Assembly (NCBI GenBank): GCA_903854215.1
Contig: CAINVT010000009.1
Location: 191 to 64,190, forward strand
Direction of reading: 5' to 3'
Source of the DNA: an uncultured bacterium
GTDB taxonomy: Bacteria > Patescibacteriota > Minisyncoccia > Phycocordibacterales > UBA2100
DNA: 64,000 nt
Part shown: one piece after another, positions 1-64,000 of the stretch
How positions within the stretch are numbered: the stretch's first letter is position 1
Layout of the letters: each line of letters opens with the position of its first letter
Position numbers and translations under genes: made by a program
The notes under the pieces: generated by a model
The model's database searches: none
The model's input: only the letters and a program-made list of their open reading frames with translations
Told to the model about the DNA's origin: nothing

Positions 1-2
1 CC

Positions 3-173
3 ACAGCAGGAAATCCGCATGCCGCACAAGCAGTCGGCGCAGTCATGAGGGCGAATTTCGATTCCGATATCCCGTGCCATCGAGTCATCAAGAGTGATGG
101 CTCAGTCGGCAGCTACAATCGCGGCGGCGCGAAGCGCAAGGAGGATATCTTAAAAGCGGAAGGTGCAATCTGA
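3..173 (+). CDS. ogt: 3' end of methylated-DNA-protein-cysteine methyltransferase (Ogt/MGMT); partial, continues upstream of window
   Basis: Frame 3 translates to ...PCHRVIKSDGSVGSYNRGGAKRKEDILKAEGAI*. The PCHRV active-site motif and the G-x-GGY...K..LL..EG C-terminal pattern are typical of MGMT. Confidence 0.6.
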   Translation, partial: TAGNPHAAQAVGAVMRANFDSDIPCHRVIKSDGSVGSYNRGGAKRKEDILKAEGAI

Positions 174-197
174 AGTGCCTGCTGCTATACTCGTTCG

Positions 198-1250
198 ATG
201 AAATACAAAAAACTGAATGGCACCGACATTGATGTCTCGCTCATCTGTCTCGGCACCATGAATTGGGGTCAGCAGAATACAGAGCAGGATGCGCATGATC
301 AGCTGGATTATGCAGTCGCGCATGATGTGAACTTCATCGACACTGCGGAGGTCTACCCGGTGCCACCCGAGGCAGAGAGGCAGGGAAGGACCGAGTCGTA
401 TCTCGGCAGCTGGCTCAAGAAGACGGGAAAGCGCAAAGATCTCATCCTTGCGAGCAAGGTTTCGCCATCGGACGTTATCAGGACCAGGTCGTACGCGGGC
501 GATTTTCCGCGTCTCGATCGCAAGAATATCCTTGCTGCTATCGACGGTTCGCTCACGCGCCTCAATACCGATTATCTCGATCTCTATCAGGTGCATTGGC
601 CGGAGCGGAAAACGAATTTTTTCGGCGTTCGCGGAGTCGAATCTATCTCGTCGGACGATGCGGCTGTGACAACGATCGAAGAGACTCTTTCGGCACTTGC
701 CGAGGTGGTGAAGTCCGGCAAGGCGCGCTACATCGGCGTATCGAACGAGACACCGTGGGGTCTCACGGAATATCTGCGGCTTGCCAAAGAAAAAGGACTG
801 CCGCGCATCATCACGACACAAAACCAGTATTCGCTCACGAACCGCACCTTCGAGATCGGTCTCTCCGAAATCTGTCTTCGCGAGAATGTCGGACTCCTCG
901 CATATTCGCCGCTTTCCATGGGAGTTCTCTCCGGCAAGTATCTTGACGGGGCACGGCCTGTCGGCGCACGATTCACGCTCTTCGAGCGCAACGGTACACG
1001 TTATAATCCGCCGAATACCCAGGAAGCTGTCCGGAAGTACGTCGCGCTCGCGCGCGCGAACAATCTCGATCCGGCGACGCTTGCGCTTGCGTTCGTGAAT
1101 GGCCGTTCCTTCGTTACATCGAATATTATCGGGGCGACAAGCGTCGAACAGCTGGCAATCGATATCGCAAGCGCTGACGTGGAGCTATCTGCGGATATCA
1201 TGAATGAAATCACGGCTATCTATGCGACCTATCCGGATCCGACCGCATAG
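198..1250 (+). CDS. NADP-dependent aldo/keto reductase (Tas-like)
   Basis: 350 aa. The N-terminus LICLGTMNWGQQ...NFIDTAEVYP and the C-terminal IIGATSVEQL are characteristic of the AKR family (Tas/YajO-like). Confidence 0.85.
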   Translation: MKYKKLNGTDIDVSLICLGTMNWGQQNTEQDAHDQLDYAVAHDVNFIDTAEVYPVPPEAERQGRTESYLGSWLKKTGKRKDLILASKVSPSDVIRTRSYAGDFPRLDRKNILAAIDGSLTRLNTDYLDLYQVHWPERKTNFFGVRGVESISSDDAAVTTIEETLSALAEVVKSGKARYIGVSNETPWGLTEYLRLAKEKGLPRIITTQNQYSLTNRTFEIGLSEICLRENVGLLAYSPLSMGVLSGKYLDGARPVGARFTLFERNGTRYNPPNTQEAVRKYVALARANNLDPATLALAFVNGRSFVTSNIIGATSVEQLAIDIASADVELSADIMNEITAIYATYPDPTA

Positions 1251-1261
1251 CAATCTCAGTC

Positions 1262-1942
1262 ATGACCGATGAACACGAGGTGAAGATCGAGCCCTCTTGG
1301 CAGCGGCATCTTTCATCGGAGTTCCAGGCGGCTTATTTCAAAGCGCTTTCATCATTCGTGCGGGAGCAATACACGCATGCGATCGTCTATCCGCCGCCGA
1401 AGAATGTCTTTCGTGCGTTCGAGCTGACTACGTTCGACAATGTCGAGGTGGTGATCCTTGGGCAAGATCCGTACCACGGGCCGAAGCAGGCAAATGGTCT
1501 GTGTTTTGCGGTGTCGGAAGGAATCAATGCACCGCCGTCGCTTCAGAATATTTTCAAAGAGATCGAGAGTGACCTCGGCAGGCCGATCATTCATCGCACT
1601 GGGGATCTCGAACGCTGGGCGAAACAAGGCGTGTTGCTTCTCAATGCGACGTTGACCGTCAAGGCTCACAAAGCGGGTTCGCATCAGGGACGGGGTTGGG
1701 AACAATTCACAGATGCCGCAATCAAGGCGCTCTCGGAAGGGCGCGAGCATCTCGTCTTCATGTTGTGGGGCAATTATGCGAAGGCAAAAGGTGCACACAT
1801 AGATCGGTCGAAACATTTCGTACTTGAGTCTGCGCACCCGTCACCATTCTCGGCATTCAACGGATTTTTTGGGAATAAACATTTTAGCCGTGCGAATGCA
1901 TATCTTGAAGCTCACGGGAAAAAGCCTATCGACTGGCTATAA
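1262..1942 (+). CDS. ung: uracil-DNA glycosylase family 1
   Basis: 226 aa with the VVILGQDPYHGPKQANGLCFAV and HPSPFSA motifs (UDG family 1 catalytic motifs). Confidence 0.9.
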   Translation: MTDEHEVKIEPSWQRHLSSEFQAAYFKALSSFVREQYTHAIVYPPPKNVFRAFELTTFDNVEVVILGQDPYHGPKQANGLCFAVSEGINAPPSLQNIFKEIESDLGRPIIHRTGDLERWAKQGVLLLNATLTVKAHKAGSHQGRGWEQFTDAAIKALSEGREHLVFMLWGNYAKAKGAHIDRSKHFVLESAHPSPFSAFNGFFGNKHFSRANAYLEAHGKKPIDWL

Positions 1943-1956
1943 AAAGTGCGCTATCC

Positions 1957-3264
1957 TTGGGCGCTATGAAGGCGACCCTAAAAAAAGTCCGCAACGTATA
2001 CGGAATCACAGAATACAAACTGTCGAATGGTCTACGAGTCCTGTATAAGCGTGATACGACACTACCGATCGCGGCCGTATGCGTAACCTTTCACGTCGGA
2101 AGCCGCAATGAGGCAACAGGACATACCGGCGCGACGCATATTCTCGAACATCTCCTTTTTAAGGATTCGGAAAATTACACAAAGGCAAAAGGTAATTCGA
2201 TCACCGATCATCTCGAATGGATGGGGGCGCTGATGAATGCGACGACCTGGCTCGATCGAACCAACTATTTCGAAGTATTGCCCAAAGAACGGGTCGGTGA
2301 AGCGCTCGCGATGGAGGCGGATCGCATGCGCGGCAGTTTGTTCAACGATGCTGATCTCGTTTCCGAAATGACGGTCGTGCGCAATGAATTTGAACGCTCG
2401 CGCAATAATCCGTACGAGATCCTCGACGAAGCGGTCACAGCGACGGCGTTCACCACACATCCGTATCGTATCCCGACGATCGGGCTCAAAGAGGATATTG
2501 AGGGTGCGACGGCCGCGAAACTACGTGAATTCTATGATCAGTTCTATTGGCCGAACAATGCCACGTTGGCTGTGTTCGGCGATGTCTCTCCGAAAGATTT
2601 CGAGAAACTTGTCGTCAAACATTTTGGAGCGATCCCGCATTTGCTGCATGAGATTCCTATCATGACGACGACAGAGCCGACTCAAACAGAATCGCGATCA
2701 TGTGAGATCCGCAAACCAGCCGGCGTATCGATTGCAACGCTCACATACAAGGCGCCGCGTGCGACCGACATCGATTTTGTTCCGGTCCACGTCCTCGCGA
2801 CGATACTCGCGGGAGGATTTTCCAGCAGATTACAGAAGAAGATTGTCGACAAAGGGCTCGCCGCGGAGATCCATTCATCGGTATTTCCGCTTTTTGATCC
2901 GGGTACGATGTCGTTTACTGCGACGATCGGCAAAAATGTCGAACCAAAACGGGTGCTTGATAGCATGCGACGCGAAATGCGAACAATCGCACAGAAGGGC
3001 ATCCTTGCCGCCGAGCTCACGCGTGCGCGTGAACGGATCCTGTCGCAGATCGCCGACGAGCGTGACGGAATTTTTAACGAGATCCGTTCGGTATCCGAAT
3101 CGATCGCGGCGGGGGATTGGACGCTCGGATATGCGTTCGAAGAGCGTCTTATACATCTAAAAGTGAGCGACATTCACAGAGCGGCTAAAAAATATCTCAA
3201 TACAACACAGGAGACATCAGGAATATTGGTCGACACCTTATCAATACCATCTGCAACGATATGA
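1957..3264 (+). CDS. M16 (pitrilysin/insulinase) family zinc peptidase, active subunit
   Basis: 435 aa. Inverted zinc-binding motif HILEHLLF (HxxEH) with a downstream Glu; M16B architecture. Confidence 0.8.
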   Translation: MGAMKATLKKVRNVYGITEYKLSNGLRVLYKRDTTLPIAAVCVTFHVGSRNEATGHTGATHILEHLLFKDSENYTKAKGNSITDHLEWMGALMNATTWLDRTNYFEVLPKERVGEALAMEADRMRGSLFNDADLVSEMTVVRNEFERSRNNPYEILDEAVTATAFTTHPYRIPTIGLKEDIEGATAAKLREFYDQFYWPNNATLAVFGDVSPKDFEKLVVKHFGAIPHLLHEIPIMTTTEPTQTESRSCEIRKPAGVSIATLTYKAPRATDIDFVPVHVLATILAGGFSSRLQKKIVDKGLAAEIHSSVFPLFDPGTMSFTATIGKNVEPKRVLDSMRREMRTIAQKGILAAELTRARERILSQIADERDGIFNEIRSVSESIAAGDWTLGYAFEERLIHLKVSDIHRAAKKYLNTTQETSGILVDTLSIPSATI

Positions 3265-4526
3265 GCTACGCAAAACGCATACACGTTCATAAGCCTCGTA
3301 CCGGCGGTACGGCACTCATTTCATCATTCCCGTCGCACGGAATGGTCTCGATTGTCGGAAGTGTTGCGGGGGGTGGGCGACTCGCCGGCAGTGATGCGCT
3401 CGCACAGGCACATGCTGCGATGCTGCTCGAGGGGACGAAACGACGCTCAAAGTCTGATATACAGATTGCCCTCGATACGATGGGCGCGTCACTCTCGTTT
3501 GCGATTCAGCGTGATCGGCTCACCTTTAGCGCGCATGTTCGCGACCACCATCTCAAAAAATTACTTATACTCATCGCCGAGGTTTTGATCGAACCGTCAT
3601 TTCCTGTGCGTGAATTGGCGATCTTTAAAGAGCGAACTGTCGCCGAACTTTCACTCGAAGGCCAAGATACGCGCGCGCAGGCGGAGATAAATCTTTCGCA
3701 TCTATTGTATGATTCGGAACATCCGAATTATCAGGTCTCGACCGAAGATTCTCGTGCAGCGTTCGCAAAAATAACGCGTGCCGAACTCGTGAAATATCAT
3801 ATTCGCGCGATCAGTCGGAAAACACTTGTGGTATCTGCTTGCGGTGATATGAAAAGTTCAGAACTTTTCGATATGATCGAACGTACATTCGCAAAACTTC
3901 CCGACAATGAGGTGCAGCTTCCGCCTTTTGTGCCCGCAGTGCCGCATAGAGCTCGTTCTATTACGACTTCTATCGAGGACAAAGCGAGCATCGATCATAG
4001 GCTGGGATGTGCGACCGCTATTACCAAAGACAATCCCGATTATCCGGCGCTTGTGCTTGGTTTGCAAATACTCGGCAATCGAAGCGGTTTTACCGGTCGT
4101 CTGATGAAAACGGTGCGTAAGGTCGAAGGACTGACCTATGGCGTCTACGCGTATCCTGCGGGCTTCAACAATGCCGATGGGTACGTTACGACCTGGGCAA
4201 CATTCGCGCCGGAGCTTTACGAACGCGGTAAAAATGCCGTCATGAGAGAGATTCGCATGATCGTCACCGATGGTGCGACCGCCGACGAGGTGAAGAAGCA
4301 TCGTACGATGTTCGAAGCGCGTTCTCGCGTGACCATATCGAATTCGGGAGACCTCGCACATGCTGCTCATGATAATGCGGTTGAAGGACATGCACCGTCA
4401 TATCTCGACGAATTTCCCCAACGTGTGCTCAAGCTCACCAGTAAGCAGATCAATGCAGCACTCAAAAAATATCTCATTCTAGATGATCTCTCAGAATCCG
4501 CCGCCGGCCCGATCCCTCAGGCATAG
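3261..4526 (+). CDS. M16 family peptidase-like protein lacking HxxEH (non-catalytic partner subunit)
   Basis: 421 aa, overlaps the upstream gene by 4 nt (ATGA). M16-like length and position but no HxxEH motif, as in heterodimeric M16B pairs. Confidence 0.65.
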   Translation: MSYAKRIHVHKPRTGGTALISSFPSHGMVSIVGSVAGGGRLAGSDALAQAHAAMLLEGTKRRSKSDIQIALDTMGASLSFAIQRDRLTFSAHVRDHHLKKLLILIAEVLIEPSFPVRELAIFKERTVAELSLEGQDTRAQAEINLSHLLYDSEHPNYQVSTEDSRAAFAKITRAELVKYHIRAISRKTLVVSACGDMKSSELFDMIERTFAKLPDNEVQLPPFVPAVPHRARSITTSIEDKASIDHRLGCATAITKDNPDYPALVLGLQILGNRSGFTGRLMKTVRKVEGLTYGVYAYPAGFNNADGYVTTWATFAPELYERGKNAVMREIRMIVTDGATADEVKKHRTMFEARSRVTISNSGDLAHAAHDNAVEGHAPSYLDEFPQRVLKLTSKQINAALKKYLILDDLSESAAGPIPQA

Positions 4527-4574
4527 TCGTGCAGTCGCTTTTCAATCGCGACAAAATACGCTACGCTAACCACC

Positions 4575-6536
4575 ATGAAGGTCAACGAAGTTCGCGCCAA
4601 ATATTTCGAATATTTCAAAGCGCGCGGTCATGTCGAAATTCCGTCGGCATCTCTCGTGCCGCAAAACGATCCGACGACACTCTTTACCGGTAGCGGTATG
4701 CAACCGCTTCTGCCGTATTTGCTGGGCGAAGTGCATCCGAAGGGTAACCGACTCGTCGATAGTCAGAAAAGTTTTCGTGCGGAAGATATTGAGGAAGTCG
4801 GTGATAACCGTCATACGACGTTCTTCGAGATGCTCGGCAACTGGTCTCTCGGTGATTACTTCAAGCACGAACAGCTGCAATGGTTTTTCGAATTTCTTAC
4901 CGACGAGGTCGGTGTCGATCCGAGTAGGCTCTACGTGACCGCGTTCATGGGCGATGAGAAGAATAACTTGCCCAAAGATACTGAGGCTGTTGATATCTGG
5001 AAAGGACTTTTCGCCGGAAAAGGTATTGAGGCACATGCAATTGAGATCGGTTCCGAGGCTGACGGATATGCGAAGGGAATGCAGGGCGGCCGTATCTTTT
5101 ACTACGAAGCGAAGAAGAATTGGTGGAGTCGGGCAGGCGTACCCGAAAAGATGCCGGCCGGGGAACCAGGTGGACCGGATAGCGAGGTTTTTTACGATTT
5201 CGGATTGCCTCATGACGAAAGCTTTGGTGCGAATTGCCATCCGAATTGCGACTGCGGGCGATTCATGGAGCTCGGAAACTCGGTTTTTATGCAATATCTG
5301 AAGAATGAAGACGGCACATTCGGCTTGCTACCGAAGCAGAATGTCGATTTCGGAGGCGGAATAGAGCGCATCACGGCAGCAAGTAATAACGACCCCGATG
5401 TATTCCATATCGATGCATTCATGGATGTGATCGATCTACTGGTCCATTTTTCCGGTAAGCCCTATGACGATAGTGCCTGGAAGAAGTCCTATCGAATCGT
5501 TGCGGATCATATGCGCGCTTCAGTTTTTATGCTCGCCGACGGCGTTCGTCCGAGTAATACCGATCGCGGATATGTTTTGCGACGACTCTTGCGTCGCGCA
5601 GCGCAGCATGCACAGAAGCTTGGTGTTGAAAATGATCAGAAAGAAGAAAGTATGCTCAATCGATGTGCCGTGATTATTATCGAAAAATACAAGGAAGCGT
5701 ATCCGGAGCTTGCAACGGAAGAGATGTACGAGGCAATAACCAGTGAGATATGGAAGGAAGAGAAGCAGTTCGGCCACGCATTGGTGACCGGAATGAAAGA
5801 ATTCGAAAAACTCACTTCAAATGTGGGACTTACGAAGTCCCACATTTTGGGGGAAGATGCTTTTATGCTTTTTACAACGTATGGATTTCCGTTCGAAATG
5901 ACTCAAGAGATCGCAGCAGAGCGTGGTCTTTCTGTCGACGCCGATGGTTTCAAGGCGCTCATGATCAAACATCAGGATCTTTCTCGTGCGGGCAGTGAAC
6001 AAAAGTTCAAAGGTGGCTTGGCCGATCATTCAGAAGCGACTACTCGGCTGCATACCGCGCATCACGTGCTTCTCAAGGCACTGCAGACCGTTCTGGGCGA
6101 TCATGTGAAGCAGCGCGGCAGCAATATCACGAGCGAGCGATTACGCATCGACTTTTCTCATACTGCCAAGATGACGCCGGAACAGATCGCAGCTGTTGAA
6201 TGTATCGTCAATGAAGTGATCAGAAAGGAATTACCAGTGGTCCGTAGCACACTTCCGAAAGATGAGGCGGAGAAGCTCGGTGCCGAGCACGAGTTCGGTG
6301 CAAAGTATCCGGACATGGTCTCGATCTATTCAATCGGTCCTATTGGTGCAACGGAATCGGATCCGCATTATGATCAGGCATATTCACTCGAATTCTGCGG
6401 CGGTCCGCATGTATCGAATACTCGCGAGCTCGCTTTTTCAGACAGCTCCTCGACTGCGCTCGGGCCAAAATTTAAAATTTTGAAAGAAGAGGCGGTCGCA
6501 GCAGGAATTCGTCGTATCAAGGCGGTGATCCAATAA
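4575..6536 (+). CDS. alaS: alanine-tRNA ligase, short form (653 aa; lacks the C-terminal oligomerisation/C-Ala region)
   Basis: The N-terminus MKVNEVRAKYFEYFKARGHVEIPSASLVPQNDPTTLFTGSGMQ is the class II AlaRS catalytic core. The editing-domain HxxxH motif is present (HTAHHVLLKAL). The protein ends roughly 200 aa short of the canonical bacterial AlaRS. Confidence 0.85.
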   Translation: MKVNEVRAKYFEYFKARGHVEIPSASLVPQNDPTTLFTGSGMQPLLPYLLGEVHPKGNRLVDSQKSFRAEDIEEVGDNRHTTFFEMLGNWSLGDYFKHEQLQWFFEFLTDEVGVDPSRLYVTAFMGDEKNNLPKDTEAVDIWKGLFAGKGIEAHAIEIGSEADGYAKGMQGGRIFYYEAKKNWWSRAGVPEKMPAGEPGGPDSEVFYDFGLPHDESFGANCHPNCDCGRFMELGNSVFMQYLKNEDGTFGLLPKQNVDFGGGIERITAASNNDPDVFHIDAFMDVIDLLVHFSGKPYDDSAWKKSYRIVADHMRASVFMLADGVRPSNTDRGYVLRRLLRRAAQHAQKLGVENDQKEESMLNRCAVIIIEKYKEAYPELATEEMYEAITSEIWKEEKQFGHALVTGMKEFEKLTSNVGLTKSHILGEDAFMLFTTYGFPFEMTQEIAAERGLSVDADGFKALMIKHQDLSRAGSEQKFKGGLADHSEATTRLHTAHHVLLKALQTVLGDHVKQRGSNITSERLRIDFSHTAKMTPEQIAAVECIVNEVIRKELPVVRSTLPKDEAEKLGAEHEFGAKYPDMVSIYSIGPIGATESDPHYDQAYSLEFCGGPHVSNTRELAFSDSSSTALGPKFKILKEEAVAAGIRRIKAVIQ

Positions 6537-6576
6537 CAACTTTGCGGTGCCGTTGCTCTGGTATACTTGATAGCGC

Positions 6577-7731
6577 ATGTTCGGAAGAACGAACGTATCA
6601 AAAAAGATCGTCGCGGTCGCTCATGTCGAGAGCGCGGGTGTCGGTGTTGCGATCATTGCGATCAGCGCGAAAGGTCCCGCGATGGTGCTTGAGTATGAGC
6701 GGGTGACGTTACCCGAAGGAAATCGCGATACGAACGCGATCGCGACCGGCGTTGTAACGAGTTTGGCTGATGCATGGAAGAACGCGCTCACCCGATTCGT
6801 AACAGGTCCCCATAAAGGTACGCAGATATCCGACGCATACGCCGTTATCGATGCGCCGTGGACACATTCACAGACGACACATGCGAGCAGTATTTTCGAA
6901 AAAGAGACCCGTATTGCAGCCGTAATGATCAAAGACGCCGCCCAACAGGCTCTGACGACCGGCACGGAGATTGATATGAGCAATCTTATCGAATCTACCG
7001 TTGTTCGCGTAGAACTCAATGGGTACCCGACCGGATCTCCGATTGGCAAAATGGCGCATCAACTATCGGTCGCTGCACTCATGAGTGATTGCGATACGAC
7101 GATCAAAAAAGGACTTACTGAAACGTTTGCGAACCTATTTCCGGGTGCCGCATTGACATTGCGTTCAAAGTCACGTGCACTCGTCTCCGCTATGAATATG
7201 ATACCCTGCCTGGGAAAGGACTATGTAATCCTCACCGTGACGACTGAGGCGAGCAATGTGCTGGTCATACGGGATGGCCTTACCGTGCAGTCCGTGCAGA
7301 TTTCAGAAGGAATACACTCGATCATAAAAAGAATTTCTGATAAAAGCGTCCCTGAAGAGGCGCTCTCGCTCCTGCGAATGATCGAACGTAACGAATGTAA
7401 CGGCGAAGCGTGTGAAGCTATAACTGATTTGATGGCGCGTGCAGAAATCGATCTCGCACGCGTATATGGAGATACATTTGCGAAGATTGCGTCATTGGCA
7501 CGTCTACCGGCAGATCTCATTCTGATAACTCAAAGCGATCTCGTCCCTTGGCTCGCCGCCTTTTTCACCCGTATCGATTTTACCCAATTCACTCTTACGA
7601 CGCAGCCGTTTTCCGTTCATGTGCTGGGTCGTAAAGAACTTGTATCCCAGGTCAATGCCGATACTGCAGTGGTTCCCGATATTGAACTCATGATCGCCGG
7701 AGCACTTGTCAACAGTGAAGAACAATCTTGA
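6577..7731 (+). CDS. hypothetical protein; possible actin-fold (FtsA/PilM-like) ATPase
   Basis: 384 aa. The N-terminal KIVAVAHVESAGVGVAII resembles the phosphate-1 motif of ASKHA/actin-fold ATPases. No other recognisable motif, so the fold assignment is tentative. Confidence 0.45.
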   Translation: MFGRTNVSKKIVAVAHVESAGVGVAIIAISAKGPAMVLEYERVTLPEGNRDTNAIATGVVTSLADAWKNALTRFVTGPHKGTQISDAYAVIDAPWTHSQTTHASSIFEKETRIAAVMIKDAAQQALTTGTEIDMSNLIESTVVRVELNGYPTGSPIGKMAHQLSVAALMSDCDTTIKKGLTETFANLFPGAALTLRSKSRALVSAMNMIPCLGKDYVILTVTTEASNVLVIRDGLTVQSVQISEGIHSIIKRISDKSVPEEALSLLRMIERNECNGEACEAITDLMARAEIDLARVYGDTFAKIASLARLPADLILITQSDLVPWLAAFFTRIDFTQFTLTTQPFSVHVLGRKELVSQVNADTAVVPDIELMIAGALVNSEEQS

Positions 7732-7759
7732 TTGTGCGTGTGATATACTAATCACTTGT

Positions 7760-9241
7760 ATGGCGAAAGATTTTTTTCAAGATATCGTACCTCCATCGAA
7801 TGACCGAACTCCGCGTCCGACTGCGCGAAAGGCTGCGGTTAAACCTCCCGTACAAGACGTGCAACCGCGCATAGCACCGGAACCGCCGTCAATACCTGCG
7901 GCCTCGTCGACTACGGAATACGTTGATGACGATATTTCATCCACTGAAACGGCTCCCGCACGCGGTATACGCAATATCAGTATGCCGCCGCGAGCTCGTT
8001 ATCGTTCGATGACAGGTGAGTCCGGAGAACCGCTCACTACTGCCGTCGGTATCCCGCCAACGAGACGTCGTTCGAATTTTTCGCGCACATGGATCTGGAT
8101 CATTGCCGTTGTGTGTCTCGCATTACTTGGTTTTCTTGCTCTTTTCATGTTTCGTGCGACGACAGTCACGCTCACTCCACGCTCACAAACAATTCATTTT
8201 GATCAGACATCGCAGTTTAGCGCGTACCCCGTTTCTACTTCGGCAACGGGAACACTTGCATACACCGTTGCGACGACTGATCTGCAAGATTCTGAAACGG
8301 TAACGAGCAACGGGACGACATCGACACAAATGAAAGCGTCCGGATCGATCACCGTTTACAACAATTCTTCCGCCTCCAGTGTCAAACTCATCAAGAATAC
8401 GCGTTTTCAGACACCGGATGGTCTTATATTCCGTGCCCCTGCGGATATTACTATTCCCGGCAAGCAAGGTTCGACACCCGGACAAGTGACCGTCACGGTC
8501 GTTGCCGATCAGGCCGGTCCGTCGTACAACGTCGGCCCGATTTCGCATCTCACCGTGCCCGGTCTGCAGTCCAATGCCGCGATGTATGCGAGTATTTATG
8601 CGCAATCTTCCGGCTCAATGACAGGCGGACTTTCAGGCACTCAGCCGGGCGTATCGGCAAGTGTTCGACAGGCCGCTATTTCCGACATACGGGCTCGACT
8701 TGCGCAAAAAGCGGCGCAGTATATTCAATCGCAAAACACATCGACGATGTTCGCTTTCGCGGGTCTTGCCGATATTACGTATAGCGATGGAACTGATAAC
8801 GCGGCTTCGAGCAGTCAGGTGACGATCAATGAAAACGCGCATATCCAAGTACCGGTCTTTGACGCTCATGCGCTTGCGACAACGGTCGCTCAGACCATGG
8901 CGGTCGATACCGGCAATACCCCGATCCAACTCGTTGACGGATCGGGTTTTAGCGCTCAACCTACAAATTCGACGGCGATCGCACTCGGCACTGACCCCAT
9001 CGACTTTTCATTGGTGGGGAGCGCGCAGATTTTGTGGAGTATTGACACAACAGCATTGGCACGTGCTCTCGCAGGACGCGATCAGAGTGTTTTTCAAACG
9101 GTTATCGGCAAATTTCCCGGTATTGAGTCGGCGCGTGCCCGTATAGAGCCGTTTTGGAGCAGTAGCTTCCCGAGTGATCCTGCCAAAATTACGGTCATTG
9201 TTTCGAATGCTGCAGCTTCTTCTTCAGTGCAAATCAAATAA
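7760..9241 (+). CDS. hypothetical bitopic membrane protein (Pro-rich cytoplasmic N-terminus, one TM helix, Ser/Thr-rich extracytoplasmic domain)
   Basis: ATG at 7760 in frame with the longer ORF from 7706. TM segment WIWIIAVVCLALLGFLALFMF. Low-complexity T/S-rich C-terminal 350 aa. Confidence 0.5.
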   Translation: MAKDFFQDIVPPSNDRTPRPTARKAAVKPPVQDVQPRIAPEPPSIPAASSTTEYVDDDISSTETAPARGIRNISMPPRARYRSMTGESGEPLTTAVGIPPTRRRSNFSRTWIWIIAVVCLALLGFLALFMFRATTVTLTPRSQTIHFDQTSQFSAYPVSTSATGTLAYTVATTDLQDSETVTSNGTTSTQMKASGSITVYNNSSASSVKLIKNTRFQTPDGLIFRAPADITIPGKQGSTPGQVTVTVVADQAGPSYNVGPISHLTVPGLQSNAAMYASIYAQSSGSMTGGLSGTQPGVSASVRQAAISDIRARLAQKAAQYIQSQNTSTMFAFAGLADITYSDGTDNAASSSQVTINENAHIQVPVFDAHALATTVAQTMAVDTGNTPIQLVDGSGFSAQPTNSTAIALGTDPIDFSLVGSAQILWSIDTTALARALAGRDQSVFQTVIGKFPGIESARARIEPFWSSSFPSDPAKITVIVSNAAASSSVQIK

Positions 9242-9285
9242 GCTTGACGATAGAAGGACTTTTTGTTACTCTCCAACGCGCAGAT

Positions 9286-9492
9286 ATGGCTGAACTAGAG
9301 GTTGTGGAAGGAATAGTCGATGAGACGCTTCCGAATACGCTCTTCCGTGTAAAGTTGGAGAGCGGTGTGGTTGTTCTTGCGTATCTTGCCGGGAAAATGC
9401 GTTTGCATCGGATCAAGGTCTTGGTGGGTGATCGCGTTCAACTGCAACTCGATCCCTATGGCGGCCGTGCTCGCATTGTTCGTAGAACGTAA
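9286..9492 (+). CDS. infA: translation initiation factor IF-1
   Basis: MAELEVVEGIVDETLPNTLFRVKLESGVVVLAYLAGKMRLHRIKVLVGDRVQLQLDPYGGRARIVRRT is an S1-like IF-1. The ORF track starts at an upstream TTG (9244); the ATG at 9286 gives the canonical 68-aa protein. Confidence 0.9.
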   Translation: MAELEVVEGIVDETLPNTLFRVKLESGVVVLAYLAGKMRLHRIKVLVGDRVQLQLDPYGGRARIVRRT

Positions 9493-9525
9493 GTTCACCG
9501 TGTCTTGTCAATCTATCTTATATTC

Positions 9526-9639
9526 ATGAAAGTCAAAGCTTCAGTAAAAAAGATTTGCATGCATTGTCACAGCGTTAAGCGCCGTGGTCGCTTGTGGGTG
9601 ATCTGCACCAATCCTCGTCATAAGCAGCGTCAAGGTTAA
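9526..9639 (+). CDS. rpmJ: 50S ribosomal protein L36
   Basis: Hand-translated, below the ORF-track size cutoff: [37 protein letters not shown]. Zinc-ribbon L36, in the canonical position between infA and rpsM. Confidence 0.9.
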
Positions 9640-9659
9640 TTTTTATATACATTTTATTT

Positions 9660-10043
9660 ATGTTGCGCATTTCAGGAGTTACCATACCGGATACCAAACG
9701 TCTCGAGATCGGATTGACCACCATCTACGGTATCGGTCGTCCGCGGGCGTTGACGACACTTGCGGACCTCGGGATCGATCCGGGAATGCGCCCGACTGAT
9801 CTTTCTGCGGCGCAGGAGTCAGCGCTGCGCGAAGCCATCGAGAAGTTCGCCGTAGAAGGAGAATTGAAACGCGATATTAGCACGAACATCCGCCGCCTTA
9901 AGGACATCAAATCATATCGCGGTAGCCGTCATGCGAAGCATTTGCCCGCACACGGTCAGGGCACGAAGACGAATTCTCGTACGGTTCGTGGTAATGTTCG
10001 TAAGACTATGACTTCAGGTCGCCGTAAGCTTGAGAAGACATAA
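9660..10043 (+). CDS. rpsM: 30S ribosomal protein S13
   Basis: MLRISGVTIPDTKRLEIGLTTIYGIGRPRA... is the canonical S13 N-terminus. Confidence 0.95.
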   Translation: MLRISGVTIPDTKRLEIGLTTIYGIGRPRALTTLADLGIDPGMRPTDLSAAQESALREAIEKFAVEGELKRDISTNIRRLKDIKSYRGSRHAKHLPAHGQGTKTNSRTVRGNVRKTMTSGRRKLEKT

Positions 10044-10129
10044 GGAAATTTGAGCTTCTAGCTGCTAGGGACTAGGTTTTAGAAGTCTCAAAAAGCTAGC
10101 AACTAGAAACTAGAAACTAATTCAAAACC

Positions 10130-10564
10130 ATGGGAAAAAAACGAATCATAAGAAAATCAGGCGGAACTGTCGATGCGGGACTCAAGTCGCGCTCTCTTGC
10201 ACGCGTCGCCAAGAAGAATATCACTGCCGGTACGCTGCACATCCACGCGACGTTCAACAACACGAAGGTGCTGCTTGCAGACAGAAGCGGTAACACCGTC
10301 GCATGGTCATCTTCCGGAAGTCTTGGATTCTCAGGAGCCAAAAAGGGCACTCCGTTCGCCGCTGCAAAAGTCGGAGAATTGGTCGGCGACAAAGCGAACA
10401 TTATTGGCATGAAGGAGGTCGAAGTTGTCATCCGCGGTGTCGGTGCCGGTCGCGAATCAGCATTGCGTGCCTTTGCCGGTAAGGGGATCGATGTCACCCG
10501 CATTGCAGATGATACGCCGATCCCGCATAATGGCCCACGACCCCCGAAGCCTCGTCGTATATAA
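10130..10564 (+). CDS. rpsK: 30S ribosomal protein S11
   Basis: GTLHIHATFNNTKVLLADRSGNTVAWSSSGSLGFSGAKKGTPFAA is the S11 signature. Confidence 0.95.
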   Translation: MGKKRIIRKSGGTVDAGLKSRSLARVAKKNITAGTLHIHATFNNTKVLLADRSGNTVAWSSSGSLGFSGAKKGTPFAAAKVGELVGDKANIIGMKEVEVVIRGVGAGRESALRAFAGKGIDVTRIADDTPIPHNGPRPPKPRRI

Positions 10565-10681
10565 GCAGTTATTAGTTGTTAGTTTATAGTTTTTAGATAT
10601 GAACATCATGAAAGCAATCTGCCGGGAAAACAAAAACTGTTTGCTATCAACTGACAACTACTAGCTAACAACTGATTCATT
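10565..10681 (+). promoter_or_regulatory. structured rpsK-rpsD intergenic leader with long imperfect inverted repeats; candidate S4 autoregulatory site
   Basis: The 5' arm CAGTTATTAGTTGTTAGTTTATAGTT pairs with the 3' arm CAACTGACAACTACTAGCTAACAACTG, and there is an inner 4-bp GCAA/TTGC stem. It sits immediately upstream of rpsD. Confidence 0.3.
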
Positions 10682-11287
10682 ATGTTACTCGTAAAATCAC
10701 AATACAGGATCGCCCGTCGCCTCGGCGCCGGTGTCTTTGAGAAGACACAATCACAGAAATTCGCGCTTTCAGAAGCTAATACGAAAAAGCCGCGCGGGCG
10801 TGCGCTTTCTGATTACGGTCGCCAATTGATCGAGAAGCAAAAGGTGCGATTTACGTATGGCCTGTCCGAACGCCAGCTTTCAAATTACGCACAGGCTGCG
10901 TTCAAAGAAAAAGAGCCGTCAGTTGCATTGAACATCGCACTCGAGATGCGTGCAGATTCTGCGGTCTATCGAGCCGGCTTCGCCGCCACTCGTCGTGCCG
11001 CTCGTCAGATCGTCAGTCATGGCCATATTGTCGTGAACGGTGTACGAATTACGACGCCTTCGTACCATGTTCGCGTCGGCGATGTCATCACGGTACGAGA
11101 GGGAAGCCGTACCAGTCCGCTTTTTGCCGGTCTCGCAGAAGTTAATCCCGAAAGTGGTCGTGCGATTCCAGGCTGGATCACGGCAGATCCAAAGGTACTT
11201 CGAGCGGAGATCAAGACTGAACCGACCTACAACAGTATAGATATGGGACTCGATTACCCGACGGTGTTTGAGTTTTACAGCAGATAA
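10682..11287 (+). CDS. rpsD: 30S ribosomal protein S4
   Basis: 201 aa with RQLIEKQKVRFTYGLSERQLSNY and an S4 RNA-binding domain. Confidence 0.95.
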   Translation: MLLVKSQYRIARRLGAGVFEKTQSQKFALSEANTKKPRGRALSDYGRQLIEKQKVRFTYGLSERQLSNYAQAAFKEKEPSVALNIALEMRADSAVYRAGFAATRRAARQIVSHGHIVVNGVRITTPSYHVRVGDVITVREGSRTSPLFAGLAEVNPESGRAIPGWITADPKVLRAEIKTEPTYNSIDMGLDYPTVFEFYSR

Positions 11288-11343
11288 TGTATAATGATGC
11301 AACTTTTTATTAGTCTTTTGGGACGCTAACTTTTATTACATTT

Positions 11344-12318
11344 ATGTCGGACTACCACATTGCATTGCCGAGCAAGCCACGCGTTGTCTCCGAGACGGAA
11401 CGAAGCGGTATCTACGAGATAGATGGCTTATATCCTGGGTATGGTAACACGCTGGGTAATTCTCTGCGTCGCATCATCTTGTCATCCCTTCCGGGTGCCG
11501 CGGTTACTCATGTGAAGATTCCCGGAGTACCGCATGAATTCTCGACGATCGAAGGCGTCAAAGAAGATGTCGTCACGATTCTTCTCAATATCCGTAAGAT
11601 CCGTTTCCGATTGCTTTCCGACGAACCACAGACCATTACGCTTTCGATCAAAGGACCGGCGCTCGTGACGGCGGCTGATCTGAAGCTCCCCGGCCAAGTC
11701 GAGATCCTCAACCCCGAACAGCCGATCGCAGAAGTGACCGCTAAAGTGAACTTCGAACTTGAACTGCGAGCCGAACAGGGATTGGGTTACATTCCGAAGG
11801 AGGAGCATCAGAAGGAGCGTGTTGATATCGGCACGATCGCGATCGATGCGATCTTCTCACCGATTCGCCGCGCGAATTACGAAGTAGAGAACATGCGCGT
11901 CGGTGACCGCACCAACTTCAATCGTTTGCGCATTATGATCGAGACCGATGGTACGCTTGCACCGCGCGAGGCACTCGAACGTTCCATCGAGACCATGATC
12001 CATCAGCTCAAAGCGGTAGTCGGATTCAAGGAAGAAGAAGAGTCGGAAGTATCGGCTACAGTCGCCGACTTGCGGGCACCTGTTCGTGAGGACAAAACGA
12101 CTCCGATGGATGCCGAGGTCTTGAAGACTCGTATTACAGAGCTTGGTATGCCGCAGCGCGTCGAGATGGCGCTCGATAATGCGTCTATCCGTACCGTCGG
12201 TGGCCTTGTGCGCAAGCGAGAGGACGACTTGCTCGCTATCGAAGGATTGGGCCAGAAGGGGCTGCAGGATATCAAGCGTGCGCTTTCTAACCTCGGCCTG
12301 ACGTTACGTTCACAATAA
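11344..12318 (+). CDS. rpoA: DNA-directed RNA polymerase subunit alpha
   Basis: 324 aa with an N-terminal dimerisation domain and a C-terminal alpha-CTD. It follows rpsD as in the alpha operon. Confidence 0.95.
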   Translation: MSDYHIALPSKPRVVSETERSGIYEIDGLYPGYGNTLGNSLRRIILSSLPGAAVTHVKIPGVPHEFSTIEGVKEDVVTILLNIRKIRFRLLSDEPQTITLSIKGPALVTAADLKLPGQVEILNPEQPIAEVTAKVNFELELRAEQGLGYIPKEEHQKERVDIGTIAIDAIFSPIRRANYEVENMRVGDRTNFNRLRIMIETDGTLAPREALERSIETMIHQLKAVVGFKEEEESEVSATVADLRAPVREDKTTPMDAEVLKTRITELGMPQRVEMALDNASIRTVGGLVRKREDDLLAIEGLGQKGLQDIKRALSNLGLTLRSQ

Positions 12319-12341
12319 TCATTCAGTCGTTAAAGTTATAT

Positions 12342-12698
12342 ATGTTGCATCATAAAAAAGGTCGCACACTCGGTAGGAAGAAGGGGCAGCGCACGGCACT
12401 CCTACGATCTCTCGCACGCTCGCTGGTGTTGCAAGAAGGTATCGTGACGACGGTCGCTAAGGCAAAGGAGCTTCGGCCGTTCGTTGAACGTCTGGTGACC
12501 GCCGGCAAACAAAATACCGTCGCTTCGCGCCGTCTCATTGCAAGTCGGCTGGGGAGCGCGCCGGATGCCGTCATTAAGATTCATGGCGATCTTCGTGAGC
12601 GATATGCGACACGCGCAGGAGGCTATACACGCATCATCTTGCTTGGTAAGATCGGCAAGCAAGCGACGGAGTCAGCTCGCATCGAATTTGTAAAATAA
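12342..12698 (+). CDS. rplQ: 50S ribosomal protein L17
   Basis: MLHHKKGRTLGRKKGQRTALLRSLARSLVLQEGIVTTVAKAKELRPFVERLVT. Confidence 0.95.
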   Translation: MLHHKKGRTLGRKKGQRTALLRSLARSLVLQEGIVTTVAKAKELRPFVERLVTAGKQNTVASRRLIASRLGSAPDAVIKIHGDLRERYATRAGGYTRIILLGKIGKQATESARIEFVK

Positions 12699-12699
12699 T

Positions 12700-13059
12700 A
12701 TGACAATAAAAACGACGACTGCGTACGAGATCAATGCTGCTGGCAAGTCCCTGGGGCGTGTCGCGGCGGAAGCGGCCAAGATGCTCATGGGCAAGACGTC
12801 TGCCGACTACACGCCGAATATCCGTTCTGATGTGAAGGTCACGATCAGTAATGTCTCAAAGCTTACGACCCGCGAGAAGAAGCTCGTGCAGACGAAGTTC
12901 ACTCGCTACACGGGATATCCGGGCGGTCTTAAGACGCTGTCACTTCAGCAGCTCAACGAAACGAAGCCAGGAGAAGCATTGCGTCGGGCGATCGAACGTA
13001 TGATGCCGCGCAATACGTTCCGGACTGAACGTATGAAGAATCTTACTATCAACGTATAA
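12700..13059 (+). CDS. rplM: 50S ribosomal protein L13
   Basis: 119 aa. The L13 N-terminus includes [14 protein letters not shown]. Confidence 0.92.
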
Positions 13060-13066
13060 TTTTAGT

Positions 13067-13465
13067 ATGGCAACAAAAGCATTGGTATATACAGAAGCCG
13101 TCGGACGCCGTAAGACTGCGTCTGCGCGTGTTCGTATCACACCGGCGAAGAATTCGACGATGACGGTCAACGACAAGCCGGCTGAGGAATATTTCCCGTT
13201 GCCGATGATGGTGAAGACTGCCTTCGCGCCGATTACACTGCTCGGTACCCCATACGCAGTGACCGTCAAGGTCCACGGCGGCGGTCATAAGTCACAGGCA
13301 GAAGCAGTGCGCCTCGGTATTTCTCGCGCAATGATCGAGATCGTGCCGGAACAACGAAAGGATCTCAAAGTTCGCGGATATCTGAAACGCGACCCGCGTG
13401 CAAAGGAACGCAAGAAGTTCGGTCTCAAGGGCGCACGCCGTGCTCCTCAATGGTCGAAGCGATAG
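13067..13465 (+). CDS. rpsI: 30S ribosomal protein S9
   Basis: The C-terminus [22 protein letters not shown]...[24 protein letters not shown] is the S9 signature. Confidence 0.95.
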
Positions 13466-13480
13466 AACTAATATCAAGAA

Positions 13481-13508
13481 CCGCCACGTCAGACGTGGCG
13501 GTTTGCAT
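13481..13508 (+). terminator. rho-independent terminator-like hairpin after rpsI
   Basis: Perfect 10-bp inverted repeat CCGCCACGTC-a-GACGTGGCGG followed by TTTGCAT. Confidence 0.5.
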
Positions 13509-13541
13509 ATGTGTAAGGCATCTGTGATATACTCCCGCTGT

Positions 13542-14081
13542 ATGAACGATCTCGTAGATGATGAAATAAACTTCGAGCCCGAAGACGAGCTCGGTGACAT
13601 CGGCGCGGCTACCGCAAAGATTAAGAAGTTGCGTGAACAGTTAAAAGAAGCGCAAGAGAAACGCGACGAATATCTCGATGGGTGGCAACGTTGTAAAGCC
13701 GATGCGATCAATGCACGCAAGGAAGCAGCACAGCAGCACGATCGTGCACATGGTCGCGGCAAAGAGTCGGTACTTGAGGATATCATTCCTGTATTGGATA
13801 GTTTTGATATGGCAGCGAACGGTGAGGCATGGCTTGCGGTAGATGAGAATTGGCGCAACGGTGTCGATCTTATAAGAAATCAATTACTCGACGTGCTTTC
13901 ACGCCATGGGATCGAGCGATTCGGAAAGGTAGGCGAACAATTCGATCATCAGCTACACGAGGCAGTGCAGGAAGTGGACGACATGCCGGGTGAGAGCGGG
14001 GAAGTCGTACGTATTTTGCGCTATGGTTACAGGATGGGTGATCGTGTGATCCGTCCCACACAGGTCATCGTGAAGCAATAG
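13542..14081 (+). CDS. grpE: nucleotide exchange factor GrpE
   Basis: ATG at 13542 (internal M of the longer ORF 13398). It has a coiled-coil N-terminus and the GrpE C-terminal beta-domain (...VRILRYGYRMGDRVIRPTQVIV). Confidence 0.85.
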   Translation: MNDLVDDEINFEPEDELGDIGAATAKIKKLREQLKEAQEKRDEYLDGWQRCKADAINARKEAAQQHDRAHGRGKESVLEDIIPVLDSFDMAANGEAWLAVDENWRNGVDLIRNQLLDVLSRHGIERFGKVGEQFDHQLHEAVQEVDDMPGESGEVVRILRYGYRMGDRVIRPTQVIVKQ

Positions 14082-14291
14082 CATTTTTCTCGCTGGCGAC
14101 ATTGGTACTCGCAACTTTGACCTCGTTCATACATAAAGTGCTCACTGCGGTGAGCATTACGGACGTGGCACAAGGGCAACAGACTCAAATAAATAAGTAC
14201 ATTATTGCGGAAGAGCACTTTGACCTCGTCGCGCCATCTTTCGCTACATCATCATCCATCCTCACCACAATACACGGTATGTGTCGCTCAT

Positions 14292-14332
14292 AAGTCCGTG
14301 AATTACCCAATTGGGTTATTTACGGGCTTTCA
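14292..14332. repeat. palindromic repeat copy 1 (core TTACCCAATTGGG)
   Basis: AGTCCGTGAATTACCCAATTGGGTTATTTACGGGCTTTCAC forms a 15-bp-arm hairpin with one mismatch and one G-U pair. It is nearly identical to the copy at 14977 and related to the perfect palindrome at 46309. Confidence 0.8.
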
Positions 14333-14356
14333 CAACGATGCTATTGTTGGACTGAT

Positions 14357-14956
14357 ATGGTCAATTCCGAGAAGATAAAACTAAAATTTCGCGGTATCAA
14401 AAAGGCTTCCGAATATCGCCGCGGAGAGCTTGCGCGCGATGTTCTGAAGGTTGCTGCTGCAGGTCTTGCAGTCGGATCAGTGATCGTGGCTCCGAATATG
14501 CCTCAAATAATTGATTACTTCGATCCGAAAGGTGTCGCAGAACGCCGGCGTATATGGCGCGCGATAAGATATTTGGAAGAGCGAAATACGATAGAGATTC
14601 GCAAGGAAGACGGACATGAGATGGTATTCCTGACGAAGAAAGGCAAAGTACAGCTCGATGAAGATTCGATATGGGATATGGAGATCAGAAAACCGTGGCA
14701 CTGGGATCATAAGTGGCGATTGATCATGTTTGATCTTCCCGCACGTTTCGAGCGGGTGCGTCGGCCATTCCGCGAGAAACTAGCCGATTTCGGTCTCGTA
14801 TCATATCAGAAATCCATCTTCATTTATCCGTATGAATGCCAGGAGGAGATCCTTACGCTCGCGGAATTTTACGGAGTTCGCGAATATATTTGTTACATCG
14901 TTGCGGACGAGATAAGTAACATGCGGGAGATTGCAAAACGGTTTGACTTGTCATGA
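14357..14956 (+). CDS. PaaX-like protein: N-terminal winged-helix domain plus C-terminal Cas2/VapD-like domain; inserted between grpE and dnaK
   Basis: 199 aa. The C-terminal WRLIMFDLPARFERVRRPFREKLADFGLVSYQKSIFIY follows the Cas2/PaaX_C pattern (hydrophobic strand-D-x-P ... R-rich ... GF/G-x-vQ-S-V/I-F). The N-terminal RYLEERNTIEIRKEDGHEMVFLTKKGK is wHTH-like. The domain assignment is from motif recognition only. Confidence 0.5.
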   Translation: MVNSEKIKLKFRGIKKASEYRRGELARDVLKVAAAGLAVGSVIVAPNMPQIIDYFDPKGVAERRRIWRAIRYLEERNTIEIRKEDGHEMVFLTKKGKVQLDEDSIWDMEIRKPWHWDHKWRLIMFDLPARFERVRRPFREKLADFGLVSYQKSIFIYPYECQEEILTLAEFYGVREYICYIVADEISNMREIAKRFDLS

Positions 14957-14976
14957 AGAATTCTTATAATGCATAG

Positions 14977-15017
14977 AGTCCGTGAATTACCCAATTGGGA
15001 TTTTTACGGACTTTCAC
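14977..15017. repeat. palindromic repeat copy 2
   Basis: AGTCCGTGAATTACCCAATTGGGATTTTTACGGACTTTCAC. The first 24 nt are identical to copy 1. It lies between the PaaX-like gene and dnaK. Confidence 0.8.
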
Positions 15018-15182
15018 CTTGGTTTCAGGTATCAACTGCAAGAATGTATATTGCACTGGATTACACTAGCAGATACCTCAAATCATGCAGGGTGTATACT
15101 GGGGGCCGGATACGTTCACCTGCACAGGAACGCGAGGAAGACGTTTAATTACGAACAGTATTAATAACATAGCAGCATACAT

Positions 15183-17069
15183 ATGGCAAAAATTTTAGGC
15201 ATCGATTTGGGTACGACCAATTCAGCAATGGCGGTGGTCAAGGGCGGCGAACCTGAGATCATTGAGAATGCTGAGGGGGCCCGTACGACACCGTCCGTCG
15301 TCGCAACATCAAAGACCGGCGAGCGTCTCGTCGGATTGCTCGCACGCCGACAGGCAGTGACCAATCCGAAGAACACGGTCTATCAGATCAAACGCTTTAT
15401 CGGTCACAATTTCGACGAGCCAGCAGTCGAAAAAGATCGTGCTTCCGTGCCATTCGAGACTCAAAAATCCGCTACCGGCGGTATCGAGGTGAAAATGGGC
15501 GATAAATGGTATCGTCCGGAAGAGATTTCGGCGATGATCCTTCAAAAATTGAAGACTGATGCGGAGACACGCCTCGGCGAAACAATCACTGAAGCGGTCA
15601 TAACCGTACCGGCGTATTTTAACGATGCACAGCGCCAGGCCACGAAGGATGCGGGCAAGATCGCCGGCCTCGATGTGAAGCGCATCATCAACGAACCGAC
15701 CGCAGCAGCGCTCGCGTACGGATTCAATAAGAAGAAGAACGAGAAGATCGTCGTATTCGATTTCGGCGGGGGCACCTTCGATATCTCCGTACTTGAAGTC
15801 GGTGATGACGTCATCGAAGTACGTTCGACCGACGGCGACTCACACCTCGGCGGCAAAGACATCGATCAAAAGATCATGGACTGGATCGCAGAAGAATTCA
15901 AAAAAGAATCCGGTATTGATGTTCGCAACGATCCGCTCGCTCGCCAGCGTCTCGACGAAGCCGCGGAGAAAGCGAAGATCGAGCTCTCGACCGCTGTCGA
16001 AAGCGAGATCAACATCCCATTCATTACCTCCGACACTTCGGGCCCCCGTCACCTGCTGGTGAAGTTGAGCCGTGCCAAGCTTGAAGAGCTTACCAATGAA
16101 TTCATCGAGCGTGCCATGACGATTACGAAGCGCGCGATGGAAGCATCGCCGTTCAAGATCACTGATATCAACGAAGTGATCCTTGTCGGCGGTCAGACAC
16201 GTATGCCTGCGATGCAGAAGGCGGTTGAGACATTCTTCAGTAAGAAACCGAATCTGAGCGTCAATCCGGACGAAGTCGTTGCCCTTGGCGCGGCTATACA
16301 GGGCGGTATTTTGCAGGGAGATGTGAAGGACGTACTTTTGCTCGATGTGATCCCGCTCTCGCTGGGTATTGAAACATACGGCGGTGTTGCCACGAAGCTT
16401 ATCGAACGCAATACGACGATCCCGACATCACGTTCGCAAACATTCTCAACCGCATCCGATAATCAACCCTCGGTCGAGATCCACATCGTACAAGGTGAAC
16501 GTCCGATGGCGACTGACAACAAATCGCTCGGCCGGTTCAATCTTGATGGTATTCCTCCCGCGCCGCGCGGTATGCCGCAGGTCGAAGTAAGCTTCGACAT
16601 CGATGCGAACGGTATCCTTTCGGTCAAAGCAAAGGATAAGACAACCAACAAAGAGCAGTCGATCCGCATCGAAGCATCATCCGGACTTTCTGACACAGAA
16701 GTTGAAAAAATGCGCAAAGATGCGGAAGTGAACGCCGAGGCGGACAAGAAGAAACAAGAGCTCGTCGAATCGCAGAATGCTGCCGACCAGATGGTCTATG
16801 CCGCAGAAAAGGCACTCAAAGAACACGGAGACAAAGTATCAGATGATATCAAAAAAGGTGTTCAGGAGAAGATTGATGCTCTGAAGGCGGCGCGCGCCGG
16901 TGTGGACGCACTGACGATCAAGTCCGCCGCGGATGTGCTATCCACTGAAATGAGTAAGATCGGCCCCGCCGTCGCCCAAGCTAAGACAGACGAGGAAGCG
17001 GCAGCGAAGAATCAGCAACCGCCACAAGATCAGACACCTCCTACAGACACAACGGGTGAGCAGAAGTAA
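15183..17069 (+). CDS. dnaK: molecular chaperone DnaK (Hsp70)
   Basis: 628 aa with [21 protein letters not shown] and the full Hsp70 ATPase and substrate-binding domains. Confidence 0.97.
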
Positions 17070-17140
17070 GATTGCTGTGCAAAGGCGTATCAGTGTCCGC
17101 AAAACGAAACACGTTGTGCGTTTAGCAGTGCCAGAATATA

Positions 17141-18241
17141 ATGAATAGCATGAAGGACTACTATACGATTCTCGGCGTACCACGATCGGCGACCGAAGAT
17201 GATATCAAAAAGGCATTTCGCAAGCTCGCCCAAAAATATCATCCCGACAAAAAAGGCGGCGACGAAGCCAAGTTCAAGGAGATGAGCGAAGCGTATTCGA
17301 TCCTTTCCGACAAAAAGCGCCGTGCGGAGTACGATACCTACGGCAAAACGTTCGCCGGCGGCAATGGCGGCAGCGCTTCGGGCGCAGGATTCGGCGGATT
17401 CGACTTCTCGAATTTTCAGCAGGGATTTCAAGGATTCAACGGTCAGAACGTGGAGTTCGATCTCGGCGATATTTTCGGCGATATCTTTGGAGGTGCAGGT
17501 GGGCAATCGCGAGAACAGGCGAGAGGGCGTGATATTTCGATCGATATCGAGCTCACATTTCGCGAGAGTATTTTTGGTGCCGATCGACGCGTGCTTATTT
17601 CAAAGATGGCCGTCTGTGATGTATGCTCCGGCACCGGTGCCAAAAGAGGCACGAAGCTCGTGTCGTGCAAGACATGCAACGGCAAAGGTGAGATCCGCGA
17701 GACACGTAATACGTTCTTCGGTAATTTCACTTCTGCCCGATTATGTCCGACCTGTAGTGGGCGTGGAGAGGTGCCTGAAACACCGTGCGAAGTATGTCAC
17801 GGTGCCGGCGTCGCCAAACGGCAAGAAGAGATTCATATTTCCGTTCCGTCGGGCGTTCTCGATGGAGAAATGATCCGTATGCCCGGTCGCGGCGAAGCGG
17901 TAAAAGCCGGTGGATCGGGTGATCTCTATGTCAAATTACACATAAAGAAAGATGCGTCGTTCTCGCGCGATGGCAACAATCTCCTGACCGCGCTCTCGAT
18001 CAAGCTTACCGATGCACTGCTCGGCGGTGAATATCACATCCGGACACTCGATGGGGAAGAGGTCGTCACTGTGCCTGCAGGTATCGTGCACGGCGAGACC
18101 ATTCGTATCCGCGGCAAAGGAGTTCCCGGAGCTCGCGGCGGCCGAGGTGATCTTCTGGTGCGGATCGATATCGAATTCCCGAAAAAACTGACTCACACGG
18201 CACGTGATCTTATTGATAAGCTTCGCGCTGAAGGACTCTAA
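17141..18241 (+). CDS. dnaJ: molecular chaperone DnaJ
   Basis: J-domain with HPD (KYHPDKK), a G/F-rich linker, and four CxxCxGxG zinc-finger repeats. Confidence 0.95.
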
Positions 18242-18251
18242 AATTTGATGT

Positions 18252-18746
18252 ATGCACCTTCCTGCTCTTTTCCCCTCGTGGCTCTTGAACATTCCGCTCG
18301 GTTGGATCGTCGTCGTCATAATCGTATTGCTGCTCTCATTCGATGCAATGCGCTCCGGTCCCGGACGCGCCGTCGTTCTCGCCATTGCCTCCCCGATATC
18401 TATTTTTCTTTTTGAAATTCTTCCTCAAACATTTCTGGTGGGTAAGATGTTTACGGCCCTTTCGGCATCGTTTGTCATCGCCGGAATTGCACTTGCGATA
18501 TATATTGTCATCTATCTTCTCCTGCACCGAATGACCGCTACATTTAGCGGTTTATCAACAGGATTGCTCAATTCTCTACTCGCCGGTATTAGTGGAACGA
18601 TCGCATTCATCATACTGTGGCTTCAGATCCCTGCACTCGTGTCGCTCTGGAATCCGGGCAGTCAGATAGATGCGCTATTCGGCTTGCCGTATGCACTCCT
18701 CTGGTTTTTAGGCTCGTTTCTCGTACTTGCTTTTGTGCGGAGCTGA
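18252..18746 (+). CDS. small polytopic membrane protein, possibly CvpA-like
   Basis: 164 aa with four predicted TM helices. The family assignment is weak. Confidence 0.45.
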   Translation: MHLPALFPSWLLNIPLGWIVVVIIVLLLSFDAMRSGPGRAVVLAIASPISIFLFEILPQTFLVGKMFTALSASFVIAGIALAIYIVIYLLLHRMTATFSGLSTGLLNSLLAGISGTIAFIILWLQIPALVSLWNPGSQIDALFGLPYALLWFLGSFLVLAFVRS

Positions 18747-18828
18747 AAAACCTATACACTTCTGTTGTTTTGTGATATAAAGCATAGAGGGAAGCCCGTC
18801 GGCTTCAGATAAGAAAAGGGAGATAAAC

Positions 18829-19062
18829 ATGCACATTTACATTCCGCTGTGGATCGTCTGCTTGTATATGGCCATTGTAACGGTCGGGGCCTTATCGTGC
18901 TGGTTAACAGTTGATTACGGGTGGGGAAGCGAGAAAAAACGCGGTTTTTTCTACCATCTGTCAAGATTTCTAATCTATTTCGTAATATGTGCAATCTTCT
19001 GGCCGCTCTCCCTCCTCGAGGAGGGGCTCGACAAGCTGCCTGCGAGAGGAATTTTGCGCTGA
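18829..19062 (+). CDS. small membrane protein (two TM helices), hypothetical
   Basis: 77 aa. A GGAG-like RBS (GGGAGATAAAC) lies upstream and a terminator hairpin downstream. Confidence 0.4.
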   Translation: MHIYIPLWIVCLYMAIVTVGALSCWLTVDYGWGSEKKRGFFYHLSRFLIYFVICAIFWPLSLLEEGLDKLPARGILR

Positions 19063-19080
19063 TCGCTGATGTTGTGAGCG

Positions 19081-19112
19081 GCGTGGCTTGGAAGCCACGC
19101 CGATTTCTGTTA
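19081..19112 (+). terminator. rho-independent terminator-like hairpin
   Basis: GGCGTGGC-TTGGAA-GCCACGCC (8-bp perfect stem) followed by GATTTCTGTT. Confidence 0.5.
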
Positions 19113-19453
19113 TACCCACATGGGACTTGCATAATATGAATTATTGTTTTAAAGTAATAAAAGTAGGCGTCTTGAAGCGTCTGGATAGGATTGGTGAAGG
19201 AGATGGGCGATGACACTTCGTAACCAGATGGCGATAATAACGGTGTTGCTGCTGCTCATTGTGGTAGCGGCAGTTTGTGTCACACCGGATTCGACCTCAT
19301 CAGGCGCGGAAATCCTCCGTATGATCGGGCTTGATCCAGGCAAATTTAGGTGACACGCGACATCTTTGGTCAAGATGATCAAAAATTTCGTGCTACCCTA
19401 TCAGTAGGATCTTTTCCATCCTCATAGAGAGTAGAGTCCAAAAGGAGAAGGCC

Positions 19454-20734
19454 ATGAAGACAACGACTCAAGTCGCTCGGGATGTTGCCTTTACGGCCAA
19501 CACCCTCGGACGAGTAGCCTGCGATGCGCTCACTCTGCGAACTGGCTACCAGTTTTCGCGTAAACCTGGCAGATTTGCTTTTCTTGTTCATCCGAGAACT
19601 GCAAAACTTAGTCAAACAGGCGTGTATGGCGACAGTGATGTTTTCAAGGCAATTCCCGCCTTCAAATATCTCCGTCACATATTGCCAAAGCAATACGCAG
19701 AGCGTACTACGTTGCGGTTCTTAAGGAGACTACCACCGTCAACGATCGGGTATATATCTGCTCGGGGCGACGGGTATGACGTTTCTGGTCGTCTGCTCAC
19801 CACCCCCCGGCCGTTGGACATTCTGTTCAAGAATCCTGAAGAGACGCGCCCGCATCTCGAAGAGCTTTTCAGACTTGCAGCGTTGCAAGGAAATGATCGG
19901 GTGGGGCTTGGCGGACTTCTGCCTTCGCTCACCCGGGGTGGCAGACTGTTCGCCGGGATGGAACTAGCGTCGCGACCCGCAGTTTCAACCGGACACGCGT
20001 ACACGGCATATGTGATCTCCGAGTATCTGTTGCATCTTGTTTCTCACCGAAATAGAGATGGGGCAGCGCCGGAAGTGGCAGTTGTCGGCGCGGGCGGTTC
20101 AACTGGCAAGGCGATAGTGCGAACGTTTACTCGCGCATGGCCCAGCCGCGACATGTCTCCGATTAACCTGCTTCTCGTCGATACCAGGGAAGATCGGCTG
20201 ACTGAGATTGCTCAAGAAATCTCTGCCTGTCCAGCATTCAATCGTGTCAGGACGAGTGACAATCTCGCATCGATACGGAATTGCGAGTATGTGATCGTCG
20301 TAACTAATGCTCAAAATGCGATCATTAAGCCCGAGCACGTACGTCCGGGAATGGTGATCATTGATGACTCGCAACCTCGCAATACAGGTCCCGAGCTCGA
20401 AAAAGCCGGCTGCTTCGTGCTCGACGTGCTTGCTCGAATCAATGGTCTTGATTGTCGTTTCAACTTCGGCTTCAAAACTCTTGATCGAACGGTAACATTC
20501 ACGTGCTTGGCAGAGACAGTTCTCGCCGCTATTGCGGGATGTTCCGATGACCTCGCAGTCGGGGAAGTGACTTATGACGTGATCGAGCGGATGCTCGAGA
20601 TCGTCGAAGTCGGGAAACATCTCGGAGCGATCGGCGCGATGCCATTTTTCACCTTCGGGAGAGAGATGTCACCGAGCTTGAAAGAAAGACTGCATCAACC
20701 GGCAAAAGGTCGTGCGCTTGCCGCTGCAGAATAG
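19454..20734 (+). CDS. acyl-ACP reductase (AAR)-like NAD(P)-binding protein
   Basis: 426 aa. Three motifs line up with my recollection of cyanobacterial long-chain acyl-ACP reductase: STGHAYTAYVISEYL (cf. TGNTHTAYVICRQV); the Rossmann VAVVGAGGSTGKAIV (cf. VAVVGATGDIGSAV); and YVIVVTNAQNAIIKPEHVRPGMVIIDDSQPRN (cf. [33 protein letters not shown]). The Cys in LDCRFNFGF sits at the position of the AAR catalytic Cys (EHCFDID). Confidence 0.55.
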   Translation: MKTTTQVARDVAFTANTLGRVACDALTLRTGYQFSRKPGRFAFLVHPRTAKLSQTGVYGDSDVFKAIPAFKYLRHILPKQYAERTTLRFLRRLPPSTIGYISARGDGYDVSGRLLTTPRPLDILFKNPEETRPHLEELFRLAALQGNDRVGLGGLLPSLTRGGRLFAGMELASRPAVSTGHAYTAYVISEYLLHLVSHRNRDGAAPEVAVVGAGGSTGKAIVRTFTRAWPSRDMSPINLLLVDTREDRLTEIAQEISACPAFNRVRTSDNLASIRNCEYVIVVTNAQNAIIKPEHVRPGMVIIDDSQPRNTGPELEKAGCFVLDVLARINGLDCRFNFGFKTLDRTVTFTCLAETVLAAIAGCSDDLAVGEVTYDVIERMLEIVEVGKHLGAIGAMPFFTFGREMSPSLKERLHQPAKGRALAAAE

Positions 20735-20815
20735 TGCATATACACTGAGAGCCCCAAGACACCTTGGTGGCTCTCTTTCTTTTGTTACAATATAGAGCGT
20801 GTATACAAGTACGAC

Positions 20816-22417
20816 ATGTCTTTAAACTTCGACACAATCAATATCCTTGTCACCGTTGCGGGCGTGGCAAACCTCGCGTATGGCTTTCTCGTATGGGAGC
20901 GTGGAAAACACGAAAAAATGAATGAGGCGTTTTTCTTTTTTGCTTGTACCGTTACCCTTTGGGCAATCGGAATGTTCTTGTTTCGTGGTACTCTTACAGA
21001 AAGTTCAGCAGTCTTTGCTGCGCGTTTCTTGTACATAGTTGCAGCGCTTATTCCACTTGCTTTCGTTCATTTCGCATTCGTATTTGAAGCACCGTCATAT
21101 AAATACACATCATCAAGGGCAACATTAATCGCAATACCAGGTGCAATAGCTGTTGGCCTCGCAGCGATACCGAACATGCTTATCACCAGTGTTATTTTTG
21201 TACCGGGACATGAGCCGATCATCTTATTCAATCTTTTTTTCCACCTGCTGTATTTTTGCTATATTACCACGTATGCACTCGCCGTTTTAATACTGCTGTT
21301 GAAGCGATTTTCGCAGAGTTCAGGAGTTGTTCGCAACCGGATCGTGTACATTTTAATTGGTACATCTTTGCCGTGGACTGTCGGTATAACAACGAACATT
21401 ATTCTTCCCCTGTTCGGCATCTTTGCCTATAACTGGCTTGGACAAGTATCAACCTTCTTTTCTACGACGGTCATTTCCTACGGAATTTTTCGGTCGCGGC
21501 TCTTCAATGTTCGAGTCGTCACGACCGAGTTGCTCGTGCTTATTGTGACATTCATTTCATTCATACAGATACTTTTGAGCGCGAATGTCAAACAAACATT
21601 TTTGGAAGCGTGTGTCTTCATATTACTGCTCATTGCCGGTTACCTCCTCATTCGGAGTGTTTACCATGAAGCCGAACAACGTGAACTAATCGAACGTCAG
21701 GAAAAAAATCTTGAGGCAGTCAATCTTCAACAAGAAAGCCTCCTTCATTTCATGAGCCATGAGATCAAGGGGTATCTGACAAAAAGCGAGGCGGGGTTTG
21801 CCGCCATCGTACAAGGTGATTTTGACCCCGTCACACCGGAACTTGCGCGCATGGCGAATGATGCGCTTGTCGACATACGCAGGGGCGTTCGCACTGTCAT
21901 AGATATTTTGGACGCGTCGAATCTCAAGCGTGGAACCGTTTCCTTCAAGAAGAATGTGTTCGATCTCAAAGATGTGGTACAAGGCGTAGTCGATCACCTG
22001 AAACCCGCCGCAGACGAAAAACATCTGACCATCAACATGTCTCTCGCGTGGGAAGTGCCGTGCAAGGTTATCGGTGATGAAGAGAAGATTCGCAATCATG
22101 TCATTCGTAATCTTGTCGACAACGCGATCAAATACACACCCGCGGGCACTATTTCCGTGGAAGTCATCCGAGTCGACAAAATAGTGCGATTTAGCATACA
22201 AGATAGCGGCGTTGGCATCACCGATGAAGACAAAAAGAAGCTTTTCACCGAGGGTGGTCATGGCAAAGATTCGGTCAAGGTCAACGTGCATTCGACCGGC
22301 TATGGTCTCTACATCGCGAAGACTATTGTCGAAGCCCAAGGCGGCAAGATTTGGGCCGAGTCCGAAGGGGCAGGGAAGGGGTCGAGATTCGTGGTCGAAT
22401 TGCCTGCTGTTACATAA
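20816..22417 (+). CDS. sensor histidine kinase with an N-terminal polytopic (about 8 TM) sensor domain; no adjacent response regulator
   Basis: H-box SHEIKGYL, N-box VIRNLVDNAIKYT, G1 IQDSGVGI, G2 GYGLYIAKTIVEAQGG. Confidence 0.85.
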   Translation: MSLNFDTINILVTVAGVANLAYGFLVWERGKHEKMNEAFFFFACTVTLWAIGMFLFRGTLTESSAVFAARFLYIVAALIPLAFVHFAFVFEAPSYKYTSSRATLIAIPGAIAVGLAAIPNMLITSVIFVPGHEPIILFNLFFHLLYFCYITTYALAVLILLLKRFSQSSGVVRNRIVYILIGTSLPWTVGITTNIILPLFGIFAYNWLGQVSTFFSTTVISYGIFRSRLFNVRVVTTELLVLIVTFISFIQILLSANVKQTFLEACVFILLLIAGYLLIRSVYHEAEQRELIERQEKNLEAVNLQQESLLHFMSHEIKGYLTKSEAGFAAIVQGDFDPVTPELARMANDALVDIRRGVRTVIDILDASNLKRGTVSFKKNVFDLKDVVQGVVDHLKPAADEKHLTINMSLAWEVPCKVIGDEEKIRNHVIRNLVDNAIKYTPAGTISVEVIRVDKIVRFSIQDSGVGITDEDKKKLFTEGGHGKDSVKVNVHSTGYGLYIAKTIVEAQGGKIWAESEGAGKGSRFVVELPAVT

Positions 22418-22483
22418 AAGTCTCTTTCTAAAGCAAATAGACAGTTTTTATAAACGAGCATATTACGCTCATAATAGCTTTGT

Positions 22484-23944
22484 ATGTCGCGATTAGTCGT
22501 CTTTTGCGGGGGGATGGGAAGTGGAAAATCCACCTGCGCTGAGATCTTGGGAAACCATTTATCGGGAAAAAAAATTCGAGTGAAATACCTTAATGCATAT
22601 AAAGATCTTTACGAACCATTCGCGAGAAAGCAAGGTTTGGAGATACCTACGGACGTAACTCGCGAGAAGAGTAGTGACCTCGTACAGCAACTCTATAAAC
22701 GCTTTGGCAAGGAAATTGGAAGTGAACTTGTTATCGATCTCATGCGCAACAGTCACGACGAGGACATCTATATACTTGACAGTAAAAGGAATCCTGCCGG
22801 TATCACATTTCTTAAAAAAGAGCTCCACGAGCAATGTGTGGTCATTGGTGTTTATGCAAATGAGCAAATTCGCGCGAATCGCCTCATGCGTAGGCAACGC
22901 CCAGATGATGAGTTTCGGAACAGAGACGTAATCACTAATGCCATGCTCAAAGAGGAAACGCTGTATGCTCTCAGTGAATCGCTTAAGCTTGCGGATCACA
23001 CCATTGCGAACATATATGATTCGATTCAAGAACTTGAAGAGGCGATGGCGCCGATCATTGTCCTCCTTTGTGATCAGGAGTATGATCTTGTCAGATATGT
23101 GAGGGCACTTTGGGCGAAATTGATGGCTGTATATTTTCCCACAGAGTCAGTAGATTCAAAAAACAATATGAATACGCTTTTAAAGCTCGCAGTGCAAAAA
23201 GTAGAGCTTGCGAGATTCTATGATAAATATTGCATCAACATACTATCAAACGTAGATATTTCCACTCTGGAGCAGTCCAACAACGAGTTTGAGGTTAAGT
23301 TTCGGTGCACAAACAAGAACAAGGATATTCTATGCTCCTATCTTGAACGTATAGGCATATCAAAACTCCCCGATCACGTGCTTGAAGACGATATTGTTAT
23401 TGACACGGAAGATGGAAAATTGAAGCGGCTGGGTGTTTTGGTAAGATTTCGCAATTCGAATCAAGAACCGTGTCCACTGCTCACTTTAAAGTTTAAACAA
23501 TCGGGAGACAGGACGACCAAGCACGACATCGAATTACAAAAGAATTTGACGAGAGCAAACATGTTTTTCTCCGAACTGGTGAACGACTTCTTCCAGGCGC
23601 TCAACTTAGAAAAAATTGATTTAGAATCCGTTTCGACCCTTCAAAATGGCGATGCCATTCAAAATTTTTTCAGCAATACGGTTTATAATCGCGTGAGAAT
23701 GCGTATCCAGAAACGAAGGAGCTCAATATCGCTATCGAACCACATTCAGGTATGCATTGATGAGCTACCTCATGATATCGGCACGTTTATTGAACTGGAG
23801 TCGGATTCCAAACTACAGCTCGAAAAGTTTATTGATAAAGTTGGTCTTGGTTATGATGTTGCGATAACCGACGACTATGGCAAGCTGGTAATCTCCTTTA
23901 ATGAACAGCACGGACGGACACCTTCTCGCGTAGCGATCTTTTAA
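22484..23944 (+). CDS. P-loop NTPase/kinase domain fused to a C-terminal CYTH (triphosphate tunnel metalloenzyme) domain
   Basis: Walker A VVFCGGMGSGKST at the N-terminus. The C-terminal FEVKFRC...LKRLGVLVRFR...LTLKFKQSG...KHDIELQ...RVRMRIQKRR...GTFIELE matches the CYTH ExExK/R-x-R/ExE pattern. Confidence 0.55.
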   Translation: MSRLVVFCGGMGSGKSTCAEILGNHLSGKKIRVKYLNAYKDLYEPFARKQGLEIPTDVTREKSSDLVQQLYKRFGKEIGSELVIDLMRNSHDEDIYILDSKRNPAGITFLKKELHEQCVVIGVYANEQIRANRLMRRQRPDDEFRNRDVITNAMLKEETLYALSESLKLADHTIANIYDSIQELEEAMAPIIVLLCDQEYDLVRYVRALWAKLMAVYFPTESVDSKNNMNTLLKLAVQKVELARFYDKYCINILSNVDISTLEQSNNEFEVKFRCTNKNKDILCSYLERIGISKLPDHVLEDDIVIDTEDGKLKRLGVLVRFRNSNQEPCPLLTLKFKQSGDRTTKHDIELQKNLTRANMFFSELVNDFFQALNLEKIDLESVSTLQNGDAIQNFFSNTVYNRVRMRIQKRRSSISLSNHIQVCIDELPHDIGTFIELESDSKLQLEKFIDKVGLGYDVAITDDYGKLVISFNEQHGRTPSRVAIF

Positions 23945-23950
23945 CCGAAC

Positions 23951-24939
23951 ATGAAGACAACCGTCACATCTCCCGCGCGGTTACATCTTGGTCTGATAGA
24001 TTGCGGTAACGCCACCCACCGTCTTTTTGGAGGTTTGGGCATATCGGTTGCGGGTCTACACGTACGGCTTGTCGCACAATCGTCAGATAAATGGAACTTT
24101 ACCTTGCGGGCGGACGCGAAGATGAACGGCTTGAACATGAAGTACGATTACTCTTCGAAAGACTACAAAAAATTGGCGCAGCCCCGTGTGATGTTGTCGT
24201 AGTGGACATGCCTCAACAACATTGCGGTCTCGGTTCCAAGACGAGCGTGTTGCTAAGTACAGCTGTCGCGATCGCTGACTTTTCAAATCTTCAACTTGAA
24301 CCCGCACAGCTTATCGCACTCTCGGGCCGCGGAGGTACCTCGGGCATTGGAATTAATACTTTTTTTCTTGGCGGAGTGATTGCCGATTCCGGCCATAGCG
24401 AACCAAAGCACTCTCGGAACTTTGCACCATCTTCGCGACGGATGGGACCAGCATCCTTACCAAAGGTTGTTGCACGAGTCGAAGTACCGGACAATATGCG
24501 CGTTCTCCTTTTTATCGATACTTTCTCGTCGAAAATACGTATTCAAGGCAACGAGGAAATGCGAATATTCGCAGAAACTATGCCTCTCAAAGAAATAGAG
24601 AACCTTCGATCACTCGCCGCCGTGTATCACGGCGTGATACCAGCGTTGCAGGAGGGTGATATGAATATGCTGTTCCAGTCCATCCGTGATCTCAACAGTT
24701 GTGGAATGAAGCAGATTGAAGTAAATCTACAGTCGAATATTACTCAAACTTTTATCCGCGATGTCTGGAGCAATTCGATACCGTGCGGTGTTTCAAGCTT
24801 TGGTCCAATTGTCTTCTGTATAGTTAACGCGAATTCTGACGCTATTACAGTGGCAATGAGGCTGGCACATGTCCATAACCTCACTTGTATGGGCCTCTTT
24901 GCATTCGACAATACTGGTGCAATCAGCGAGCGCTCATGA
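23951..24939 (+). pseudogene. GHMP-kinase superfamily, beta-RFAP-synthase-like gene interrupted by a frameshift near 24105-24130
   Basis: The N-terminal 83-aa ORF (23951..24202, frame 2) carries PARLHLGLID...GGLGISVAG. The 282-aa ORF (24091..24939, frame 1) carries the ATP-binding motif QHCGLGSKTSVLLSTAVAIAD. Both halves are needed for one GHMP-fold protein. Junction sequence: GCGGGCGGACGCGAAGATGAACGG. Confidence 0.5.
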
Positions 24940-24940
24940 T

Positions 24941-25822
24941 ATGGAACGGCTTTCTTTTTTGATTGACGATAGTGATCTTAGGCGCGCGCTCGAAACACTT
25001 GATATTGTCCTTGATTTAAAAAATATTCATAGAACACAACGAGGTTCAGTGATTATTGGAATGCGCGGTTCAGAGAAAGTCGCTGTCAAAATCGCTTCAA
25101 AAGATATATGCGATACGGAATTCGGAATCGTTCCAGCACGTAGTGTGGGACTTCAGAACGAAATTTGTGCACTCCTCAATCTCAAGGACAGCGGTCCGTT
25201 TCCCGAAATGATTGCCTGTATGGTCTCGCCCAAATTCAATATCTGCGTTATGAGATACATAAACGGAATGAGTGGCTTTGGAATTCCCGCCAATCAACGC
25301 CTCTCCGCCGTGCAGGGTCTATTCGTAGCTGTACGACGCCTTCATGAGCTTGGCTACACGCACGGAGATATCCAACCCAACAACATCATCTTTACTGATG
25401 GTCAGAGACCTGCTGTTACTCTGATCGATTTCGAGCTAATTTCACGCATTGATTCATCAGCCCCGCAATATCCCGGAAAGAGAGAGTATCTGTCTCCTGA
25501 AAGTGCGAACGAGGTATTAGGCATAGGATACGTCTCGCGGCACCTGTCACAAGATCTTTATGCGCTTGCTTTATCGTCGCTGACAATTCTTGCAGATAAA
25601 GAGCAAGTGACATACCACGGGCACGATCTTTCCGATGAGCAGAAACTTGGACAAATAGCCGCGCGAAACGTTCGAATTAACACTCCTTCGGGATATTCAG
25701 AACCAGTCTTTGCTCAAGCGCTGGAGAGGCTGATTCTCGATCCAAAATGGTTTGCGCTACGTACTGTAGATGATCTTGCTAAAGTAACTGATCTCCACTT
25801 CGAGAACTTCAATGTGCGCTGA
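24941..25822 (+). CDS. protein-kinase-like (ePK/APH/Kdo-kinase fold) phosphotransferase
   Basis: ATG at 24941, 2 nt after the preceding stop. Catalytic-loop-like YTHGDIQPNNIIF (HGD-x-x-P-x-N) and DFG-like TLIDFE. Lys candidate in VAVKIASKD. Confidence 0.55.
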   Translation: MERLSFLIDDSDLRRALETLDIVLDLKNIHRTQRGSVIIGMRGSEKVAVKIASKDICDTEFGIVPARSVGLQNEICALLNLKDSGPFPEMIACMVSPKFNICVMRYINGMSGFGIPANQRLSAVQGLFVAVRRLHELGYTHGDIQPNNIIFTDGQRPAVTLIDFELISRIDSSAPQYPGKREYLSPESANEVLGIGYVSRHLSQDLYALALSSLTILADKEQVTYHGHDLSDEQKLGQIAARNVRINTPSGYSEPVFAQALERLILDPKWFALRTVDDLAKVTDLHFENFNVR

Positions 25823-25914
25823 ATTCTCAATATTCTAAAAAGAGTACACATTCCCAGATTAAATGGTATAGTATTAAGGGGTATGCTCCTAGTACCCTTT
25901 GGGAGAAACGACTC

Positions 25915-26097
25915 ATGACTGTTTATGACCCTGTTGCAGCGCGGAAAGCCACCGAGAGACGCTTTCCTGTCACCTTTATCCGTGCTGCCGATGGCTGCCC
26001 AGTCGGGGCAGCAAAAGCGGACGATCTTGAAGCCGCGCTTGCAATCTTGTTCGAAAACGGCAACACTCGCGTTGACATCTCGTTTCCTGAGAAGTGA
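25915..26097 (+). CDS. small hypothetical protein (60 aa)
   Basis: RBS-like GGGAGAAACG upstream and a strong terminator hairpin downstream. No recognisable motif. Confidence 0.35.
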   Translation: MTVYDPVAARKATERRFPVTFIRAADGCPVGAAKADDLEAALAILFENGNTRVDISFPEK

Positions 26098-26108
26098 CGC
26101 TACGTCCG

Positions 26109-26145
26109 TGGCCGCCGTCTGATCGGCGGCCATATTTCATGTAAT
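26109..26145 (+). terminator. terminator-like hairpin upstream of trpS
   Basis: TGGCCGCCG-tctgat-CGGCGGCCA (9-bp perfect stem) followed by TATTTCATGTAATTTATT. Confidence 0.45.
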
Positions 26146-26191
26146 TTATTACACGGCTTAAAAAATTACTAGTTTCTGGTATTATAGGCTT

Positions 26192-27127
26192 ATGCAAAAA
26201 CTATTCAGCGGAATAAAGCCAACGGGCACCTTGCACCTGGGGAATTACTTCGGCGCGATGCGGCAATTCGTCGAATTGGCGCCACGCTACGACTGTATGT
26301 TCATGGTCGCCGATTATCATTCAATCAATTCCCAGCGAGACCCAGGCGAGCTTCGCAGCGGTATTATCGACATTGCCGCGGCATTCGTCGCGATCGGGAT
26401 CAATCCGGCACAATCGATCATTTTCAAGCAATCTGACGTGCCGGAGCACACTGAACTCACCTGGGTCTTCAACAACCTCGTCTCGGTATCATTTCTCATG
26501 CAGGCGCATGCGTACAAGGACGCAGTCGCCAACGGCAAAGAGGCCAACATGGGTCTGTTCGATTACCCGATGCTGATGGCATCCGATATCTTGCTCTACA
26601 ACACCGACATCGTTCCGGTCGGCAAAGATCAGCAGCAGCACGTCGAGTACGCGCGCGAGGCTGCGGCAAAGTTCAACAACGCATACGGCGAGACGTTCAA
26701 AGAGCCCAAGGAACACATCCTGGAAGCGGTCGCAGTCGTTCCCGGCACCGACGGCCGCAAGATGAGCAAGAGCTATGGCAATACGATTCCGCTCTTCGGC
26801 ACCAAGGACGAAATCGTGAAGGCAGTCATGTCCATCGTCACAGATTCCAATGCCGAAAGTCCGGAGAATGTTTATGCGATCCACTCGCTCTTCCGCGACA
26901 AGAATGAACTCGCCATCATATATACGGAAAACAAGGGCAAGTATAAGGCGCTCAAAGAAGCGTTGATTGAGGATATCGAGGCATTTGTCGCACCGATGCG
27001 CGAGGTGCGCGACGCGATCACCGATGGAGATGTGAAGAACATCCTGAAAGATGGCGGTGAGCGCGCCCGCGCCATCGCGTCGAAAAAGATGGAAGACGTA
27101 CGGCAAAAAATCGGCATTACCATATAA
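26192..27127 (+). CDS. trpS: tryptophan-tRNA ligase
   Basis: 311 aa with the class I motifs GIKPTGTLHLGNY (HIGH-like) and KMSKS, and TrpRS-length architecture. Confidence 0.93.
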   Translation: MQKLFSGIKPTGTLHLGNYFGAMRQFVELAPRYDCMFMVADYHSINSQRDPGELRSGIIDIAAAFVAIGINPAQSIIFKQSDVPEHTELTWVFNNLVSVSFLMQAHAYKDAVANGKEANMGLFDYPMLMASDILLYNTDIVPVGKDQQQHVEYAREAAAKFNNAYGETFKEPKEHILEAVAVVPGTDGRKMSKSYGNTIPLFGTKDEIVKAVMSIVTDSNAESPENVYAIHSLFRDKNELAIIYTENKGKYKALKEALIEDIEAFVAPMREVRDAITDGDVKNILKDGGERARAIASKKMEDVRQKIGITI

Positions 27128-27152
27128 GGGTTTACGAAACCCATAATTTCTT

Positions 27153-28481
27153 ATGGAACGAACATACATCAAAGATTTGAGTCAAAAAGTGGGAGAGTCG
27201 GCCTTGATCAAAGGTTGGGTATCGGTGCGACGCGACCAAGGCAAGATGATCTTTTTCGATTTTCGTGACATGACCGGCACGGTGCAGGGTGTCGTCTTAC
27301 CGAATAGTCCGGCAATGGAGACGGCAAAAGAATCACGGACCGAGTACGTCGTTGCAGTCGTTGGCACCGTCAACAAGCGCCCGGAAAAGAACATCCAATC
27401 TGATAAATTGAATGGAGATATCGAATTGCAGATCGAGAAGATAGAGATATTGAGTGCCGCTCAAGCACTACCGTTTGAACTTGATGCGGATCTTAATATC
27501 GATACATTGTTTGATTATCGTCCACTAACTTTGCGTCGCGAACGCGATCGAGCTGTATTTCGTGTTCAAGCAGAGATCGTACGCGCATATCGAGAATTCC
27601 TAAACAGCGAAGGATTCACGGAATTTCAAGCCCCCAAACTCGTCGGCGATGATGCCGAAGGCGGCGGCAATGTATTTAAGGTCGAATATCTCAAAGAAAA
27701 GAACGCCTATCTAGCTACGAGCCCGCAGCTTTATAAGCAGATCTTAGTGGGTGTTTTTGAGCGCGTATTTGCGGTTGGTAACGTCTTCCGTGCAGAAAAA
27801 CACGCAACGACGCGCCACTTGAATGAATACACCTCGATGGATATCGAGATGGGATTCATCAAGGATCACACCGATATTATGCGGATGGAAAATCGTCTCA
27901 TGAAGCACATCGTCGAACATCTGAAACGCACATCTGCGGCTGATTTTGCATTTATGAACGCCGAACTGCCGGTCGTTCCTGATGAAATTCCGCATATGAA
28001 GTTACGAGAGGCGCAGGTGTTGATTTCCCAAGCGACTGGTGTTGATTGCACCAATGAGCCTGACCTCGAGCCCGAACACGAACGCTGGCTTTGCAATTAC
28101 TCTAAAGAAAAATTTGGGAGTGATTTTATTTTTATTTCGCATTATCCTGTATCGAAACGTCCGTTTTACACGATGGAAGATTTTGAGGATCCGGGTTTTA
28201 CTAAGAGCTTCGACCTCTTGTTCCGCGGCGTTGAGATAACGACCGGTGGTCAGCGCGTGAATGAGTACCAGATGATGACCGACAAAATGCGCTCAAAAGG
28301 TCTTGATCCCGACAATTTTTCGTTCTATCTTCAAGCGTTCAAATATGGTTTACCTCCGCACGGCGGGTGGGGCATGGGACTCGAGCGATTGACACAGAAA
28401 ATGCTTGGACTTGATAGTGCAAAGGAAGCGGCTGTATTTCCGCGTGATATCAATCGCATCGATACGCGGCTCACCGAATAA
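27153..28481 (+). CDS. aspS: aspartate-tRNA ligase, archaeal/eukaryotic-type short form
   Basis: 442 aa with an N-terminal OB-fold anticodon domain. Class II motifs include FRAEKHATTRHLNEYTSMDIEMGF (AspRS-like LDMEM, rather than the AsnRS pattern), QLYKQ and GLERL. Confidence 0.8.
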   Translation: MERTYIKDLSQKVGESALIKGWVSVRRDQGKMIFFDFRDMTGTVQGVVLPNSPAMETAKESRTEYVVAVVGTVNKRPEKNIQSDKLNGDIELQIEKIEILSAAQALPFELDADLNIDTLFDYRPLTLRRERDRAVFRVQAEIVRAYREFLNSEGFTEFQAPKLVGDDAEGGGNVFKVEYLKEKNAYLATSPQLYKQILVGVFERVFAVGNVFRAEKHATTRHLNEYTSMDIEMGFIKDHTDIMRMENRLMKHIVEHLKRTSAADFAFMNAELPVVPDEIPHMKLREAQVLISQATGVDCTNEPDLEPEHERWLCNYSKEKFGSDFIFISHYPVSKRPFYTMEDFEDPGFTKSFDLLFRGVEITTGGQRVNEYQMMTDKMRSKGLDPDNFSFYLQAFKYGLPPHGGWGMGLERLTQKMLGLDSAKEAAVFPRDINRIDTRLTE

Positions 28482-28484
28482 TAC

Positions 28485-29216
28485 ATGGACACGCGATTCA
28501 ATCTTGCGACCCAAACCTTTGAAGGTCCGCTTGAGACACTGCTCAATCTCATCGAGCTTCGTAAGATGTCGATCTCAGAAATATCACTTTCGGAAGTTTG
28601 TGATGCATATCTCGCGTATGTCGAACAGTTACCGGAACTTCCGCTCGGCGAGACCGCGCAGTTCATTCTTGTCGCTTCGACCTTGCTCTTGATCAAATCC
28701 CGCACATTGTTGCCGACACTTGAGTTGAGCACCGAAGAACGCGAATCGGTCGAGGAACTCGAACGACGTCTCGCGCGTTATGCGGTGATTCGCAAAGCGG
28801 CGAAAGTCATGCGCAGCGAGTGGGGGAAAGCACCGCTCATTTTGGCAAAACGTGCGCCGCTGCGCGAGGCGGTCTTTTCTCCCGCGGAGACGAGCACCAT
28901 ACGCATCCGAGACGCGGCGATCAATCTCATCAAAAGTATTCCCAAGCCGGAACAATTGGCTCAAGCCGCCGTCGCACCTGTATTGGCCCTTGAGGACGTT
29001 ATTAAAAGTTTGCATGCACGCCTTACGACGGCGATTCGTACCCGCTGGAGCGATCTCACCAAAAATACGTCCGACAAACACGTGCTTATTGTCCATTTTC
29101 TTGCGGTGTTGGAACTCGTTCGCAATGGCAGTGCGAGCGTCTCGCAAGATAAACTCTTTAGCGACATCACCATAGAGATCGAAAACCTAACCGGCGCGCC
29201 GCGGTACGGCATTTGA
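28485..29216 (+). CDS. scpA: segregation and condensation protein A
   Basis: 243 aa; the N-terminus FEGPLETLLNLIELRKMSISEISLSEVCDAYLAYV is the ScpA signature. Confidence 0.85.
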   Translation: MDTRFNLATQTFEGPLETLLNLIELRKMSISEISLSEVCDAYLAYVEQLPELPLGETAQFILVASTLLLIKSRTLLPTLELSTEERESVEELERRLARYAVIRKAAKVMRSEWGKAPLILAKRAPLREAVFSPAETSTIRIRDAAINLIKSIPKPEQLAQAAVAPVLALEDVIKSLHARLTTAIRTRWSDLTKNTSDKHVLIVHFLAVLELVRNGSASVSQDKLFSDITIEIENLTGAPRYGI

Positions 29217-29285
29217 GTATGCATATGGTTCCCATGCACAGTCATGTGTGTTTGCGAATTTCAAAACGTGACCTATAATTTCCAC

Positions 29286-29546
29286 ATGGCAAAGAAGACG
29301 ACACTCAACGAACTCGGCTCGATGCTGGAGCATGTGGTCAAACACATGGCGACAAAGGACGATATTGCGAATATGGCGACCAAGGATGATATCGCTGCTA
29401 TTCGCAACGAGATGGCGACCGGCTTCCTAACGCTTCAGACCCAAGTCAATTCGATCGAAACCGATATCCACGGCATGAAGCATGCAAAACTGGAGTTTCG
29501 CGTACTTGATCTGGAAGAAAAAGTCTTCGGCAAAGTCCGCGCTTGA
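29286..29546 (+). CDS. small coiled-coil protein with a repeated MATKDDIA motif (DUF1640-like); paralog of 50983..51249
   Basis: MAKKTTLNELGSMLEHVVKHMATKDDIANMATKDDIAAIRNEMATGF...; ATG at 29286 within the longer ORF 29244. Confidence 0.5.
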   Translation: MAKKTTLNELGSMLEHVVKHMATKDDIANMATKDDIAAIRNEMATGFLTLQTQVNSIETDIHGMKHAKLEFRVLDLEEKVFGKVRA

Positions 29547-29560
29547 CTTGTTCGGTCGTT

Positions 29561-29615
29561 ATGGCCGTGCATGGTGCCCATGATGGGCACCATGCACGGC
29601 CATTGGGTATTTTCG
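29561..29615 (+). terminator. very strong perfect hairpin (21-bp arms) plus T-tract between scpA and scpB
   Basis: ATGGCCGTGCATGGTGCCCAT-g-ATGGGCACCATGCACGGCCAT followed by TGGGTATTTTCG. Confidence 0.6.
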
Positions 29616-29647
29616 AGCGCAAGGGTTAGAATTAAAACAAACATTTT

Positions 29648-30304
29648 ATGGAGTCTGCAGATTCTAAAGAACTTGCGAACAAAATAGAAGCCTTTATCTT
29701 TGTCGAAGGTGGCTCACTTTCGATCAAACGACTCATTCAACTCACGAACACTGACGATGTGCAGGTGCGCGCCGCACTTACCGAGCTTGCGCGCAGGCGC
29801 GATGGTAGCGGACTTATGCTCGTGCAAACGGATACCGATGCGACACTTGCAGCAGCTCCAAAAGAAAGCGAGATCTTGCGATCAAATTACGAAAAAGAAT
29901 TGGGGCGAGAGGTCGGTGATGCGGGCCTTGAAGTACTCGCGATCATCCTCTACCGCGGTCCATCGACCCGCGCGCAGATCGATTATATTCGCGGTGTCAA
30001 TACAAGTTCGACGATTCGCACGCTGCTCGCACGCGGACTCATCACCCGCGCGGGTAATCCCTTGGATGGCCGTGAATACGTCTATCGTCCGACCGTTGAA
30101 TTGCTCGCGCATATCGGCGCAGCTCATGTGCAGGATCTCCCGGAATATGATACGATTTCAAGTGAATTAAAAGCATTCGAGGAGATTGAGCAGGAAAGCG
30201 GACCTTTTAACCAAAATCATGAGCGAAATGCAACCGACACAACCGGAGGAGGAACTTTTGTTGACACCAGCACCACAAGAGATCCTTCTGCCACAGCAGA
30301 CTGA
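29648..30304 (+). CDS. scpB: segregation and condensation protein B
   Basis: 218 aa; tandem wHTH ScpB pattern (IEAFIFVEGGSLSIKRLIQL...LEVLAIILYRGPSTRAQIDYIRGVNTSSTIRTLLARGLI). Confidence 0.85.
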   Translation: MESADSKELANKIEAFIFVEGGSLSIKRLIQLTNTDDVQVRAALTELARRRDGSGLMLVQTDTDATLAAAPKESEILRSNYEKELGREVGDAGLEVLAIILYRGPSTRAQIDYIRGVNTSSTIRTLLARGLITRAGNPLDGREYVYRPTVELLAHIGAAHVQDLPEYDTISSELKAFEEIEQESGPFNQNHERNATDTTGGGTFVDTSTTRDPSATAD

Positions 30305-31289
30305 TATCGCACAGTCACTTCCGGAACAGGAAGTAGTTGTGCCATCACGTAATGCGTTACTTGTCATCGCCGGTATGGTGATCGTCTTCGCATTGGGCGG
30401 TTTTACGACATTTGCATATTTCAGCCACGCACCGCATATGGCGAGTTCCGTCACCAAACAAACCGCAGCGGTCGCTGCGACACTGCCGGATGCATTTGCA
30501 TCGGTCAAACTACAGGCGCAAAGCAGCTATGTATACGATATAGCGACGCACCAGGTACTCTTTACGCTCAATCCTGACGCCGAACGGCCGCTTGCATCGC
30601 TCACGAAGATCATGATGGCACTGGCCGTATCGCAGGTGTTGCCGCTTGATTCCAACATAACCATTCCGTACGATACGGCAGCTCCCGATAGTGCTGAGGT
30701 GCTTACAAAAGGTTCTGTGTGGCCGGTACGCGATGTCCTCAACTTCACGCTCATAGCTTCTTCCAACCAAGGGGCAGATATTCTGGCGGGAGCCGCTAAT
30801 GACGCGATACATGCCACCTATCCGCAATCGCCGGTTGTCGGCGCGACCGTGTGGCGCATGAACAACATCGCCCGTGATCTCGGGCTTTCCAGTATGACCT
30901 TTTCCAACGATAACGGGCTTGATCTCTCATCGACGCAGTCCGGCGCCTACGGCTCTGCGCGTGATGTCGGTACGCTCGTTGCCTATGCAGCCTCAACTTC
31001 GCTACCTGTCTTTTCTGCGACGACCAAGAGTAACATGACATTCAAGAATGATGACGGCCAAACGGCGACTGCGTACAATACCGATACCGCCCTCGGTGCG
31101 ATTCCCGGCATCATCATGGGAAAGACAGGCTATACCGACCTCGCCGGAGGAAATCTTGCAGTGGTATTCGACGTCGGCGTCGGGCATCCGATCGTTGCGA
31201 TCGTAATGGGGTCGACCGAAGAAGGCCGTTTCAGCGATATGAAGCAGTTGGTCGATGCGACCATTGCGGCGGTGAATCAGGGTCAGTGA
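30219..31289 (+). CDS. D-alanyl-D-alanine carboxypeptidase (serine-type, PBP5/6-like, S11)
   Basis: SxxK motif ASLTK, then SSN (IASSNQGA) and KTG (MGKTGYT), after an N-terminal TM anchor. ATG at 30219; the track ORF begins at a TTG at 30186. Overlaps the scpB 3' end. Confidence 0.8.
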   Translation: MSEMQPTQPEEELLLTPAPQEILLPQQTDIAQSLPEQEVVVPSRNALLVIAGMVIVFALGGFTTFAYFSHAPHMASSVTKQTAAVAATLPDAFASVKLQAQSSYVYDIATHQVLFTLNPDAERPLASLTKIMMALAVSQVLPLDSNITIPYDTAAPDSAEVLTKGSVWPVRDVLNFTLIASSNQGADILAGAANDAIHATYPQSPVVGATVWRMNNIARDLGLSSMTFSNDNGLDLSSTQSGAYGSARDVGTLVAYAASTSLPVFSATTKSNMTFKNDDGQTATAYNTDTALGAIPGIIMGKTGYTDLAGGNLAVVFDVGVGHPIVAIVMGSTEEGRFSDMKQLVDATIAAVNQGQ

Positions 31290-31331
31290 TCTATCGTTGC
31301 CCATAGAAAAAAGAGGGTATAATCAACCGAT

Positions 31332-32396
31332 ATGGACCAGTCGATCGTGAAAGTACTCGTTCCTGCGACCATTGCGTTCGTCATCGGTATACTGTCGACC
31401 CCCGTGGTCACGCACTACCTCTACAAATATCGCGTGTGGAAAAAAGTTGGGGGGAAGACTGCGCTCGACGGCTCGACCGCACATGAATTCAATCGTCTGC
31501 ATGGCGATTACGAGACAAAAACCCCGCGTATGGGTGGAATCGTCGTATGGGGAAGTGTCTTCATCACGACGATCGGTCTTGCATTTCTCGCGAGCATTTT
31601 TCCTTTCAACTCGGTCGTCCGATTTAATTTTTTGACACGCAGTGAGACGTGGATACCGTTCTTTACCCTTATCATGGGTGCAGTAGTCGGTTTTTTTAAC
31701 GATCTCTTGGATATCAGTCCTGAAGGAACAGGCCTTACACTGCGGATCCGTCTTTTTATCGTCGTCATCCTTTCGGGTTTTATCGGCTGGTGGTTCTATG
31801 CGAAGCTTGCGGTGACCGCTATTAACATTCCATTCGCACAACCGCTTTCTATCGGTTGGCTCATTATTCCGCTTTTTATTTTTGTATCGCTTTGTCTGTA
31901 CGCTTCGGGAGTGATCGACGGCATTGACGGTCTTTCCGGCGGCGTGTTCGCATCGATCTTCGCTTCGTATACGATCATCGCATTCGCGGAACAGCAATAT
32001 GAGCTTTCTGCGCTGTGCGCAACACTCGTCGGAGGTCTGCTTGCGTTCTTATGGTTCAATATTCCGCCTGCTCGATTCTATATGAGCGAGACCGGCACCA
32101 TGGGTATCACGCTCACCATCGCTGCGGTTGCCTTTCTTACGGATAGTCTGGGGCATGGCATTGGCATCGCGGTCTTGCCTATTATCGGTGGACTCCTCGT
32201 AGCTACCGTCGTTTCAAACATCCTACAAATCGTCTGGAAAAAGATCTTCCGCAAAAAACTTTTTCGCATTGCACCCTTGCATCATCATTTCGAAGCGATC
32301 GGATGGCCCAGTCCTAAAGTCGTCATGCGGTATTGGATCCTTTCGGTCATGTTCGCATTCGCCGGAGTCATACTCGCACTCTCATTCCTCCTCTGA
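31332..32396 (+). CDS. mraY: phospho-N-acetylmuramoyl-pentapeptide transferase
   Basis: 354 aa, polytopic, with the MraY TPRMGGIVVW and DDLLD-type motifs (NDLLDI). Confidence 0.93.
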   Translation: MDQSIVKVLVPATIAFVIGILSTPVVTHYLYKYRVWKKVGGKTALDGSTAHEFNRLHGDYETKTPRMGGIVVWGSVFITTIGLAFLASIFPFNSVVRFNFLTRSETWIPFFTLIMGAVVGFFNDLLDISPEGTGLTLRIRLFIVVILSGFIGWWFYAKLAVTAINIPFAQPLSIGWLIIPLFIFVSLCLYASGVIDGIDGLSGGVFASIFASYTIIAFAEQQYELSALCATLVGGLLAFLWFNIPPARFYMSETGTMGITLTIAAVAFLTDSLGHGIGIAVLPIIGGLLVATVVSNILQIVWKKIFRKKLFRIAPLHHHFEAIGWPSPKVVMRYWILSVMFAFAGVILALSFLL

Positions 32397-32397
32397 T

Positions 32398-33516
32398 ATG
32401 AAATCGCGCCGCGGTCACATCGATACAACACTGGCGTTCCTCATCGCCCTGCTGCTCGTTGGCGGATGCATGATCTTCGCGTCGGCGGCATTCGGCTTGC
32501 TCGCACGCGGTGCTGCCGGTATCACATCTGCGGTATTCAGTCATTTGGTCCTGGGCGTCGGTGCGGGCGTCGTTGCGCTTATCATAACGACAACCGTAGA
32601 TTATCGAGTATGGCAGCGGTATGCGCCGTACATATTTGGCGTCGCATTGCTGCTCACCGCTTGTGTATTTATTCCTCATCTGGGGGCGACATTCGGCGGC
32701 GGACGACGCTGGATCGTGTTCGCGCACGTCTCGTTCCAGCCGTCAGAAGCGCTCAAGATCGGTACGATCATCATGGCAGCGGCATATTTCGCAGCTATGA
32801 AAAATAAAATCACGACGATCAAATTCGGACTCGGCGGATTATGTGCGATTCTTGCGTTACCTGCACTGATCTTAGTCGCACAACCGGATATCGGTACGCT
32901 CGGTGTGGTATGTTCGTCGGCGCTTGCGGTCTTTTGGGCAGCCGGTGCACGTTGGTGGCATATTCTACTTTTGATCGCTGCGGGGGTGGCCGCCATTGGC
33001 TTGCTCTCGTTTGTTCAGCCGTACATCCGCGCGCGCGTCGAGACGTTTCTCGATCCGTCACAGGGGCAACAATCAAGCGGCTATCAGATCAAGCAATCGC
33101 TCATTGCGATCGGATCAGGTGAGATAATCGGACGCGGTTTCGGACAAGGGATACAAAAATTTACCTACCTTCCTGAGCCGATGGGAGATTCCATTTTCGC
33201 TGTTGCGGGCGAGGAACTCGGCTTCATCGGGACGGCGTTCATCGTGCTTCTATTTCTCGCGTTCGTACTTCGCTCATATACGATCGCGACGACTGCACCG
33301 GATCTCTTCGCTTCCCTGCTTTCGGTCGGCATCGGGACATACCTCGTGAGTGAGGCGTTCATCAATATCGCTGCAATGCTCGGTGTCGCGCCGCTCACCG
33401 GCATTCCGCTGACGTTCATTAGCCAAGGCGGAAGCGCCATGCTTGTTTCTCTTGCCAGTGCAGGAATACTTCTTAATATATCCCGACATCGTATCGTCAA
33501 ACATACTTCGGTGTAA
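32398..33516 (+). CDS. ftsW: SEDS family peptidoglycan glycosyltransferase (FtsW/RodA)
   Basis: ATG at 32398, 2 nt after the mraY stop. About 10 TM helices, with the SEDS motifs PSEALKIG and ...GSGEIIGRGFGQG. Confidence 0.85.
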   Translation: MKSRRGHIDTTLAFLIALLLVGGCMIFASAAFGLLARGAAGITSAVFSHLVLGVGAGVVALIITTTVDYRVWQRYAPYIFGVALLLTACVFIPHLGATFGGGRRWIVFAHVSFQPSEALKIGTIIMAAAYFAAMKNKITTIKFGLGGLCAILALPALILVAQPDIGTLGVVCSSALAVFWAAGARWWHILLLIAAGVAAIGLLSFVQPYIRARVETFLDPSQGQQSSGYQIKQSLIAIGSGEIIGRGFGQGIQKFTYLPEPMGDSIFAVAGEELGFIGTAFIVLLFLAFVLRSYTIATTAPDLFASLLSVGIGTYLVSEAFINIAAMLGVAPLTGIPLTFISQGGSAMLVSLASAGILLNISRHRIVKHTSV

Positions 33517-33557
33517 CGTATCTTTGATATCGATGCGTAAAGCGATACAATATACGT

Positions 33558-34696
33558 ATGAAGATAGTGCTTACCGGTGGGGGCTCAGGAGGTCATTTTT
33601 ACCCGCTTATTTCGGTCGCGGAGGCGATTGAAGATATTTGCGCGGAACGTGTTCTGATTGAACCGGAACTCATATATATGGGACCTGTTCCATTCGACGC
33701 CGAGGCTCTGTTTGAGCACGATATCGCGTACAAACCAAGCTCTGCAGGTCGCATACGTTCATACAACACATTTCTCAATATCTTTAGCATCTTCAGCATT
33801 ATTCGCGGCGTGATACAGACTTTGATCCAACTCTTCGACCTGTATCCGGATGTCATTTTTTCAACGGGCGGTTTTGCCGCGTTCCCGACGTTGTTGGCGG
33901 CGCGACTGCTCCGCATTCCGGTCATCATATATGACGCAGACGCGTCGCCAGGCCGTGTATCGCTCTGGTCATCAAAGTTCGCCCGATGGGTCGCTGTCGC
34001 ACACGCCGATGCGGCGAGTAAGTTTTCGAAAAATGTACAATCACGAGTCGCGCGCGTCGGACATCCGATACGCAAAGAGATTGCCGGTACAGCAAAGGAA
34101 GGCGGCTATGAGTTTCTAAAACTTGATCCGACCGTGCCGACAATCCTCGTTATGGGCGGTTCACAGGGCGCTCAAGCGATCAATGAGACCGTACTCGATG
34201 CCCTCGCTGAATTGGTGCAGTCATACAACATCATTCATCAAACGGGATCGGCCAACCTCGATGAAGCACAGAAGATATCCTCGGTCGTATTGAAAGATTC
34301 ACGCTACGAGAATCGTTACCGTGCATTCGGTCTCTTGAACACGCTTGCAATGCGCATGGCGGCGGGAATCGCGACGATCGTTGTCGCACGTGCAGGCAGC
34401 GGAACGATCTTCGAGGTCGCCTCATGGGGCATTCCGGCAGTACTCGTTCCCATTCCCGAAGATATTTCTCACGATCAAACAGAAAACGCATTCTCGTATG
34501 CGCGCTCGGGTGCGGCGGTCGTCATCGAGCAGCACAATCTGGCACCGCACGTGCTCATCTCCGAGATCAACCGTCTCGTAGGAGATGCGGCACAGCGAAC
34601 CAAGATGTCGGAAGCCGCGCATGCCTATGCGCGCCCCGATGCCGCCCGTAAGATCGCCACCATTCTTCTCGAGAGCGCGATCGCGCACGAACCGGT

Positions 34697-34700
<4 letters not shown>
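33558..34700 (+). CDS. murG: undecaprenyldiphospho-muramoylpentapeptide beta-N-acetylglucosaminyltransferase
   Basis: MKIVLTGGGSGGHFYPLISVAEA N-terminal G-loop; GT28 architecture. Confidence 0.9.
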
Positions 34701-36168
<1,468 letters not shown>

Positions 36169-36172
<4 letters not shown>

Positions 36173-37500
36173 ACGGTCGTGCACGATACATAGCCACGTT
36201 CATGATGATATCGCTGTTGTCTGTGCCCGTTATTTCGTTTGCCGACGCCGCAACGAGTTCAGCAAGCACTATCCAAGCTCAAATTGATCAGCAGAATTCA
36301 CAAATAACGCAGCTGAATAACGAGATCGCGCAATATCAGAATCAGCTTAATGCGACCGATGCGAAGAAACAAACGCTACAGAGCACCTTGAATCAGATAA
36401 GTATCTCGCTCAAAAAAACAGGCACATCGATCAACCTCTCTCAAGCACAGATCAGCGCTACCGAACTTCAGATTCTCCAGCTTGCCGCGTCGATCAATGC
36501 AAAACAAGCATCAATGCAAAGTGACGAAGCGGCGCTCGGCGAATCGTTACGCACGCTTGACCGGACAGAATCGCAGCCGCTGGTGTTGCAAGTCTTATCC
36601 GACAGCAATATTTCTGCCGCATGGAATGATATCGATGAGGAATCGAATCTTCGTGATGCATTCCAGGTACAGCTGAACTCATTACAAGCCGCCCAACAGG
36701 CACTCACCAGTTCGAAAGCCGCGCAAGAAACGAAGCAGACACAATTACAACAGCATCAACAAGCATTGAAAACGCAACAAGGATCGCTCACCGCGACGAA
36801 GCAAGCACAGGCGGATCTCTTGACGCAAACGAAGGCACAGGAAGCAAATTTCCAGGCTATCATCGCGCAAAAGAAAGCGCAGGAAGCGAGCTTCGAGTCT
36901 GCATTGACCGATCTCAAAGCATCCGCCAATCAGATGGTGAGTCAAAGTGAGATCACGACCGCAGCGCCCGGCGTTCTCCAATGGCCGATCGAAGGTCCGA
37001 TTACAATCTCACAATTTTTCGGAAATACTGCATTTGCGGACGTCCACGCTGCGCTCTACAGCGGCCACGGTCATGATGGTCTTGATATAACGGCTCATAT
37101 CGGCACACCGGTCCATGCCGCACTCTCGGGTACGATCATCGGTACCGGCAATACCGATGCCACACCGGGATGCAAAGGTGGCAGCTTCGGCAAATGGGTG
37201 ATGATCCAGCACGGGAACGGTCTCAATACGATGTATGCGCACCTTTCGCAGATCAATGTCACGCAGGGCCAGCACGTTTCGACAGGAGATACGATCGGCT
37301 ACAGCGGCGAAACAGGATATGCTACTGGGCCACATTTACACTTTGGTGTCTATGTTTCGGCGGTGACGCAGATCGTGCCGTTAGGTCAGATCACGAATGG
37401 TCATTCACCGTGCTCCAAAGCGATCATGCCGGTACCGCCGGTCTCAGGATATTTGAACCCGCTGAACTATTTGCCCGCAACACCGTACAAGACGCTCTAG
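36169..37500 (+). CDS. M23 family metallopeptidase with an N-terminal signal/TM and a long Q-rich coiled coil (EnvC-like)
   Basis: LytM motifs HGHDGLDITAHIGTPVHAALSG ... GPHLHFGVY at the C-terminus; coiled coil over residues about 40-250. Confidence 0.8.
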
Positions 37501-37503
37501 CCA

Positions 37504-38187
37504 TCAACGCCGCTTCCTCGGCTTCCATTCTTTTTTATCCGTCGCTTTGATCTCCAACGCGCTCGCCGGACGCAATTTCTGCAACGCTTTTTTTGATGCA
37601 ATTTTTAGGTGCGGTGCATCATCCAGCGCTTTGACGAGCCAGTGCAAATCAGCTTCGGTGATGAGCCATGACGATAGCTTGTAACGCGAAAGATCGAACG
37701 GATTTGAATATTCGCGCAAGGTCTTCTTGCCGTTCTTCGACATGAAATATTCATGGAAATACGACATCACGAGCTCGCGCGGTGTCTTATAGACAGCATC
37801 GCGAAACCGCAATACGGGATGATTGGTCTTACTGATCGCACCCCAGCAACCATTCTCACGATAGAGAGTAATAACATGATCTTCATCGTCGACGGACGTG
37901 CGCAGATCCAACAGGAGCGTCTTCTTGCCGTGATAGGCGAGCGCAGCAGCAGCCAAAAGTGCACCCTCGAAACAATGTGCCGTCCGTTCGCGCAGCACAC
38001 GACGCGGTGACATATATGTCTCGCCGCGGAGTTCAAAATTGATCGGCAGGGAATCAAGAAAATCTTGAATTTTGCCGGGGGAGTCGAGCTTCTGAAATAT
38101 CCGGAGTTCTTCCTGCGAAAGCAATTTTTGAAATTCGCGCCGGCTCATAATGCGACAATGATACCTCGCGACCGTCTTCTGTACCAT
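37504..38187 (-). CDS. hypothetical protein; possible transglutaminase-like Cys/His/Asp fold
   Basis: 227 aa. Cys in TAHCFEGALLAAAALAYHG and His/Asp in DEDHVITLY have the spacing of a papain/transglutaminase-like core. Weak. Confidence 0.35.
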   Translation of the reverse strand: MVQKTVARYHCRIMSRREFQKLLSQEELRIFQKLDSPGKIQDFLDSLPINFELRGETYMSPRRVLRERTAHCFEGALLAAAALAYHGKKTLLLDLRTSVDDEDHVITLYRENGCWGAISKTNHPVLRFRDAVYKTPRELVMSYFHEYFMSKNGKKTLREYSNPFDLSRYKLSSWLITEADLHWLVKALDDAPHLKIASKKALQKLRPASALEIKATDKKEWKPRKRR

Positions 38188-38737
38188 GAACGTCCATAAG
38201 TAGGGAATCCGACTCCCCCGAAGTTTCCAAATTTTTTTCTTAAATTTTTAACTCACATAAGCAAGCGATGATAGGTCAGGTACGGACTCTACATGCGAAC
38301 GATCAAAATCAGCCCGACACGTCCCAGGGGACATTAAGGTGCTAAATATCCATTGACCATCGCAAACACCGGCATTGCAGACACTAGACCGCAATCGGCA
38401 AGAAGCGGGAAGATTTGTCGGCATATCCGTACTGAATGCTTTTGTGGCTTATTTGTTATAGTCATACGTCGCAAAAGATATATTGTGCGACGTTTGATAT
38501 TTTAATCTCGTCTACACCAGACAACTACCCTGTCAAGTTATCCACCGGCATTTTTCCGGATTTGAGATTCCTAGAATGCGCACTCACCCACATTCGCATG
38601 TATAGAAAATTATCTGCATTGCAATTGTGTGCACGCGGCAGTTTTTTCAGTTTTGTCGGGGGATAGACCGTATATCGGGGGATGGTTAGCTATTCCTCAT
38701 TCCCCTATTCCCTACTTCATTGATGCCTTCCTAAAAT

Positions 38738-39523
38738 TTATTCAAACTCTAAATACATTGCATTGTGATCAGATACTTCGTCTGGAAGAATTTTAAAATC
38801 TTTTACAAAAATATTTTCACCAACGAACATATAATCGGCAAAACGCTGTTCCTTCTTGTACAAACTTGTTCGTGTTGATGTGACCCCATACTCCTTGATA
38901 AGGTTTCGAAGTCCTGACTCTTCGAGCATCTTGATACTGTGTGTATCGGGTAAAAGATTAAAATCGCCGGAAAGAATTTTTCTGCCAGGTATACGTTCCA
39001 TACATTCGATGATCTTCTGGGATTGTTCTAGACGCTCGGGAGTGTCTACTTTACCGTTCGATTGAACAAGCCCGTGCAGATTGAAGATTGCTGTTTGCGA
39101 ACCATCACCGCCGGCGATCGTGCTCCACTGGATCAGACGCGGGTTGGTCGAGTAGTCTTTCCGCTGATGCGCTTCGATGTTTATTGAATTGCGTCCACCG
39201 TGTATAAACGATTCACCGTGCTCACACAGCTCGATTCGCTTTCGAATAAACATGGCGTTCCCCGTTGCGAGTTCGAAATTGACAGGACCACCATGCCCGA
39301 TACCTTCCTGTGTTATCGAAAAATAGCCCTGGTGATCGTGAAGCACTTGTTCGATTTCCTGCAAGAGGTTTGGCCGAGTATCAGCATGTACAGTATGCCC
39401 AGTCGGCGTACTCCATATTTCTTGAAAAGAAAAAATATCCACTGAATTTCTATATTTCTTCAGAAACTCTACGAGCGGATCAAACAAGTTACCGCCCCAC
39501 GTATTCAGAGATATGAGCTTCAT
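38738..39523 (-). CDS. endonuclease/exonuclease/phosphatase (EEP) family protein
   Basis: MKLISLNTWGG...FSFQEIW N-terminus and C-terminal SDHNAMYLEF (catalytic D-H) are typical of EEP. Confidence 0.75.
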   Translation of the reverse strand: MKLISLNTWGGNLFDPLVEFLKKYRNSVDIFSFQEIWSTPTGHTVHADTRPNLLQEIEQVLHDHQGYFSITQEGIGHGGPVNFELATGNAMFIRKRIELCEHGESFIHGGRNSINIEAHQRKDYSTNPRLIQWSTIAGGDGSQTAIFNLHGLVQSNGKVDTPERLEQSQKIIECMERIPGRKILSGDFNLLPDTHSIKMLEESGLRNLIKEYGVTSTRTSLYKKEQRFADYMFVGENIFVKDFKILPDEVSDHNAMYLEFE

Positions 39524-39532
39524 ATGCAGTCC

Positions 39533-40123
39533 TTACTTCCACGGAATCTCAAACTGCATGAATTCGGGAAGAAGTTTTCGTCCGTATAACAGGCGAGCGA
39601 TCACTTCGGCATGAGAGAGTGCGCCAGTGAGCGCATTGTGCGGGTGTGGCTCTTCGGGTATGCCGCAATAGTTGAGAACAGCGTCGAGATCCAAAGCGCT
39701 TCGCTTGTGCCGTACCGGCGGCTGGAGACCGTGCGTAATGTAGTGCATGTAGCACAACGTGTGTGTGTCGATCGTGCGATACGCGAAGGGCCAATCGGTG
39801 TGTCCAGCGCGTTCAGATGCATATTTCAAAAAGTCGCGATCGAATGATACGTTTTGACCGGCAAGTGTTCGTTCTTCCAGATTGTCACTCCATCGCAGAA
39901 ACGAATGTGCGAGATCTGCCTCACTTCCTTTCTTCGGATCAGTGATTTCCTCCTTAGTAAAGCCATTGACCGCCAAGGCACCGTCCATAATATGTGCACC
40001 GTCCCAAATGCGACATTCTTCATAGAAGCGATTCTCCGGATGAGCAAGATCAAGAGCGCCCACACTGACGATGGAATGCTTAGACGGGTCTGTCCCCGAT
40101 GCTTCGACGTCTACGACTAACAT
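39533..40123 (-). CDS. DEDD-type 3'-5' exonuclease (DnaQ/RNase T-like)
   Basis: Exo I VVDVEASG, Exo II SFDRDFL, Exo III HNALTGALSHAEV (YxxxD/H-x4-D variant). Confidence 0.8.
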   Translation of the reverse strand: MLVVDVEASGTDPSKHSIVSVGALDLAHPENRFYEECRIWDGAHIMDGALAVNGFTKEEITDPKKGSEADLAHSFLRWSDNLEERTLAGQNVSFDRDFLKYASERAGHTDWPFAYRTIDTHTLCYMHYITHGLQPPVRHKRSALDLDAVLNYCGIPEEPHPHNALTGALSHAEVIARLLYGRKLLPEFMQFEIPWK

Positions 40124-40139
40124 ACGAGTGAGTATAGCG

Positions 40140-40520
40140 TCAATTTAACCCCTTGCAATTCTTTGCGGGAGCATAGCCGGCGGCTTTGGCGGCTGCAGCT
40201 GTCGGAAACCAGACCTGACGCTCGGGGGGAATCCCCTCCCCACCGGCACACCAGGGATAGTAATAGACACTTCCCGTCCGCGAAGCCACGTATTGGCCCC
40301 CTGGGTAGATTCCCTGCGGTGAGGCTAGAGTTGGTGCCATTTTGACTGAAACGGGCGCCTGGACGGCTTCTAGAGCCGATAAACGACCAAGTCCGAAGGC
40401 ACACAAAGCGACCAAAAGCACCACGATATAGAGCCCCCATTCCCCTACCCCGCTTTCAGTACGGTTCTTGATTTCCAACCAGACATCCTGTATACTCCCC
40501 ATGCGTAAATGATATCGCAT
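40140..40520 (-). CDS. membrane-anchored hypothetical protein with a C-terminal Ada-like metal-binding motif
   Basis: One TM helix; C-terminal YYYPWCAGGEGIPPERQVWFPTAAAAKAAGYAPAKNC resembles the Ada N-terminal Zn-binding pattern. Confidence 0.4.
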   Translation of the reverse strand: MRYHLRMGSIQDVWLEIKNRTESGVGEWGLYIVVLLVALCAFGLGRLSALEAVQAPVSVKMAPTLASPQGIYPGGQYVASRTGSVYYYPWCAGGEGIPPERQVWFPTAAAAKAAGYAPAKNCKGLN

Positions 40521-40571
40521 CTTCTGTTTTTTCCTATAAGCTACAAGCTATCACCTATAAGCTAATTCTCT

Positions 40572-40847
40572 ATGGCACATACAAAAGCGGGCGGTTCCGC
40601 AAAAAACCTACGTGATTCGAATCCTAAATATCTCGGCGTCAAGCGCGCCGATGGTCAAAAGGTATCGACGGGCGAAATCATCGTTCGTCAGCGTGGCACT
40701 GCCATCATGGCCGGCAAGAATATCGGTGTCGGTAAGGATCATACGCTTTTTTCATTGATCAACGGCGTCATTCATTTTCGCACCGCACGCAAGACTAACT
40801 ACGATGGCCAATCGGTCCGTCGACACGTTGTCGATGTGATCGCGTAA
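40572..40847 (+). CDS. rpmA: 50S ribosomal protein L27
   Basis: [31 protein letters not shown]...; the canonical L27. No rplU is adjacent. Confidence 0.9.
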
Positions 40848-40868
40848 ATTTCGAAGTGAACAAATTAC

Positions 40869-40916
40869 AAAGATCTGACCTTAAGGGAATCCCAAGGTCA
40901 GACCTTTGTTTTTTGT
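40869..40916. terminator. bidirectional rho-independent terminator between convergent rpmA and rplI
   Basis: AAAGATCTGACCTT-aagggaatccc-AAGGTCAGACCTTT followed by GTTTTTTGTT. Confidence 0.65.
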
Positions 40917-40930
40917 TCTCTATTTTGTTG

Positions 40931-41374
40931 TTATGCCGCTTTCACAACGACCGTCATGTGCGCTGTATGACCGCCAAGCTTAATCGTCATCTTTGACTCC
41001 CCTATCGTTTTGATGTGACCGTCGAAATAAACCGCATCACTACTCACCTTTATTTTATATTCATTCTCGATCGCTTCGACGACTGCATCCGGTGAAAGTT
41101 GTTTATAGAGATTTCCCTTATCATTCGCTTTTGCGGCGATGGTGATTACCTTACCATCTATTTGCTTTACCCATGCACTTTCGAGTGCTTTGTGCTCACT
41201 ATCTTTATCCGCTTGCACTTTCATTTCAGATTGAACACGCACGACTTTGTCCGGAGTGGCCTGTTCGGCGAGCTTGCGCGGAATGAGAAAATTAAGCGCA
41301 TACCCGTCGGCAACATCTTTAATCGTACCGCGAGCTCCTACACCGCCGACATCTTTGAGAAATATGACTTTCAT
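40931..41374 (-). CDS. rplI: 50S ribosomal protein L9
   Basis: [36 protein letters not shown]... starts at an internal Met of the longer ORF; 147 aa. Confidence 0.85.
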
Positions 41375-41376
41375 AG

Positions 41377-42666
41377 TTAGTTGCCGTTTAAGACTTTTAT
41401 CGCGGCCTGCATTTGAGTATCCGTACTTGTCGCCGATGTCGCCTCGGTCGTGGTCGCGGTGACATCCGGCAGGATGCCGGTGTGTGGGATTTGTAGTCCA
41501 TCGGGGCCGAGCCAACGGGCGACCGTCACTTTAAGCGACGTCGTATCGGTAATCGGGAATAGTTCCTGTACGACACCTTTGCCGAAGGTGTGTGTGCCGA
41601 CGAGCTTCGCGACGCCATAGTAACGCATCGCATCGGCAAATATTTCGGATGCCGACGCGGAGCCTTGGTCAACGAGGATCACCGCTTTTAGATTTTTGTT
41701 GAAGATACTGTAGCCGAGCGAACGATGAATGATGTTGCTCGCGTGGCCATCATAATCCTCGGTGACGACAACATCGCCGGATGGCAGGAACCAGCTTGCC
41801 ATATCGACGGCCGCATCGAGATAGCCGCCCGGATTACCGCGCAAATCGAGGATAAGCTTATTGTCTCCTGATTGTACGAATGAGCGCAACGCATCGCGGA
41901 AAAGATCCGGAGAATTGCTCGTGAACTGCGATACGGCGATCACATAGATACCGCCGGTCTGCGTCGATGTGGTAACGATCGGTACGTTGATGACCGCACG
42001 AGTGACTTTGAAATCTTGCGGCGCACTCCAGCCATCACGCATGATGGAAAGCGTGACGACTGTTCCGGCGGCTCCGCGAATGTCATCGACGGCGGTATTT
42101 ACATCCATACCGGAAGTGGAAACACCGTTGATCGAAATGACTTGGTCGCCGCTTTTGATGCCCGCAGCTTCCGCCGGCGTACCCTTGAGCGGCGAAATGA
42201 CGGTCAATACGCTGTTCTTCACGTCGACCTGCATACCGACGCCGGCGAACGAGCCGCTCATGCTCGAGCTAAAATCGGTGTTTTGTTGCGGCGGAAGGAA
42301 GAAGGTATACGGGTCATTCAAGGAGCCTGCCATTCCCGAGATCATTCCCCACACCTCCGTCTGATCAATACCCGCGGTCGACGTAGCGATCGGCGTCGAC
42401 GTAGCAACGGCATCCGGTACGAAATTTTGATTGAGGATGTTCCACGCTTTCCATACGGGTGAAAAGTCGATATTCGACGGTTCCGCGCTATCAGAGCTCA
42501 GATTGACCGTTATATCTGCCGCGCGTACCGATATGAGAAATCCCGCACCGAAACCCGTAATAAGGAATAGTACCGCAGCGAACGCCGCCGACCGCACCGA
42601 CAAGAATCGCCTTCCATCGTGTTCATACATATGCGGATAGTATCTCACAGTCTTCTCGGGTAACAA
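41377..42666 (-). CDS. ctp: carboxyl-terminal processing protease (S41) with a PDZ domain
   Basis: 429 aa with an N-terminal anchor, a PDZ domain ([11 protein letters not shown]), and the S41 catalytic region [14 protein letters not shown]...HTFGKG. Confidence 0.85.
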
Positions 42667-42688
42667 AGTATGAGCTAATCGCCGAAAA

Positions 42689-43753
42689 TTAGCGGTAGAA
42701 AAAGAACGCGGTCACCATGATGGCATAGGCGATGAGGAGCAAAAGACCTTCGAACCAATTACTCTCCCCATCTTCGACAATAGTGTCGACGATGAGTACG
42801 GCAAGGATCAAAGCGATAAGCTCGAAACTGCCGAAGATCAATGTCATGTGCGTGTTGAAAAAGAAACTCACCAGTACGAGTATCGGGGCTACGAACATTG
42901 CGATTTGTGTGGCAGATCCGATCGCCACTTGGAATGCGAGATCCATGTTGTCTTTGAGTGCCACACGGATCGCGGAAGCGAATTCTGCGATGTTGCCGAT
43001 GATCGAAAGTACGACGATACCGATGAAGACTTGCGACCAACCGATGATCGCAATGACCGGCTGGATCGAATCGACTAAGATCTCACTCATTGCGGCGATC
43101 GCGAAGGTCGTTGCAAGCAGGATGCCGATACTTTTCCATTTGCTCCAGCGCGGTTCGTATGCGGCAACTTCACGCGTATAGAGATGTTGGTGCGTCCAGA
43201 GCGAAAAGAAAAGGCTCGCGACATAGGCGATGACGAGCAGGATTGCAACGATCACACTGATATCCTCGACCGTAGATGCGCTCGCTCCGCCCGATGTCGA
43301 TATGAAGATTGCCGGAATAATAAGCGCCGAGACGGCGAGCAGCAAGGTGGAACCGCTCGTCTTCGCCGCCGTTGCGTTGAACTTTTGATGCTTGTGACGT
43401 GTGCCGCCAAGAAATATCGCGAGTCCGAGTCCGAGGAGGAGGTTAGAAAGGATCGATCCGGTTATGGATGCTTTGACGACATCGATAAGTCCGGCATGCA
43501 AGGCAAAGGCAGCGATTATCAATTCCGGCGCGTTACCGAACGTCGCATTGAGAAAACCGCCGACGGCCGCACCGGTGTAGGTCGTTAATTCTTCGGTCGA
43601 TTCGCCGATCAGCTTCGCGAGCGGAATAATAGCGAAGGCCGCAGCACCGAATACCACCAGTGACGGTAACGGCGCGAAGAACGCTATAATCGCGACCGGC
43701 ACGAAGATCAATAGCGCATAAAAAACTTTGTCCAGCGTCGACATTCGGATCAT
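42689..43753 (-). CDS. Ca2+/H+ antiporter (CaCA family, ChaA/YfkE-like)
   Basis: 354 aa, about 11 TM helices, with the two alpha-repeat motifs GNAPELIIA and GNIAEFASAI. Confidence 0.8.
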   Translation of the reverse strand: MIRMSTLDKVFYALLIFVPVAIIAFFAPLPSLVVFGAAAFAIIPLAKLIGESTEELTTYTGAAVGGFLNATFGNAPELIIAAFALHAGLIDVVKASITGSILSNLLLGLGLAIFLGGTRHKHQKFNATAAKTSGSTLLLAVSALIIPAIFISTSGGASASTVEDISVIVAILLVIAYVASLFFSLWTHQHLYTREVAAYEPRWSKWKSIGILLATTFAIAAMSEILVDSIQPVIAIIGWSQVFIGIVVLSIIGNIAEFASAIRVALKDNMDLAFQVAIGSATQIAMFVAPILVLVSFFFNTHMTLIFGSFELIALILAVLIVDTIVEDGESNWFEGLLLLIAYAIMVTAFFFYR

Positions 43754-43811
43754 TGTACCATTTTTCGTTCATCAACAGGTCAGCGCCGCCTCCCTCTGTA
43801 CGGGGCGGGAT

Positions 43812-44741
43812 ATGTTGTATACTGAAACCATGTATTCGCGTTACGAACACGAAGGTTTGGTGTGGATCGATCTTGAATCACCGACCCGCGATGAGATCAC
43901 CCGCATTATCGAGGAATTCCAGATCGCGCCACTCATCGCCGAAGAGTTGCTTTTCCCCGCGACGAAGCCGCGTGCTGAATTCTACAAAGACTACATGTAT
44001 CTCGTCTTGCACTTCCCCGCCCTGCGCCATAGCCATAAGACGCGCGAGCAGGAAATAGATTTTATCGTCGGAGAACGTTTTCTTATCACGACGCACTACG
44101 ATGTCATCGATCCGTTGCATAAGTTCGCAAAAATATTTGAAGTGCATTCGATTCTCGAGAAAGACGAGGTCGATGATCATGCGGGATTCCTTTTCTTCTA
44201 TATGCTCAAAAAACTGTATAAAGCCGTCGAACACGAAGTAGAATATGTCCGGCACGAAATGGCACTCATCGAAGAGCACATCTTTTCTGACCAGCAGGTG
44301 GAGATGGTTGCAGCGATTTCTCGCAGCGCGCGCGATCTCTTGAATCTCCGACAGATGATCGAACCGCACCGCGATGTGTTACAGACGATCGAAGCGGAAG
44401 GTCCGCAGTTATTCGGCAAAGAATTTTCTCCGTATTTGCGCGCGTTGTCCAACGAATACTACCGCGTCCACAACCACGTCATGCGCGAGATGGAATCGCT
44501 GCACGAATTGCGCGAGACGAACAATTCTCTACTCACCACGAAGCAGAATGAGACAATGAGAATTTTTACTATTCTGGCATTCGTTACTTTTCCGCTTTCT
44601 CTGATCGTCGAGATTTTCAGTATGGACACGCATAACACGCCGATCGTCGGCCTGCCTTACGACTTTTGGATCGTCATGGCTATCCTTACATTTGCCTCTG
44701 TTCTTATGGTATGGTTTTTCCGTTACAAAAATTGGTTCTGA
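43812..44741 (+). CDS. corA: CorA-family divalent cation transporter with a variant pore motif (SMD in place of GMN)
   Basis: Cytoplasmic alpha/beta domain plus two C-terminal TM helices; loop FSMDTHNTPIVGLPYDFW. The start is ambiguous (ATG at 43812 or 43830; the track ORF begins at 43728). Confidence 0.75.
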   Translation: MLYTETMYSRYEHEGLVWIDLESPTRDEITRIIEEFQIAPLIAEELLFPATKPRAEFYKDYMYLVLHFPALRHSHKTREQEIDFIVGERFLITTHYDVIDPLHKFAKIFEVHSILEKDEVDDHAGFLFFYMLKKLYKAVEHEVEYVRHEMALIEEHIFSDQQVEMVAAISRSARDLLNLRQMIEPHRDVLQTIEAEGPQLFGKEFSPYLRALSNEYYRVHNHVMREMESLHELRETNNSLLTTKQNETMRIFTILAFVTFPLSLIVEIFSMDTHNTPIVGLPYDFWIVMAILTFASVLMVWFFRYKNWF

Positions 44742-44744
44742 TCT

Positions 44745-46271
44745 ATGAGATTTTCCGGTCTATTCCATCGTGCGCACCGCGAGAGCGGTACTACCGAAAA
44801 AACACCGCTCTTCCTTCACAATACGCTCGGTAACATAACGGAGCGTTTTGATCTTCCCCCACACGTACGGACGGTGCGCATGTATAACTGCGGTCCGACG
44901 GTCTACGGTGTCCAACACATCGGCAATCTATCGATGTTCGTATTCACCGATGTGCTGCGACGAACGCTTGAATACAATGGGTTTAAGGTCAAGCAGGTCA
45001 TCAACATAACCGACTTCGGCCATCTTACGTCTGACGCCGATGAGGGCGAGGATAAAATGACCAAAGGACTTAAGCGTGAGAAGTTAGCGATCACGATGGA
45101 AAATATGGTCGTGCTCGCCGAGCGCTACGCCACGATCTTTTTTACTGATCTCAAACAGCTCAATATCAACACAGACACGATAGAATTCCCGCGTGCAAGC
45201 GCCTACGTCCCCGCGCAGATCGCGATGATCCAATCGCTTGTCGAGAAAGGCTACGCGTACCAAACGGCACATGGCGTTTATTTCGACACGTCGCGATTCC
45301 ACGACTACGGCAAGCTCGGCGGCGTTGATCTTGTCGGCCAAAAAGAGGGCGCCGGCCTTCGCCAAGGCTCCGGCGGGCAAAGCACGCATGTCGAGATCAA
45401 TCACGAGAAACATCATGCGCATGATTTTGTCTTATGGAAATCCGATTCGAAGCTCGGTTGGGAATCACCGTGGGGATTGGGCTTCCCCGGCTGGCACATC
45501 GAGTGCTCAGCAATGATTCGTGCCGTCTTGGGCGAACAGATCGACATCCACACCGGCGGCATCGAACACATTCCGATCCATCATAATAACGAGATCGCTC
45601 AGTCCGAGGCCGCAACAGGAAAAAAACCATTCTCGCGATTCTGGATGCATCGCGCACACATACAGATCGAAGGCGGCAAGATCGCAAAATCGACCGGTAA
45701 TGTTATTTTTTTGTCCGATGTCATTGCACAGGGATACCATCCGCTCGCCCTTCGGTACCTTTTTCTCGGCGCGCACTACCGCACCAACTCAAATTTCTCC
45801 TGGGAAGCACTTGCTGCATCGCAGTCTGCCTTTGCCAAGCTCCTCGCGGTATGCGTACATTTCGCCGATCGCGAGCCAGGCACGGTCCCCGTTACATGGC
45901 GAGAGAAATTCATCGAGCGCATTAACGACGATCTTGATACTCCCGGAGCGCTCGCGGTCATTTGGGAAATGATCAAAGACAAGTCCCTTTCGCCGGAAGA
46001 TCTCGTCGCCGGGCTTCTGGACTTCGATCGCGTCCTGGGTTTGAATCTTGTTGATCCTAACGAAGCCGCTCTCGCGCTGGCGACGGCCGAGCTCAAAGAA
46101 GAAGTCGCGCTCGACGATCTCACCGTCCAAGTCCGCACCCTCATCGAAGAACGCGAGCAGGCGCGCCGCGACCGTTCATGGGACAAAGCTGATGCACTTC
46201 GCGACCAGATTGACGCCCTCGGCTATACACTTGAAGATGCTAAAGACAGCCTGCGGGTTTTCAAAAAATAA
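44745..46271 (+). CDS. cysS: cysteine-tRNA ligase
   Basis: [16 protein letters not shown] (HIGH region), WHIECSAM zinc site, and KIAKSTGN (KMSKS-like). Confidence 0.9.
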
Positions 46272-46308
46272 GGGTTTTGTAAACCTGTGTTTCGCTTAAT
46301 TTGAGATA

Positions 46309-46342
46309 GTCCGCAATTTACCCAATTGGGTAAATTGCGGAC
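46309..46342. repeat. palindromic repeat copy 3 (perfect 34-bp palindrome) between convergent cysS and leuS
   Basis: GTCCGCAATTTACCCAATTGGGTAAATTGCGGAC shares the TTACCCAATTGGGTAA core and AGTCCG...CGGAC ends with the copies at 14292 and 14977. Confidence 0.8.
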
Positions 46343-46394
46343 ATCATGATATTGATATCTAAATACGCGAGTTGCTATCGCACATCTACCGCCC

Positions 46395-49300
46395 TCAATC
46401 TTCGACAACAACGAAGTTGACTAGCCGATTCGGTACGATGATGACGCGCGAGACAGTCTTACCATCCAGCTTTTCTACTACCGCTTCGTGGGCTAAGTTT
46501 TCAAGCGTCGATTTGTCCGAATCAATGGCCGCATCGATTTCCCCACGGGTCTTGCCGTTGATCTGTATCGCAATGTGCGCGGTGGTGCCTTTTGATTTCG
46601 TCTCGTCGGCGACCGGCCATGGCTCGAGTCGCAATTCGGTCGGGTGACCGCTTTTTTCCCAGAGCTCGTGAGTGAGATGCGGTGCGAATGGCGCGAGCAA
46701 TTTGAGAAACGTCTCGTACGCTTCAGATGAAACACTGTCGAGCTTCTCATATTCATTCAAAAGGATCATCAGTGCCGAGACGGCCGTATTCATTTTGAGC
46801 TTCTCAATATCATCGCTGACCTTCTTGATCGTCTGATGCAAAAGTGTTTCGAGCGGAGGTTCAAGCTTCGTCACGTTATCGGCCTTGATATCGGCAACGC
46901 GTTCAAGGAATCGCCGCATACCAACGACGCCGTTGTTGTTCCACGCGACCGGCTGATCGAATGGCCCGATGAACATTTCGTACAGGCGCAACGAGTCAGC
47001 GCCGACGGATTCAACGAGCGCATCTGGGCTCACCGAGTTCCCCTTCGACTTTGACATCTTCGAGCCGTCTTCGGCGAGAATAAGCCCATGGCTCGTGCGC
47101 TTCATATACGGCTCTGGCGAAGGCACTAATCCCTGGTCGAATAGGAATTTATGCCAAAAGCGCGAATAGAGAAGGTGCAGCACCGTGTGTTCCATGCCTC
47201 CGTTGTACCAATTCACCGGTGTCCAATACTTCATCAGGTCCGGCGAAGCGAATTCATGCGTATTCTGCGGATCTATATAGCGCAAGTAGTACCAGCTCGA
47301 GCCCGCCCAGTTGGGCATCACGTCCGTTTCTCGCTTTGCATCACCGCCGCACTTCGGGCACTTTGTGTTGACCCACTTAGTGATATTTGCGAGCGGAGAT
47401 TCTCCCGTTTCGGTCGGTTCATATTTTTCCACTTCCGGTAACGTGACCGGCAATTGATCTTCCGGCACCGGCTGCCATCCGCATCTCTCACAATGGATCA
47501 TGGGTATCGGCTCGCCCCAGTATCGCTGGCGGCTGAATACCCAATCTCGAAGTTTGAATGTCGTTACCATCTTCCCGCCGACGAATTCAGTGATCATTTT
47601 CTTCGCCTCATCGCTCGGAAGCCCGCTCAGTGTACCGGAGTTGACCAGAAATCCGTCATCGACAAAAAATTTGTCATTGAGATATTCCCAATCAATTTTA
47701 TCCTTGTCTTTTCCTCTATTTTTAAGCTGTTGCTCCTTGAACTTTTTAACAAATCGCTGTGACAACACCAGGGCTGTGTGGTGATTCAGTGATTTCTCTT
47801 GTTCCTCGAAATCATCATCCTGGCAATCAAATTCTCGAATATATGGTCCTATATCAATTTCGATTCCCTCGTCGTTTTTTAATATTGAATTCGTCAAATT
47901 TTCTGATATTTTCTTTTCTGCCACCTTGTGGAATCCAAGTTCGCCGAATAACGTAAGCAATTTCTGGTATGAATTGTCATCTTTTGTTATCAGATCAATA
48001 TCCTCAAATTCGCGATAAATGATTTTTGCATAAAAAGCGCAGGCCAAACCACCCAAAACCCAGAATTTGATATCTTTCTTTTTTGCGGCCTCATATATGG
48101 TGTCCAATGCAGTCAAAACTTTTTCAGTTTTTTCAAAGGCGGACATATCCGGCGTAACGGATTGAATAATAGGTAACCCGTACTTCTTAGCAAATGCACC
48201 ATCGCGCTCATCATGGGCTGGCACGGCCATGATAGCGCCGGTGCCGTAACTGCCGAGCACATAATCAGCAATGAAAATCGGAATCTCTTTTTTATTCGCC
48301 GGGTTTATAGCCTTGATCCCCTTCAGTTCGACGCCGGTCTTTTCTTTACCTTCAGCTGTGCGATCGATATCCGATTTGTTCCGTGCCGCCGTTTGATACG
48401 CGATCACCTCATCTTTGTTATCGAATTCATTCGCAAGCATCGAGACCAACGGATGTTCCGGTGCAAGTACCATATACGTCGCGCCGAATAATGTATCCGG
48501 GCGAGTCGTGAATACGGTCAAGCTCTGCATAAAGAGTTTCTTGAGACCATCGGTAATGGGCCCGAGTTCAAGCGATTCTTCAGCATCCGTCTGTTCGAGC
48601 ACATACTTTCCAGTCGCCTTCGAGATATATAATCCGCGAAGCGGAAGGTACGGGTCTACAGCGCCGTGCGATTCCGAAGTCAGAATAACGGGTCGTGTCG
48701 TTTCTATATGTGTTGCAACTTTCCCGGGCGTTATGAAGCATAAATTATTTCTCCATTCCGCATCAACTTTTCCACCACGCTTTCGGGCGATGTCCGCATA
48801 ATATGACTGCATACGACCACCTATCTCTTCGATGGAAAGTGATTTCTCGTCATCTCCGGCGAGCGCATTCCGTTTTACAGCGATCGGATCGATCATTTCC
48901 CCGTCGATAAAGAATCCGCTGTCATCGGCGAATACCGGCAGATCGGTGAGCGCTGCGAGAGCCCGAGCTTTTTTTTCGGAATTTTCTTCGAGAGTTCGGG
49001 CGTCTTCCGAGACGTCAAACCGTTCGATGCCAATATCCTTTGGCATCAACAATTCGATATCGATATGCCCTTCTTCGAAAAGTTTCCGCATACGCTTGAG
49101 CTTTCCCAGATTATTCGTGGCGAAAACGATCCTCATGCGCGGACGTTGCCACGAAAGCGAAAATGATATCTCCGCTCCATCCGACGGTCCGATCCAATTG
49201 CGCTGTTCCGTCTTCGCTCGCTCGATGTAATCAACGGTATCGAGGTCGTCGTAAAGTCGCTGCGCATATTTCGTAATTGCCATCATCCACTGTTCCTTTT

Positions 49301-49883
49301 CACGCTTCTCAACCGGCGTACCGCATCGCTCGCAGCAGCCGTCGACGACCTCTTCGTTGGCAAGTCCGATCTTGTCCTTCGGGCACCAATTGATCAGCGT
49401 CTTTGCTTTATACGTCAGACCTTTTTTAAAGAATTGTAAAAAAAGCCACTGCGTCCATTTGTAATATGAAGAATCGGTCGTGTTGATCTCGCGAGACCAA
49501 TCGAACGAGAGCCCGAGCGATTTGATCTGCCGGCGGAAGTTGTCGGTGTTCTCTTTGGTAACGATACGCGGATCCCGACCTGTCTTCAGTGCATAATTTT
49601 CCGTCGGTAAACCGAATGCATCCCAGCCGATCGGATATAAGACGTTATACCCTTGTGCACGGCGTTTGCGCGCCAGGACGTCGAGCGCGGTCCAGCTCCG
49701 CACATGCCCTACATGAAGCCCCTCACCGGAAGGATATGGAAACTCGATCATCAGATAATCCTTCGGCTTCTCTGAAACATCATCGGCGCGATACGCCGAT
49801 TCCTTCTCCCATCGAGACTGCCACTTCTTCTCTATCTTCTTGTGATCGTAATTCTTCATAATAAGTAATGTACGTCCTTCCAA
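46395..49883 (-). CDS. leuS: leucine-tRNA ligase (1162 aa) with two large insertions in the CP1 editing domain: a Ham1/ITPase-like domain and an ANT(2'')-like nucleotidyltransferase domain
   Basis: Class I HVGH and KMSKS motifs and an intact editing core (TVFTTRPDTLFGATY; GTGAIMAVPAHDERD). Insertion 1 (residues about 245-453, nt about 48525..49151) contains RIVFATNNLGKLKRMRKL ... LEENSEKKARALAALTDLPVFADDSGFFIDG, the Ham1/RdgB motif set. Insertion 2 (residues about 578-745, nt about 47649..48152) contains KFWVLGGLACAFYAKIIYREFEDIDLI...LFGELGF, the aminoglycoside 2''-nucleotidyltransferase-like pattern. Confidence 0.88.
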   Translation of the reverse strand: MEGRTLLIMKNYDHKKIEKKWQSRWEKESAYRADDVSEKPKDYLMIEFPYPSGEGLHVGHVRSWTALDVLARKRRAQGYNVLYPIGWDAFGLPTENYALKTGRDPRIVTKENTDNFRRQIKSLGLSFDWSREINTTDSSYYKWTQWLFLQFFKKGLTYKAKTLINWCPKDKIGLANEEVVDGCCERCGTPVEKREKEQWMMAITKYAQRLYDDLDTVDYIERAKTEQRNWIGPSDGAEISFSLSWQRPRMRIVFATNNLGKLKRMRKLFEEGHIDIELLMPKDIGIERFDVSEDARTLEENSEKKARALAALTDLPVFADDSGFFIDGEMIDPIAVKRNALAGDDEKSLSIEEIGGRMQSYYADIARKRGGKVDAEWRNNLCFITPGKVATHIETTRPVILTSESHGAVDPYLPLRGLYISKATGKYVLEQTDAEESLELGPITDGLKKLFMQSLTVFTTRPDTLFGATYMVLAPEHPLVSMLANEFDNKDEVIAYQTAARNKSDIDRTAEGKEKTGVELKGIKAINPANKKEIPIFIADYVLGSYGTGAIMAVPAHDERDGAFAKKYGLPIIQSVTPDMSAFEKTEKVLTALDTIYEAAKKKDIKFWVLGGLACAFYAKIIYREFEDIDLITKDDNSYQKLLTLFGELGFHKVAEKKISENLTNSILKNDEGIEIDIGPYIREFDCQDDDFEEQEKSLNHHTALVLSQRFVKKFKEQQLKNRGKDKDKIDWEYLNDKFFVDDGFLVNSGTLSGLPSDEAKKMITEFVGGKMVTTFKLRDWVFSRQRYWGEPIPMIHCERCGWQPVPEDQLPVTLPEVEKYEPTETGESPLANITKWVNTKCPKCGGDAKRETDVMPNWAGSSWYYLRYIDPQNTHEFASPDLMKYWTPVNWYNGGMEHTVLHLLYSRFWHKFLFDQGLVPSPEPYMKRTSHGLILAEDGSKMSKSKGNSVSPDALVESVGADSLRLYEMFIGPFDQPVAWNNNGVVGMRRFLERVADIKADNVTKLEPPLETLLHQTIKKVSDDIEKLKMNTAVSALMILLNEYEKLDSVSSEAYETFLKLLAPFAPHLTHELWEKSGHPTELRLEPWPVADETKSKGTTAHIAIQINGKTRGEIDAAIDSDKSTLENLAHEAVVEKLDGKTVSRVIIVPNRLVNFVVVED

Positions 49884-50006
49884 TGGCTTAGCGAGTGCAG
49901 ACTCGCCCTGCGAAGCTTTAGCGAAGTAGGGTCTATCTTCTTATGGTCGTACGATTTCATATGCAAGCGGTTATCCACAGAAGTTACCGAGCTCTGAGCT
50001 TTGTAG

Positions 50007-50978
50007 TTATTTTGTCGGAGCCGGATTTACGATGTTCGGTCCATATCGCTTCGGGTCGATCGTTCGTACGAAACAAGCTTGACCGACGTCGTGGTACCAA
50101 GAATCCGGCGCAGCATACTGACCAGCTACACCTGTCGATACGGGAACAGCAAGTGCTTCCGAAAACGTCGGAGAATTCGGTTGTGTCACTGCATTGAATG
50201 TCGCACAGAGCTTGAATGAAAGCGCCGATGTCGTCGCGTATTCATACGGGTTCCCGGTCTGCACGTCGACGGAGACGGCCGAATAGCTGCTGAGTGCATC
50301 AGCAAGGTCTGCAAGATGCGCCGGAAGCTTTCCTTCTACCTGCCAGTAGTACACGACTTGTGTCTGAATACTTTGAAGGTCGTTCACCTTCTCGTCGTCG
50401 AATCGATACGACCGCACTTGCCCCGGTGTACCGATAATAAGGAATCCTGACAGGATCGTTACTACGACGAGAATACCGATACCGACTCCGACTGACATGG
50501 CATAGCGTGGGTTGATATCCCAGTAACCCCAGAGGTCTGCAAGGAAATGCATCAAGCCGATACTCATGACAAAGAACACGATCAACACCTTCAGGATGAA
50601 ATGTGTCGTCAATTCTCCGCTAAGAAACGTATTGATGAGTGTGATGAGATCGATGACGACGGTGACGCCGGCAATGAAGATCGTGAGGACTAATGCCCAG
50701 CGACGGATCCAGAGGCTCTTCTTTACCGGCTCGCGCACGACGTCACGTCGGATGAAATGTATTAAGATGAAATACACCGGTACGAGGACGACCAGCGACG
50801 CCATCGCAAACCGGATACTGCTCGAGTATGGATCGATGTATGAATTCAGCGCGTCCGGAAACGCGATATCGATGTAATTGAAAAAAAGCGTGATAAGCGA
50901 TACTGCGCTCACATAGAGTGCTGCCATCGCTGCGACCCACAAGAAGAAATCTTTCGGACCTGTCTTTATTTTTTCCAT
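50007..50978 (-). CDS. polytopic membrane protein with a C-terminal extracytoplasmic domain (DUF5671-like), hypothetical
   Basis: 323 aa, about 5 TM helices in the N-terminal 200 aa. Confidence 0.45.
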   Translation of the reverse strand: MEKIKTGPKDFFLWVAAMAALYVSAVSLITLFFNYIDIAFPDALNSYIDPYSSSIRFAMASLVVLVPVYFILIHFIRRDVVREPVKKSLWIRRWALVLTIFIAGVTVVIDLITLINTFLSGELTTHFILKVLIVFFVMSIGLMHFLADLWGYWDINPRYAMSVGVGIGILVVVTILSGFLIIGTPGQVRSYRFDDEKVNDLQSIQTQVVYYWQVEGKLPAHLADLADALSSYSAVSVDVQTGNPYEYATTSALSFKLCATFNAVTQPNSPTFSEALAVPVSTGVAGQYAAPDSWYHDVGQACFVRTIDPKRYGPNIVNPAPTK

Positions 50979-50982
50979 ATTA

Positions 50983-51249
50983 CTATTTTACAAACTCACG
51001 CTTTTCAACCCTCGTCAGTCTTTTTTCAAAATCAAGAATCGTCAGAGAATCTTTGTCAACCGCGCGGCCCAGTGCCCGTACCTCGAGTCGTACCTCACTT
51101 ATTCGTTCTTCAAGCTTATTCCGTGTGAAATCGAGATCCTCCTTCGTAGCCATATCCGATAATCGTTCTTCAATATTCGTGATTCGAGTATCGATTGAGA
51201 TCAAAAGCTTTAAGATCCTATCTTCGTCTGAGGATGGTTTCTTACTCAT
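50983..51249 (-). CDS. small coiled-coil protein with an MATKEDL motif (DUF1640-like); paralog of 29286..29546
   Basis: MSKK...SDMATKEDLDFTRNKLEERISEVRLEVRALG...ILDFEKRLTRVEK. Confidence 0.5.
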   Translation of the reverse strand: MSKKPSSDEDRILKLLISIDTRITNIEERLSDMATKEDLDFTRNKLEERISEVRLEVRALGRAVDKDSLTILDFEKRLTRVEKREFVK

Positions 51250-51282
51250 GGATTGAGTATATCACGCAGCGCAAGACGTCCG

Positions 51283-64000: not shown

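Follow-up and report, generated by a model that had tools for sequence, protein, structure and literature searches.

In the stretch of DNA analyzed here (64 kb, hereafter the window), which comes from an ultra-small bacterium of a Patescibacteria/CPR clade, a gene for a short PaaX-like protein, designated PaaXl, is located between grpE and dnaK and is flanked on both sides by a palindrome. We propose PaaXl as a candidate repressor of dnaK-dnaJ and of its own gene, which would act through 36-bp palindromic operators and would replace the HrcA/CIRCE system; the probability of this reading is, in our estimate, roughly 0.6. The initial annotation had suggested, as one of three possibilities, that the palindromes are operator sites for the wHTH protein itself, and this possibility appears to be the one best supported by comparative evidence. 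It is favored because of the conserved positions of the sites, their overlap with predicted promoters, the behavior of their arms as half-sites, their co-variation with the recognition helix, and the presence of hrcA and CIRCE in outgroups.

The PaaX-like protein, its palindromes and the predicted promoters

The PaaXl gene (14357–14956, forward strand) codes for a protein of 199 aa, composed of an N-terminal winged helix and a Cas2-like domain (residues 115–195); the recognition helix corresponds to residues 60–75 and the wing to residues 79–92. Residues 115–186 matched the Cas2-like Pfam family PaaX_M (PF20803; E 5.5e-16, 58.9 bits, cut-off 24). In an AF2 model (pLDDT 80), both the wHTH and the Cas2-like domains were modeled confidently, with the winged helix formed by H-H-H and a beta-hairpin wing. 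The best PDB match of this model in a Foldseek search was PaaX of E. coli W (8a39; 186 columns, about 15% identity in the structural alignment), which was followed by wHTH proteins, and the PaaXl profile also matched the wHTH protein AF_1382. A hydrophobic stretch (residues 30–47) was considered as a possible transmembrane segment, and this reading was rejected, as the stretch was modeled as a low-confidence beta-hairpin between helices of the winged-helix domain. PaaXl is the only member of its family in the window.

PaaX, the repressor of phenylacetate catabolism (COG3327), binds (imperfectly) palindromic operators and has, like PaaXl, a winged helix and a central Cas2-like domain; the domain that matches the Cas2-like part of PaaXl is reportedly described as a dimerization domain in the PaaX structure paper. 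However, the two proteins differ in several respects. The solved PaaX chain has 305 residues, whereas PaaXl ends at residue 199, just past the Cas2-like domain, and had no match to PaaX_C; the Pfam model of the PaaX N-terminal domain did not match it either. In addition, no paa catabolic genes were detected among its neighbors, which are rpsI, grpE, dnaK and dnaJ in the window and in at least 12 relatives. The proposed target is instead dnaK, and the putative operator is a 36-bp palindrome with four blocks. Pfam searches of PaaXl for HrcA (PF01628/PF03444) and Y1_Tnp (PF01797) gave no match, structural comparison gave a single, marginal match to an HrcA-like entry, and a defense-system search indicated no membership and only weak Cas2 matches. 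No relatives of PaaXl were found in IMG/VR (2.9 M viral contigs).

The genes assigned to this locus in the initial annotation were confirmed. grpE (13542–14081, forward strand; 179 aa, Pfam GrpE 5.7e-41) precedes the PaaXl gene, and dnaK (15183–17069) and dnaJ (17141–18241) follow it; these two (together 15183–18241, forward strand), which contain HSP70 (Pfam 5e-244) and DnaJ domains, are the proposed regulated genes. All three palindrome copies reported previously were also found, two of them bracketing the gene for the 199-aa wHTH and Cas2-like protein, but the first copy starts at 14293 and not at 14292. The palindrome is 34–36 bp long with the core CCCAATTGGG. Its copies, given here without strand, are O1 (copy 1, 14293–14328, 15 of 18 arm matches), which is the proposed operator on PaaXl's own promoter, O2 (copy 2, 14977–15012, 14 of 18 arm matches), which is the proposed dnaK operator, and a solo copy 3 (46308–46343). 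In register, they correspond to 14293–14333, 14977–15017 and 46308–46348. The core TTACCCAATTGGGTAA (up to three mismatches) occurred three times in the window compared with 0.12 expected, and one of 100 shuffles reached three; the octamer CCAATTGG was confined to the three palindrome copies within the 64 kb. Scans of the window with Rfam (gathering thresholds) and for tRNAs yielded nothing.

Copies 1 and 2 are identical at 38 of 41 positions and have a common 3' flank, TTTCAC; they share their first 23 nt, rather than the 24 nt initially counted. Copy 3, as had been noted, contains a perfect 34-bp palindrome (46309–46342) and lies between the convergent cysS (forward strand, ending at 46271) and leuS (reverse strand, ending at 46395), 37 nt past the stop of the former and 52 nt past that of the latter. 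Its outer (AGTCCG) and inner (ACCCAATTGGGT) blocks are those of O1 and O2, and its spacer is different yet symmetric. Three relatives (L108–L110) lack this copy behind the 3' end of cysS; thus, the site is lineage-specific.

The promoters and transcription start positions described below are consensus predictions. For grpE, a leaderless promoter was predicted (TGaTATACT at 13525–13533) with no palindrome upstream, and TGnTATACT was also observed 6–9 nt ahead of the grpE ATG in two relatives (L001 and L004). The predicted PaaXl promoter (14319–14347, forward strand) has its -35 element, TTTACG (14319–14324), inside the right arm of O1, followed by a 17-nt spacer, TGc and the -10 element TATTGT (14342–14347). 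The ATG is located 9 nt past the predicted -10, suggesting that the PaaXl mRNA is probably leaderless. The same geometry at O1, TTTAC(A/T/G)-17-TGnTAnnnT, was found in six relatives (L004, L007, L008, L009, L011 and L014). The predicted dnaK promoter (14943–14970, forward strand), TTGACT-16-TATAAT, agrees with the consensus at 11 of 12 positions, and its -35 is made up of the F-D-L codons that close the PaaXl gene. O2 begins 6 nt past the predicted -10 and spans about +1 to +36; in the window and about 10 relatives, the predicted promoter TTGACT-16/17-TAYAAT ends 6–12 nt ahead of O2.

In the mechanism that we infer, including the binding of PaaXl, the direction of regulation and the response to heat or unfolded proteins, PaaXl would be a dimeric DNA-binding repressor, as suggested by its similarity to PaaX, with the Cas2-like domain as the putative dimer interface. 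The 36-bp palindrome would be its cognate site, containing two recognized blocks per half-site. O1, on the -35 of the PaaXl promoter, might serve autorepression, and O2, on the transcription start of the near-consensus dnaK promoter, might serve repression of dnaK-dnaJ; grpE, with its own promoter and no site, would be outside this control. Derepression by heat or unfolded proteins might be brought about by chaperone titration or by thermolability, by analogy with HrcA or HspR. Copy 3 and the other solo copies probably bind PaaXl as well.

Conservation of the sites and history of the locus

The gene was immediately upstream of dnaK in all 12 GTDB loci that code for a protein at least 41% identical to PaaXl; the window's own genome is outside the GTDB representatives, and its best match there has 56% identity. 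In L016, grpE is relocated and the PaaXl orthologue is still directly before dnaK, and orthologues on metagenome contigs likewise occurred immediately before dnaK. The same two positions were occupied in each orthologue genome by a palindrome version particular to that genome; the O1-equivalent sites are 22–47 bp ahead of the orthologue start codon in 10 relatives. In the deepest lineage (L017/L018), no site is left at the PaaXl gene and only the dnaK-promoter site is kept. A gene is inserted after PaaXl in this lineage, yet the site is retained 72 nt before dnaK, where its altered center provides a predicted -35 (TTGCAT-17-TAATAT).

Comparison of these sites showed that a half-site has an outer block (positions 1–9), for which most relatives have CTCCwGTAA and this genome has AGTCCGTGA, and an inner block adjoining the dyad, (A/C)CCAA, with a freely varying spacer of about 4–5 bp between them; positions 5 and 10–13 of the palindrome are variable and asymmetric. 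Arm identity was 84.1% within a site and 85.1% between sites (11 genomes, 2 sites each), and sense-strand arm mismatches of the dnaK-locus sites comprised 7 G.T, 10 A.C, 16 T.T and 11 A.A. The similar identity of arms within and between sites and the lack of a G.U bias suggest that the dnaK-locus sites act as DNA rather than RNA. Sites of a paralogue in L085 have shared blocks and do not fold (z = -0.3). The helix ERNR[IL]WK[AT][IL]KYLE was present in 12 orthologues, all of which have the outer block CTCC[AT][GC]TA[AT], and K68 is substituted in four orthologues (R in the window, D in L007, S in L011 and N in L015), each with a different outer block. In these alignments, changes of the putative operator outer block coincide with changes of the recognition-helix residue K68, i.e., the two appear to co-vary.

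As with HrcA/CIRCE and HspR/HAIR, the gene for the repressor (a predicted role in the case of PaaXl) is embedded in the grpE-dnaK-dnaJ cluster. The PaaXl locus also resembles HrcA/CIRCE in that an inverted repeat separates the chaperone gene from its strong sigma-70-type promoter, and in that a second copy is present on the repressor's own promoter. However, HrcA and PaaXl belong to unrelated protein families and their operator sequences are unrelated. In addition, the PaaXl palindrome was not seen beside other chaperone genes among the hits of an exhaustive metagenome pattern scan.

The initial annotation had seen no CIRCE at this operon, and indeed CIRCE (TTAGCACTC-N9-GAGTGCTAA, up to three mismatches) was detected neither in the window nor in L001–L018. 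Relaxed HAIR and CtsR patterns gave scattered matches, all of which fell outside the window and away from dnaK promoters. Two outgroup CPR genomes (L055 and L085) had CIRCE matches and a short hrcA at the dnaK locus, and their short proteins were recognized as true HrcA. An NJ tree placed the gain of PaaXl at the base of the ingroup. PaaXl and its palindrome may have arisen at the base of this Kaiserbacteria/Paceibacteria-type clade, and, with hrcA and CIRCE at the same locus in the outgroups, PaaXl looks like a non-orthologous replacement of HrcA/CIRCE.

In the comparison of the grpE-dnaK junction in relatives, which had been recommended initially, the gene order proved to be inherited, together with the palindromes, through the whole clade; the gene is missing in L111–L113 and in L105/L106. 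In L111–L113, grpE is followed directly by dnaK, which has a plain TTGACA-17-TATATA promoter and no operator; judged from these genomes, the PaaXl gene is dispensable and has been lost in some close relatives. In L105/L106, the sister lineage of the window, the same slot contains a Y1-transposase/RAYT-like gene that is bracketed by palindromes of its own (the L105 protein matched Y1_Tnp). A recent mobile insertion (MITE or IS cassette) was considered for PaaXl and rejected on the basis of the fixed locus across the clade, the tree, the divergent paralogues and the single family member in the window. Thus, of the REP/MITE-like element with a mobilized cassette that had been suggested, the recent cassette is disfavored by the inherited order, the divergent paralogues and the lack of viral relatives, and the REP-like element is kept among the alternatives below.

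Flanking and solo palindromes in the PaaX-like family

Clustering at 50% identity divides the short PaaX-like proteins of Patescibacteria into about 5,400 clusters, and one genome often codes for several such proteins. Two flanking palindrome copies were found for 44 of 71 paralogues versus 1 of 127 controls. Paralogues within one genome are only 30–40% identical, and their palindromes are different. Among 19 paralogue loci examined, the next gene was convergent in at least 8; therefore, the downstream copy is not generally a promoter operator. In the GCATATGC subfamily, the upstream copy is asymmetric exactly where the -10 (TAGAAT/TATAAT) sits, and the downstream copy is a perfect palindrome.

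Solo copies behind 3' ends were located between convergent genes (4 cases) or tandem genes (4 cases) and never between divergent genes. They begin 4–40 nt past stop codons, e.g., those of thrS (8), rnc (4), atpC (20), a histidine kinase (20) and cysS (37), and they appear to be enriched next to aminoacyl-tRNA synthetase genes. The site 20 nt past the histidine-kinase stop was found in both L016 and L107, each with its own genome's palindrome version. At variable positions, solo copies were symmetric in 51 of 60 cases and dnaK-locus sites in 104 of 168 (p = 0.001). The 64-kb window and the L001/L087 contig (59.7 kb) each contained one solo copy, and none occurred within 10 kb on either side of most paralogues. 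Hairpins of relatives at the same positions were unrelated (L109 after cysS, L001 after the histidine kinase). Further long perfect hairpins were observed behind stop codons in the window, e.g., at 29561–29603. Our suggestion that solo copies, which occupy terminator positions, may act as hairpin or roadblock terminators is a tentative one.

Alternative explanations and significance

It is unlikely, in our view, that the palindromes are RNA or single-strand DNA hairpins (non-canonical terminators, 3'-end stabilizers or processing sites), placed among grpE, the PaaXl gene and dnaK as well as past other genes, to which the neighboring protein is irrelevant. All three window copies do fold strongly as RNA (-22.2, -20.1 and -28.9 kcal/mol, z from -5 to -10; -28.9/-28.6 kcal/mol for copy 3 on either strand). 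As in intrinsic (Rho-independent) terminators, copy 3 and the other solo copies form a stable hairpin shortly past stops, half of them between convergent genes. The near-perfect solo copies even at otherwise variable positions, the unrelated hairpins at the same positions in L109 and L001, and the other long perfect hairpins behind stops in the window are also consistent with such a role. However, the palindromes lack a U-tract, because of which they were not listed by the terminator scan, and their stem is shared between sites and conserved by block and not by pairing. At the dnaK locus, neither an excess of intra-site pairing over cross-site similarity nor a G.U bias was found, the blocks are conserved up to the dyad (CCAATTGG), which would be unneeded in a hairpin loop, and there is one version per genome that shifts together with the recognition helix. 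Moreover, sites of paralogues fail to fold where their spacers are asymmetric, and O2 as a terminator, past a strong conserved predicted promoter, would abort dnaK transcripts. The earlier suggestion of hairpin terminators without T-tracts is thus disfavored for copies 1 and 2, which show no pairing-specific covariation and the second of which is downstream of the predicted dnaK promoter, and is possible for copy 3 and the solo copies.

Two further explanations assign a different role to PaaXl. In the first, PaaXl binds the palindromes, and its main task would be that of a protein-dependent terminator (a roadblock or an insulator) at the ends of genes, or autoregulation by looping; dnaK would be only one of several insulated units, without any link to stress. 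This could account for the downstream copy, which occurs across the family irrespective of how the next gene is oriented, for the solo copies between convergent genes, and for the histidine-kinase 3' site of L016 and L107, each in its own genome's version. We nevertheless regard it as quite unlikely: a roadblock would work without the non-contact positions of solo copies being perfectly symmetric, the deepest lineage retains the dnaK-promoter site alone, and relatives lack the cysS site. Very unlikely, in turn, is a REPtron-like selfish module, in which PaaXl, whose Cas2-like domain might be a nuclease, maintains or spreads the flanking palindromes, its placement at dnaK is accidental and any effect on dnaK is a by-product. 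As in REP/RAYT systems, a lone gene has its cognate palindrome on either side, which is seen throughout the family, and solo palindromes are scattered, like REPs, in extragenic 3' regions behind genes. In addition, presence and absence of the gene alternate among close relatives, the RAYT-like Y1 gene of L105/L106 has the same layout in the same slot, and D126 of PaaXl is invariant and belongs to the part around beta1 that can be aligned with Cas2. In contrast to RAYT, PaaXl is not a Y1/HUH transposase, its sites are integrated into predicted promoters in the upstream copies, with arms that behave as double-strand half-sites, and copy number appears low (one solo copy in every 60 kb or so of the two long contigs checked, the window and L001/L087). 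Orthologues have kept a single locus across a deep clade, in which DnaK identity falls to 68%, the divergence of same-genome paralogues and their palindromes gives no sign of recent transposition, and IMG/VR contained no relatives. It should also be noted that PaaX itself is a repressor, and that E. coli PaaX presumably has Glu at the position aligned with D126.

A broader idea, which we consider tentative and rather doubtful, is that short PaaX-like proteins represent an unrecognized class of self-flanked protein-palindrome modules with private 30–36-bp palindromes and solo copies. The complex or hairpin would then be a factor-dependent terminator or insulator, or the module would be a REPtron analogue in which a wHTH-Cas2-like protein replaces RAYT, and the dnaK repressor would be a co-opted member.

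Experimental studies of gene regulation in CPR/Patescibacteria are few, and none of the papers searched connects PaaX-like proteins with dnaK or with these palindromes. If PaaXl is indeed a repressor of dnaK-dnaJ, it would be a new type of chaperone-gene repressor that is unrelated to HrcA and is encoded at a locus lacking the HrcA (CIRCE), HspR (HAIR) and CtsR operators. It would also come with an operator that is defined, with K68 as the predicted specificity residue, and with lineages for comparison in which the gene has naturally been lost or replaced. A family-wide pairing of proteins with private palindromes raises the question of why a second copy is always present behind the gene, and would yield regulator-site pairs for thousands of uncultivated genomes.

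The PaaX-like gene and its palindromes at the dnaK locus

As the initial annotation had noted, grpE is separated from dnaK-dnaJ by a PaaX-like gene (14357-14956) with a palindromic repeat on each side. Its 199-aa product contains a PaaX_M Cas2-like domain (E 5.5e-16). In the AF2 model (pLDDT 80) a ferredoxin-like domain comes after a winged helix, whose helix spans 60-75 and whose wing spans 79-92, and structure search gave PaaX of E. coli W as the top PDB match and Cas2 proteins next. The DNA comes from a member of the Patescibacteria (CPR), of the Kaiserbacteria/Paceibacteria type. All three reported repeats were recovered: copy 1 (14293-14333 in register) 5' of the gene, copy 2 (14977-15017 in register) 3' of it, and copy 3 (46308-46348 in register), indeed a perfect 34-bp palindrome between the convergent cysS and leuS. 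Copies 1 and 2 share 38 of 41 bases, including the 3' flank TTTCAC and an identical start, which extends over 23 nt rather than the 24 first given. With as many as 3 mismatches allowed, the window has 3 matches to the 16-mer core versus 0.12 expected, and the octamer CCAATTGG is restricted to the three copies within 64 kb.

Promoters were predicted by consensus and are supported by their conservation across lineages. The dnaK promoter of the window, TTGACT-16-TATAAT (11/12), has its -35 in the conserved C-terminal F-D-L codons of the PaaX-like protein and ends at 14970, and copy 2 starts at 14977; about 10 relatives have the same promoter, with the palindrome starting 6-12 nt further on. In two related loci (L017 and L018) an extra gene is inserted 3' of the PaaX-like gene. 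Here the palindrome has kept its place 72 nt upstream of dnaK and gives the -35 (17-nt spacing, TAATAT) from an altered centre, CCACTTGCAT; no palindrome is left at the PaaX-like gene itself. The promoter of the PaaX-like gene draws its -35, TTTAC(A/G), from the right arm of the palindrome, followed after 17 nt by TGnTAnnnT and 6-10 nt on by the start codon. Such an extended -10 just 6-10 nt before the start codon was seen for grpE, the PaaX-like gene and trpS (window 13525-13544 and 14339-14359; relatives L107 ~18140-18165 and L016 ~2536-2560, minus strand), and this distance suggests that leaderless mRNAs are common in the clade; the dnaK leader, in contrast, is 60-190 nt. Nearly all clade loci also have a conserved ~164-aa gene without a Pfam family 3' of dnaJ (window 18252-18746; relative L001 13774-14265), which may belong to the dnaK operon.

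Inheritance and family-wide occurrence

Scanning GTDB species representatives gave at least 586 relatives of the PaaX-like protein, nearly all in Patescibacteria. On long contigs the order rpsI-grpE-PaaX-like gene-dnaK-dnaJ is kept around homologues of 51-56% identity, and all 12 relatives with at least 41% identity lie directly 5' of dnaK, including L016, where grpE was relocated. The locus is thus inherited, which argues against a recent insertion of the gene. Nearly all of the genomes at or above 41% have a pair of 32-36-bp palindromes at the same two positions, with a genome-specific sequence (for example, CTCCTGTAATTCTCGCAATTGCGAGAATTACAGGAG in L009 and GGCTGACAAAAATCCCAATTGGGAAAATTGTCAGCC in L011). 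L011 has three unlike palindromes in a row 3' of grpE (9051-9207), where a reverse-strand membrane-protein gene is inserted: a perfect site of the PaaX-like type, next GCCCACACATAACGTATACGTTATGTGTGGGC with a T-run after it, and last ATCGGCGTCGGGGATTCATCCCCAACGCCGAT.

The grpE-dnaK junction was also sampled without bias, via GrpE homologues. The PaaX-like gene was present in L107, and in L111, L112 and L113 no gene separates grpE from dnaK, whose promoter is a plain TTGACA-17-TATATA. In L105 and L106, which the tree places as the window's sister lineage, the slot is occupied by a 236-aa Y1_Tnp/RAYT-like gene (L105 10556-11349, identical in L106) between two copies of a palindrome (TGTGCAAGTCWGACTTGCACA; 21 bp, TGTGCAAGTC(A/T)GACTTGCACA); the downstream copy provides the -35 (TTGCAC) of a dnaK promoter. 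The PaaX-like gene is dispensable; according to the tree, it was gained once and was lost or replaced at least three times.

In Patescibacteria, short PaaX_M proteins (~5,400 clusters at 50% identity) were almost always found flanked by two copies of a locus-specific 30-36-bp palindrome (L019-L086). The 140 bp before each gene were compared with the 140 bp after it for a common 24-mer (19 matches or more). Among 71 paralogous genes from other genomic contexts, with 30-40% identity, 44 were positive, versus 1 of 127 controls. What the two sides have in common is a palindrome specific to the locus, one copy 0-60 bp before the start and the other just past the stop (for example, L037 4104-4136 and 4840-4872; L042 2344-2376 and 3011-3043; L032 9939-9971 and 10644-10676), and its centre varies by subfamily (GCATATGC, GCGATCGC, GCTATAGC, CCGGCCGG). 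Where the centre is GCATATGC, the copy 5' of the gene breaks symmetry to hold a -10 box and the copy 3' of it is a perfect palindrome, which again points to an operator at the promoter of the gene itself. The next gene is convergent in at least 8 of 19 paralogue loci; therefore, the downstream copy is not generally a promoter operator. One paralogue locus, L062, has seven copies of GGGACTATAnGGACATATGTTCTTATAGTCCC spaced 80-140 bp apart (2986-4346), three on each side of the gene and one promoter-proximal.

DNA sites, RNA hairpins and solo copies

A purely RNA-level explanation, including the proposal of hairpin terminators, could draw on the predicted strong RNA folding of all three window copies (-20 to -29 kcal/mol). 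However, across 11 genomes with two dnaK-locus sites each, arm identity was no higher within a site (84.1%) than between the sites of one genome (85.1%), and sense-strand mismatches had no wobble bias (G.T 7, A.C 10, T.T 16, A.A 11). Evolution of the dnaK-locus palindromes does not track pairing. Within the half-site (one 18-position arm), positions 1-4, 6-9 and 15-18 are conserved, up to the dyad itself, and positions 5 and 10-13 are variable and often asymmetric. The paralogue sites of L085 have the outer and inner blocks in common, carry the -35 and -10 of the paralogue in the spacers, and do not fold as RNA. These features together point to half-sites of a dimeric protein, and a purely RNA-level explanation is less likely.

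The terminator proposal fares better for copies away from dnaK, copy 3 included. Nine such solo copies were found (copy 3, one each in L011, L016 and L107, and five that came out of an exhaustive pattern scan of metagenomes), with an additional site in L100, 22 nt upstream of uvrA. They begin 4-40 nt past stop codons; among the eight classifiable, four have convergent neighbours and none has divergent ones. Their variable positions are symmetric in 51 of 60 cases versus 104 of 168 at the dnaK locus (p = 0.001; 19 of 24, p = 0.12, for the four that did not come from the pattern scan). L016 and L107 both have a solo copy 20 nt past a histidine-kinase stop, each in its own genome's version, and unrelated hairpins occupy solo places in other relatives (after cysS in L109, after the histidine kinase in L001). 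Thus, solo copies are placed where terminators would be expected and still have the blocks for protein recognition. In the simplest reading, copy 3 would be another binding site that also serves as a terminator in both directions, by hairpin or roadblock.

Aminoacyl-tRNA synthetase genes (cysS/leuS, thrS, and trpS in two lineages) adjoin solo palindromes beyond expectation (window 46308-46343; L098 1830-1865; L016 2631-2662; L107 ~18040-18075), at 3 of 8 independent positions versus roughly 5% expected per site, a post hoc estimate by hand. The window LeuRS itself (46395-49883, minus strand) has 1162 aa, with Ham1-like (252-327) and nucleotidyltransferase/aminoglycoside-adenylyltransferase-like (585-692) inserts; those of relatives have 959-965 aa and a NUDIX insertion. 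Two other palindromes were noted. A perfect 43-bp one (29561-29603; 21-nt arms, 1-nt centre), 15 nt past the stop of a 100-aa ORF, before scpB and a few bases ahead of a T-rich stretch, probably forms a very long terminator hairpin; its sequence has no relation to the palindromes of the PaaX-like gene. The other, ATACGTCGCAAAAGATATATTGTGCGACGTAT (38462-38497), is kept in L108 (981-1012; 73% CysS identity), and its intergenic region, ~550 bp in the window, had no Rfam or tRNA match.

A candidate counterpart of HrcA/CIRCE

The recognition helix and the sites were compared in 16 orthologues. Twelve have the helix ERNR[IL]WK[AT][IL]KYLE, all with the outer block (positions 1-9) CTCC[AT][GC]TA[AT]. 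K68 is replaced in the other four, each with a different outer block: R68 with AGTCCGTGA in the window, D68 with CTCGAGTAA in L007, S68 with GGCTGACAA in L011 and N68 with GTCTAACAA in L015. Shared ancestry limits the statistics, but these changes fall on four separate branches of the tree.

Positions, promoters, half-sites and this co-variation make the operator interpretation of the initial annotation the best-supported account; a REPtron-like selfish module is a weaker one. We place the probability that the PaaX-like protein has its cognate binding site in the palindrome next to its gene at about 0.8, as judged from sequence comparison. That the protein represses dnaK is somewhat favoured, and the heat-shock response proposed with it, which rests on analogy only, is doubtful. 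No work on this system turned up in the literature that could be searched.

CIRCE was not found in the window or in the related loci L001-L018. It occurs with a short hrcA before grpE-dnaK in two more distant CPR loci, L055 and L085, which form the outgroup in a neighbor-joining tree of DnaK, DnaJ and GrpE; within the ingroup, the PaaX-like protein goes back to the base. This pattern fits a replacement of HrcA/CIRCE by the PaaX-like protein and its palindrome at the dnaK locus. The protein would bind the palindromes and repress its own gene and dnaK-dnaJ, and may thus be a functional analogue of HrcA/CIRCE from another protein family.

Follow-up and report, generated by a model that had tools for sequence, protein, structure and literature searches.

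A compact PaaX-like protein flanked by long palindromes between grpE and dnaK-dnaJ in a Patescibacteria bacterium, a candidate repressor of the dnaK operon

Genes for the chaperones GrpE, DnaK, and DnaJ stand together in the 64-kb stretch of Patescibacteria DNA analyzed here (the window; positions count from its first nucleotide), with one small additional gene, here called gene X, between grpE and dnaK-dnaJ. The group lies downstream of a block of ribosomal-protein genes and rpoA, as read from the open reading frames (ORFs) of the window, and HSP70 and DnaJ Pfam domains are present in the orthologous dnaK and dnaJ genes of loci L001 and L003. Coordinates are given in Table 1. The gene order rps...rpsI-(hypothetical gene)-grpE-X-dnaK-dnaJ is kept in relatives of X with 51 to 86% identity from many samples (groundwater, soil, and other metagenomes), and the GC content of X (0.44 to 0.47) is only mildly lower than that of its neighbors (0.51 to 0.55). 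The preliminary description of this DNA had offered a recent insertion as one explanation for the position of X; that explanation fails, because grpE-X-dnaK-dnaJ persists in relatives down to about 50% identity.

Table 1. Genes, protein domains, palindromes, and putative promoters at the X locus and elsewhere in the window
Feature	Position	Strand	Description and basis
grpE	13530..14081	+	Pfam GrpE, E = 6.2e-41
O1, upstream palindrome copy (proposed operator)	14294..14327	.	GTCCGTGAATTACCCAATTGGGTTATTTACGGGC; ends 29 nt before the X ATG
Putative X promoter	14319..14347	+	-35 TTTACG at 14319-14324, 17-nt spacer, extended -10 TGcTATTGT at 14339-14347; consensus match only
Gene X	14357..14956	+	199-aa mini-PaaX protein, ATG start; ORF, Pfam PaaX_M, AlphaFold2, Foldseek
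Winged helix-turn-helix domain of X	14426..14677	+	Residues ~24-107; AlphaFold2 secondary structure, AF1382/PadR/MosR matches
Cas2-like ferredoxin-fold domain of X	14699..14953	+	Residues ~115-199; profile, alignment, structure
Putative dnaK-facing sigma-70-type promoter	14943..14970	+	TTGACT-16-TATAAT, 11/12 matches; best in region; consensus match only
O2, downstream palindrome copy (proposed operator)	14978..15011	.	GTCCGTGAATTACCCAATTGGGATTTTTACGGAC; starts 7 nt past the -10 of the putative dnaK promoter
dnaK	15183..17069	+	ORF and translation; proposed X-regulated gene
dnaJ	17141..18241	+	ORF and translation; proposed X-regulated gene
Third, lone palindrome copy	46309..46342	.	GTCCGCAATTTACCCAATTGGGTAAATTGCGGAC; perfect 34-nt palindrome between the 3' ends of convergent cysS and leuS

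The dnaK-dnaJ operon is normally under the control of HrcA/CIRCE, HspR, or sigma-32. In the window and in loci L001 and L003, hrcA was not found at its usual place adjoining grpE; no CIRCE element (TTAGCACTC-N9-GAGTGCTAA) was found in the window with three mismatches allowed, and X has no HrcA Pfam match. An Rfam search of positions 13300 to 15400 returned nothing meaningful, and the window contained no tRNAs. The earlier view that this is not a CRISPR locus was borne out: there was no CRISPR-like or tandem repeat array in the window, no cas gene in the ORF lists for 9 to 21 kb and 44.5 to 49.5 kb, and no cas1-like ORF near X. Genes of the paa type were likewise absent near X, whose neighbors are ribosomal-protein genes, rpoA, grpE, dnaK, and dnaJ.

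PaaX is the repressor of the phenylacetate catabolon of Escherichia coli and Pseudomonas, and its C-terminal helical domain binds phenylacetyl-CoA. Residues 115 to 186 of X matched the Pfam family PF20803, "PaaX protein central Cas2-like domain" (PaaX_M; E = 5.5e-16, 58.9 bits against a cut-off of 24). The same stretch scored 19.5 bits with the NCBIfam Cas2 model TIGR01573, below its cut-off of 24.5, and the Cas2 models of PADLOC matched weakly (1e-4). The Pfam model of the PaaX N terminus gave no match to X at E ≤ 10, PaaX_C gave none, and X ends at residue 199, straight after the Cas2-like domain. There was no significant PHROG match, and no transposase, HUH, or DDE family was matched in Pfam or PHROG.

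Structures were predicted with AlphaFold2, once from a 25-sequence alignment (pLDDT 80) and once from an alignment of 66 diverse family members (pLDDT 91.8, pTM 0.77). The model has helices at residues 24 to 38, 48 to 54, and 60 to 75, the last being the predicted recognition helix (ERRRIWRAIRYLEERN), followed by a beta-wing (79 to 92), a linker helix, and a beta-alpha-beta-beta-alpha-beta domain. In Foldseek searches of the PDB, E. coli PaaX (8a39) came first for both runs (E = 4e-5 and 1.3e-5; 186 to 196 aligned columns, N-terminal domain included), ahead of Cas2, VapD, the PaaX-like Rv0674, and small winged-helix proteins (AF1382, PadR, and MosR); the winged helix of X also has a weak profile match to AF1382 (2qvo). 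The fold first proposed from the sequence, a winged helix joined to a Cas2/VapD-like, PaaX-like domain, thus agrees with the PF20803 match and with the better model and its top structural relative. Because the N-terminal segment is hydrophobic (Kyte-Doolittle maximum of at least 1.6 in 77% of X-family members), a membrane anchor was considered; this idea was demoted when the better model made that segment helix 1 and a loop of the winged helix.

Within the Cas2-like domain, W116, W120, F125, D126, R135, S153, and P158 are invariant across the family. F125-D126, R135, Q151, and S153 align with the beta1-alpha1-beta2 hallmark of Cas2 (LVVYDV..R..L..G..iQrSaF in 3exc; also 6jhz and 8ia4). X therefore retains the Asp/Arg/Gln/Ser motif of the Cas2 type, for which a pure dimerization module has no obvious need.

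X is flanked by a 41-nt direct repeat (14293 to 14333 and 14977 to 15017; 93% identical). The core of this repeat is a 34-nt palindrome, GTCCGTGAATTACCCAATTGGG(T/A)T(A/T)TTTACGG(G/A)C, whose copies are termed O1 upstream and O2 downstream of the gene. Counting the lone copy between cysS and leuS, there are three copies in 64 kb, and shuffled sequence gave zero matches to the 34-nt palindrome. The preliminary description had asked whether paralogues of X occur beside the same palindromes. The window holds no second copy or paralogue of X; the palindromes themselves do recur, on both sides of X and at the third site, and flanking palindromes are found family-wide (below). Predicted hairpins of the palindromes range from -22 to -29 kcal/mol, the lone copy, if transcribed, having a predicted fold of about -29 kcal/mol on either strand; none of the window copies has a U-tract. 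O1 is conserved, with sequence drift, at orthologous loci.

Both flanking copies are interlocked with promoter-like elements. The -35 of the putative X promoter falls within the right arm of O1, and its extended -10 ends 9 nt before the ATG at 14357, which implies that the X mRNA, if this promoter is used, would be leaderless or nearly so. Of 12 dnaK-subfamily loci, 8 carry an extended -10 (TGnTAnnnT) located at -15 to -18 relative to the ATG and ending 6 to 9 nt before it, and a Shine-Dalgarno sequence is absent; in a ninth locus (L087), the element lies further upstream, at -22, with its end 13 nt short of the ATG. Several of those loci have, 17 nt 5' of the extended -10, a TTTACA or TTTACG supplied by the right arm of the upstream palindrome.

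On the other side of the gene, the -35 of the putative dnaK promoter is built from the last codons of X (F-D-L). The layout TTGACT-16/18-TAyAaT, followed after approximately 6 to 9 nt (up to about 11 nt) by the palindrome, recurs in 12 independent loci (the window, L003, L016, L026, L027, L029, L069, L087, L090, L167, L168, and L169), among which the palindrome drifts in sequence (centers CCAATTGG, GCAATTGC, and ACATATGT; ends GTCCG...CGGAC or CTCCTG...CAGGAG). As O2 begins 7 nt past the -10, it would cover the expected transcription start and the early transcribed region. From this conserved register, a protein bound to the palindromes would cover the -35 of X and the start region of dnaK. 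Locus L092, in which X is 41% identical, has an additional gene between X and dnaK; a palindrome with matching arms is nonetheless found immediately 5' of dnaK. The position of the palindromes relative to conserved promoter-like elements lends support to the regulatory role that the preliminary description had suggested for X.

In a profile search over 1.84 billion representatives (clusters at 50% identity), the X family proved very large, with 2,946 clusters at E ≤ 1e-10 and, at the stricter E ≤ 1e-30, 765. Its 150 top-scoring representatives are mostly 167 to 240 aa long and match most of the profile, and they therefore share the architecture of X; in most of them, as in X, the C-terminal effector domain is missing. 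All organism names given by the sources were Patescibacteria, Parcubacteria, or Paceibacterota. Source annotations varied ("hypothetical," "DNA-binding transcriptional regulator PaaX," [quoted passage not shown] and "CRISPR-associated endonuclease Cas2").

The flanks of family members were compared in 80 metagenomic loci with X relatives of 30 to 55% identity, a few of them near-duplicates, using 250 nt on each side and requiring a shared ungapped segment scoring at least 16; 75 X genes had both flanks. A palindromic segment was shared between the two flanks in 47 of these 75 (31 scoring at least 20), against 0 of 282 control genes from the same loci. The shared segment is a long, mostly near-perfect palindrome of lineage-specific sequence (centers CAATTG, CGATCG, CTATAG, CATATG, CCATGG, and CGACCG). 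Within 200 nt of X genes, the density of long palindromes is 1.09 per kb, compared with 0.035 per kb in the remainder of those loci, a 31-fold difference, and the palindromes in the remainder are mostly canonical terminators (A-tract, GC stem, T-tract), unlike the X palindromes. Genomes with about 50% identity in the X protein conserve the palindrome sequence, which varies from one X lineage to another.

Synteny is likewise kept within X lineages and varies between them (dnaK operon, topA/dprA/serS, DUF362-X-truA, ychF-X, argS/dut/X/glyA, and ileS). From this within-lineage synteny, X is a vertically inherited gene; it appears single-copy where tested (one in the 64-kb window) and is accompanied by its own palindrome. 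The flanking copies are inverted relative to each other in three loci (L094, L098, and L100). Many copies are perfect over 40 to 60 nt, and in L112, L113, and L118, copy-specific outer extensions are still self-complementary. Among 32 cases from the wider family, 15 have a convergently oriented gene next after the downstream copy, which therefore cannot in general serve a promoter further downstream as its operator.

When 36 sites from the lineage of the window were aligned, invariant blocks (C5, G7, and A10; CCAATTGG; T29, C32, and G34) emerged with variable spacers between them, the outer blocks lying approximately one helical turn from the palindrome center. Such spaced invariant blocks are typical of recognition by a protein that contacts a single face of the double helix. 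The two arms also covary more than column composition would predict: the share of paired cells is 87.9%, compared with 78.6% after shuffling, and 64 cells carry double changes, against 28.6 ± 3.9 in shuffles (reached in 0 of 500), both figures being inflated by the relatedness of the sites. T-A and A-T variants both occur inside single genomes. Lone copies are more perfect than X-adjacent copies (mean mismatches, 1.67 versus 2.3 to 3.25; P = 0.015). Together, perfection, extensions, and covariation suggest that forming a hairpin or cruciform is important as well, or else gives rise to the copies. Mismatches compatible with G-U pairing were equally frequent in sense and antisense orientation (5 versus 5, few data), and with no sense-strand bias, a role in RNA only is without support.

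A scan with a degenerate palindrome over one genome per species found 78 loci, approximately 30 of them in Patescibacteria; these approximately 30 sites share an extended consensus beyond the search pattern, and strict matches number 1 to 7 per Patescibacteria genome. The neighbors of lone sites are heterogeneous (uvrA in two genomes, recR, an ogt-like gene, tmk/holB, mreB, a glycosidase, a methyltransferase, tyrS/trpS, and two tRNAs). Of approximately 20 lone-site locations in related genomes, 6 fall between convergent genes, which is also true of the third copy of the window, and no promoter is expected there. A heat-shock regulon was rejected given these mixed neighbors and the lack of a groESL or clpB site among the annotated sites of the scan. 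A replication terminator or DNA-uptake sequence was dropped as well, since perfect palindromes are without polarity and the copy number, as counted here, is far too low.

The reading that we lean towards, with somewhat more confidence than doubt, is that X is an autoregulated, minimal PaaX-type repressor standing in for HrcA/CIRCE at dnaK in this Patescibacteria lineage. It is built on the fold, the domain loss, the synteny, the positions of sites relative to promoters, the family-wide link between gene and palindrome, and the lineage specificity of the palindromes; from there we infer that X binds DNA, represses, and answers an inducing signal. The site recognized by E. coli PaaX is TGATTC-N27-GAATCA, an inverted repeat of 39 bp; the protein is autoregulated, repressing its own promoter by steric hindrance of RNA polymerase (PMC9493321). 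Because PaaX reads so long a repeat and represses its own promoter, a long palindrome is the operator geometry to be expected of X. The lack of CIRCE in the window and of hrcA next to grpE is among the reasons for proposing X as the repressor of both itself and dnaK-dnaJ.

In mechanistic terms, the Cas2-like domain of X would make the dimer, as in PaaX, and the dimer would space its two winged helices so as to read a palindrome of approximately 34 to 38 bp through the blocks C.G..A ... CCAATTGG ... T..C.G. A Cas2-like-domain dimer carrying two distal winged helices would explain palindromes of 34 to 40 bp. Bound to O1, X would overlap the -35 of its own promoter, giving autorepression; autoregulation, as for HrcA and HspR, is likely, judging from the layout of the sequence. 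Bound to O2, just past the strong, conserved candidate promoter of dnaK-dnaJ, X would block initiation or early elongation. Proteotoxic stress might release it, perhaps through titration by DnaK, as for HspR, or through thermolability of X itself, and looping between the two sites that flank X is conceivable.

The main rival to a repressor is a hairpin system akin to REP sequences, and it is kept because of the convergent lone copies, the perfect copies, the covariation, and the Cas2 motif. REPs are scattered through a genome in tens to hundreds of copies, and RAYTs are flanked by, and act on, their own REPs. By analogy, the palindromes would work as hairpins in RNA or single-stranded DNA or as cruciforms (insulators, terminators, or stabilizers of mRNA ends), X would be the cognate protein that binds or cuts them, and regulation of dnaK would be incidental or secondary. 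As a possible division of labor under this unlikely alternative, the winged helix would recognize the hairpin and the Cas2/VapD-like domain would be a nuclease, parallel to a RAYT acting on its own REPs. It draws on the cognate, lineage-specific palindromes that flank X throughout the family, the lone intergenic copies (many perfect and between convergent genes), the arm-to-arm covariation with copy-specific self-complementary extensions, the retained Cas2 motif with its beta1 Asp, the stability of the predicted hairpins, and the inverted flanking copies of three loci. Set against these are the nearest structural relative, which is a DNA-binding repressor and no nuclease, and the low copy number (3 in 64 kb here and 1 to 7 strict matches per genome). 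The sense-strand G-U bias is absent, the canonical terminators of the same loci look different, and the conserved blocks and fixed promoter register fit recognition of duplex DNA. A broader version, which we consider distinctly unlikely, would see a Patescibacteria-wide system in which a Cas2-derived winged-helix protein recognizes, and possibly cuts or propagates, hairpin-forming repeats, as a non-transposase counterpart of REP/RAYT or a side branch of the CRISPR adaptation module; control of dnaK would then be the co-option of a single lineage.

The unit of approximately 720 bp bounded by the 41-nt direct repeat, with its nonpalindromic TTTCAC tail, could also be taken for a relic mobile cassette of IS200-like layout (about 700 bp, hairpin ends, and one small protein) inserted between grpE and dnaK, with lone palindromes as empty targets or leftover ends. 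The inverted ends of other lineages and the varying genomic context of the unit between lineages would suit a cassette. We nevertheless think it highly improbable, given that gene order within each lineage has held across deep divergence, that the window has one copy only, that X lacks any transposase, HUH, DDE, or significant PHROG match, and that promoter elements interlock with the palindromes and the coding sequence. It would be just as surprising if the palindromes were ordinary terminators or RNase III sites unrelated to X, with X regulating something else or nothing nearby. Downstream copies do lie close behind the stop codon, and some copies have A/T-rich flanks (L092 and L120), but 47 of 75 loci have the same sequence to either side of X and none of the 282 controls does so, the enrichment adjoining X is 31-fold, the sequence holds at about 50% protein identity while differing between X lineages, and the window copies lack a U-tract. 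Source annotations that name PaaX or Cas2 would make X a true, phenylacetyl-CoA-responsive PaaX or a stray CRISPR Cas2, and neither is credible: X is not a true PaaX, because the effector domain (PaaX_C) is missing, the N-terminal model is unmatched, and no paa genes are nearby, and a CRISPR Cas2 is contradicted by scores under the cut-off with no cas1 and no array.

Full-text literature searches found no published work on the X family, its palindromes, or a dnaK regulator of Patescibacteria, and literature searches found none on gene regulation in these ultra-small, mostly uncultured bacteria. If X is a repressor, dnaK-dnaJ here seems to use a cut-down PaaX-type protein unrelated to HrcA/CIRCE, HspR, or sigma-32, and X with its palindrome makes a concrete, testable regulator-operator pairing. 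The rule that each gene is accompanied by its own palindrome would yield a table of protein/DNA-site pairs, of use for studying the evolution of recognition specificity and for correcting annotations. It also raises the puzzle of why a repressor-like protein keeps a Cas2-type motif, and interest would be higher still if the Cas2-like domain were to act on hairpins.

Among known systems, PaaX (8a39 and 3l09) resembles X in domain order, a winged helix at the N terminus and then a Cas2-like domain in the middle, and both are associated with a long inverted repeat, X having palindromes of approximately 34 to 38 bp at its own putative promoter. PaaX is approximately 305 to 316 aa long, whereas X has 199 aa and is without the C-terminal helical domain that binds phenylacetyl-CoA; X also differs in belonging to Patescibacteria, in its setting (the dnaK operon or other housekeeping contexts), and in having a site on both sides of the gene. 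HrcA/CIRCE and HspR/HAIR resemble X by functional analogy, with a repressor gene inside the dnaK operon and an inverted repeat between promoter and dnaK, but there is no kinship of sequence or fold, the palindrome is unrelated to CIRCE and HAIR, and no groESL site was found. Cas2 and VapD have the same ferredoxin-like fold and the motif (hydrophobic beta1)-D ... R ... G ... Q-x-S-(V/I)-F, from which X is set apart by sub-cut-off Cas2 scores, its fusion to a winged helix, and the lack of cas1 or an array. REP/RAYT systems are comparable in that a single-copy gene, inherited vertically, stands between cognate palindromes specific to its lineage, with extra intergenic copies that are often between convergent genes; X, unlike a RAYT, is no Y1/HUH transposase, and its palindromes, by strict matching, number a handful per genome and sit in a fixed promoter register.

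The -35 hexamer (TTGACT) of a putative dnaK-facing promoter lay within the final codons (TTT-GAC-TTG, encoding F-D-L) of the gene for X, the mini-PaaX protein encoded between grpE and dnaK. Because the C-terminal FDL was fixed across nearly all of the dnaK-linked subfamily, whereas other lineages carried F-K/N/G/S-L, the sequences suggest that the 3' end of the gene is under dual constraint, from coding and from promoter function. Near the other end of the protein, an N-terminal segment (residues ~29-47) was as hydrophobic as a membrane helix in X and in family members, with a median Kyte-Doolittle maximum (19-residue span) of 1.98 among 206 members and values of at least 1.6 in 77%. A high-confidence AF2 model placed this segment of X in helix 1 and a loop of the predicted winged helix, with pLDDT lowest at residues 41-43.

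Other elements were found around grpE. A perfect palindrome with 12-bp arms, unrelated in sequence to the palindrome flanking X, was located directly 3' of rpsI, ahead of grpE, where it may terminate transcription of the ribosomal-protein operon. The spacer between grpE and X was unusually long (275 nt) and held both copies of an exact 13-nt direct repeat that includes a -35-like TTGACC.

In the proposed model, X would repress its own gene and dnaK-dnaJ through the flanking palindromes. The chief observation that this model leaves unexplained is a perfect X-type palindrome of 34 nt between the stop codons of the convergent genes cysS and leuS, at which no outward-facing promoter-like element was found. 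The adjacent LeuS (1162 aa) contained two inserted domains, one Ham1/ITPase-like (residues 252-327) and one nucleotidyltransferase-like (residues 585-692), the latter adjoining the editing domain.

Lone copies of the palindrome were also present in related genomes (table; L-numbers denote loci from other genomes and metagenomes). Such a copy preceded recR, tmk, an ogt-like gene and, in each of two genomes, uvrA by 25-46 nt; holB was overlapped at its called start. Of the roughly 20 lone sites, about 6 were thereby neighbours of genes for DNA repair or replication; this hints at a wider stress regulon, although the tally was made after the fact.

Positions of features in the window and in related loci
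Feature	Locus	Position	Sequence
-35 hexamer, dnaK-facing	Window	14943-14948	TTGACT
Hydrophobic segment of X	Window	14441-14497	
Palindrome 3' of rpsI	Window	13479-13503	AACCGCCACGTC-T-GACGTGGCGGTT
Direct repeat, 13 nt	Window	14114-14126, 14217-14229	ACTTTGACCTCGT
X-type palindrome, cysS/leuS	Window	46309-46342	
leuS (- strand)	Window	46395-49883	
Lone palindrome	L054	1060-1089	
Lone palindrome	L085	1442-1471	
Lone palindrome	L032	5902-5931	
Lone palindrome	L059	5490-5519	
Lone palindrome	L057	7172-7201	
Lone palindrome	L031	4715-4744	
Palindrome upstream of dnaK	L092	5391-5438	AAAACGCTCCAGTAAATTAT-CCACTTGC-ATAATTTACTGGAGCGTTTT
Paired palindrome variants	L081	1845-1874, 1900-1929	
Six palindrome copies	L144	3499-4744	GGACTATAAGGACATATGTTCTTATAGTCC

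The palindromes also varied in form and arrangement. In L092, from a lineage in which X is 41% identical and dnaK is not adjacent, a palindrome 50 nt upstream of dnaK shared the arms of the X palindrome around a different centre and bore terminator-like A and T tracts; X itself had no flanking palindromes in this locus. One Kaiserbacteria genome (L081) carried two variants 55 nt apart between convergent genes, one of the CTCCTG...CAGGAG type and one of the GTCCG...CGGAC type, and in L144 a single X-family gene was surrounded by six copies of its own palindrome, four upstream and two downstream. In three loci (L094, L098 and L100), palindromes with asymmetric centres flanked the X homologue as inverted copies, the upstream one being the reverse complement of the downstream one, whereas the pair flanking X in the window formed a direct repeat with a common TTTCAC tail.

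Follow-up and report, generated by a model that had tools for sequence, protein, structure and literature searches.

A cassette of three forward-strand genes, encoding a P-loop–CYTH fusion protein, a GHMP-family protein and a protein-kinase-like protein, lies at positions 22484–25822 of the 64,000-nucleotide stretch of DNA analysed (the window), and the same triplet is a real, recurring and rare association in other uncultured bacteria. This cassette is the unit, not the five-gene block 19454–25822 proposed by the first-pass annotation, and its probable product or substrate, judging from its domains, is a nucleotide-like molecule. Among 1.8 billion proteins only 16 match the P-loop–CYTH family at E≤1e-30, and no description of the cassette was found in the literature searched.

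Four of the five co-directional genes originally listed are ORFs with exactly the coordinates given, but the fifth (23951–24939) consists of two ORFs in different frames. The features of the locus are:

19454–20734, + strand: AAR-like reductase ORF, 426 aa
20747–20775, + strand: intrinsic terminator hairpin (RNA fold), 12 bp with one bulge, then UUUCUUUUGUU
20816–22417, + strand: 7TM histidine kinase ORF, 533 aa
22447–22475, + strand: promoter-like site TTTATA–17–CATAAT in the 66-nt spacer 5′ of the P-loop–CYTH ORF (consensus scan; sites no more numerous than the shuffled expectation)
22484–23944, + strand: P-loop–CYTH ORF, 486 aa
23951–24202, + strand: N-terminal part of the GHMP gene, 83 aa, beta-RFAP profile positions 2–66
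24091–24939, + strand: C-terminal part of the GHMP gene, 282 aa, beta-RFAP profile positions 66–302
24092–24200, + strand: frameshift interval in which both frames are open (frame maps); best estimate 24109–24121
24941–25822, + strand: Hanks-type kinase ORF, 293 aa
25915–26097, + strand: small ORF, 60 aa, 3′ of the Hanks-type kinase; gene call on an independent contig (L009)

The successive spacers across the five genes are 81, 66, 6 and 1 nt, the last two having earlier been given as 7 and 2 nt. Between 198 and 31289 a single ORF is off the + strand, and spacers are generally short (greedy gene map, ORFs of at least 90 aa), and because this co-directional, compact layout extends over ~31 kb, local layout alone is no proof of a unit. 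The flanking genes are of housekeeping types and include ribosomal proteins, grpE-dnaK-dnaJ, two aminoacyl-tRNA synthetases and scpA/scpB.

Shared direction, together with the 66-nt spacer between the histidine kinase and P-loop–CYTH genes, in which no terminator was detected, is what favours a single five-gene operon or pathway in which the histidine kinase acts as sensor. Such an arrangement is nonetheless highly improbable, as co-directionality and short spacers are general over the 31 kb, a promoter-like site lies 5′ of the P-loop–CYTH gene, and the strong terminator 3′ of the AAR-like gene (dG −21.1 kcal/mol, z = −5.0; 0/200 shuffles equally stable) sets that gene apart from the histidine kinase. 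Moreover, neither a histidine kinase nor an AAR-like gene is seen around the cassette in the available sequence of loci L001, L002, L010 and L016 (100–230 nt upstream in three of these). The AAR-like gene is outside the cassette, and the histidine kinase probably is too.

Pfam, NCBIfam and PDB searches and an AF2 model bear out the folds first assigned to these two neighbours and to the P-loop–CYTH and GHMP proteins. The AAR-like protein is an AAR/PigE-N-like Rossmann reductase that aligns with AAR (PDB 6jzu) and keeps the catalytic Cys (TFTCLAET); its NCBIfam matches to PigE (3.8e-17) and AAR (1.1e-11) are both far under cut-off. The second neighbour is a 7TM sensor histidine kinase (Pfam HisKA_7TM and HATPase_c) and, as originally described, no response regulator adjoins it. 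On the other side of the cassette, the 60-aa ORF has no Pfam matches and is accompanied by a promoter-like site (25845–25872) and a terminator-like hairpin (26108–26133).

In the first cassette protein (Pfam AAA_18 and CYTH), aa 1–~199 form a P-loop domain of NMP-kinase-like type with the Walker A motif GGMGSGKST, and aa ~267–486 form a CYTH/TTM domain. The P-loop domain matches the AdkA-like SSO1041 structures (3lw7/3h0k) and resembles AMP-bound SSO1041 and adenylate kinases, and a Foldseek search with the AF2 model finds TTM/AC-IV folds and the kinase–TTM tandem of AtTTM1 (7z67). The TTM residues ExExK (E268/E270/K272), RxR, K, KxR and ExE are invariant in 25 relatives, and the domain belongs to a distinct ~230-aa subfamily with a conserved C-terminal DYG...R.a.F extension. 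By published sequence determinants it looks like a phosphohydrolase-type rather than a class IV cyclase domain, since it has no AC-IV HF motif before ExExK and keeps the central Arg; it also lacks the Trp of WxRxR and is thus not of the thiamine-triphosphatase type.

The GHMP gene spans 989 nt, not a multiple of three, and as assembled contains a 1-nt frameshift. Its position was estimated by scanning possible junctions against ForT and the orthologue from L010, and an A6 tract at 24167–24172 may also be the site; profile scores do not separate the junctions and no long homopolymer in the window is proven as the shift site. An independent contig (L004) starts at the position equal to 24088. 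Addition of one base yields a 329-aa protein scoring 165–170 bits with NCBIfam TIGR00144 (C-terminal fragment, 141.5 bits; cut-off 113.5), with 41% identity to the L010 orthologue (E 4e-83) and a full-length match to ForT (6yqq; E 8e-19). As the residues with which ForT binds PRPP (R19, H99, T106, G134, R135 and S139) are conserved, the PRPP-dependent glycoside chemistry of beta-RFAP/ForT type suggested in the first-pass annotation is plausible for the protein, but the gene is frame-disrupted here. The label 'four phosphotransferases' was also loose, as the family of this protein is one of PRPP-dependent glycoside synthases and the CYTH domain appears phosphohydrolase-like.

The 24941–25822 product has the motifs of a Hanks-type (ePK) kinase, with a VAVKIA Lys, HGDIQPNN, DFE and an APE-like LSPES, and its start is backed by homologues beginning MAERISF/MAVRVSF. 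It scores 36.6 bits with Pfam Pkinase (cut-off 31.7; scored as a 317-aa ORF from 24869) and its protein-kinase matches in the PDB align through DFG...APE. Of the APH/ePK-fold assignment the ePK part holds; an APH-type identity was rejected, with APH under its cut-off, Pkinase above threshold and the SPE/APE-like motif present. The protein looks more like a protein kinase than a small-molecule kinase.

Comparison of about ten loci indicates that the triplet does travel together. Kinase orthologues (35–48% identity) lie directly 3′ of P-loop–CYTH genes in L001, L002, L010 and L016, although not all have the GHMP gene: L010 has it between the other two, in the window order and again with 1 nt between its stop and the kinase start, and the pair occurs without it in three lineages (L001, L002 and L016). 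From lineage to lineage the cassette lies at a different site among housekeeping genes. There are also alternative fusions; in P0017 the CYTH domain reads directly into the GHMP N-terminus (TINAPARIHMCLIDC), and L005/L006 contain a row of genes for an AAA_18 kinase, a pyruvate-kinase-like barrel, a beta-RFAP-like GHMP protein, an APH-like kinase–CYTH fusion (P0061), an NTP_transf_5 protein and two ABC exporters. The L005 P-loop and GHMP proteins are only weakly similar to those of the window (E 0.007–0.02), and its kinase is of another subfamily (APH/LxmK-like), analogous to the window kinase and not orthologous. In a sister family (L003, P0015, P0016 and P0172) the same P-loop domain and CYTH subfamily are fused to or adjoin a PRTase-like domain, recognised by a single motif (VVFIDDVFYRGRT, compared with KVILVDDVLYTGRT in PyrR; E about 0.01). 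Pyrophosphatase-type genes are near the sister-family loci L003 and L017, and in L017 an aminotransferase gene overlaps the end of the fusion by 4 nt.

The GHMP gene of the L010 lineage is interrupted at A6 and G6 tracts, the latter being G6 or G7 between near-identical strains. All states of the gene seen are OFF, and G6 runs are not in excess over chance in these loci. A GHMP gene frame-broken in the window and twice in L010, and lost in three lineages, is consistent with a decaying remnant of no current function in this organism, the association elsewhere reflecting only inherited gene order. This is very unlikely, as no catalytic residue is missing from the P-loop–CYTH and kinase genes, which remain intact in lineages sharing 32–48% identity, both broken GHMP genes are free of further lesions, retain the catalytic motifs and have the same length of 329 aa once repaired, and fusions in varied orders favour functional coupling over inherited order. 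The P-loop–TTM and kinase pair, intact here, appears to be the minimal functional core, and since three lineages have it without GHMP, and the window and L010 both have a broken GHMP gene, this core may not need PRPP chemistry.

Our tentatively preferred reading is that the cassette is a module for PRPP/nucleotide-analogue processing, comprising a TTM of the hydrolase type, a Hanks-type kinase and an optional GHMP protein; what the data show is domain content, conserved residues and linkage, and from these we infer each mechanistic step. The ForT-like enzyme would join PRPP to an acceptor, probably an aromatic carboxylate, giving a nucleotide-like ribosyl-5′-phosphate, which the P-loop domain could phosphorylate at its 5′-phosphate to the di- or triphosphate. 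Its fusion partner, the TTM domain, might then cut the triphosphate end, in product maturation or detoxification, or remove PPPi/PPi, and the Hanks-type kinase would most likely regulate the P-loop–TTM protein through phosphorylation. The PRPP step would be switched off or decaying in this genome because the GHMP gene is frameshifted. No genes for acceptor-substrate synthesis and no transporter lie within the window. As a counterpoint, fusion of a kinase to a triphosphatase looks futile unless the substrates of the two differ.

Persistence of the pair without GHMP in L001, L002 and L016 would also fit phosphate, triphosphate or nucleotide-energy homeostasis, in which an adenylate-kinase-like domain and a PPPi/NTP triphosphatase act under the control of a Ser/Thr kinase, with the GHMP gene as an unrelated, decaying passenger. 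Characterised TTMs are typically PPPi/NTP phosphatases, plant TTM1/2 couple a P-loop kinase to a TTM domain, TTM1 phosphorylation is reported in a preprint to regulate programmed cell death, and the sister-family loci have pyrophosphatase-type genes nearby. We consider this quite unlikely, as GHMP or PRTase-like partners in five independent arrangements, including covalent fusions, are hard to fit to a passenger gene, and so rare a family would not be expected to serve general homeostasis.

A conflict or anti-phage role is likewise unlikely. The P-loop–TTM protein would deplete or alter a nucleotide pool, as in the P-loop–deaminase AvcD/DCD, with the Hanks-type kinase as infection sensor or regulator and the PRPP enzyme producing a nucleotide that is toxic or serves as a signal. 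In all members tested save P0013, the P-loop domain is similar to the kinase-like domain found in anti-phage dCTP deaminases (PADLOC 'dCTPase', 1e-10 in the window and 7e-13 in P0020; NCBIfam NF041025 2e-7), but the CYTH, GHMP and PRTase-like parts have no PADLOC matches; the kinase matches the defence Ser/Thr kinase models MkoA, mad6 and PD-T4-6, but through the generic catalytic core. The P-loop–CYTH family is rare and patchy, its gene has a GC content below the window mean (42.6% vs 50%) and the cassette site differs per lineage, yet the neighbours are housekeeping genes with no defence islands, and a search of viral contigs found nothing. Conflict genes typically show homopolymer variability such as that of the L010-lineage GHMP gene; the surroundings in L005 and L017 (ABC exporters, nucleotidyltransferase, aminotransferase) have a biosynthetic look.

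Several features of the putative nucleotide-analogue module have counterparts in known systems. Homopolymer-tract (slipped-strand) contingency genes occur in host-associated bacteria, and the L010-lineage GHMP gene is similar in its A6/G6 interruptions and in a tract length varying between G6 and G7 among strains. The N-terminal P-loop domain of AvcD/DCD and archaeal UPF0200 (SSO1041, 3lw7) are the best profile and structure matches of the window P-loop domain; unlike AvcD/DCD, the window protein has a TTM partner and no deaminase domain, and no defence context is seen. The GHMP protein resembles ForT and beta-RFAP synthase (MptG) over its full length, including the PRPP-binding residues (6yqq; PMC8183095), but at about 183 bits it is far under the beta-RFAP equivalog cut-off of 328 and is thus no orthologue of the methanopterin enzyme. 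Its vicinity contains no formycin or methanopterin pathway genes, and P-loop–TTM and Hanks-type kinase partners are not known for any characterised ForT/MptG member. The TTM domain shares its fold and full two-metal catalytic signature with SaTTM, CthTTM and NeuTTM (PMC8233210).

Arabidopsis TTM1/TTM2 have the same order as the window protein, an N-terminal P-loop nucleotide-kinase-like domain and then a TTM tunnel domain (7z67; Foldseek E 7e-9), and AtTTM2 function requires both modules (PMC9582702). The plant proteins have a kinase domain of uridine/cytidine-kinase (PF00485) type, whereas that of the window protein is AAA_18/UPF0200-like, and the window protein has no C-terminal membrane anchor. 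A bacterial PRK–CYTH fusion in Saccharimonadales (P0116/P0177) is closer to the plant type than is the window protein. The AtTTM1 tunnel is catalytically incompetent and without the signature motifs (PMC9582702), whereas in the window tunnel ExExK, RxR, KxR and ExE are all present.

The block of interest lies within a long span of rightwards-transcribed genes (198 to 31289), in which every ORF but one is on the + strand and spacers are short throughout (greedy gene map, ORFs ≥90 aa). Five consecutive genes, proposed in the first-pass annotation as a single co-directional unit, are organized as follows:

19454-20734, + strand, AAR-like reductase ORF, 426 aa
20816-22417, + strand, histidine kinase ORF, 533 aa
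22484-23944, + strand, P-loop-CYTH ORF, 486 aa
23951-24202 (83 aa) and 24091-24939 (282 aa), + strand, overlapping pair of GHMP ORFs in different frames
24869/24941-25822, + strand, kinase ORF

The spacers along the block are 81, 66, 6, and 1 nt, and the neighbours include ribosomal protein genes, grpE-dnaK-dnaJ, two aminoacyl-tRNA synthetase genes, and scpA/scpB. The co-directional layout is as described, yet it carries no meaning by itself as evidence of a unit because the whole 31 kb is similarly compact. A 12-bp hairpin followed by a U-tail (dG -21 kcal/mol, z = -5) is located directly 3' of the AAR-like gene and likely acts as a terminator, making this gene a separate transcription unit; the 66-nt spacer upstream of the P-loop-CYTH gene contains a promoter-like site and no terminator. 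With this terminator, and with no AAR-like or histidine kinase gene seen in the sequence available around the last three genes (the cassette) in other loci, the five-gene unit is not supported.

The GC content dips mildly at 22000-26000 (P-loop-CYTH gene 42.6%, kinase and histidine kinase genes 46% each, against a window mean of 50%), as could be expected if the genes had been acquired from the lineages of low GC (30-36%) in which the relatives occur. All window proteins looked up, DnaK included, are singletons at 90% identity, and the named relatives come from Saccharimonadales and from a MAG of roughly 1 Mb in a single contig. Contigs 100% identical to the window are present in two other ENA metagenome assemblies and correspond to positions 24088-25045 (L004), 25234-26146 (L009) and 14746-17447 (L008). 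There are no rRNA or tRNA genes in the window. A 60-aa ORF (25915-26097; MTVYDPVAARKATERR...) directly follows the kinase gene, is a gene call in another assembly, and is flanked by its own promoter-like site (25845-25872) and a terminator-like hairpin (26108-26133); it has no Pfam match. Small ORFs also follow the kinase gene in related loci L001 (64 aa) and L016 (78 aa), the former without evident similarity to the window ORF. The gene between grpE and dnaK (14357-14956) has a product of 199 aa that includes a PaaX_M (Cas2-like) domain; many bacteria have a heat-shock repressor gene near this operon.

The folds assigned in the first-pass annotation hold for all five genes in profile, PDB and AF2 checks. 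The AAR-like protein keeps the catalytic Cys position in an alignment to 6jzu, and scores 44.7 bits against the cyanobacterial acyl-ACP reductase model TIGR04058 (equivalog cut-off 449.7); it is thus AAR/PigE-N-like only, far under the family cut-offs. The second gene encodes a HisKA_7TM + HATPase_c histidine kinase, correctly noted as lacking a partner, with no response regulator among the adjacent genes or ten small ORFs tested.

The P-loop domain of the P-loop-CYTH protein has a Walker A motif (GGMGSGKST) and scores 28.2 bits against AAA_18, just under the cut-off of 29.4. It is closest to the AMP-binding Sulfolobus protein SSO1041 (PDB search 6e-6; Foldseek 2e-6), with a LID region of low confidence in the AF2 model. 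Its other closest match is the P-loop part of anti-phage dCTP deaminases. The protein as a whole is not such a deaminase (AvcD/DCD; NF041025, PADLOC dCTPase): only the P-loop part matches, at 30 bits against a cut-off of 400, and the deaminase domain is absent. Runs of six to seven G residues are located in the Walker A Gly-Gly codons in the window (22508-22513) and in L016 (L016:149), and one is situated just upstream of the gene in L001 (L001:99); G runs of this kind are no more numerous in these loci than chance predicts.

The CYTH domain scores 25.7 bits against PF01928 (Pfam cut-off 23.2). The AF2 model has pLDDT 75-92 inside both domains, and Foldseek searches with it find the kinase-TTM tandem of Arabidopsis TTM1 (7e-9) as well as TTM/class-IV-cyclase (AC-IV) structures (~2e-9). 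The motifs ExExK, RxR, K, KxR and ExE are invariant among 25 members of the CYTH subfamily (E268/E270/K272, R321/R323, K336, K410/R412 and E437/E439 in the window protein). The functional classes of CYTH enzymes can be told apart by determinants described together with the SaTTM structure: class IV cyclases carry HF four residues ahead of ExExK, with a small residue in place of the central Arg of RxR, and thiamine triphosphatases have a WxRxR motif with a stacking Trp (PMC8233210). The window sequence has no HF (...LEQSNNEFEVK) and keeps both Arg residues (VRFR), unlike class IV adenylyl cyclases of the CyaB type, and it has no Trp (LVRFR), unlike thiamine triphosphatases; these features together place the domain probably among the phosphohydrolase-type TTMs. 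Thiamine-phosphate and polyphosphate readings belong to a rival explanation of the cassette that has a low probability.

The two GHMP pieces match adjoining parts of the beta-RFAP-synthase profile (positions 2-66 and 66-302). The C-terminal fragment scores 141.5 bits against TIGR00144 and the frame-repaired protein 165-170 bits, both over the cut-off of 113.5, and ForT (6yqq) is matched over its full length (8e-19). The ForT PRPP-binding residues R19, the H99-S104 turn, T106, G134, R135 and S139 are kept in the alignment to 6yqq (residue list from PMC8183095). It is not a bona fide beta-RFAP synthase of the methanopterin pathway, as the repaired protein scores 180.5-184.2 bits against NF040726, whose equivalog cut-off is 328. 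The cassette points to a divergent and unexplored clade of ForT-like enzymes, which are sought as C-nucleoside biocatalysts.

The last gene had been described as an APH/ePK-fold kinase, of which the ePK (Hanks-type) part stands and the APH part does not: the 317-aa ORF starting at 24869 scores 36.6 bits against Pkinase PF00069 (threshold 31.7), and only 20.3 bits, by a local match, against the APH family PF01636 (gathering score 23.2), with Kdo and RIO profiles also under threshold. Its motifs VAVKIA, HGDIQPNN, DFE and LSPES align with twitchin and DAPK (DFG...APE being DFE...SPE here) and are kept in four orthologues, although the glycine-rich loop is degenerate. A word-index search with the kinase, a type of search that is insensitive, returned only the query itself.

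The P-loop-CYTH fusion is extremely rare. Three proteins were found in a word-indexed search of 5.8 billion sequences, and a 13-sequence profile returned four, word-index searches being insensitive. HMMER, run exhaustively over 1.84 billion representatives, had 405 hits, 16 of them at E≤1e-30. Scans of GTDB genome contigs and of viral contigs with the P-loop-CYTH (A1) and CYTH-subgroup (A5) alignments found nothing, and a BFVD fold search gave generic CYTH and dNMP-kinase matches only.

About ten loci were inspected, and the functional proposals draw on homology and linkage. In L001, L002 and L016 (GCA_017973895.1) the P-loop-CYTH gene is followed directly by an orthologous kinase gene (38-48% identity) and the GHMP gene is absent; no histidine kinase or AAR-like gene is present in the available sequence, which extends only 100-230 nt upstream. 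In L010, for which there are six assemblies, a 1-kb gap between the P-loop-CYTH gene and the kinase gene holds a GHMP gene 41% identical to that of the window (E 4e-83), its stop lying 1 nt from the kinase start, as in the window. In protein P0017 the CYTH domain continues directly into the N-terminus of a GHMP protein (...RSLTFDTKGYTINAPARIHMCLIDC). In loci L005 and L006, consecutive genes encode first an HTH/TPR regulator and an AAA_18 kinase, then a pyruvate-kinase-like barrel and a beta-RFAP-like GHMP protein, next an APH/LxmK-like kinase fused to CYTH, and finally NTP_transf_5 and two ABC exporters. These two loci (L005:5510-14564 and L006) are low-GC and resemble a biosynthetic cluster, and the pyruvate-kinase-like barrel is truncated.

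In a sister family the same P-loop domain is combined with a second domain, whose PRPP-loop-like motif (VVFIDDVFYRGRT) is invariant in 11 members, and with the same CYTH subfamily, either in one protein of 850-870 aa or in adjacent genes (L003, P0015, P0016 and P0172). Type I phosphoribosyltransferases are defined by a loop of four hydrophobic residues-DD-x-x-x-x-G-x-T together with the PRT fold; a PDB profile search with the middle domain matches mainly PyrR, at the motif (E 0.01-1.7), and there is no Pfam match for this PRTase-like domain. In L017 (L017:6313-10659) an inorganic pyrophosphatase gene flanks the fusion gene, the end of which is overlapped by 4 nt by an aminotransferase gene; in L003 there is a convergent DHHA2-domain gene (L003:2707-3132). 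P0030 and P0096 have CYTH fused to a PhnW-like class V aminotransferase. A 473-aa PRK/uridine-kinase-CYTH fusion, of the same architecture type as plant TTM1/2, is encoded by a Candidatus Saccharimonadales MAG (P0116/P0177).

The pairwise links of P-loop with CYTH, CYTH with kinase, and CYTH with a PRPP enzyme thus each occur at least three times in differing arrangements, a classical signature of functional coupling. The triplet of P-loop-CYTH, GHMP and protein-kinase-like genes pointed out in the first-pass annotation is supported by L010 and by these recurrent alternative fusions. No description of the cassette was found in the literature searched for CYTH in RFAP synthase, GHMP or PRTase neighbourhoods.

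The GHMP gene had been annotated as one gene at 23951-24939, but these 989 nt are not a multiple of three and cannot be a single intact ORF. The two pieces cover adjoining profile parts in different frames, indicating a 1-nt frameshift inside 24092-24200, across which both frames are open. Junction scans against ForT and the L010 orthologue favour 24109-24121 as the shift site, with the A6 tract at 24167-24172, which has a homologous A6 counterpart in L010, only slightly worse; profile scores are flat over ten junction variants (180.5-184.2 bits, NF040726) and uninformative as to position. The independent 958-bp contig L004, identical to the window, begins at 24088, just a few bases before the shift interval starts, which may be coincidence. 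A shift at the A3 run 24089-24091, suggested by this contig start, is unproven and not retained: the L010 orthologue shares Trp48, which is encoded in the upstream frame, and the junction scans favour 24109-24121. Programmed -1 frameshifting at the conserved CAAAAAAUU tract was not adopted, as the heptamer is non-canonical, and it is further weakened because L010 would have to be recoded once more, at a G tract.

The L010 GHMP gene (L010:9721-10705; also in L011-L015) has two frameshifts, at A6 runs near 9925-9950 and at a G6 run at 10099 within the codons of the conserved SGRGG motif. Addition of one A and two G residues gives a 329-aa protein, the length of the repaired window protein. The lineage also has a polymorphic A7/A8 tract just before the likely start codon of the P-loop-CYTH gene. 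Four assemblies are A7/G6 (L010-L012 and L015) and two are A8/G7 (L013 and L014), and the two groups are otherwise alike over about 4 kb, bar one extra SNP in L013, so that the second shift site has a G tract of polymorphic length. The broken genes of the window and of L010 keep their catalytic motifs and have no further lesion, so the disruptions are recent or reversible. Repeated homopolymer frame disruption could reflect phase variation or ongoing gene loss, and if the latter, loss is complete in L001, L002 and L016.

In the proposed pathway, an enzyme that uses PRPP, ForT-like in the cassette and PRTase-like in the sister family, would form a ribosyl-5'-phosphate product, the NMP-kinase-like P-loop domain would raise its phosphorylation state, and the TTM domain would cleave the triphosphate end by hydrolysis; in L005 the pyruvate-kinase-like protein could perform the NDP-to-NTP step. 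The Hanks-type kinase would most likely be regulatory, given its protein-kinase features. The exporters, nucleotidyltransferase and aminotransferases of the related loci speak for such a small-molecule (nucleoside-analogue-like) pathway rather than for defence, a less favoured role that would fit the rarity, the patchy insertion sites and a P-loop domain like that of AvcD. A fuller version of the small-molecule pathway, speculative and on balance improbable in its entirety, is that the cassette makes a ForT-type C-linked or other unusual ribonucleotide, that the kinase-TTM protein raises it to and trims it from the triphosphate under control of a dedicated Ser/Thr kinase, and that the PRPP step is switched ON and OFF at homopolymers, by contingency or recoding. 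The switching component is consistent with a free-standing GHMP gene that is frame-broken in both lineages with no other lesions, and with a G tract whose length varies among near-identical strains. Should this reading be true, uncultured bacteria with probably small genomes would possess a new nucleotide-analogue pathway under phase-variable control.

P-loop-kinase/CYTH (TTM) fusions have been known since CYTH was first defined, and AtTTM2 is required in plants (PMC8233210; PMC9582702), although no substrate or pathway has so far been assigned to them. The tunnel of AtTTM1 is catalytically dead (PMC9582702), whereas that of the window protein looks active by its residues. The fusion described here thus combines an apparently complete catalytic tunnel with recurrent, partly covalent partners, namely a PRPP-dependent ForT-like or PRTase-like enzyme and protein-kinase-like kinases, to which the relatives add a pyruvate-kinase-like enzyme, aminotransferases and exporters; these partners suggest a concrete role for such a fusion in the phosphorylation and dephosphorylation of a ribosyl-5'-phosphate metabolite.

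What the first reader, a model, noticed from the sequence alone, without database searches (positions are those of the whole stretch)
22484..23944. P-loop kinase fused to a CYTH domain
A Walker-A kinase-like N-terminal domain (VVFCGGMGSGKST) is followed by a C-terminal domain with the CYTH ExExK / R-x-R / ExE signature. CYTH enzymes act on triphosphorylated substrates (PPPi, ThTP, NTP cyclisation). Fusion to a nucleotide or nucleoside kinase-like P-loop is an unusual architecture. It could couple phosphorylation and triphosphate hydrolysis on one substrate.
Basis: partly seen in the sequence, partly recalled or inferred. Interest (0 to 1): 0.5.

Follow-up and report, generated by a model that had tools for sequence, protein, structure and literature searches.

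The report
Bacterial kinase fused to triphosphate-tunnel hydrolase
This gene really does encode a small-molecule (nucleotide-type) kinase joined to a CYTH "triphosphate tunnel" enzyme; it belongs to a very rare, uncharacterised bacterial family in which this kinase and this tunnel enzyme are always fused or adjacent, here in one operon with an enzyme that makes unusual ribose-phosphate compounds.

Summary

All catalytic motifs are kept. Published rules classify the domain as a hydrolase, not a class IV cyclase or thiamine triphosphatase.

The family is tiny: about ten two-domain relatives among 1.84 billion representative proteins. None was found in phage or plasmid records. In all 14 independent loci recovered through this kinase, it is fused to, or directly followed by, a CYTH of this clade.

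The window's operon is kinase-CYTH, then a ForT/beta-RFAP-synthase-like gene (frameshifted here), then an APH/Kdo-like kinase. That order recurs. One code-25 contig fuses kinase, CYTH and synthase in one ORF.

Best model, by inference: the module makes and processes a PRPP-derived non-canonical ribotide. Rivals are anti-phage nucleotide depletion, a regulatory tunnel domain, and a cyclase.

Plants have an analogous kinase-tunnel tandem (AtTTM1/2), built from a different kinase family and an inactive tunnel. I rate this a new variant of a known kind, interest about 0.55.

The parts
22484..23944 (+). Whole ORF, 486 aa: P-loop kinase, helical linker, CYTH/TTM domain
   Evidence: ORF listing; Pfam hits to both domains; full-length homologues P0002-P0005.
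22484..23074 (+). N-terminal NMP-kinase-type P-loop kinase domain (residues 1 to about 197)
   Evidence: AAA_18 E 2.9e-6. NCBIfam PRK08356 and the kinase half of the anti-phage dCTP deaminase. PADLOC dCTPase model, E 1.1e-10. PDB sequence hits 3lw7/3h0k, Sso1041. AF2 block-mean pLDDT about 70-90 for residues 1-120. Best Foldseek match is AMP-bound Sso1041 3lw7, followed by archaeal adenylate, shikimate and guanylate kinases.
22508..22534 (+). Walker A / P-loop GGMGSGKST (K15)
   Evidence: Translation. G9, G14 and K15 are invariant in kinase alignment A8.
22778..22795 (+). DSKRNP motif (D99, K101, R102, N103, P104). Its position resembles the DGxxR acceptor-phosphate motif of adenylate kinases.
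   Evidence: All five residues are invariant in A8; coordinates checked. The comparison with adenylate kinase is from my own knowledge, not a test.
22871..22900 (+). Arg-rich LID-like segment RANRLMRRQR (R130, R133, R137, R139)
   Evidence: R133 and R137 invariant, R130 and R139 in at least 90% of A8; coordinates checked.
23075..23269 (+). Predicted helical linker (residues about 198-262). It is about 60 aa shorter than in the 549-568 aa homologues. In relatives P0008 and P0010 a domain of about 450 aa sits at this position.
   Evidence: Alignment A1; low-confidence helices in the full-length model; architectures seen.
23270..23941 (+). CYTH / triphosphate tunnel metalloenzyme domain (residues about 263-486)
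23285..23299 (+). ExExK motif (E268, E270, K272) on beta1
   Evidence: E268 and E270 conserved in 54/55 sequences, K272 in 53/55.
23444..23452 (+). RxR motif (R321, R323). The first Arg is kept, which marks the hydrolase type rather than the cyclase type.
   Evidence: R conserved in 55/55 at both positions. Rule from PMC8233210.
23792..23800 (+). ExE motif (E437, E439) on beta8. The second Glu, the metal-2 ligand, is kept; it is Ala in class IV cyclases.
   Evidence: E437 conserved in 55/55, E439 in 54/55. Rule from PMC8233210.
23951..24939 (+). Operon partner 1: ForT / beta-RFAP-synthase family gene (PRPP-dependent glycoside synthase, GHMP fold). The reading frame breaks between 24104 and 24120: frame of 23951 before, frame of 24091 after.
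   Evidence: TIGR00144 141.5 bits, above the cut-off of 113.5. The joined 329-aa product aligns with ForT 6yqq residues 13-310, E 3.5e-19. tblastn with P0124 places the break. The same gene follows the kinase-CYTH gene in L006 and is fused to it in L003.
24941..25822 (+). Operon partner 2: eukaryotic-like kinase fold protein (293 aa) with HGDxxxxN (nt 25361) and IDFE (nt 25424) motifs, closer in flavour to APH/Kdo small-molecule kinases
   Evidence: Pkinase 36.6 bits, above 31.7; Kdo, APH, RIO1 and choline kinase hits below threshold. Homologues at 38-45% identity directly follow the kinase-CYTH gene in L001 and L002, follow the synthase in L006, and occur in L013 and L016. Motif positions.

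Best explanation
SHOWN.
- The ORF is a genuine two-domain enzyme.
- The N-terminal domain is an NMP-kinase-type P-loop phosphotransferase of the UPF0200/Sso1041/AAA_18 type. This is the family that supplies the kinase half of the anti-phage dCTP deaminase. The Walker A lysine, the DSKRNP motif and the Arg-rich LID-like segment are intact.
- The C-terminal domain is a CYTH tunnel with every catalytic and triphosphate-binding motif intact.
- The protein is the fused form of a kinase + CYTH pair seen in Patescibacteria-type genomes and metagenomes.
- It is the first gene of a tight three-gene operon, followed by a ForT/beta-RFAP-synthase-type enzyme and an APH/Kdo-like kinase.

INFERRED.
- The CYTH domain is a metal-dependent phosphohydrolase, not a cyclase.
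- The operon makes and processes a non-canonical ribotide. The synthase would join an aromatic or heteroaromatic acid to PRPP, giving a ribose-5'-phosphate compound plus PPi.
- The P-loop domain would phosphorylate that compound's phosphate with ATP (NMP to NDP, and onward).
- The tunnel domain would hydrolyse a tri- or pyrophosphate. This could be the phosphorylated product, which would set its level or remove a toxic triphosphate. It could instead be released PPi/PPPi, which would pull the pathway forward.
- The second kinase would add a further phosphate to the small molecule.
For: Domain identity:
- Sequence and profile hits.
- Structure models and fold matches.

Hydrolase type (55-sequence clade alignment, judged by the rules of Vogt et al. 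2021, PMC8233210):
- The first Arg of RxR is R in 55/55.
- The second Glu of ExE is E in 54/55.
- The W/Y position of thiamine triphosphatases is L/I/V/M.
- The window protein has no HF motif before ExExK.

Kinase and CYTH always together:
- Fused: window, L001, L002, L006, L003; L004/L005, L007, L012.
- CYTH encoded by the next gene: L010, L011, L022, L023, L024.
- CYTH as the N-terminal half of the next gene: L008, L009.

Link to the PRPP enzyme:
- L006 has the window's gene order.
- L003 reads as one kinase-CYTH-synthase ORF if TGA = Gly.
- In L013/L015 and L016 an unfused small P-loop kinase, a CYTH of this clade (E 1e-48 to 1e-53), the synthase and the ePK-like kinase lie together. L013 also has a PRTase and a PF01947 chorismate-lyase-like gene.
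- A 35%-identical synthase is followed by a fusion of a Ham1-like NTP pyrophosphatase with an AAA_18 kinase. This is an analogous fusion with a non-homologous NTP hydrolase.
- The synthase family uses PRPP (ForT PMC8183095; RFAP synthase PMC6787355; alignment).
- In paralogues, a PRTase-like PRPP loop (DDVFYRGRT) sits between the kinase and CYTH (weak evidence).

Operon: the gaps between the three genes are 6 nt and 1 nt.
Against: - No substrate is known and nothing here is biochemical.
- A kinase and a triphosphatase acting on the same molecule would form a futile cycle unless regulated.
- In AtTTM1 the two sites are about 16 A apart and the tunnel appears to regulate rather than channel (PMC9582702).
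- L001 and L002 have no synthase gene between the kinase-CYTH and ePK-like genes. These contigs are only 2.5-3.4 kb, so the synthase could lie elsewhere.
- The window's synthase gene is frameshifted. The pathway may be broken in this genome, or the assembly may carry an indel.
- The larger kinase + middle-domain branch associates with aminotransferases, not with the synthase. The chemistry may therefore differ between branches.
- The full-length model has no confident inter-domain geometry.
Confidence: 0.4

Rival explanations
1. Anti-phage nucleotide depletion or nucleotide-analogue defence. The kinase-like domain would act as in the defensive dCTP deaminase, binding or phosphorylating nucleotides. 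The CYTH domain would be the effector that destroys (d)NTPs on infection. Alternatively it would be the safety valve for a toxic ribotide made by the ForT-like enzyme. The ePK-like protein would be the sensor or regulator.
For: - The kinase domain matches the PADLOC dCTPase model (E 1.1e-10) and NCBIfam anti-phage dCTP deaminase positions 4-212 (E 2e-7).
- That kinase domain is required for defence (bioRxiv 10.1101/2021.04.26.441389).
- A related synthase with a Ham1-kinase fusion lies inside a type I R-M / PIN / integrase island.
- The ePK-like protein hits the MkoA, mad6, PD-T4-6 and PglW models.
- GC falls to 0.44 over the gene, against about 0.50 for the window.
- ForT-type enzymes make C-nucleotide antibiotics (PMC8183095).
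Against: - No tblastn match in 50,697 phage or 72,556 plasmid records.
- Apart from the Ham1-kinase loci L018-L020, no defence gene was found next to the module in any locus examined.
- The window module lies between dnaK-dnaJ and trpS.
- L010 lies between yebC and ruvC, and L011 next to rpoD/dnaG.
- L013 carries a chorismate-lyase-like gene, a PRTase and hisS.
- The ePK hits to defence models are generic kinase-fold matches.
- The recurrent aminotransferase partners look metabolic.
Confidence: 0.2
2. Regulatory tunnel, as proposed for plant AtTTM1. The CYTH domain would mainly bind a (poly)phosphate ligand and gate the kinase by occupying or releasing its acceptor site. Hydrolysis would be incidental.
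For: - The AtTTM1 crystal structures show the TTM domain inserted into the kinase's acceptor site. The two ligand sites are about 16 A apart (PMC9582702).
- The domain order is the same: kinase at the N-terminus, tunnel at the C-terminus.
Against: - AtTTM1/2 lack the ExExK and ExE motifs (PMC8233210). Here every catalytic residue is conserved across 55 sequences. That points to selection for catalysis.
- In many loci the CYTH is a separate protein, and in L013 and L016 it is divergently transcribed. A purely intramolecular gate does not fit those cases.
- The kinase family differs: no PF00485 hit.
Confidence: 0.12
3. Class IV (CyaB-like) nucleotidyl cyclase. The kinase would raise a nucleotide to the triphosphate level, and the CYTH domain would cyclise it to a 3',5'-cyclic signal.
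For: - The best PDB sequence-profile matches are CyaB-like proteins: 2aca (5.5e-12), 3n0y, 2fjt.
- Homologues P0003 and P0004 carry HFxxxxExExK, the cyclase-specific N-terminal motif (PMC8233210).
Against: - The window protein has LE, not HF, at those positions.
- The gate-keeper Arg (first R of RxR) is kept in 55/55 sequences.
- The metal-2 Glu of ExE is kept in 54/55. AC-IVs have a small residue and Ala, respectively (PMC8233210).
- Several proteins annotated as CyaB-like turned out to be triphosphatases (PMC8233210; PDB 6yp4 title).
Confidence: 0.08

Closest known systems
Plant and amoebozoan TTM1/TTM2 (AtTTM1 At1g73980, AtTTM2; PDB 7z67): P-loop kinase + TTM tandem
   Same: The domain order is the same: an N-terminal P-loop small-molecule kinase, a helical linker, then a C-terminal CYTH tunnel. 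7z67 is a structural match to the tunnel domain. The idea of coupling between kinase and tunnel has already been raised for it (PMC9582702).
   Different: - The kinase there is of the uridine-cytidine kinase / PRK type (PF00485). Here it is UPF0200/AAA_18-like, with no PF00485 hit.
- The plant tunnels lack ExExK and ExE and prefer PPi (PMC8233210). Here all motifs are intact.
- The plant proteins have a C-terminal membrane anchor. This protein ends with the tunnel domain.
- The plant cluster is reported as exclusive to Viridiplantae and Amoebozoa, so this looks like an independent bacterial fusion.
- The operon partners are different.
Single-domain TTM triphosphatases (SaTTM 7ns9/7nsd, CthTTM, NeuTTM 3typ, AtTTM3, E. 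coli YgiF 5a60)
   Same: Eight-strand tunnel with ExExK, RxR, K, E, R/K and ExE. The sequence determinants predict the same two-metal gamma-phosphate hydrolysis (PMC8233210).
   Different: - About 230 aa rather than 160-200, with extra helices between beta5 and beta6 and at the C-terminus.
- Sequence identity is only 14-22%.
- It is covalently or genomically tied to a kinase.
- No CHAD domain.
Class IV adenylyl cyclase CyaB (Y. pestis 2fjt/3n0y; V. parahaemolyticus 2aca)
   Different: The window protein meets none of the three cyclase-specific determinants.
[quoted passage not shown]
   Same: These are the best sequence and structure relatives of the N-terminal domain. 3lw7 was crystallised with AMP, so at least one member of this group binds a nucleotide.
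   Different: The stand-alone proteins are about 180 aa. In the defence enzyme the partner domain is a zinc cytidine deaminase, not a CYTH domain. The kinase's substrate is unknown in every case.
ForT / beta-RFAP synthase (PDB 6yqq, 8aoz), for the adjacent gene
   Same: The joined product aligns end to end (E 3.5e-19) and passes the TIGR00144 family cut-off.
   Different: It scores far below the equivalog cut-off (152 against 328 bits), so it is not an orthologue of the methanopterin enzyme. Its acceptor substrate is unknown, and the gene is frameshifted in this window.

Membership tests
CYTH / triphosphate tunnel metalloenzyme superfamily (PF01928) | Profile score at or above Pfam's gathering threshold | tested here: met
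   25.7 bits against 23.2, residues 267-443. Homologues P0004-P0010, P0019 and P0026 also pass.
CYTH / triphosphate tunnel metalloenzyme superfamily (PF01928) | Eight-stranded antiparallel beta-barrel tunnel | tested here: met
CYTH / triphosphate tunnel metalloenzyme superfamily (PF01928) | N-terminal ExExK motif plus basic residues lining the tunnel (RxR, K, R) and acidic metal ligands | tested here: met
   E268, E270, K272, R321, R323, K336, E350, R405, K410, R412, D426, E437 and E439 are present and conserved.
CYTH / triphosphate tunnel metalloenzyme superfamily (PF01928) | Divalent-cation-dependent action on a triphosphate substrate | not testable with these tools
   Needs an enzyme assay.
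TTM-type phosphohydrolase subclass (rules of Vogt et al. 2021) | First Arg of RxR retained, second Glu of ExE retained, no HF motif | tested here: met
   R in 55/55, E in 54/55, and the window has L262-E263 at the HF positions. Rules quoted.
Class IV adenylyl cyclase (CyaB) | HFxxxxExExK | tested here: not met
   The window reads LEQSNNEFEVK. Two homologues (P0003, P0004) do have HF.
Class IV adenylyl cyclase (CyaB) | Small residue in place of the first Arg of RxR, and Ala in place of the second Glu of ExE | tested here: not met
   RFR and ELE are present and conserved across the clade.
Thiamine triphosphatase | W/YxRxR aromatic residue that stacks on the thiazole | tested here: not met
   L319 in the window; L/I/V/M in all 55 sequences.
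Plant TTM1/2-type kinase-TTM proteins | PRK / uridine-cytidine-kinase domain (PF00485) N-terminal to the TTM | tested here: not met
   No PF00485 hit at E up to 1. Human UCK2 appears only at Foldseek rank 29, behind Sso1041 and the adenylate, shikimate and guanylate kinases.
Plant TTM1/2-type kinase-TTM proteins | Degenerate tunnel (no ExExK or ExE) and a C-terminal membrane anchor | tested here: not met
   Both motifs are intact. The protein ends ...TPSRVAIF, directly after the tunnel domain, with no hydrophobic tail. Family features taken from PMC8233210 and PMC9582702.
P-loop NMP-kinase-like small-molecule kinases | Walker A GxxxxGK[ST] and the three-layer kinase fold with a LID segment | tested here: met
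   GGMGSGKST. Model block-mean pLDDT about 70-90 for residues 1-120. Foldseek probability 1.00 to 3lw7, 1ki9, 3trf and 2anc. Conserved R130, R133, R137 and R139.
P-loop NMP-kinase-like small-molecule kinases | Curated family score (Pfam AAA_18 / NCBIfam PRK08356) | tested here: inconclusive
   AAA_18 scores 28.2 bits, just under the cut-off of 29.4. PRK08356 scores 34.6 against 189. The domain is related to both but is a member of neither curated family.
Anti-phage dCTP deaminase (NF041025) | Kinase domain plus a C-terminal zinc cytidine deaminase domain | tested here: not met
   Only the kinase half matches (profile positions 4-212 of 437; 30.3 bits against a cut-off of 400). There is no deaminase domain.
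beta-RFAP synthase / ForT family (neighbouring gene) | TIGR00144 family score and end-to-end alignment with a solved member | tested here: met
   141.5 bits against 113.5 for the C-terminal part. The joined sequence aligns with 6yqq residues 13-310, E 3.5e-19. The equivalog cut-off is not met (152 against 328), and the reading frame is broken.

The most novel reading that the evidence does not exclude
A lineage-restricted four-part enzyme set (P-loop kinase, TTM hydrolase, ForT-like PRPP glycoside synthase, APH-like kinase) that builds a previously unknown phosphorylated C- or N-ribotide. The set occurs as separate genes, as a two-domain fusion, or as a triple fusion in Patescibacteria-type bacteria. 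The product could be a new cofactor or salvage intermediate for these reduced genomes. It could instead be a nucleotide-analogue 'chemical defence' whose triphosphate level the fused kinase/hydrolase sets.
Probability: 0.25. Interest if true: 0.75.

Novelty: new variant of a known kind. Interest (0 to 1): 0.55.

Why it matters
CYTH enzymes are widespread, but most have no known physiological substrate. Here the tunnel enzyme is tied to defined partners by fusion and by conserved gene order: a nucleotide-type kinase, a PRPP-dependent glycoside synthase and a second small-molecule kinase. That turns 'what does this CYTH act on?' into a testable question.

It is also, as far as my searches and the cited CYTH surveys show, the first prokaryotic counterpart of the plant kinase-TTM tandem. 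Unlike the plant proteins it keeps a catalytically intact tunnel, so it could show what kinase-tunnel coupling does when both halves are active.

If the product is a non-canonical nucleotide, it would add either to the sparse known metabolism of candidate-phyla-radiation bacteria or to the list of nucleotide-based defences.

Tried and rejected
- Word-indexed homologue search, with the single protein and with a 10-sequence profile, returned only the protein itself and two relatives. The exhaustive representative search was needed.
- Back-translated pattern scans with the close-family alignment found nothing in genome, metagenome or viral contigs. The 10-sequence alignment was too diverse for the tool. 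The kinase alignment then found 4 + 4 loci.
- The first full-length AF2 run, with 3 sequences, failed for the C-terminal half (pLDDT below 50 from residue 198). I discarded it for that domain and replaced it with a domain model built on 55 sequences. No usable inter-domain geometry was obtained.
- The afdb50 fold library was unavailable.
- The source organism could not be named. The exact protein is not on record, its cluster carries no name, and the DnaK look-up returned only an unnamed metagenome scaffold. There are no tRNA or Rfam hits in the window.
- Programmed -1 frameshift in the synthase gene. I considered this because the window and L006 both shift by -1 within about 10 codons of each other, and L006 does so at A AAA AAG. 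I rejected it as a conserved feature. Homologues at 40-59% identity are intact at 325-347 aa, L003 reads straight through, and the window site has no slippery heptamer.
- Middle domain of the paralogues as a phosphoribosyltransferase. The only support is marginal hits to the PyrR PRPP loop (E 0.008-0.5), with no Pfam hit. I keep it as a lead, not a finding.
- Upstream genes as part of the module (acyl-ACP-reductase-like 19454-20734; 7TM histidine kinase 20816-22417). They were not found in any related locus, so I did not include them.
- Iyer and Aravind 2002 (PMC138802) could not be read. What I say about it comes from its citation in PMC8233210.
Full report
**1. The observation**

The ORF lies at exactly 22484..23944 on the + strand, 486 aa with an ATG start. 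The quoted Walker A string VVFCGGMGSGKST is residues 5-17. The CYTH motifs are EFEVK (268-272), RFR (321-323) and ELE (437-439). I checked all coordinates by translation.

Pfam finds CYTH (PF01928) over residues 267-443 at 25.7 bits, above the gathering score of 23.2. It finds AAA_18 over residues 5-145 at 28.2 bits, just under that family's cut-off of 29.4. NCBIfam and PADLOC relate the N-terminal domain to PRK08356/UPF0200 and to the kinase half of the anti-phage dCTP deaminase (E 2e-7 and 1.1e-10). The only solved sequence relatives of the whole protein are the Sso1041 AdkA-like kinases 3lw7 and 3h0k.

**2. Structure**

A first full-length AlphaFold run with three sequences modelled the kinase domain acceptably (block-mean pLDDT about 70-90 for residues 1-120). 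It failed for the C-terminal half.

The confident part of the kinase model matches AMP-bound Sso1041 best. Archaeal adenylate, shikimate and guanylate kinases follow.

**3. What kind of CYTH**

Vogt et al. 2021 (PMC8233210) give three sequence determinants:
- Class IV cyclases have HFxxxxExExK, a small residue in place of the first Arg of RxR, and Ala in place of the second Glu of ExE.
- Thiamine triphosphatases have W/YxRxR.
- Everything else is a TTM-type hydrolase.

In the 55-sequence clade alignment the first Arg is R in 55/55. The second Glu is E in 54/55. The W/Y position is L/I/V/M. The window protein has LE where HF would be, although two homologues, P0003 and P0004, do carry HF.

The residues E268, E270, K272, R321, R323, K336, E350, K410, R412, D426, E437 and E439 are invariant or nearly so. 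The closest solved sequences are CyaB-like proteins, but the determinants predict a metal-dependent phosphohydrolase. This is an inference from published rules, not an assay.

**4. How rare it is**

An exhaustive HMMER search of 1.84 billion representative proteins found 119 hits at E ≤ 1e-3. Only a handful match both halves of the query: P0004, P0005, P0006 and the fragment P0007, plus P0008 and P0010. P0002 and P0003 and the fragment P0019 add to these.

The remaining hits are stand-alone kinases of about 190 aa, stand-alone CYTH proteins of about 230 aa, or other fusions. Pattern scans for the close family found nothing in species-representative genomes, JGI metagenomes or viral contigs. 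tblastn found nothing in phage or plasmid records.

**5. The kinase and the CYTH always travel together**

The same kinase domain occurs in three architectures. It is recognisable by the motifs GxGKT/S, DLYxPF, YI(L/V)DSKRNPEGI and an Arg-rich segment:
- (i) kinase, short linker, CYTH. This is the window's type.
- (ii) kinase, a middle domain of about 450 aa, CYTH (P0008, P0010).
- (iii) kinase and middle domain only.

I fetched loci by exact protein look-up and by a scan with the kinase profile. I scored all their ORFs with local profiles of the three domains.

In every locus the kinase is either fused to a CYTH of this clade or directly followed by one:
- Fused: L001-L003, L006, L004/L005/L021, L007, L012 and the window.
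- Directly followed by a stand-alone CYTH of about 233-248 aa: L010, L011, L023, L024. In L022 the contig ends within the CYTH gene.
- Directly followed by a CYTH + class V aminotransferase fusion: L008 and L009 (hhalign E 3e-52).

That is 14 independent loci (L004, L005 and L021 share one protein), with no exception. Named genomes among them are Candidatus Saccharibacteria and Patescibacteria MAGs, plus two MAGs labelled Gammaproteobacteria.

The middle domain has a DDVFYRGRT loop. It weakly matches the PRPP loop of PyrR (E 0.008-0.5). I treat that as a lead only.

**6. The operon in the window**

Three genes are packed with gaps of 6 nt and 1 nt: the kinase-CYTH gene, then 23951-24939, then 24941-25822.

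The middle gene belongs to the beta-RFAP synthase / ForT family (TIGR00144 141.5 bits against 113.5). Its reading frame breaks between 24104 and 24120. The joined 329-aa product aligns with ForT 6yqq over residues 13-310 (E 3.5e-19). Members of this family join PRPP to an aromatic or heteroaromatic acid (PMC8183095, PMC6787355).

The third gene has a protein-kinase fold (Pkinase 36.6 bits against 31.7). It carries HGDxxxxN and IDFE motifs. From my own knowledge, these resemble APH, choline kinase and Kdo kinase more than protein kinases.

The partnership recurs:
- L006 has the same three genes in the same order.
- In L001 and L002 the ePK-like gene directly follows the kinase-CYTH gene.
- L003, a 1,480-nt contig of 30% GC, is a single ORF if its four in-frame TGA codons are read as Gly. 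They align with Gly or small residues in homologues. It encodes kinase, CYTH and synthase as one polypeptide.
- Starting from synthase homologues, L013/L015 and L016 show the unfused version. A P-loop kinase of 189-193 aa is distantly similar to the window's (hhalign E 1.5e-4 and 7e-6). Next to it lie a divergently transcribed CYTH of this clade (E 1e-48 to 1e-53), the synthase and the ePK-like kinase. L013 adds a PRTase and a PF01947 chorismate-lyase-like gene.
- A 35%-identical synthase in a GC-rich genome is followed by a Ham1-like NTP pyrophosphatase fused to an AAA_18 kinase. This lies inside a type I R-M / PIN / integrase island. It is an analogous fusion in which a different NTP hydrolase takes the CYTH's place.

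**7. How it most likely works**

Shown:
- Two intact catalytic domains.
- An invariable genomic link between this kinase and this CYTH clade.
- Operon linkage to a PRPP-dependent synthase and a second kinase.

Inferred: the module builds a ribose-5'-phosphate compound from PRPP. The P-loop domain phosphorylates it in the manner of an NMP kinase. The tunnel domain hydrolyses a tri- or pyrophosphate, either that of the product or the released PPi/PPPi. I put this at about 0.4.

The main weaknesses:
- The substrate is unknown.
- A kinase and a hydrolase on one molecule risk a futile cycle.
- The synthase gene is absent from the short L001 and L002 contigs.
- The synthase gene is frameshifted in this window.
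- The larger branch associates with aminotransferases instead of the synthase.

**8. Rivals**

(a) Anti-phage nucleotide depletion or analogue defence, about 0.2. Support comes from the kinase's similarity to the defensive dCTP deaminase, whose kinase domain is essential (bioRxiv 10.1101/2021.04.26.441389). The Ham1-kinase locus sits in a defence island, and there is a GC dip over the gene. Against it, there are no phage or plasmid matches. The flanks are housekeeping genes in the window and in L010, L011 and L013.

(b) A regulatory tunnel as in AtTTM1 (PMC9582702), about 0.12. The intact catalytic residues and the unfused CYTH genes argue against it.

(c) A class IV cyclase, about 0.08. The three determinants argue against it.

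**9. Comparison with known systems and novelty**

A P-loop kinase + TTM tandem is known in plants and Amoebozoa. There the kinase is PRK/UCK-type, the tunnel lacks ExExK and ExE, and the protein is membrane-anchored. The cluster is reported as exclusive to those eukaryotes (PMC8233210, PMC9582702).

The window's protein has the same layout but differs in each of those respects, and its partners are different. I therefore call it a new variant of a known kind: an independent prokaryotic kinase-tunnel fusion with both halves apparently active.

I found no description of it in the searched literature. That search covers open-access papers only.

**10. Verdict**

The function is unknown, but conserved partners constrain it. 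Interest is about 0.55.

Noticed in passing
window 23951-24939 (break within 24104-24120): The ForT/beta-RFAP-synthase-like gene is split across two frames with a -1 offset. It is either a recent pseudogene or an assembly indel in the G-rich stretch TTGCGGGCGGACGCGAA. L006 has a -1 offset about 10 codons further on, at a canonical A AAA AAG heptamer. Closer homologues (P0124-P0130) and L003 are uninterrupted, so a conserved programmed frameshift is unlikely.
   Followed up: yes
L003 1-1480 (Logan SRR12901034_79224): This 30%-GC contig has four in-frame stops, all TGA, each aligned to Gly or a small residue in homologues. That fits genetic code 25 (Gracilibacteria/Absconditabacteria). Read that way, the contig is one ORF fusing kinase, CYTH and synthase.
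   Followed up: yes
L004/L005/L021, L007-L012, L022-L024: A sister family carries the same kinase plus a conserved, unannotated middle domain of about 450 aa. Its motifs are QGGNRY, (F/I)DDVFYRGRT, YPFENS..TE.GYW and DQR..G.C.PF. It has no Pfam hit and only a marginal match to the PyrR PRPP loop. Aminotransferases often lie next to or fused with its CYTH partner (class V fused to the CYTH, class I/II adjacent). In L005 and L012 the neighbour is DUF1846.
   Followed up: partly
L018/L019/L020 (NCBI GCA_027318265.1, GCA_021817065.1): A Ham1-like NTP pyrophosphatase fused to an AAA_18 kinase (537-542 aa) lies next to a beta-RFAP-synthase-like gene and a Dam-type methyltransferase. All are embedded in a type I R-M / DUF5131 / PIN / integrase island of about 59% GC.
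   Followed up: partly
P0046, P0040, P0098: Other fusions of this CYTH clade. P0046 has a weak APH-like kinase hit plus CYTH (578 aa). P0040 and P0098 have CYTH plus a class V aminotransferase (571-583 aa).
   Followed up: partly
window 19454-25822: A block of lower GC (0.44-0.48 against about 0.50-0.53) lies between dnaK-dnaJ (15183-18241) and trpS (26192-27127). It holds an acyl-ACP-reductase/PigE-N-like dehydrogenase (19454-20734), a 7TM-receptor histidine kinase (20816-22417) and the three-gene module. The first two genes were not found in any related locus.
   Followed up: partly
P0136-P0138, P0142, P0147 and L013 5098-5697: In methanogens, beta-RFAP synthase is often fused to a PF01947 (Rv2949c-like, chorismate pyruvate-lyase fold) domain. 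In L013 the same domain is a separate gene just downstream of the ePK-like kinase. This hints that an aromatic acid made on the spot is the synthase's substrate.
   Followed up: no
window 1-64000: The whole 64 kb has no tRNA or tmRNA gene and no Rfam family at gathering score. The source organism could not be named.
   Followed up: partly

Follow-up and report, generated by a model that had tools for sequence, protein, structure and literature searches.

ForT, from the formycin pathway of Streptomyces kaniharaensis (PDB 6YQQ, 8AOZ and 8AP0), and its homolog PyfQ are PRPP-dependent C-glycoside synthases. In ForT, PRPP binding requires residues R19, T106 and R135, of which R19 binds both phosphate groups of PRPP, and an elongated N-terminal strand is common to the two core sheets (PMC8183095). 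In ForT, the GLGSKTS/GHMP phosphate loop accommodates PRPP pyrophosphate rather than ATP (PMC8183095). A second described group is formed by the archaeal beta-RFAP (RHP) synthases, such as MJ1427/MptG, represented by the TIGR00144 and NF040726 profiles.

Here we analyse a related gene that is spread over two reading frames. It lies in a 64,000-nucleotide stretch of DNA (contig CAINVT010000009.1) from an uncultured member of Patescibacteriota, hereafter referred to as the window. An initial annotation had located the PxRLHLGLID motif in frame 2 and GLGSKTS in frame 1, and we found both ORFs to be as described there. Its designation of GLGSKTS as ATP-binding has to be revised, as in the ForT family this loop binds PRPP pyrophosphate (PMC8183095). 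ORF1 (23951–24202, + strand, frame 2) encodes 83 aa with the N-terminus MKTTVTSPARLHLGLID, whereas ORF2 (24091–24939, + strand, frame 1) encodes 282 aa and includes HCGLGSKTS. They share 112 nt, each reading this overlap in its own frame. It is delimited by a frame 1 TAA at 24088–90, just 5′ of the ORF2 ATG, and a frame 2 TAG at 24200–02. The features of the gene are as follows.

23951–24123, + strand: native 5′ part of the gene (frame 2, residues 1 to about 48–57), including the P-x-R-L-H-L-G-L-I-D strand with R10.
24094–24123, + strand: interval in which frame 2 changes to frame 1 (sequence GAACTTTACCTTGCGGGCGGACGCGAAGAT), defined by a plateau of repair scores.
24124–24202, + strand: out-of-frame tail of ORF1 (frame 2), ending with TAG at 24200–02, with no family homology.
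24091–24939, + strand: ORF2 (frame 1), with native family sequence that starts at about 24118 or before and ends with TGA at 24937–39.
Landmarks of ORF2: H91–T98 (HCGLGSKT pyrophosphate loop) and R127 in GRGGTSG.
24208–24210, + strand: in-frame ATG of ORF2 (Met40), 5 nt 3′ of the ORF1 stop, as read from the sequence.

Both ORFs match the same family. In the NCBIfam BetaRFA-P_synth profile, ORF1 covers positions 2–66 (E 1.5e-7) and ORF2 positions 66–302 (E 1.5e-44). Scored against an HMM of 328 positions that we built from the 12 closest homologs, ORF1 reaches 68 bits (E 7e-23) and ORF2 318 bits, the latter on HMM positions 59–324. The Pfam GHMP_kinases_N profile matches ORF2 and has no match in ORF1. 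The ORF2 protein is identical to a database protein (P0001). The profile matches, far beyond chance and collinear, indicate that ORF1 and ORF2 are neighbouring pieces of a single gene, in agreement with the original proposal of one GHMP-superfamily/beta-RFAP-synthase-like gene split by a frameshift.

ORF2 alone scores 141.5 bits against TIGR00144 and passes its subfamily cut-off of 113.5 bits; ORF1 adds 24.4 bits on profile positions 3–57. The score of the gene against NF040726 (152.4 bits) is below the equivalog cut-off of 328 bits. By these scores, the gene is a member of the beta-RFAP-synthase/ForT family but does not qualify as an equivalog of the methanopterin enzyme from archaea. It has counterparts of ForT R19, T106 and R135, the HxGxGSKT loop and a predicted ForT-like fold; what it lacks is one uninterrupted ORF of about 310–350 aa. 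Its predicted role is that of a synthase forming a C–C bond between PRPP and an aromatic carboxylate.

We next considered how homologs are encoded. We compared 166 homologous loci taken from GTDB genomes, JGI metagenomes and other assemblies, and in none of them is the gene split at this junction. Orthologues were expected to show a single continuous ORF if the gene is indeed broken, and in 162 of the 166 loci one uninterrupted single-frame match runs from the N-terminal motif past residue 280. The remaining four loci are L096, L097, L138 (a short contig) and L083. Two of these, L096 and L097, overlap at 99.4% identity, evidently represent one organism and contain a 5′-truncated copy of 242 aa. 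This truncated homolog (1461–2189 in L096, 270–977 in L097) starts just before the HxGLGSKT loop. Its neighbors are a gene for a P-loop-containing protein of 464 aa and fragments of an ATPase-like gene spread over two frames of the opposite strand. The homolog itself is probably a further family member that has decayed. We also aligned 16 single-ORF homologs with the gene in the window. A search for an intact allele at the protein level gave nothing between 100% and 58% identity, and an exact DNA pattern with a variable-length junction had no match in JGI metagenomes. The species of the window is not among the GTDB representative genomes, in which the best match is 39% identical.

These comparisons bear on the idea that nothing is broken at all, either because the two ORFs are naturally separate genes or because a stop codon is reassigned. 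Nothing speaks in favor of it except the existence of two ORFs. However, homologs are single ORFs of 310–350 aa and in no locus are they naturally two proteins at this junction (0/166), a stretch of 112 nt is common to the two ORFs but read in different frames, and ORF2 is without HMM positions 1–58. The stops that would have to be reassigned are TAA and TAG, and we know of no bacterial code in which either is. We rejected this explanation as virtually untenable. Both ORFs are better annotated together, as one frameshifted ForT/beta-RFAP-synthase-like gene (a pseudogene candidate); neither a pair of hypothetical proteins nor "GHMP kinase" is an appropriate label.

The shift is in the −1 direction: codons before it begin at positions ≡2 mod 3 and those after it at positions ≡1, and a repair takes either one additional nucleotide or the removal of two. 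All such repairs from 24050 to 24204 were constructed and scored against the homolog HMM. The scores form a plateau of 395–398 bits for junctions within 24094–24123, with the maximum at 24118–24120. The score is 392.7 bits at 24088–93, and there is a steady drop to about 381 bits near an A6 run at ~24170; repairs with the junction in 24124–24202 lose up to 17 bits or more. The earlier placement of the switch around 24105–24130 was thus essentially right, and the scoring now puts it within 24094–24123. Conceptual translation with a 1-nt change, suggested along with that placement, gives repaired versions that align continuously with the homolog HMM at 395–398 bits. In the repaired reading, a peptide spanning the junction would be, for example, ...WNFTLRGGREDER....

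The plateau is mirrored at the level of individual residues. W48 (24092–94), the Trp that follows S-x-x-K, is kept in six of the seven closest homologs and fits frame 2, where SSDKWNFTL corresponds to SAEKWSFSQ of the best homolog (P0002). From 24118 onward, it is frame 1 (EDERLEHEVRLLFERL) that matches P0002 (PDTRLEKEVYALLRRL). Three other sites or causes were tried and rejected. A junction at TAA-ATG 24088–93 (...SSDK-MELYL...) scores 3–5 bits lower and loses W48. The A6 run at ~24170 as a slip site costs ~17 bits, and frame 1 homology to P0002 (EDERLEHEV vs PDTRLEKEV) begins upstream of it. Removing one copy of a 4-nt GCGG tandem duplication leads to the wrong frame and an early stop, as worked out by hand. 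In an AlphaFold2 model, junction residues 48–58 comprise a strand (49–52) and a loop (53–58) preceding a helix (59–74), and in the alignment the length of this region varies among homologs.

Could the full-length protein be restored by programmed −1 ribosomal frameshifting or some other recoding? The direction −1 is the commonest one in programmed frameshifting, and the gene is otherwise intact. However, there is no X_XXY_YYZ heptamer in 24080–24135, and no codon in 24086–24124 re-pairs well in the −1 frame: at most two of three positions match, and this solely for AAA and TTT. As for a stimulatory RNA structure, the fold of 24085–24205 has an MFE of −25.8 kcal/mol versus a shuffle mean of −26.4 (z = 0.20), and is thus no more stable than the shuffled controls. 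The sole slippery-looking run, A6 at ~24170, lies where homology already demands frame 1 (at the cost of ~17 bits), and a shift at this junction is seen in none of the 166 homologous loci. For all these reasons programmed frameshifting at 24094–24123 is very unlikely, and we give very little credence to recoding as the explanation of the locus. The frameshift looks like a recent ordinary inactivating mutation rather than a programmed recoding signal.

The change might also have arisen during sequencing or assembly, in which case the gene is intact and the consensus is short of one base, or has two extra, within the GC-rich GCGGGCGGACGCG. We consider such an artefact fairly unlikely. It would be consistent with the integrity of every conserved residue, with the lack of a second lesion, with the intact neighboring genes and with the genome being known from metagenome assemblies only. 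On the other hand, an independent assembly has an identical sequence across the site. A 958-bp contig (L001) of ENA assembly ERZ27229609, which represents a near-identical strain, is 100% identical to positions 24088–25045 of the window, which include the whole junction interval. This assembly is not a copy of the one containing the window, since another of its contigs (L087) has 2 mismatches in 3689 bp relative to window 26793–30481. As the site recurs in the independent assembly, a genuine recent mutation is favored over a systematic sequencing or assembly error common to both. L001 stops upstream at 24088, and it confirms the junction sequence but not the physical continuity with ORF1 in that sample. 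The start of this contig falls exactly at the TAA-ATG preceding ORF2, 6–35 nt upstream of the frameshift interval. For a contig of that length, the chance of such a coincidence was estimated at ~4 in 110; low coverage may account for the start, or else a strain variant at ~24087 that made the assembly graph branch.

The contig names (k141_...) indicate short-read de Bruijn assemblies. Indel errors in assemblies of this kind are rare and concentrated in long homopolymers. The longest homopolymer at the junction is 3 nt, and a homopolymer error there is unlikely because no run exceeds this length. Moreover, some 28 further genes of the window cover their Pfam profiles in full and none of them is broken, among them DnaK, DnaJ, GrpE, ribosomal proteins, RpoA-region genes, ScpA/B, FtsW, MraY-like, TrpRS and AspRS. 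Three overlapping ORF pairs (29648/30186, 31332/32269 and 40931/41377) were considered as possible frameshifts and dismissed, as they represent different genes with over-extended starts. Likewise, the gaps at 9.2–10.7 kb and 12.3–13.4 kb are not broken genes; intact ribosomal protein genes lie inside. The initial annotation had left pseudogene, error and programmed frameshift open. The last is now very unlikely and a homopolymer error unlikely, while two assembled consensus sequences favor a mutation in the DNA over a read or assembly error.

Apart from the frameshift, the gene is in excellent condition. Of the columns found invariant across the 11 closest homologs, the repaired protein has retained 45 of 45 (12 from ORF1 and 33 from ORF2), and of the near-invariant ones 67 of 72. 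The AlphaFold2 model of the repaired protein, generated with the homolog alignment, has a pLDDT of 90.2 and a pTM of 0.89, and its top matches in PDB are the three ForT entries (TM 0.85–0.88). By sequence, too, no solved structure matches better than ForT (E 2.7e-45, nearly full length). ForT R19 aligns to R10 in ORF1, and T106 and R135 align to T98 and R127 in ORF2. It follows from the alignment that the active site and the fold are divided between the two ORFs. ORF2, which is without HMM positions 1–58, misses three core strands and the PRPP-binding arginine, and is predicted to be neither a complete enzyme nor, by itself, a complete GHMP-fold protein (PMC8183095). Neither piece is expected to function by itself, which makes a very young pseudogene the most probable state of the gene; we infer the loss of function from the division of the active site. 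The lack of any further damage suggests that the lesion is very recent, or an artefact, or, least likely, a tolerated split.

In the case of a tolerated split, ORF1 and ORF2, the latter translated from ATG 24091 or upon re-initiation at 24208, would form an active two-piece enzyme. The break does coincide with a strand–loop boundary (residues 49–58) in a variable and lower-confidence part of the model (pLDDT ~80 for block 51–60), and homologs differ in length at this point. In addition, both halves are perfectly conserved, and an in-frame ATG occurs 5 nt after the ORF1 stop, although its use as a re-initiation start for a C-terminal fragment is speculative. However, such an ORF1 product would bear some 26–35 nonsense residues, and inspection of the sequence 5′ of ATG 24091 revealed no Shine-Dalgarno-like sequence. 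The strand missing from ORF2 is the long one common to the two ForT core sheets, which would be hard to supply separately (PMC8183095). With the junction split in 0/166 homologous loci, we regard a functional two-piece enzyme as distinctly improbable, and we return to the very young pseudogene as the preferred reading.

The genomic setting of the gene comprises the following features.

22408–26153, + strand: insertion of 3.75 kb, GC 45.3% vs 50.1% for the window, containing a three-gene module and a 60-aa ORF.
22447–22475: promoter-like site (promoter scan), the 5′ bracket of the insertion.
22484–23944, + strand: intact upstream gene of 486 aa, a fusion of P-loop kinase and CYTH (triphosphate tunnel) domains (Pfam AAA_18, CYTH).
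24941–25822, + strand: intact downstream protein-kinase-like gene of 293 aa with HGD...N...IDF motifs (Pfam Pkinase, E 4.4e-9).
25915–26097: 60-aa ORF with GC higher than in the rest of the insertion, followed by a terminator-like hairpin.
26108–26133: strong terminator-like hairpin (terminator scan), the 3′ bracket of the insertion.

The insertion was delimited by comparison with a contig of a sister Kaiserbacteria genome (L089), with which synteny is interrupted at 22407 and restored at 26154. Gene order is shared with L089 across GrpE-DnaK-DnaJ and from TrpRS onward, and in L089 a 7TM histidine-kinase gene is directly followed by TrpRS. Its DnaK is 94% identical to that of the window, for which the named best matches are 85–88% identical and which places the window in Candidatus Kaiserbacteria (Patescibacteria). 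No convincing flanking repeats of the insertion were found, and the 60-aa ORF has a homolog in none of the compared loci. PADLOC defense-system models gave generic kinase-domain matches for the neighbors and none for the synthase. Both the upstream and the downstream gene are intact, as stated in the initial annotation, which had described the operon as otherwise undamaged. The ORF table gives the protein-kinase-like gene a start at 24869, overlapping ORF2 by 71 nt. A start at ATG 24941, 2 nt after the ORF2 stop, is likelier, with tight spacing as in homologous loci.

The same two contigs differ in another place as well. Between a DnaJ-adjacent gene of 165 aa and the histidine-kinase gene, window 18752–20734 and L089 13539–19281 are completely different in the two sister genomes: the former contains a dehydrogenase-like gene of 426 aa, and the latter aminotransferase, ThiF and nitroreductase-like genes. 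Window 18752–20734 may be a second variable hotspot.

The three-gene module is not confined to the window. With an intact synthase, it is present in unrelated genomes with GC of 28–45% (L088 263–2646, L006 3134–6265 and L004 1827–5697). A homologous neighbor corresponding to the upstream gene occurs in L088 and L006, and one corresponding to the downstream gene in L088, L006 and L004/L005. In L088 (GC 27.6%), the CYTH-part neighbor is 39% identical to its counterpart in the window, the synthase 44.5% and the kinase 36%. The spacing of genes on the contig of the best homolog (P0002) points to the same neighborhood there. The module thus appears to be conserved, mobile and uncharacterized, with the copy in the window being the sole broken one among those compared.

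Further genes are found next to some of these copies. The L004/L005 neighborhood adds a PF01947 (Rv2949c-like) gene, which adjoins the module at L004 5098–5697, and a phosphoribosyltransferase. In Methanomicrobiales (Methanospirillum, Methanocalculus), a PF01947 domain is fused to RFAP synthase (P0014, P0015, P0017, P0020 and P0029). The association with PF01947 hints at a 4-hydroxybenzoate-type aromatic substrate. A homolog from a more distant subclade (that of P0010; L002 1–9450) adjoins HsdR/S/M, a Ham1p_like-AAA_18 fusion and a D12 methyltransferase, a setting with type I restriction-modification genes that appears defense-island-like.

In the papers we searched, nothing relevant was found on RFAP-synthase-like genes in connection with CYTH, protein kinases, defense or Patescibacteria. 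As far as those papers go, the combination of a ForT-like synthase with P-loop kinase, CYTH and protein-kinase-like domains is undescribed. The mobile module might make a phosphorylated C-riboside or a C-nucleotide-like molecule, and in the window it would have been inactivated only recently, or else operate with a two-piece enzyme. We view this idea as quite unlikely. The module is nonetheless of wider interest as a modest lead that might point to a new C-riboside metabolite, for which the intact copies in L088, L006 and L004 are better suited.

Considering all of the above, we think it probable that we are dealing with a true frameshift pseudogene, very young and located on an island acquired by horizontal transfer. 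One gene encoding a PRPP-dependent C-glycoside synthase (beta-RFAP-synthase/ForT family, GHMP-kinase fold) would have acquired a real frameshift in its DNA, a net −1 change (1 nt lost or 2 nt gained) within 24094–24123. Translation from ATG 23951 would then produce about 50–57 native residues followed by a nonsense tail to 24202, leaving the remaining 270-odd residues in the other frame, behind a TAA and with no evident ribosome-binding site. The N-terminal piece would carry the long core β-strand and the PRPP-phosphate arginine, and the C-terminal piece the pyrophosphate loop and the second arginine. The island that hosts these pieces, with its P-loop kinase-CYTH, C-glycoside synthase and protein-kinase-like genes, would be dispensable. 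Two observations count against a genuine pseudogene: a lesion that lacks second damage fits an artefact or a tolerated split equally well as a recent mutation, and the flanking genes are intact and tightly spaced, with no visible decay of the operon. Biologically, such a pseudogene would be ordinary, an early stage of decay in an accessory island that a CPR bacterium with a reduced genome had acquired recently.

How does the locus compare with known systems? It resembles ordinary frameshift pseudogenes in having a reading frame disrupted relative to intact homologs by a single indel-type change, in residing in what appears to be a dispensable, recently inserted island and in its lack of recoding signals. 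In contrast to them, it bears no trace of further decay, and would have been caught very early, or the lesion is not real. With ForT, the gene shares the counterparts R10, T98 and R127, the HxGxGSKT loop and, by the model, the fold (TM 0.85–0.88). Unlike ForT, to which its protein is only ~24% identical, the gene is frameshifted and has P-loop kinase-CYTH and protein-kinase-like neighbors instead of a formycin cluster, and the host belongs to Kaiserbacteria and not to actinomycetes. The layout and motifs are also those of archaeal beta-RFAP synthases, but the gene is 26–31% identical to them and has no methanopterin genes nearby. In contrast to the archaeal enzymes, it belongs to a separate bacterial subclade (P0002–P0008, 40–58% identity) with kinase neighbors.
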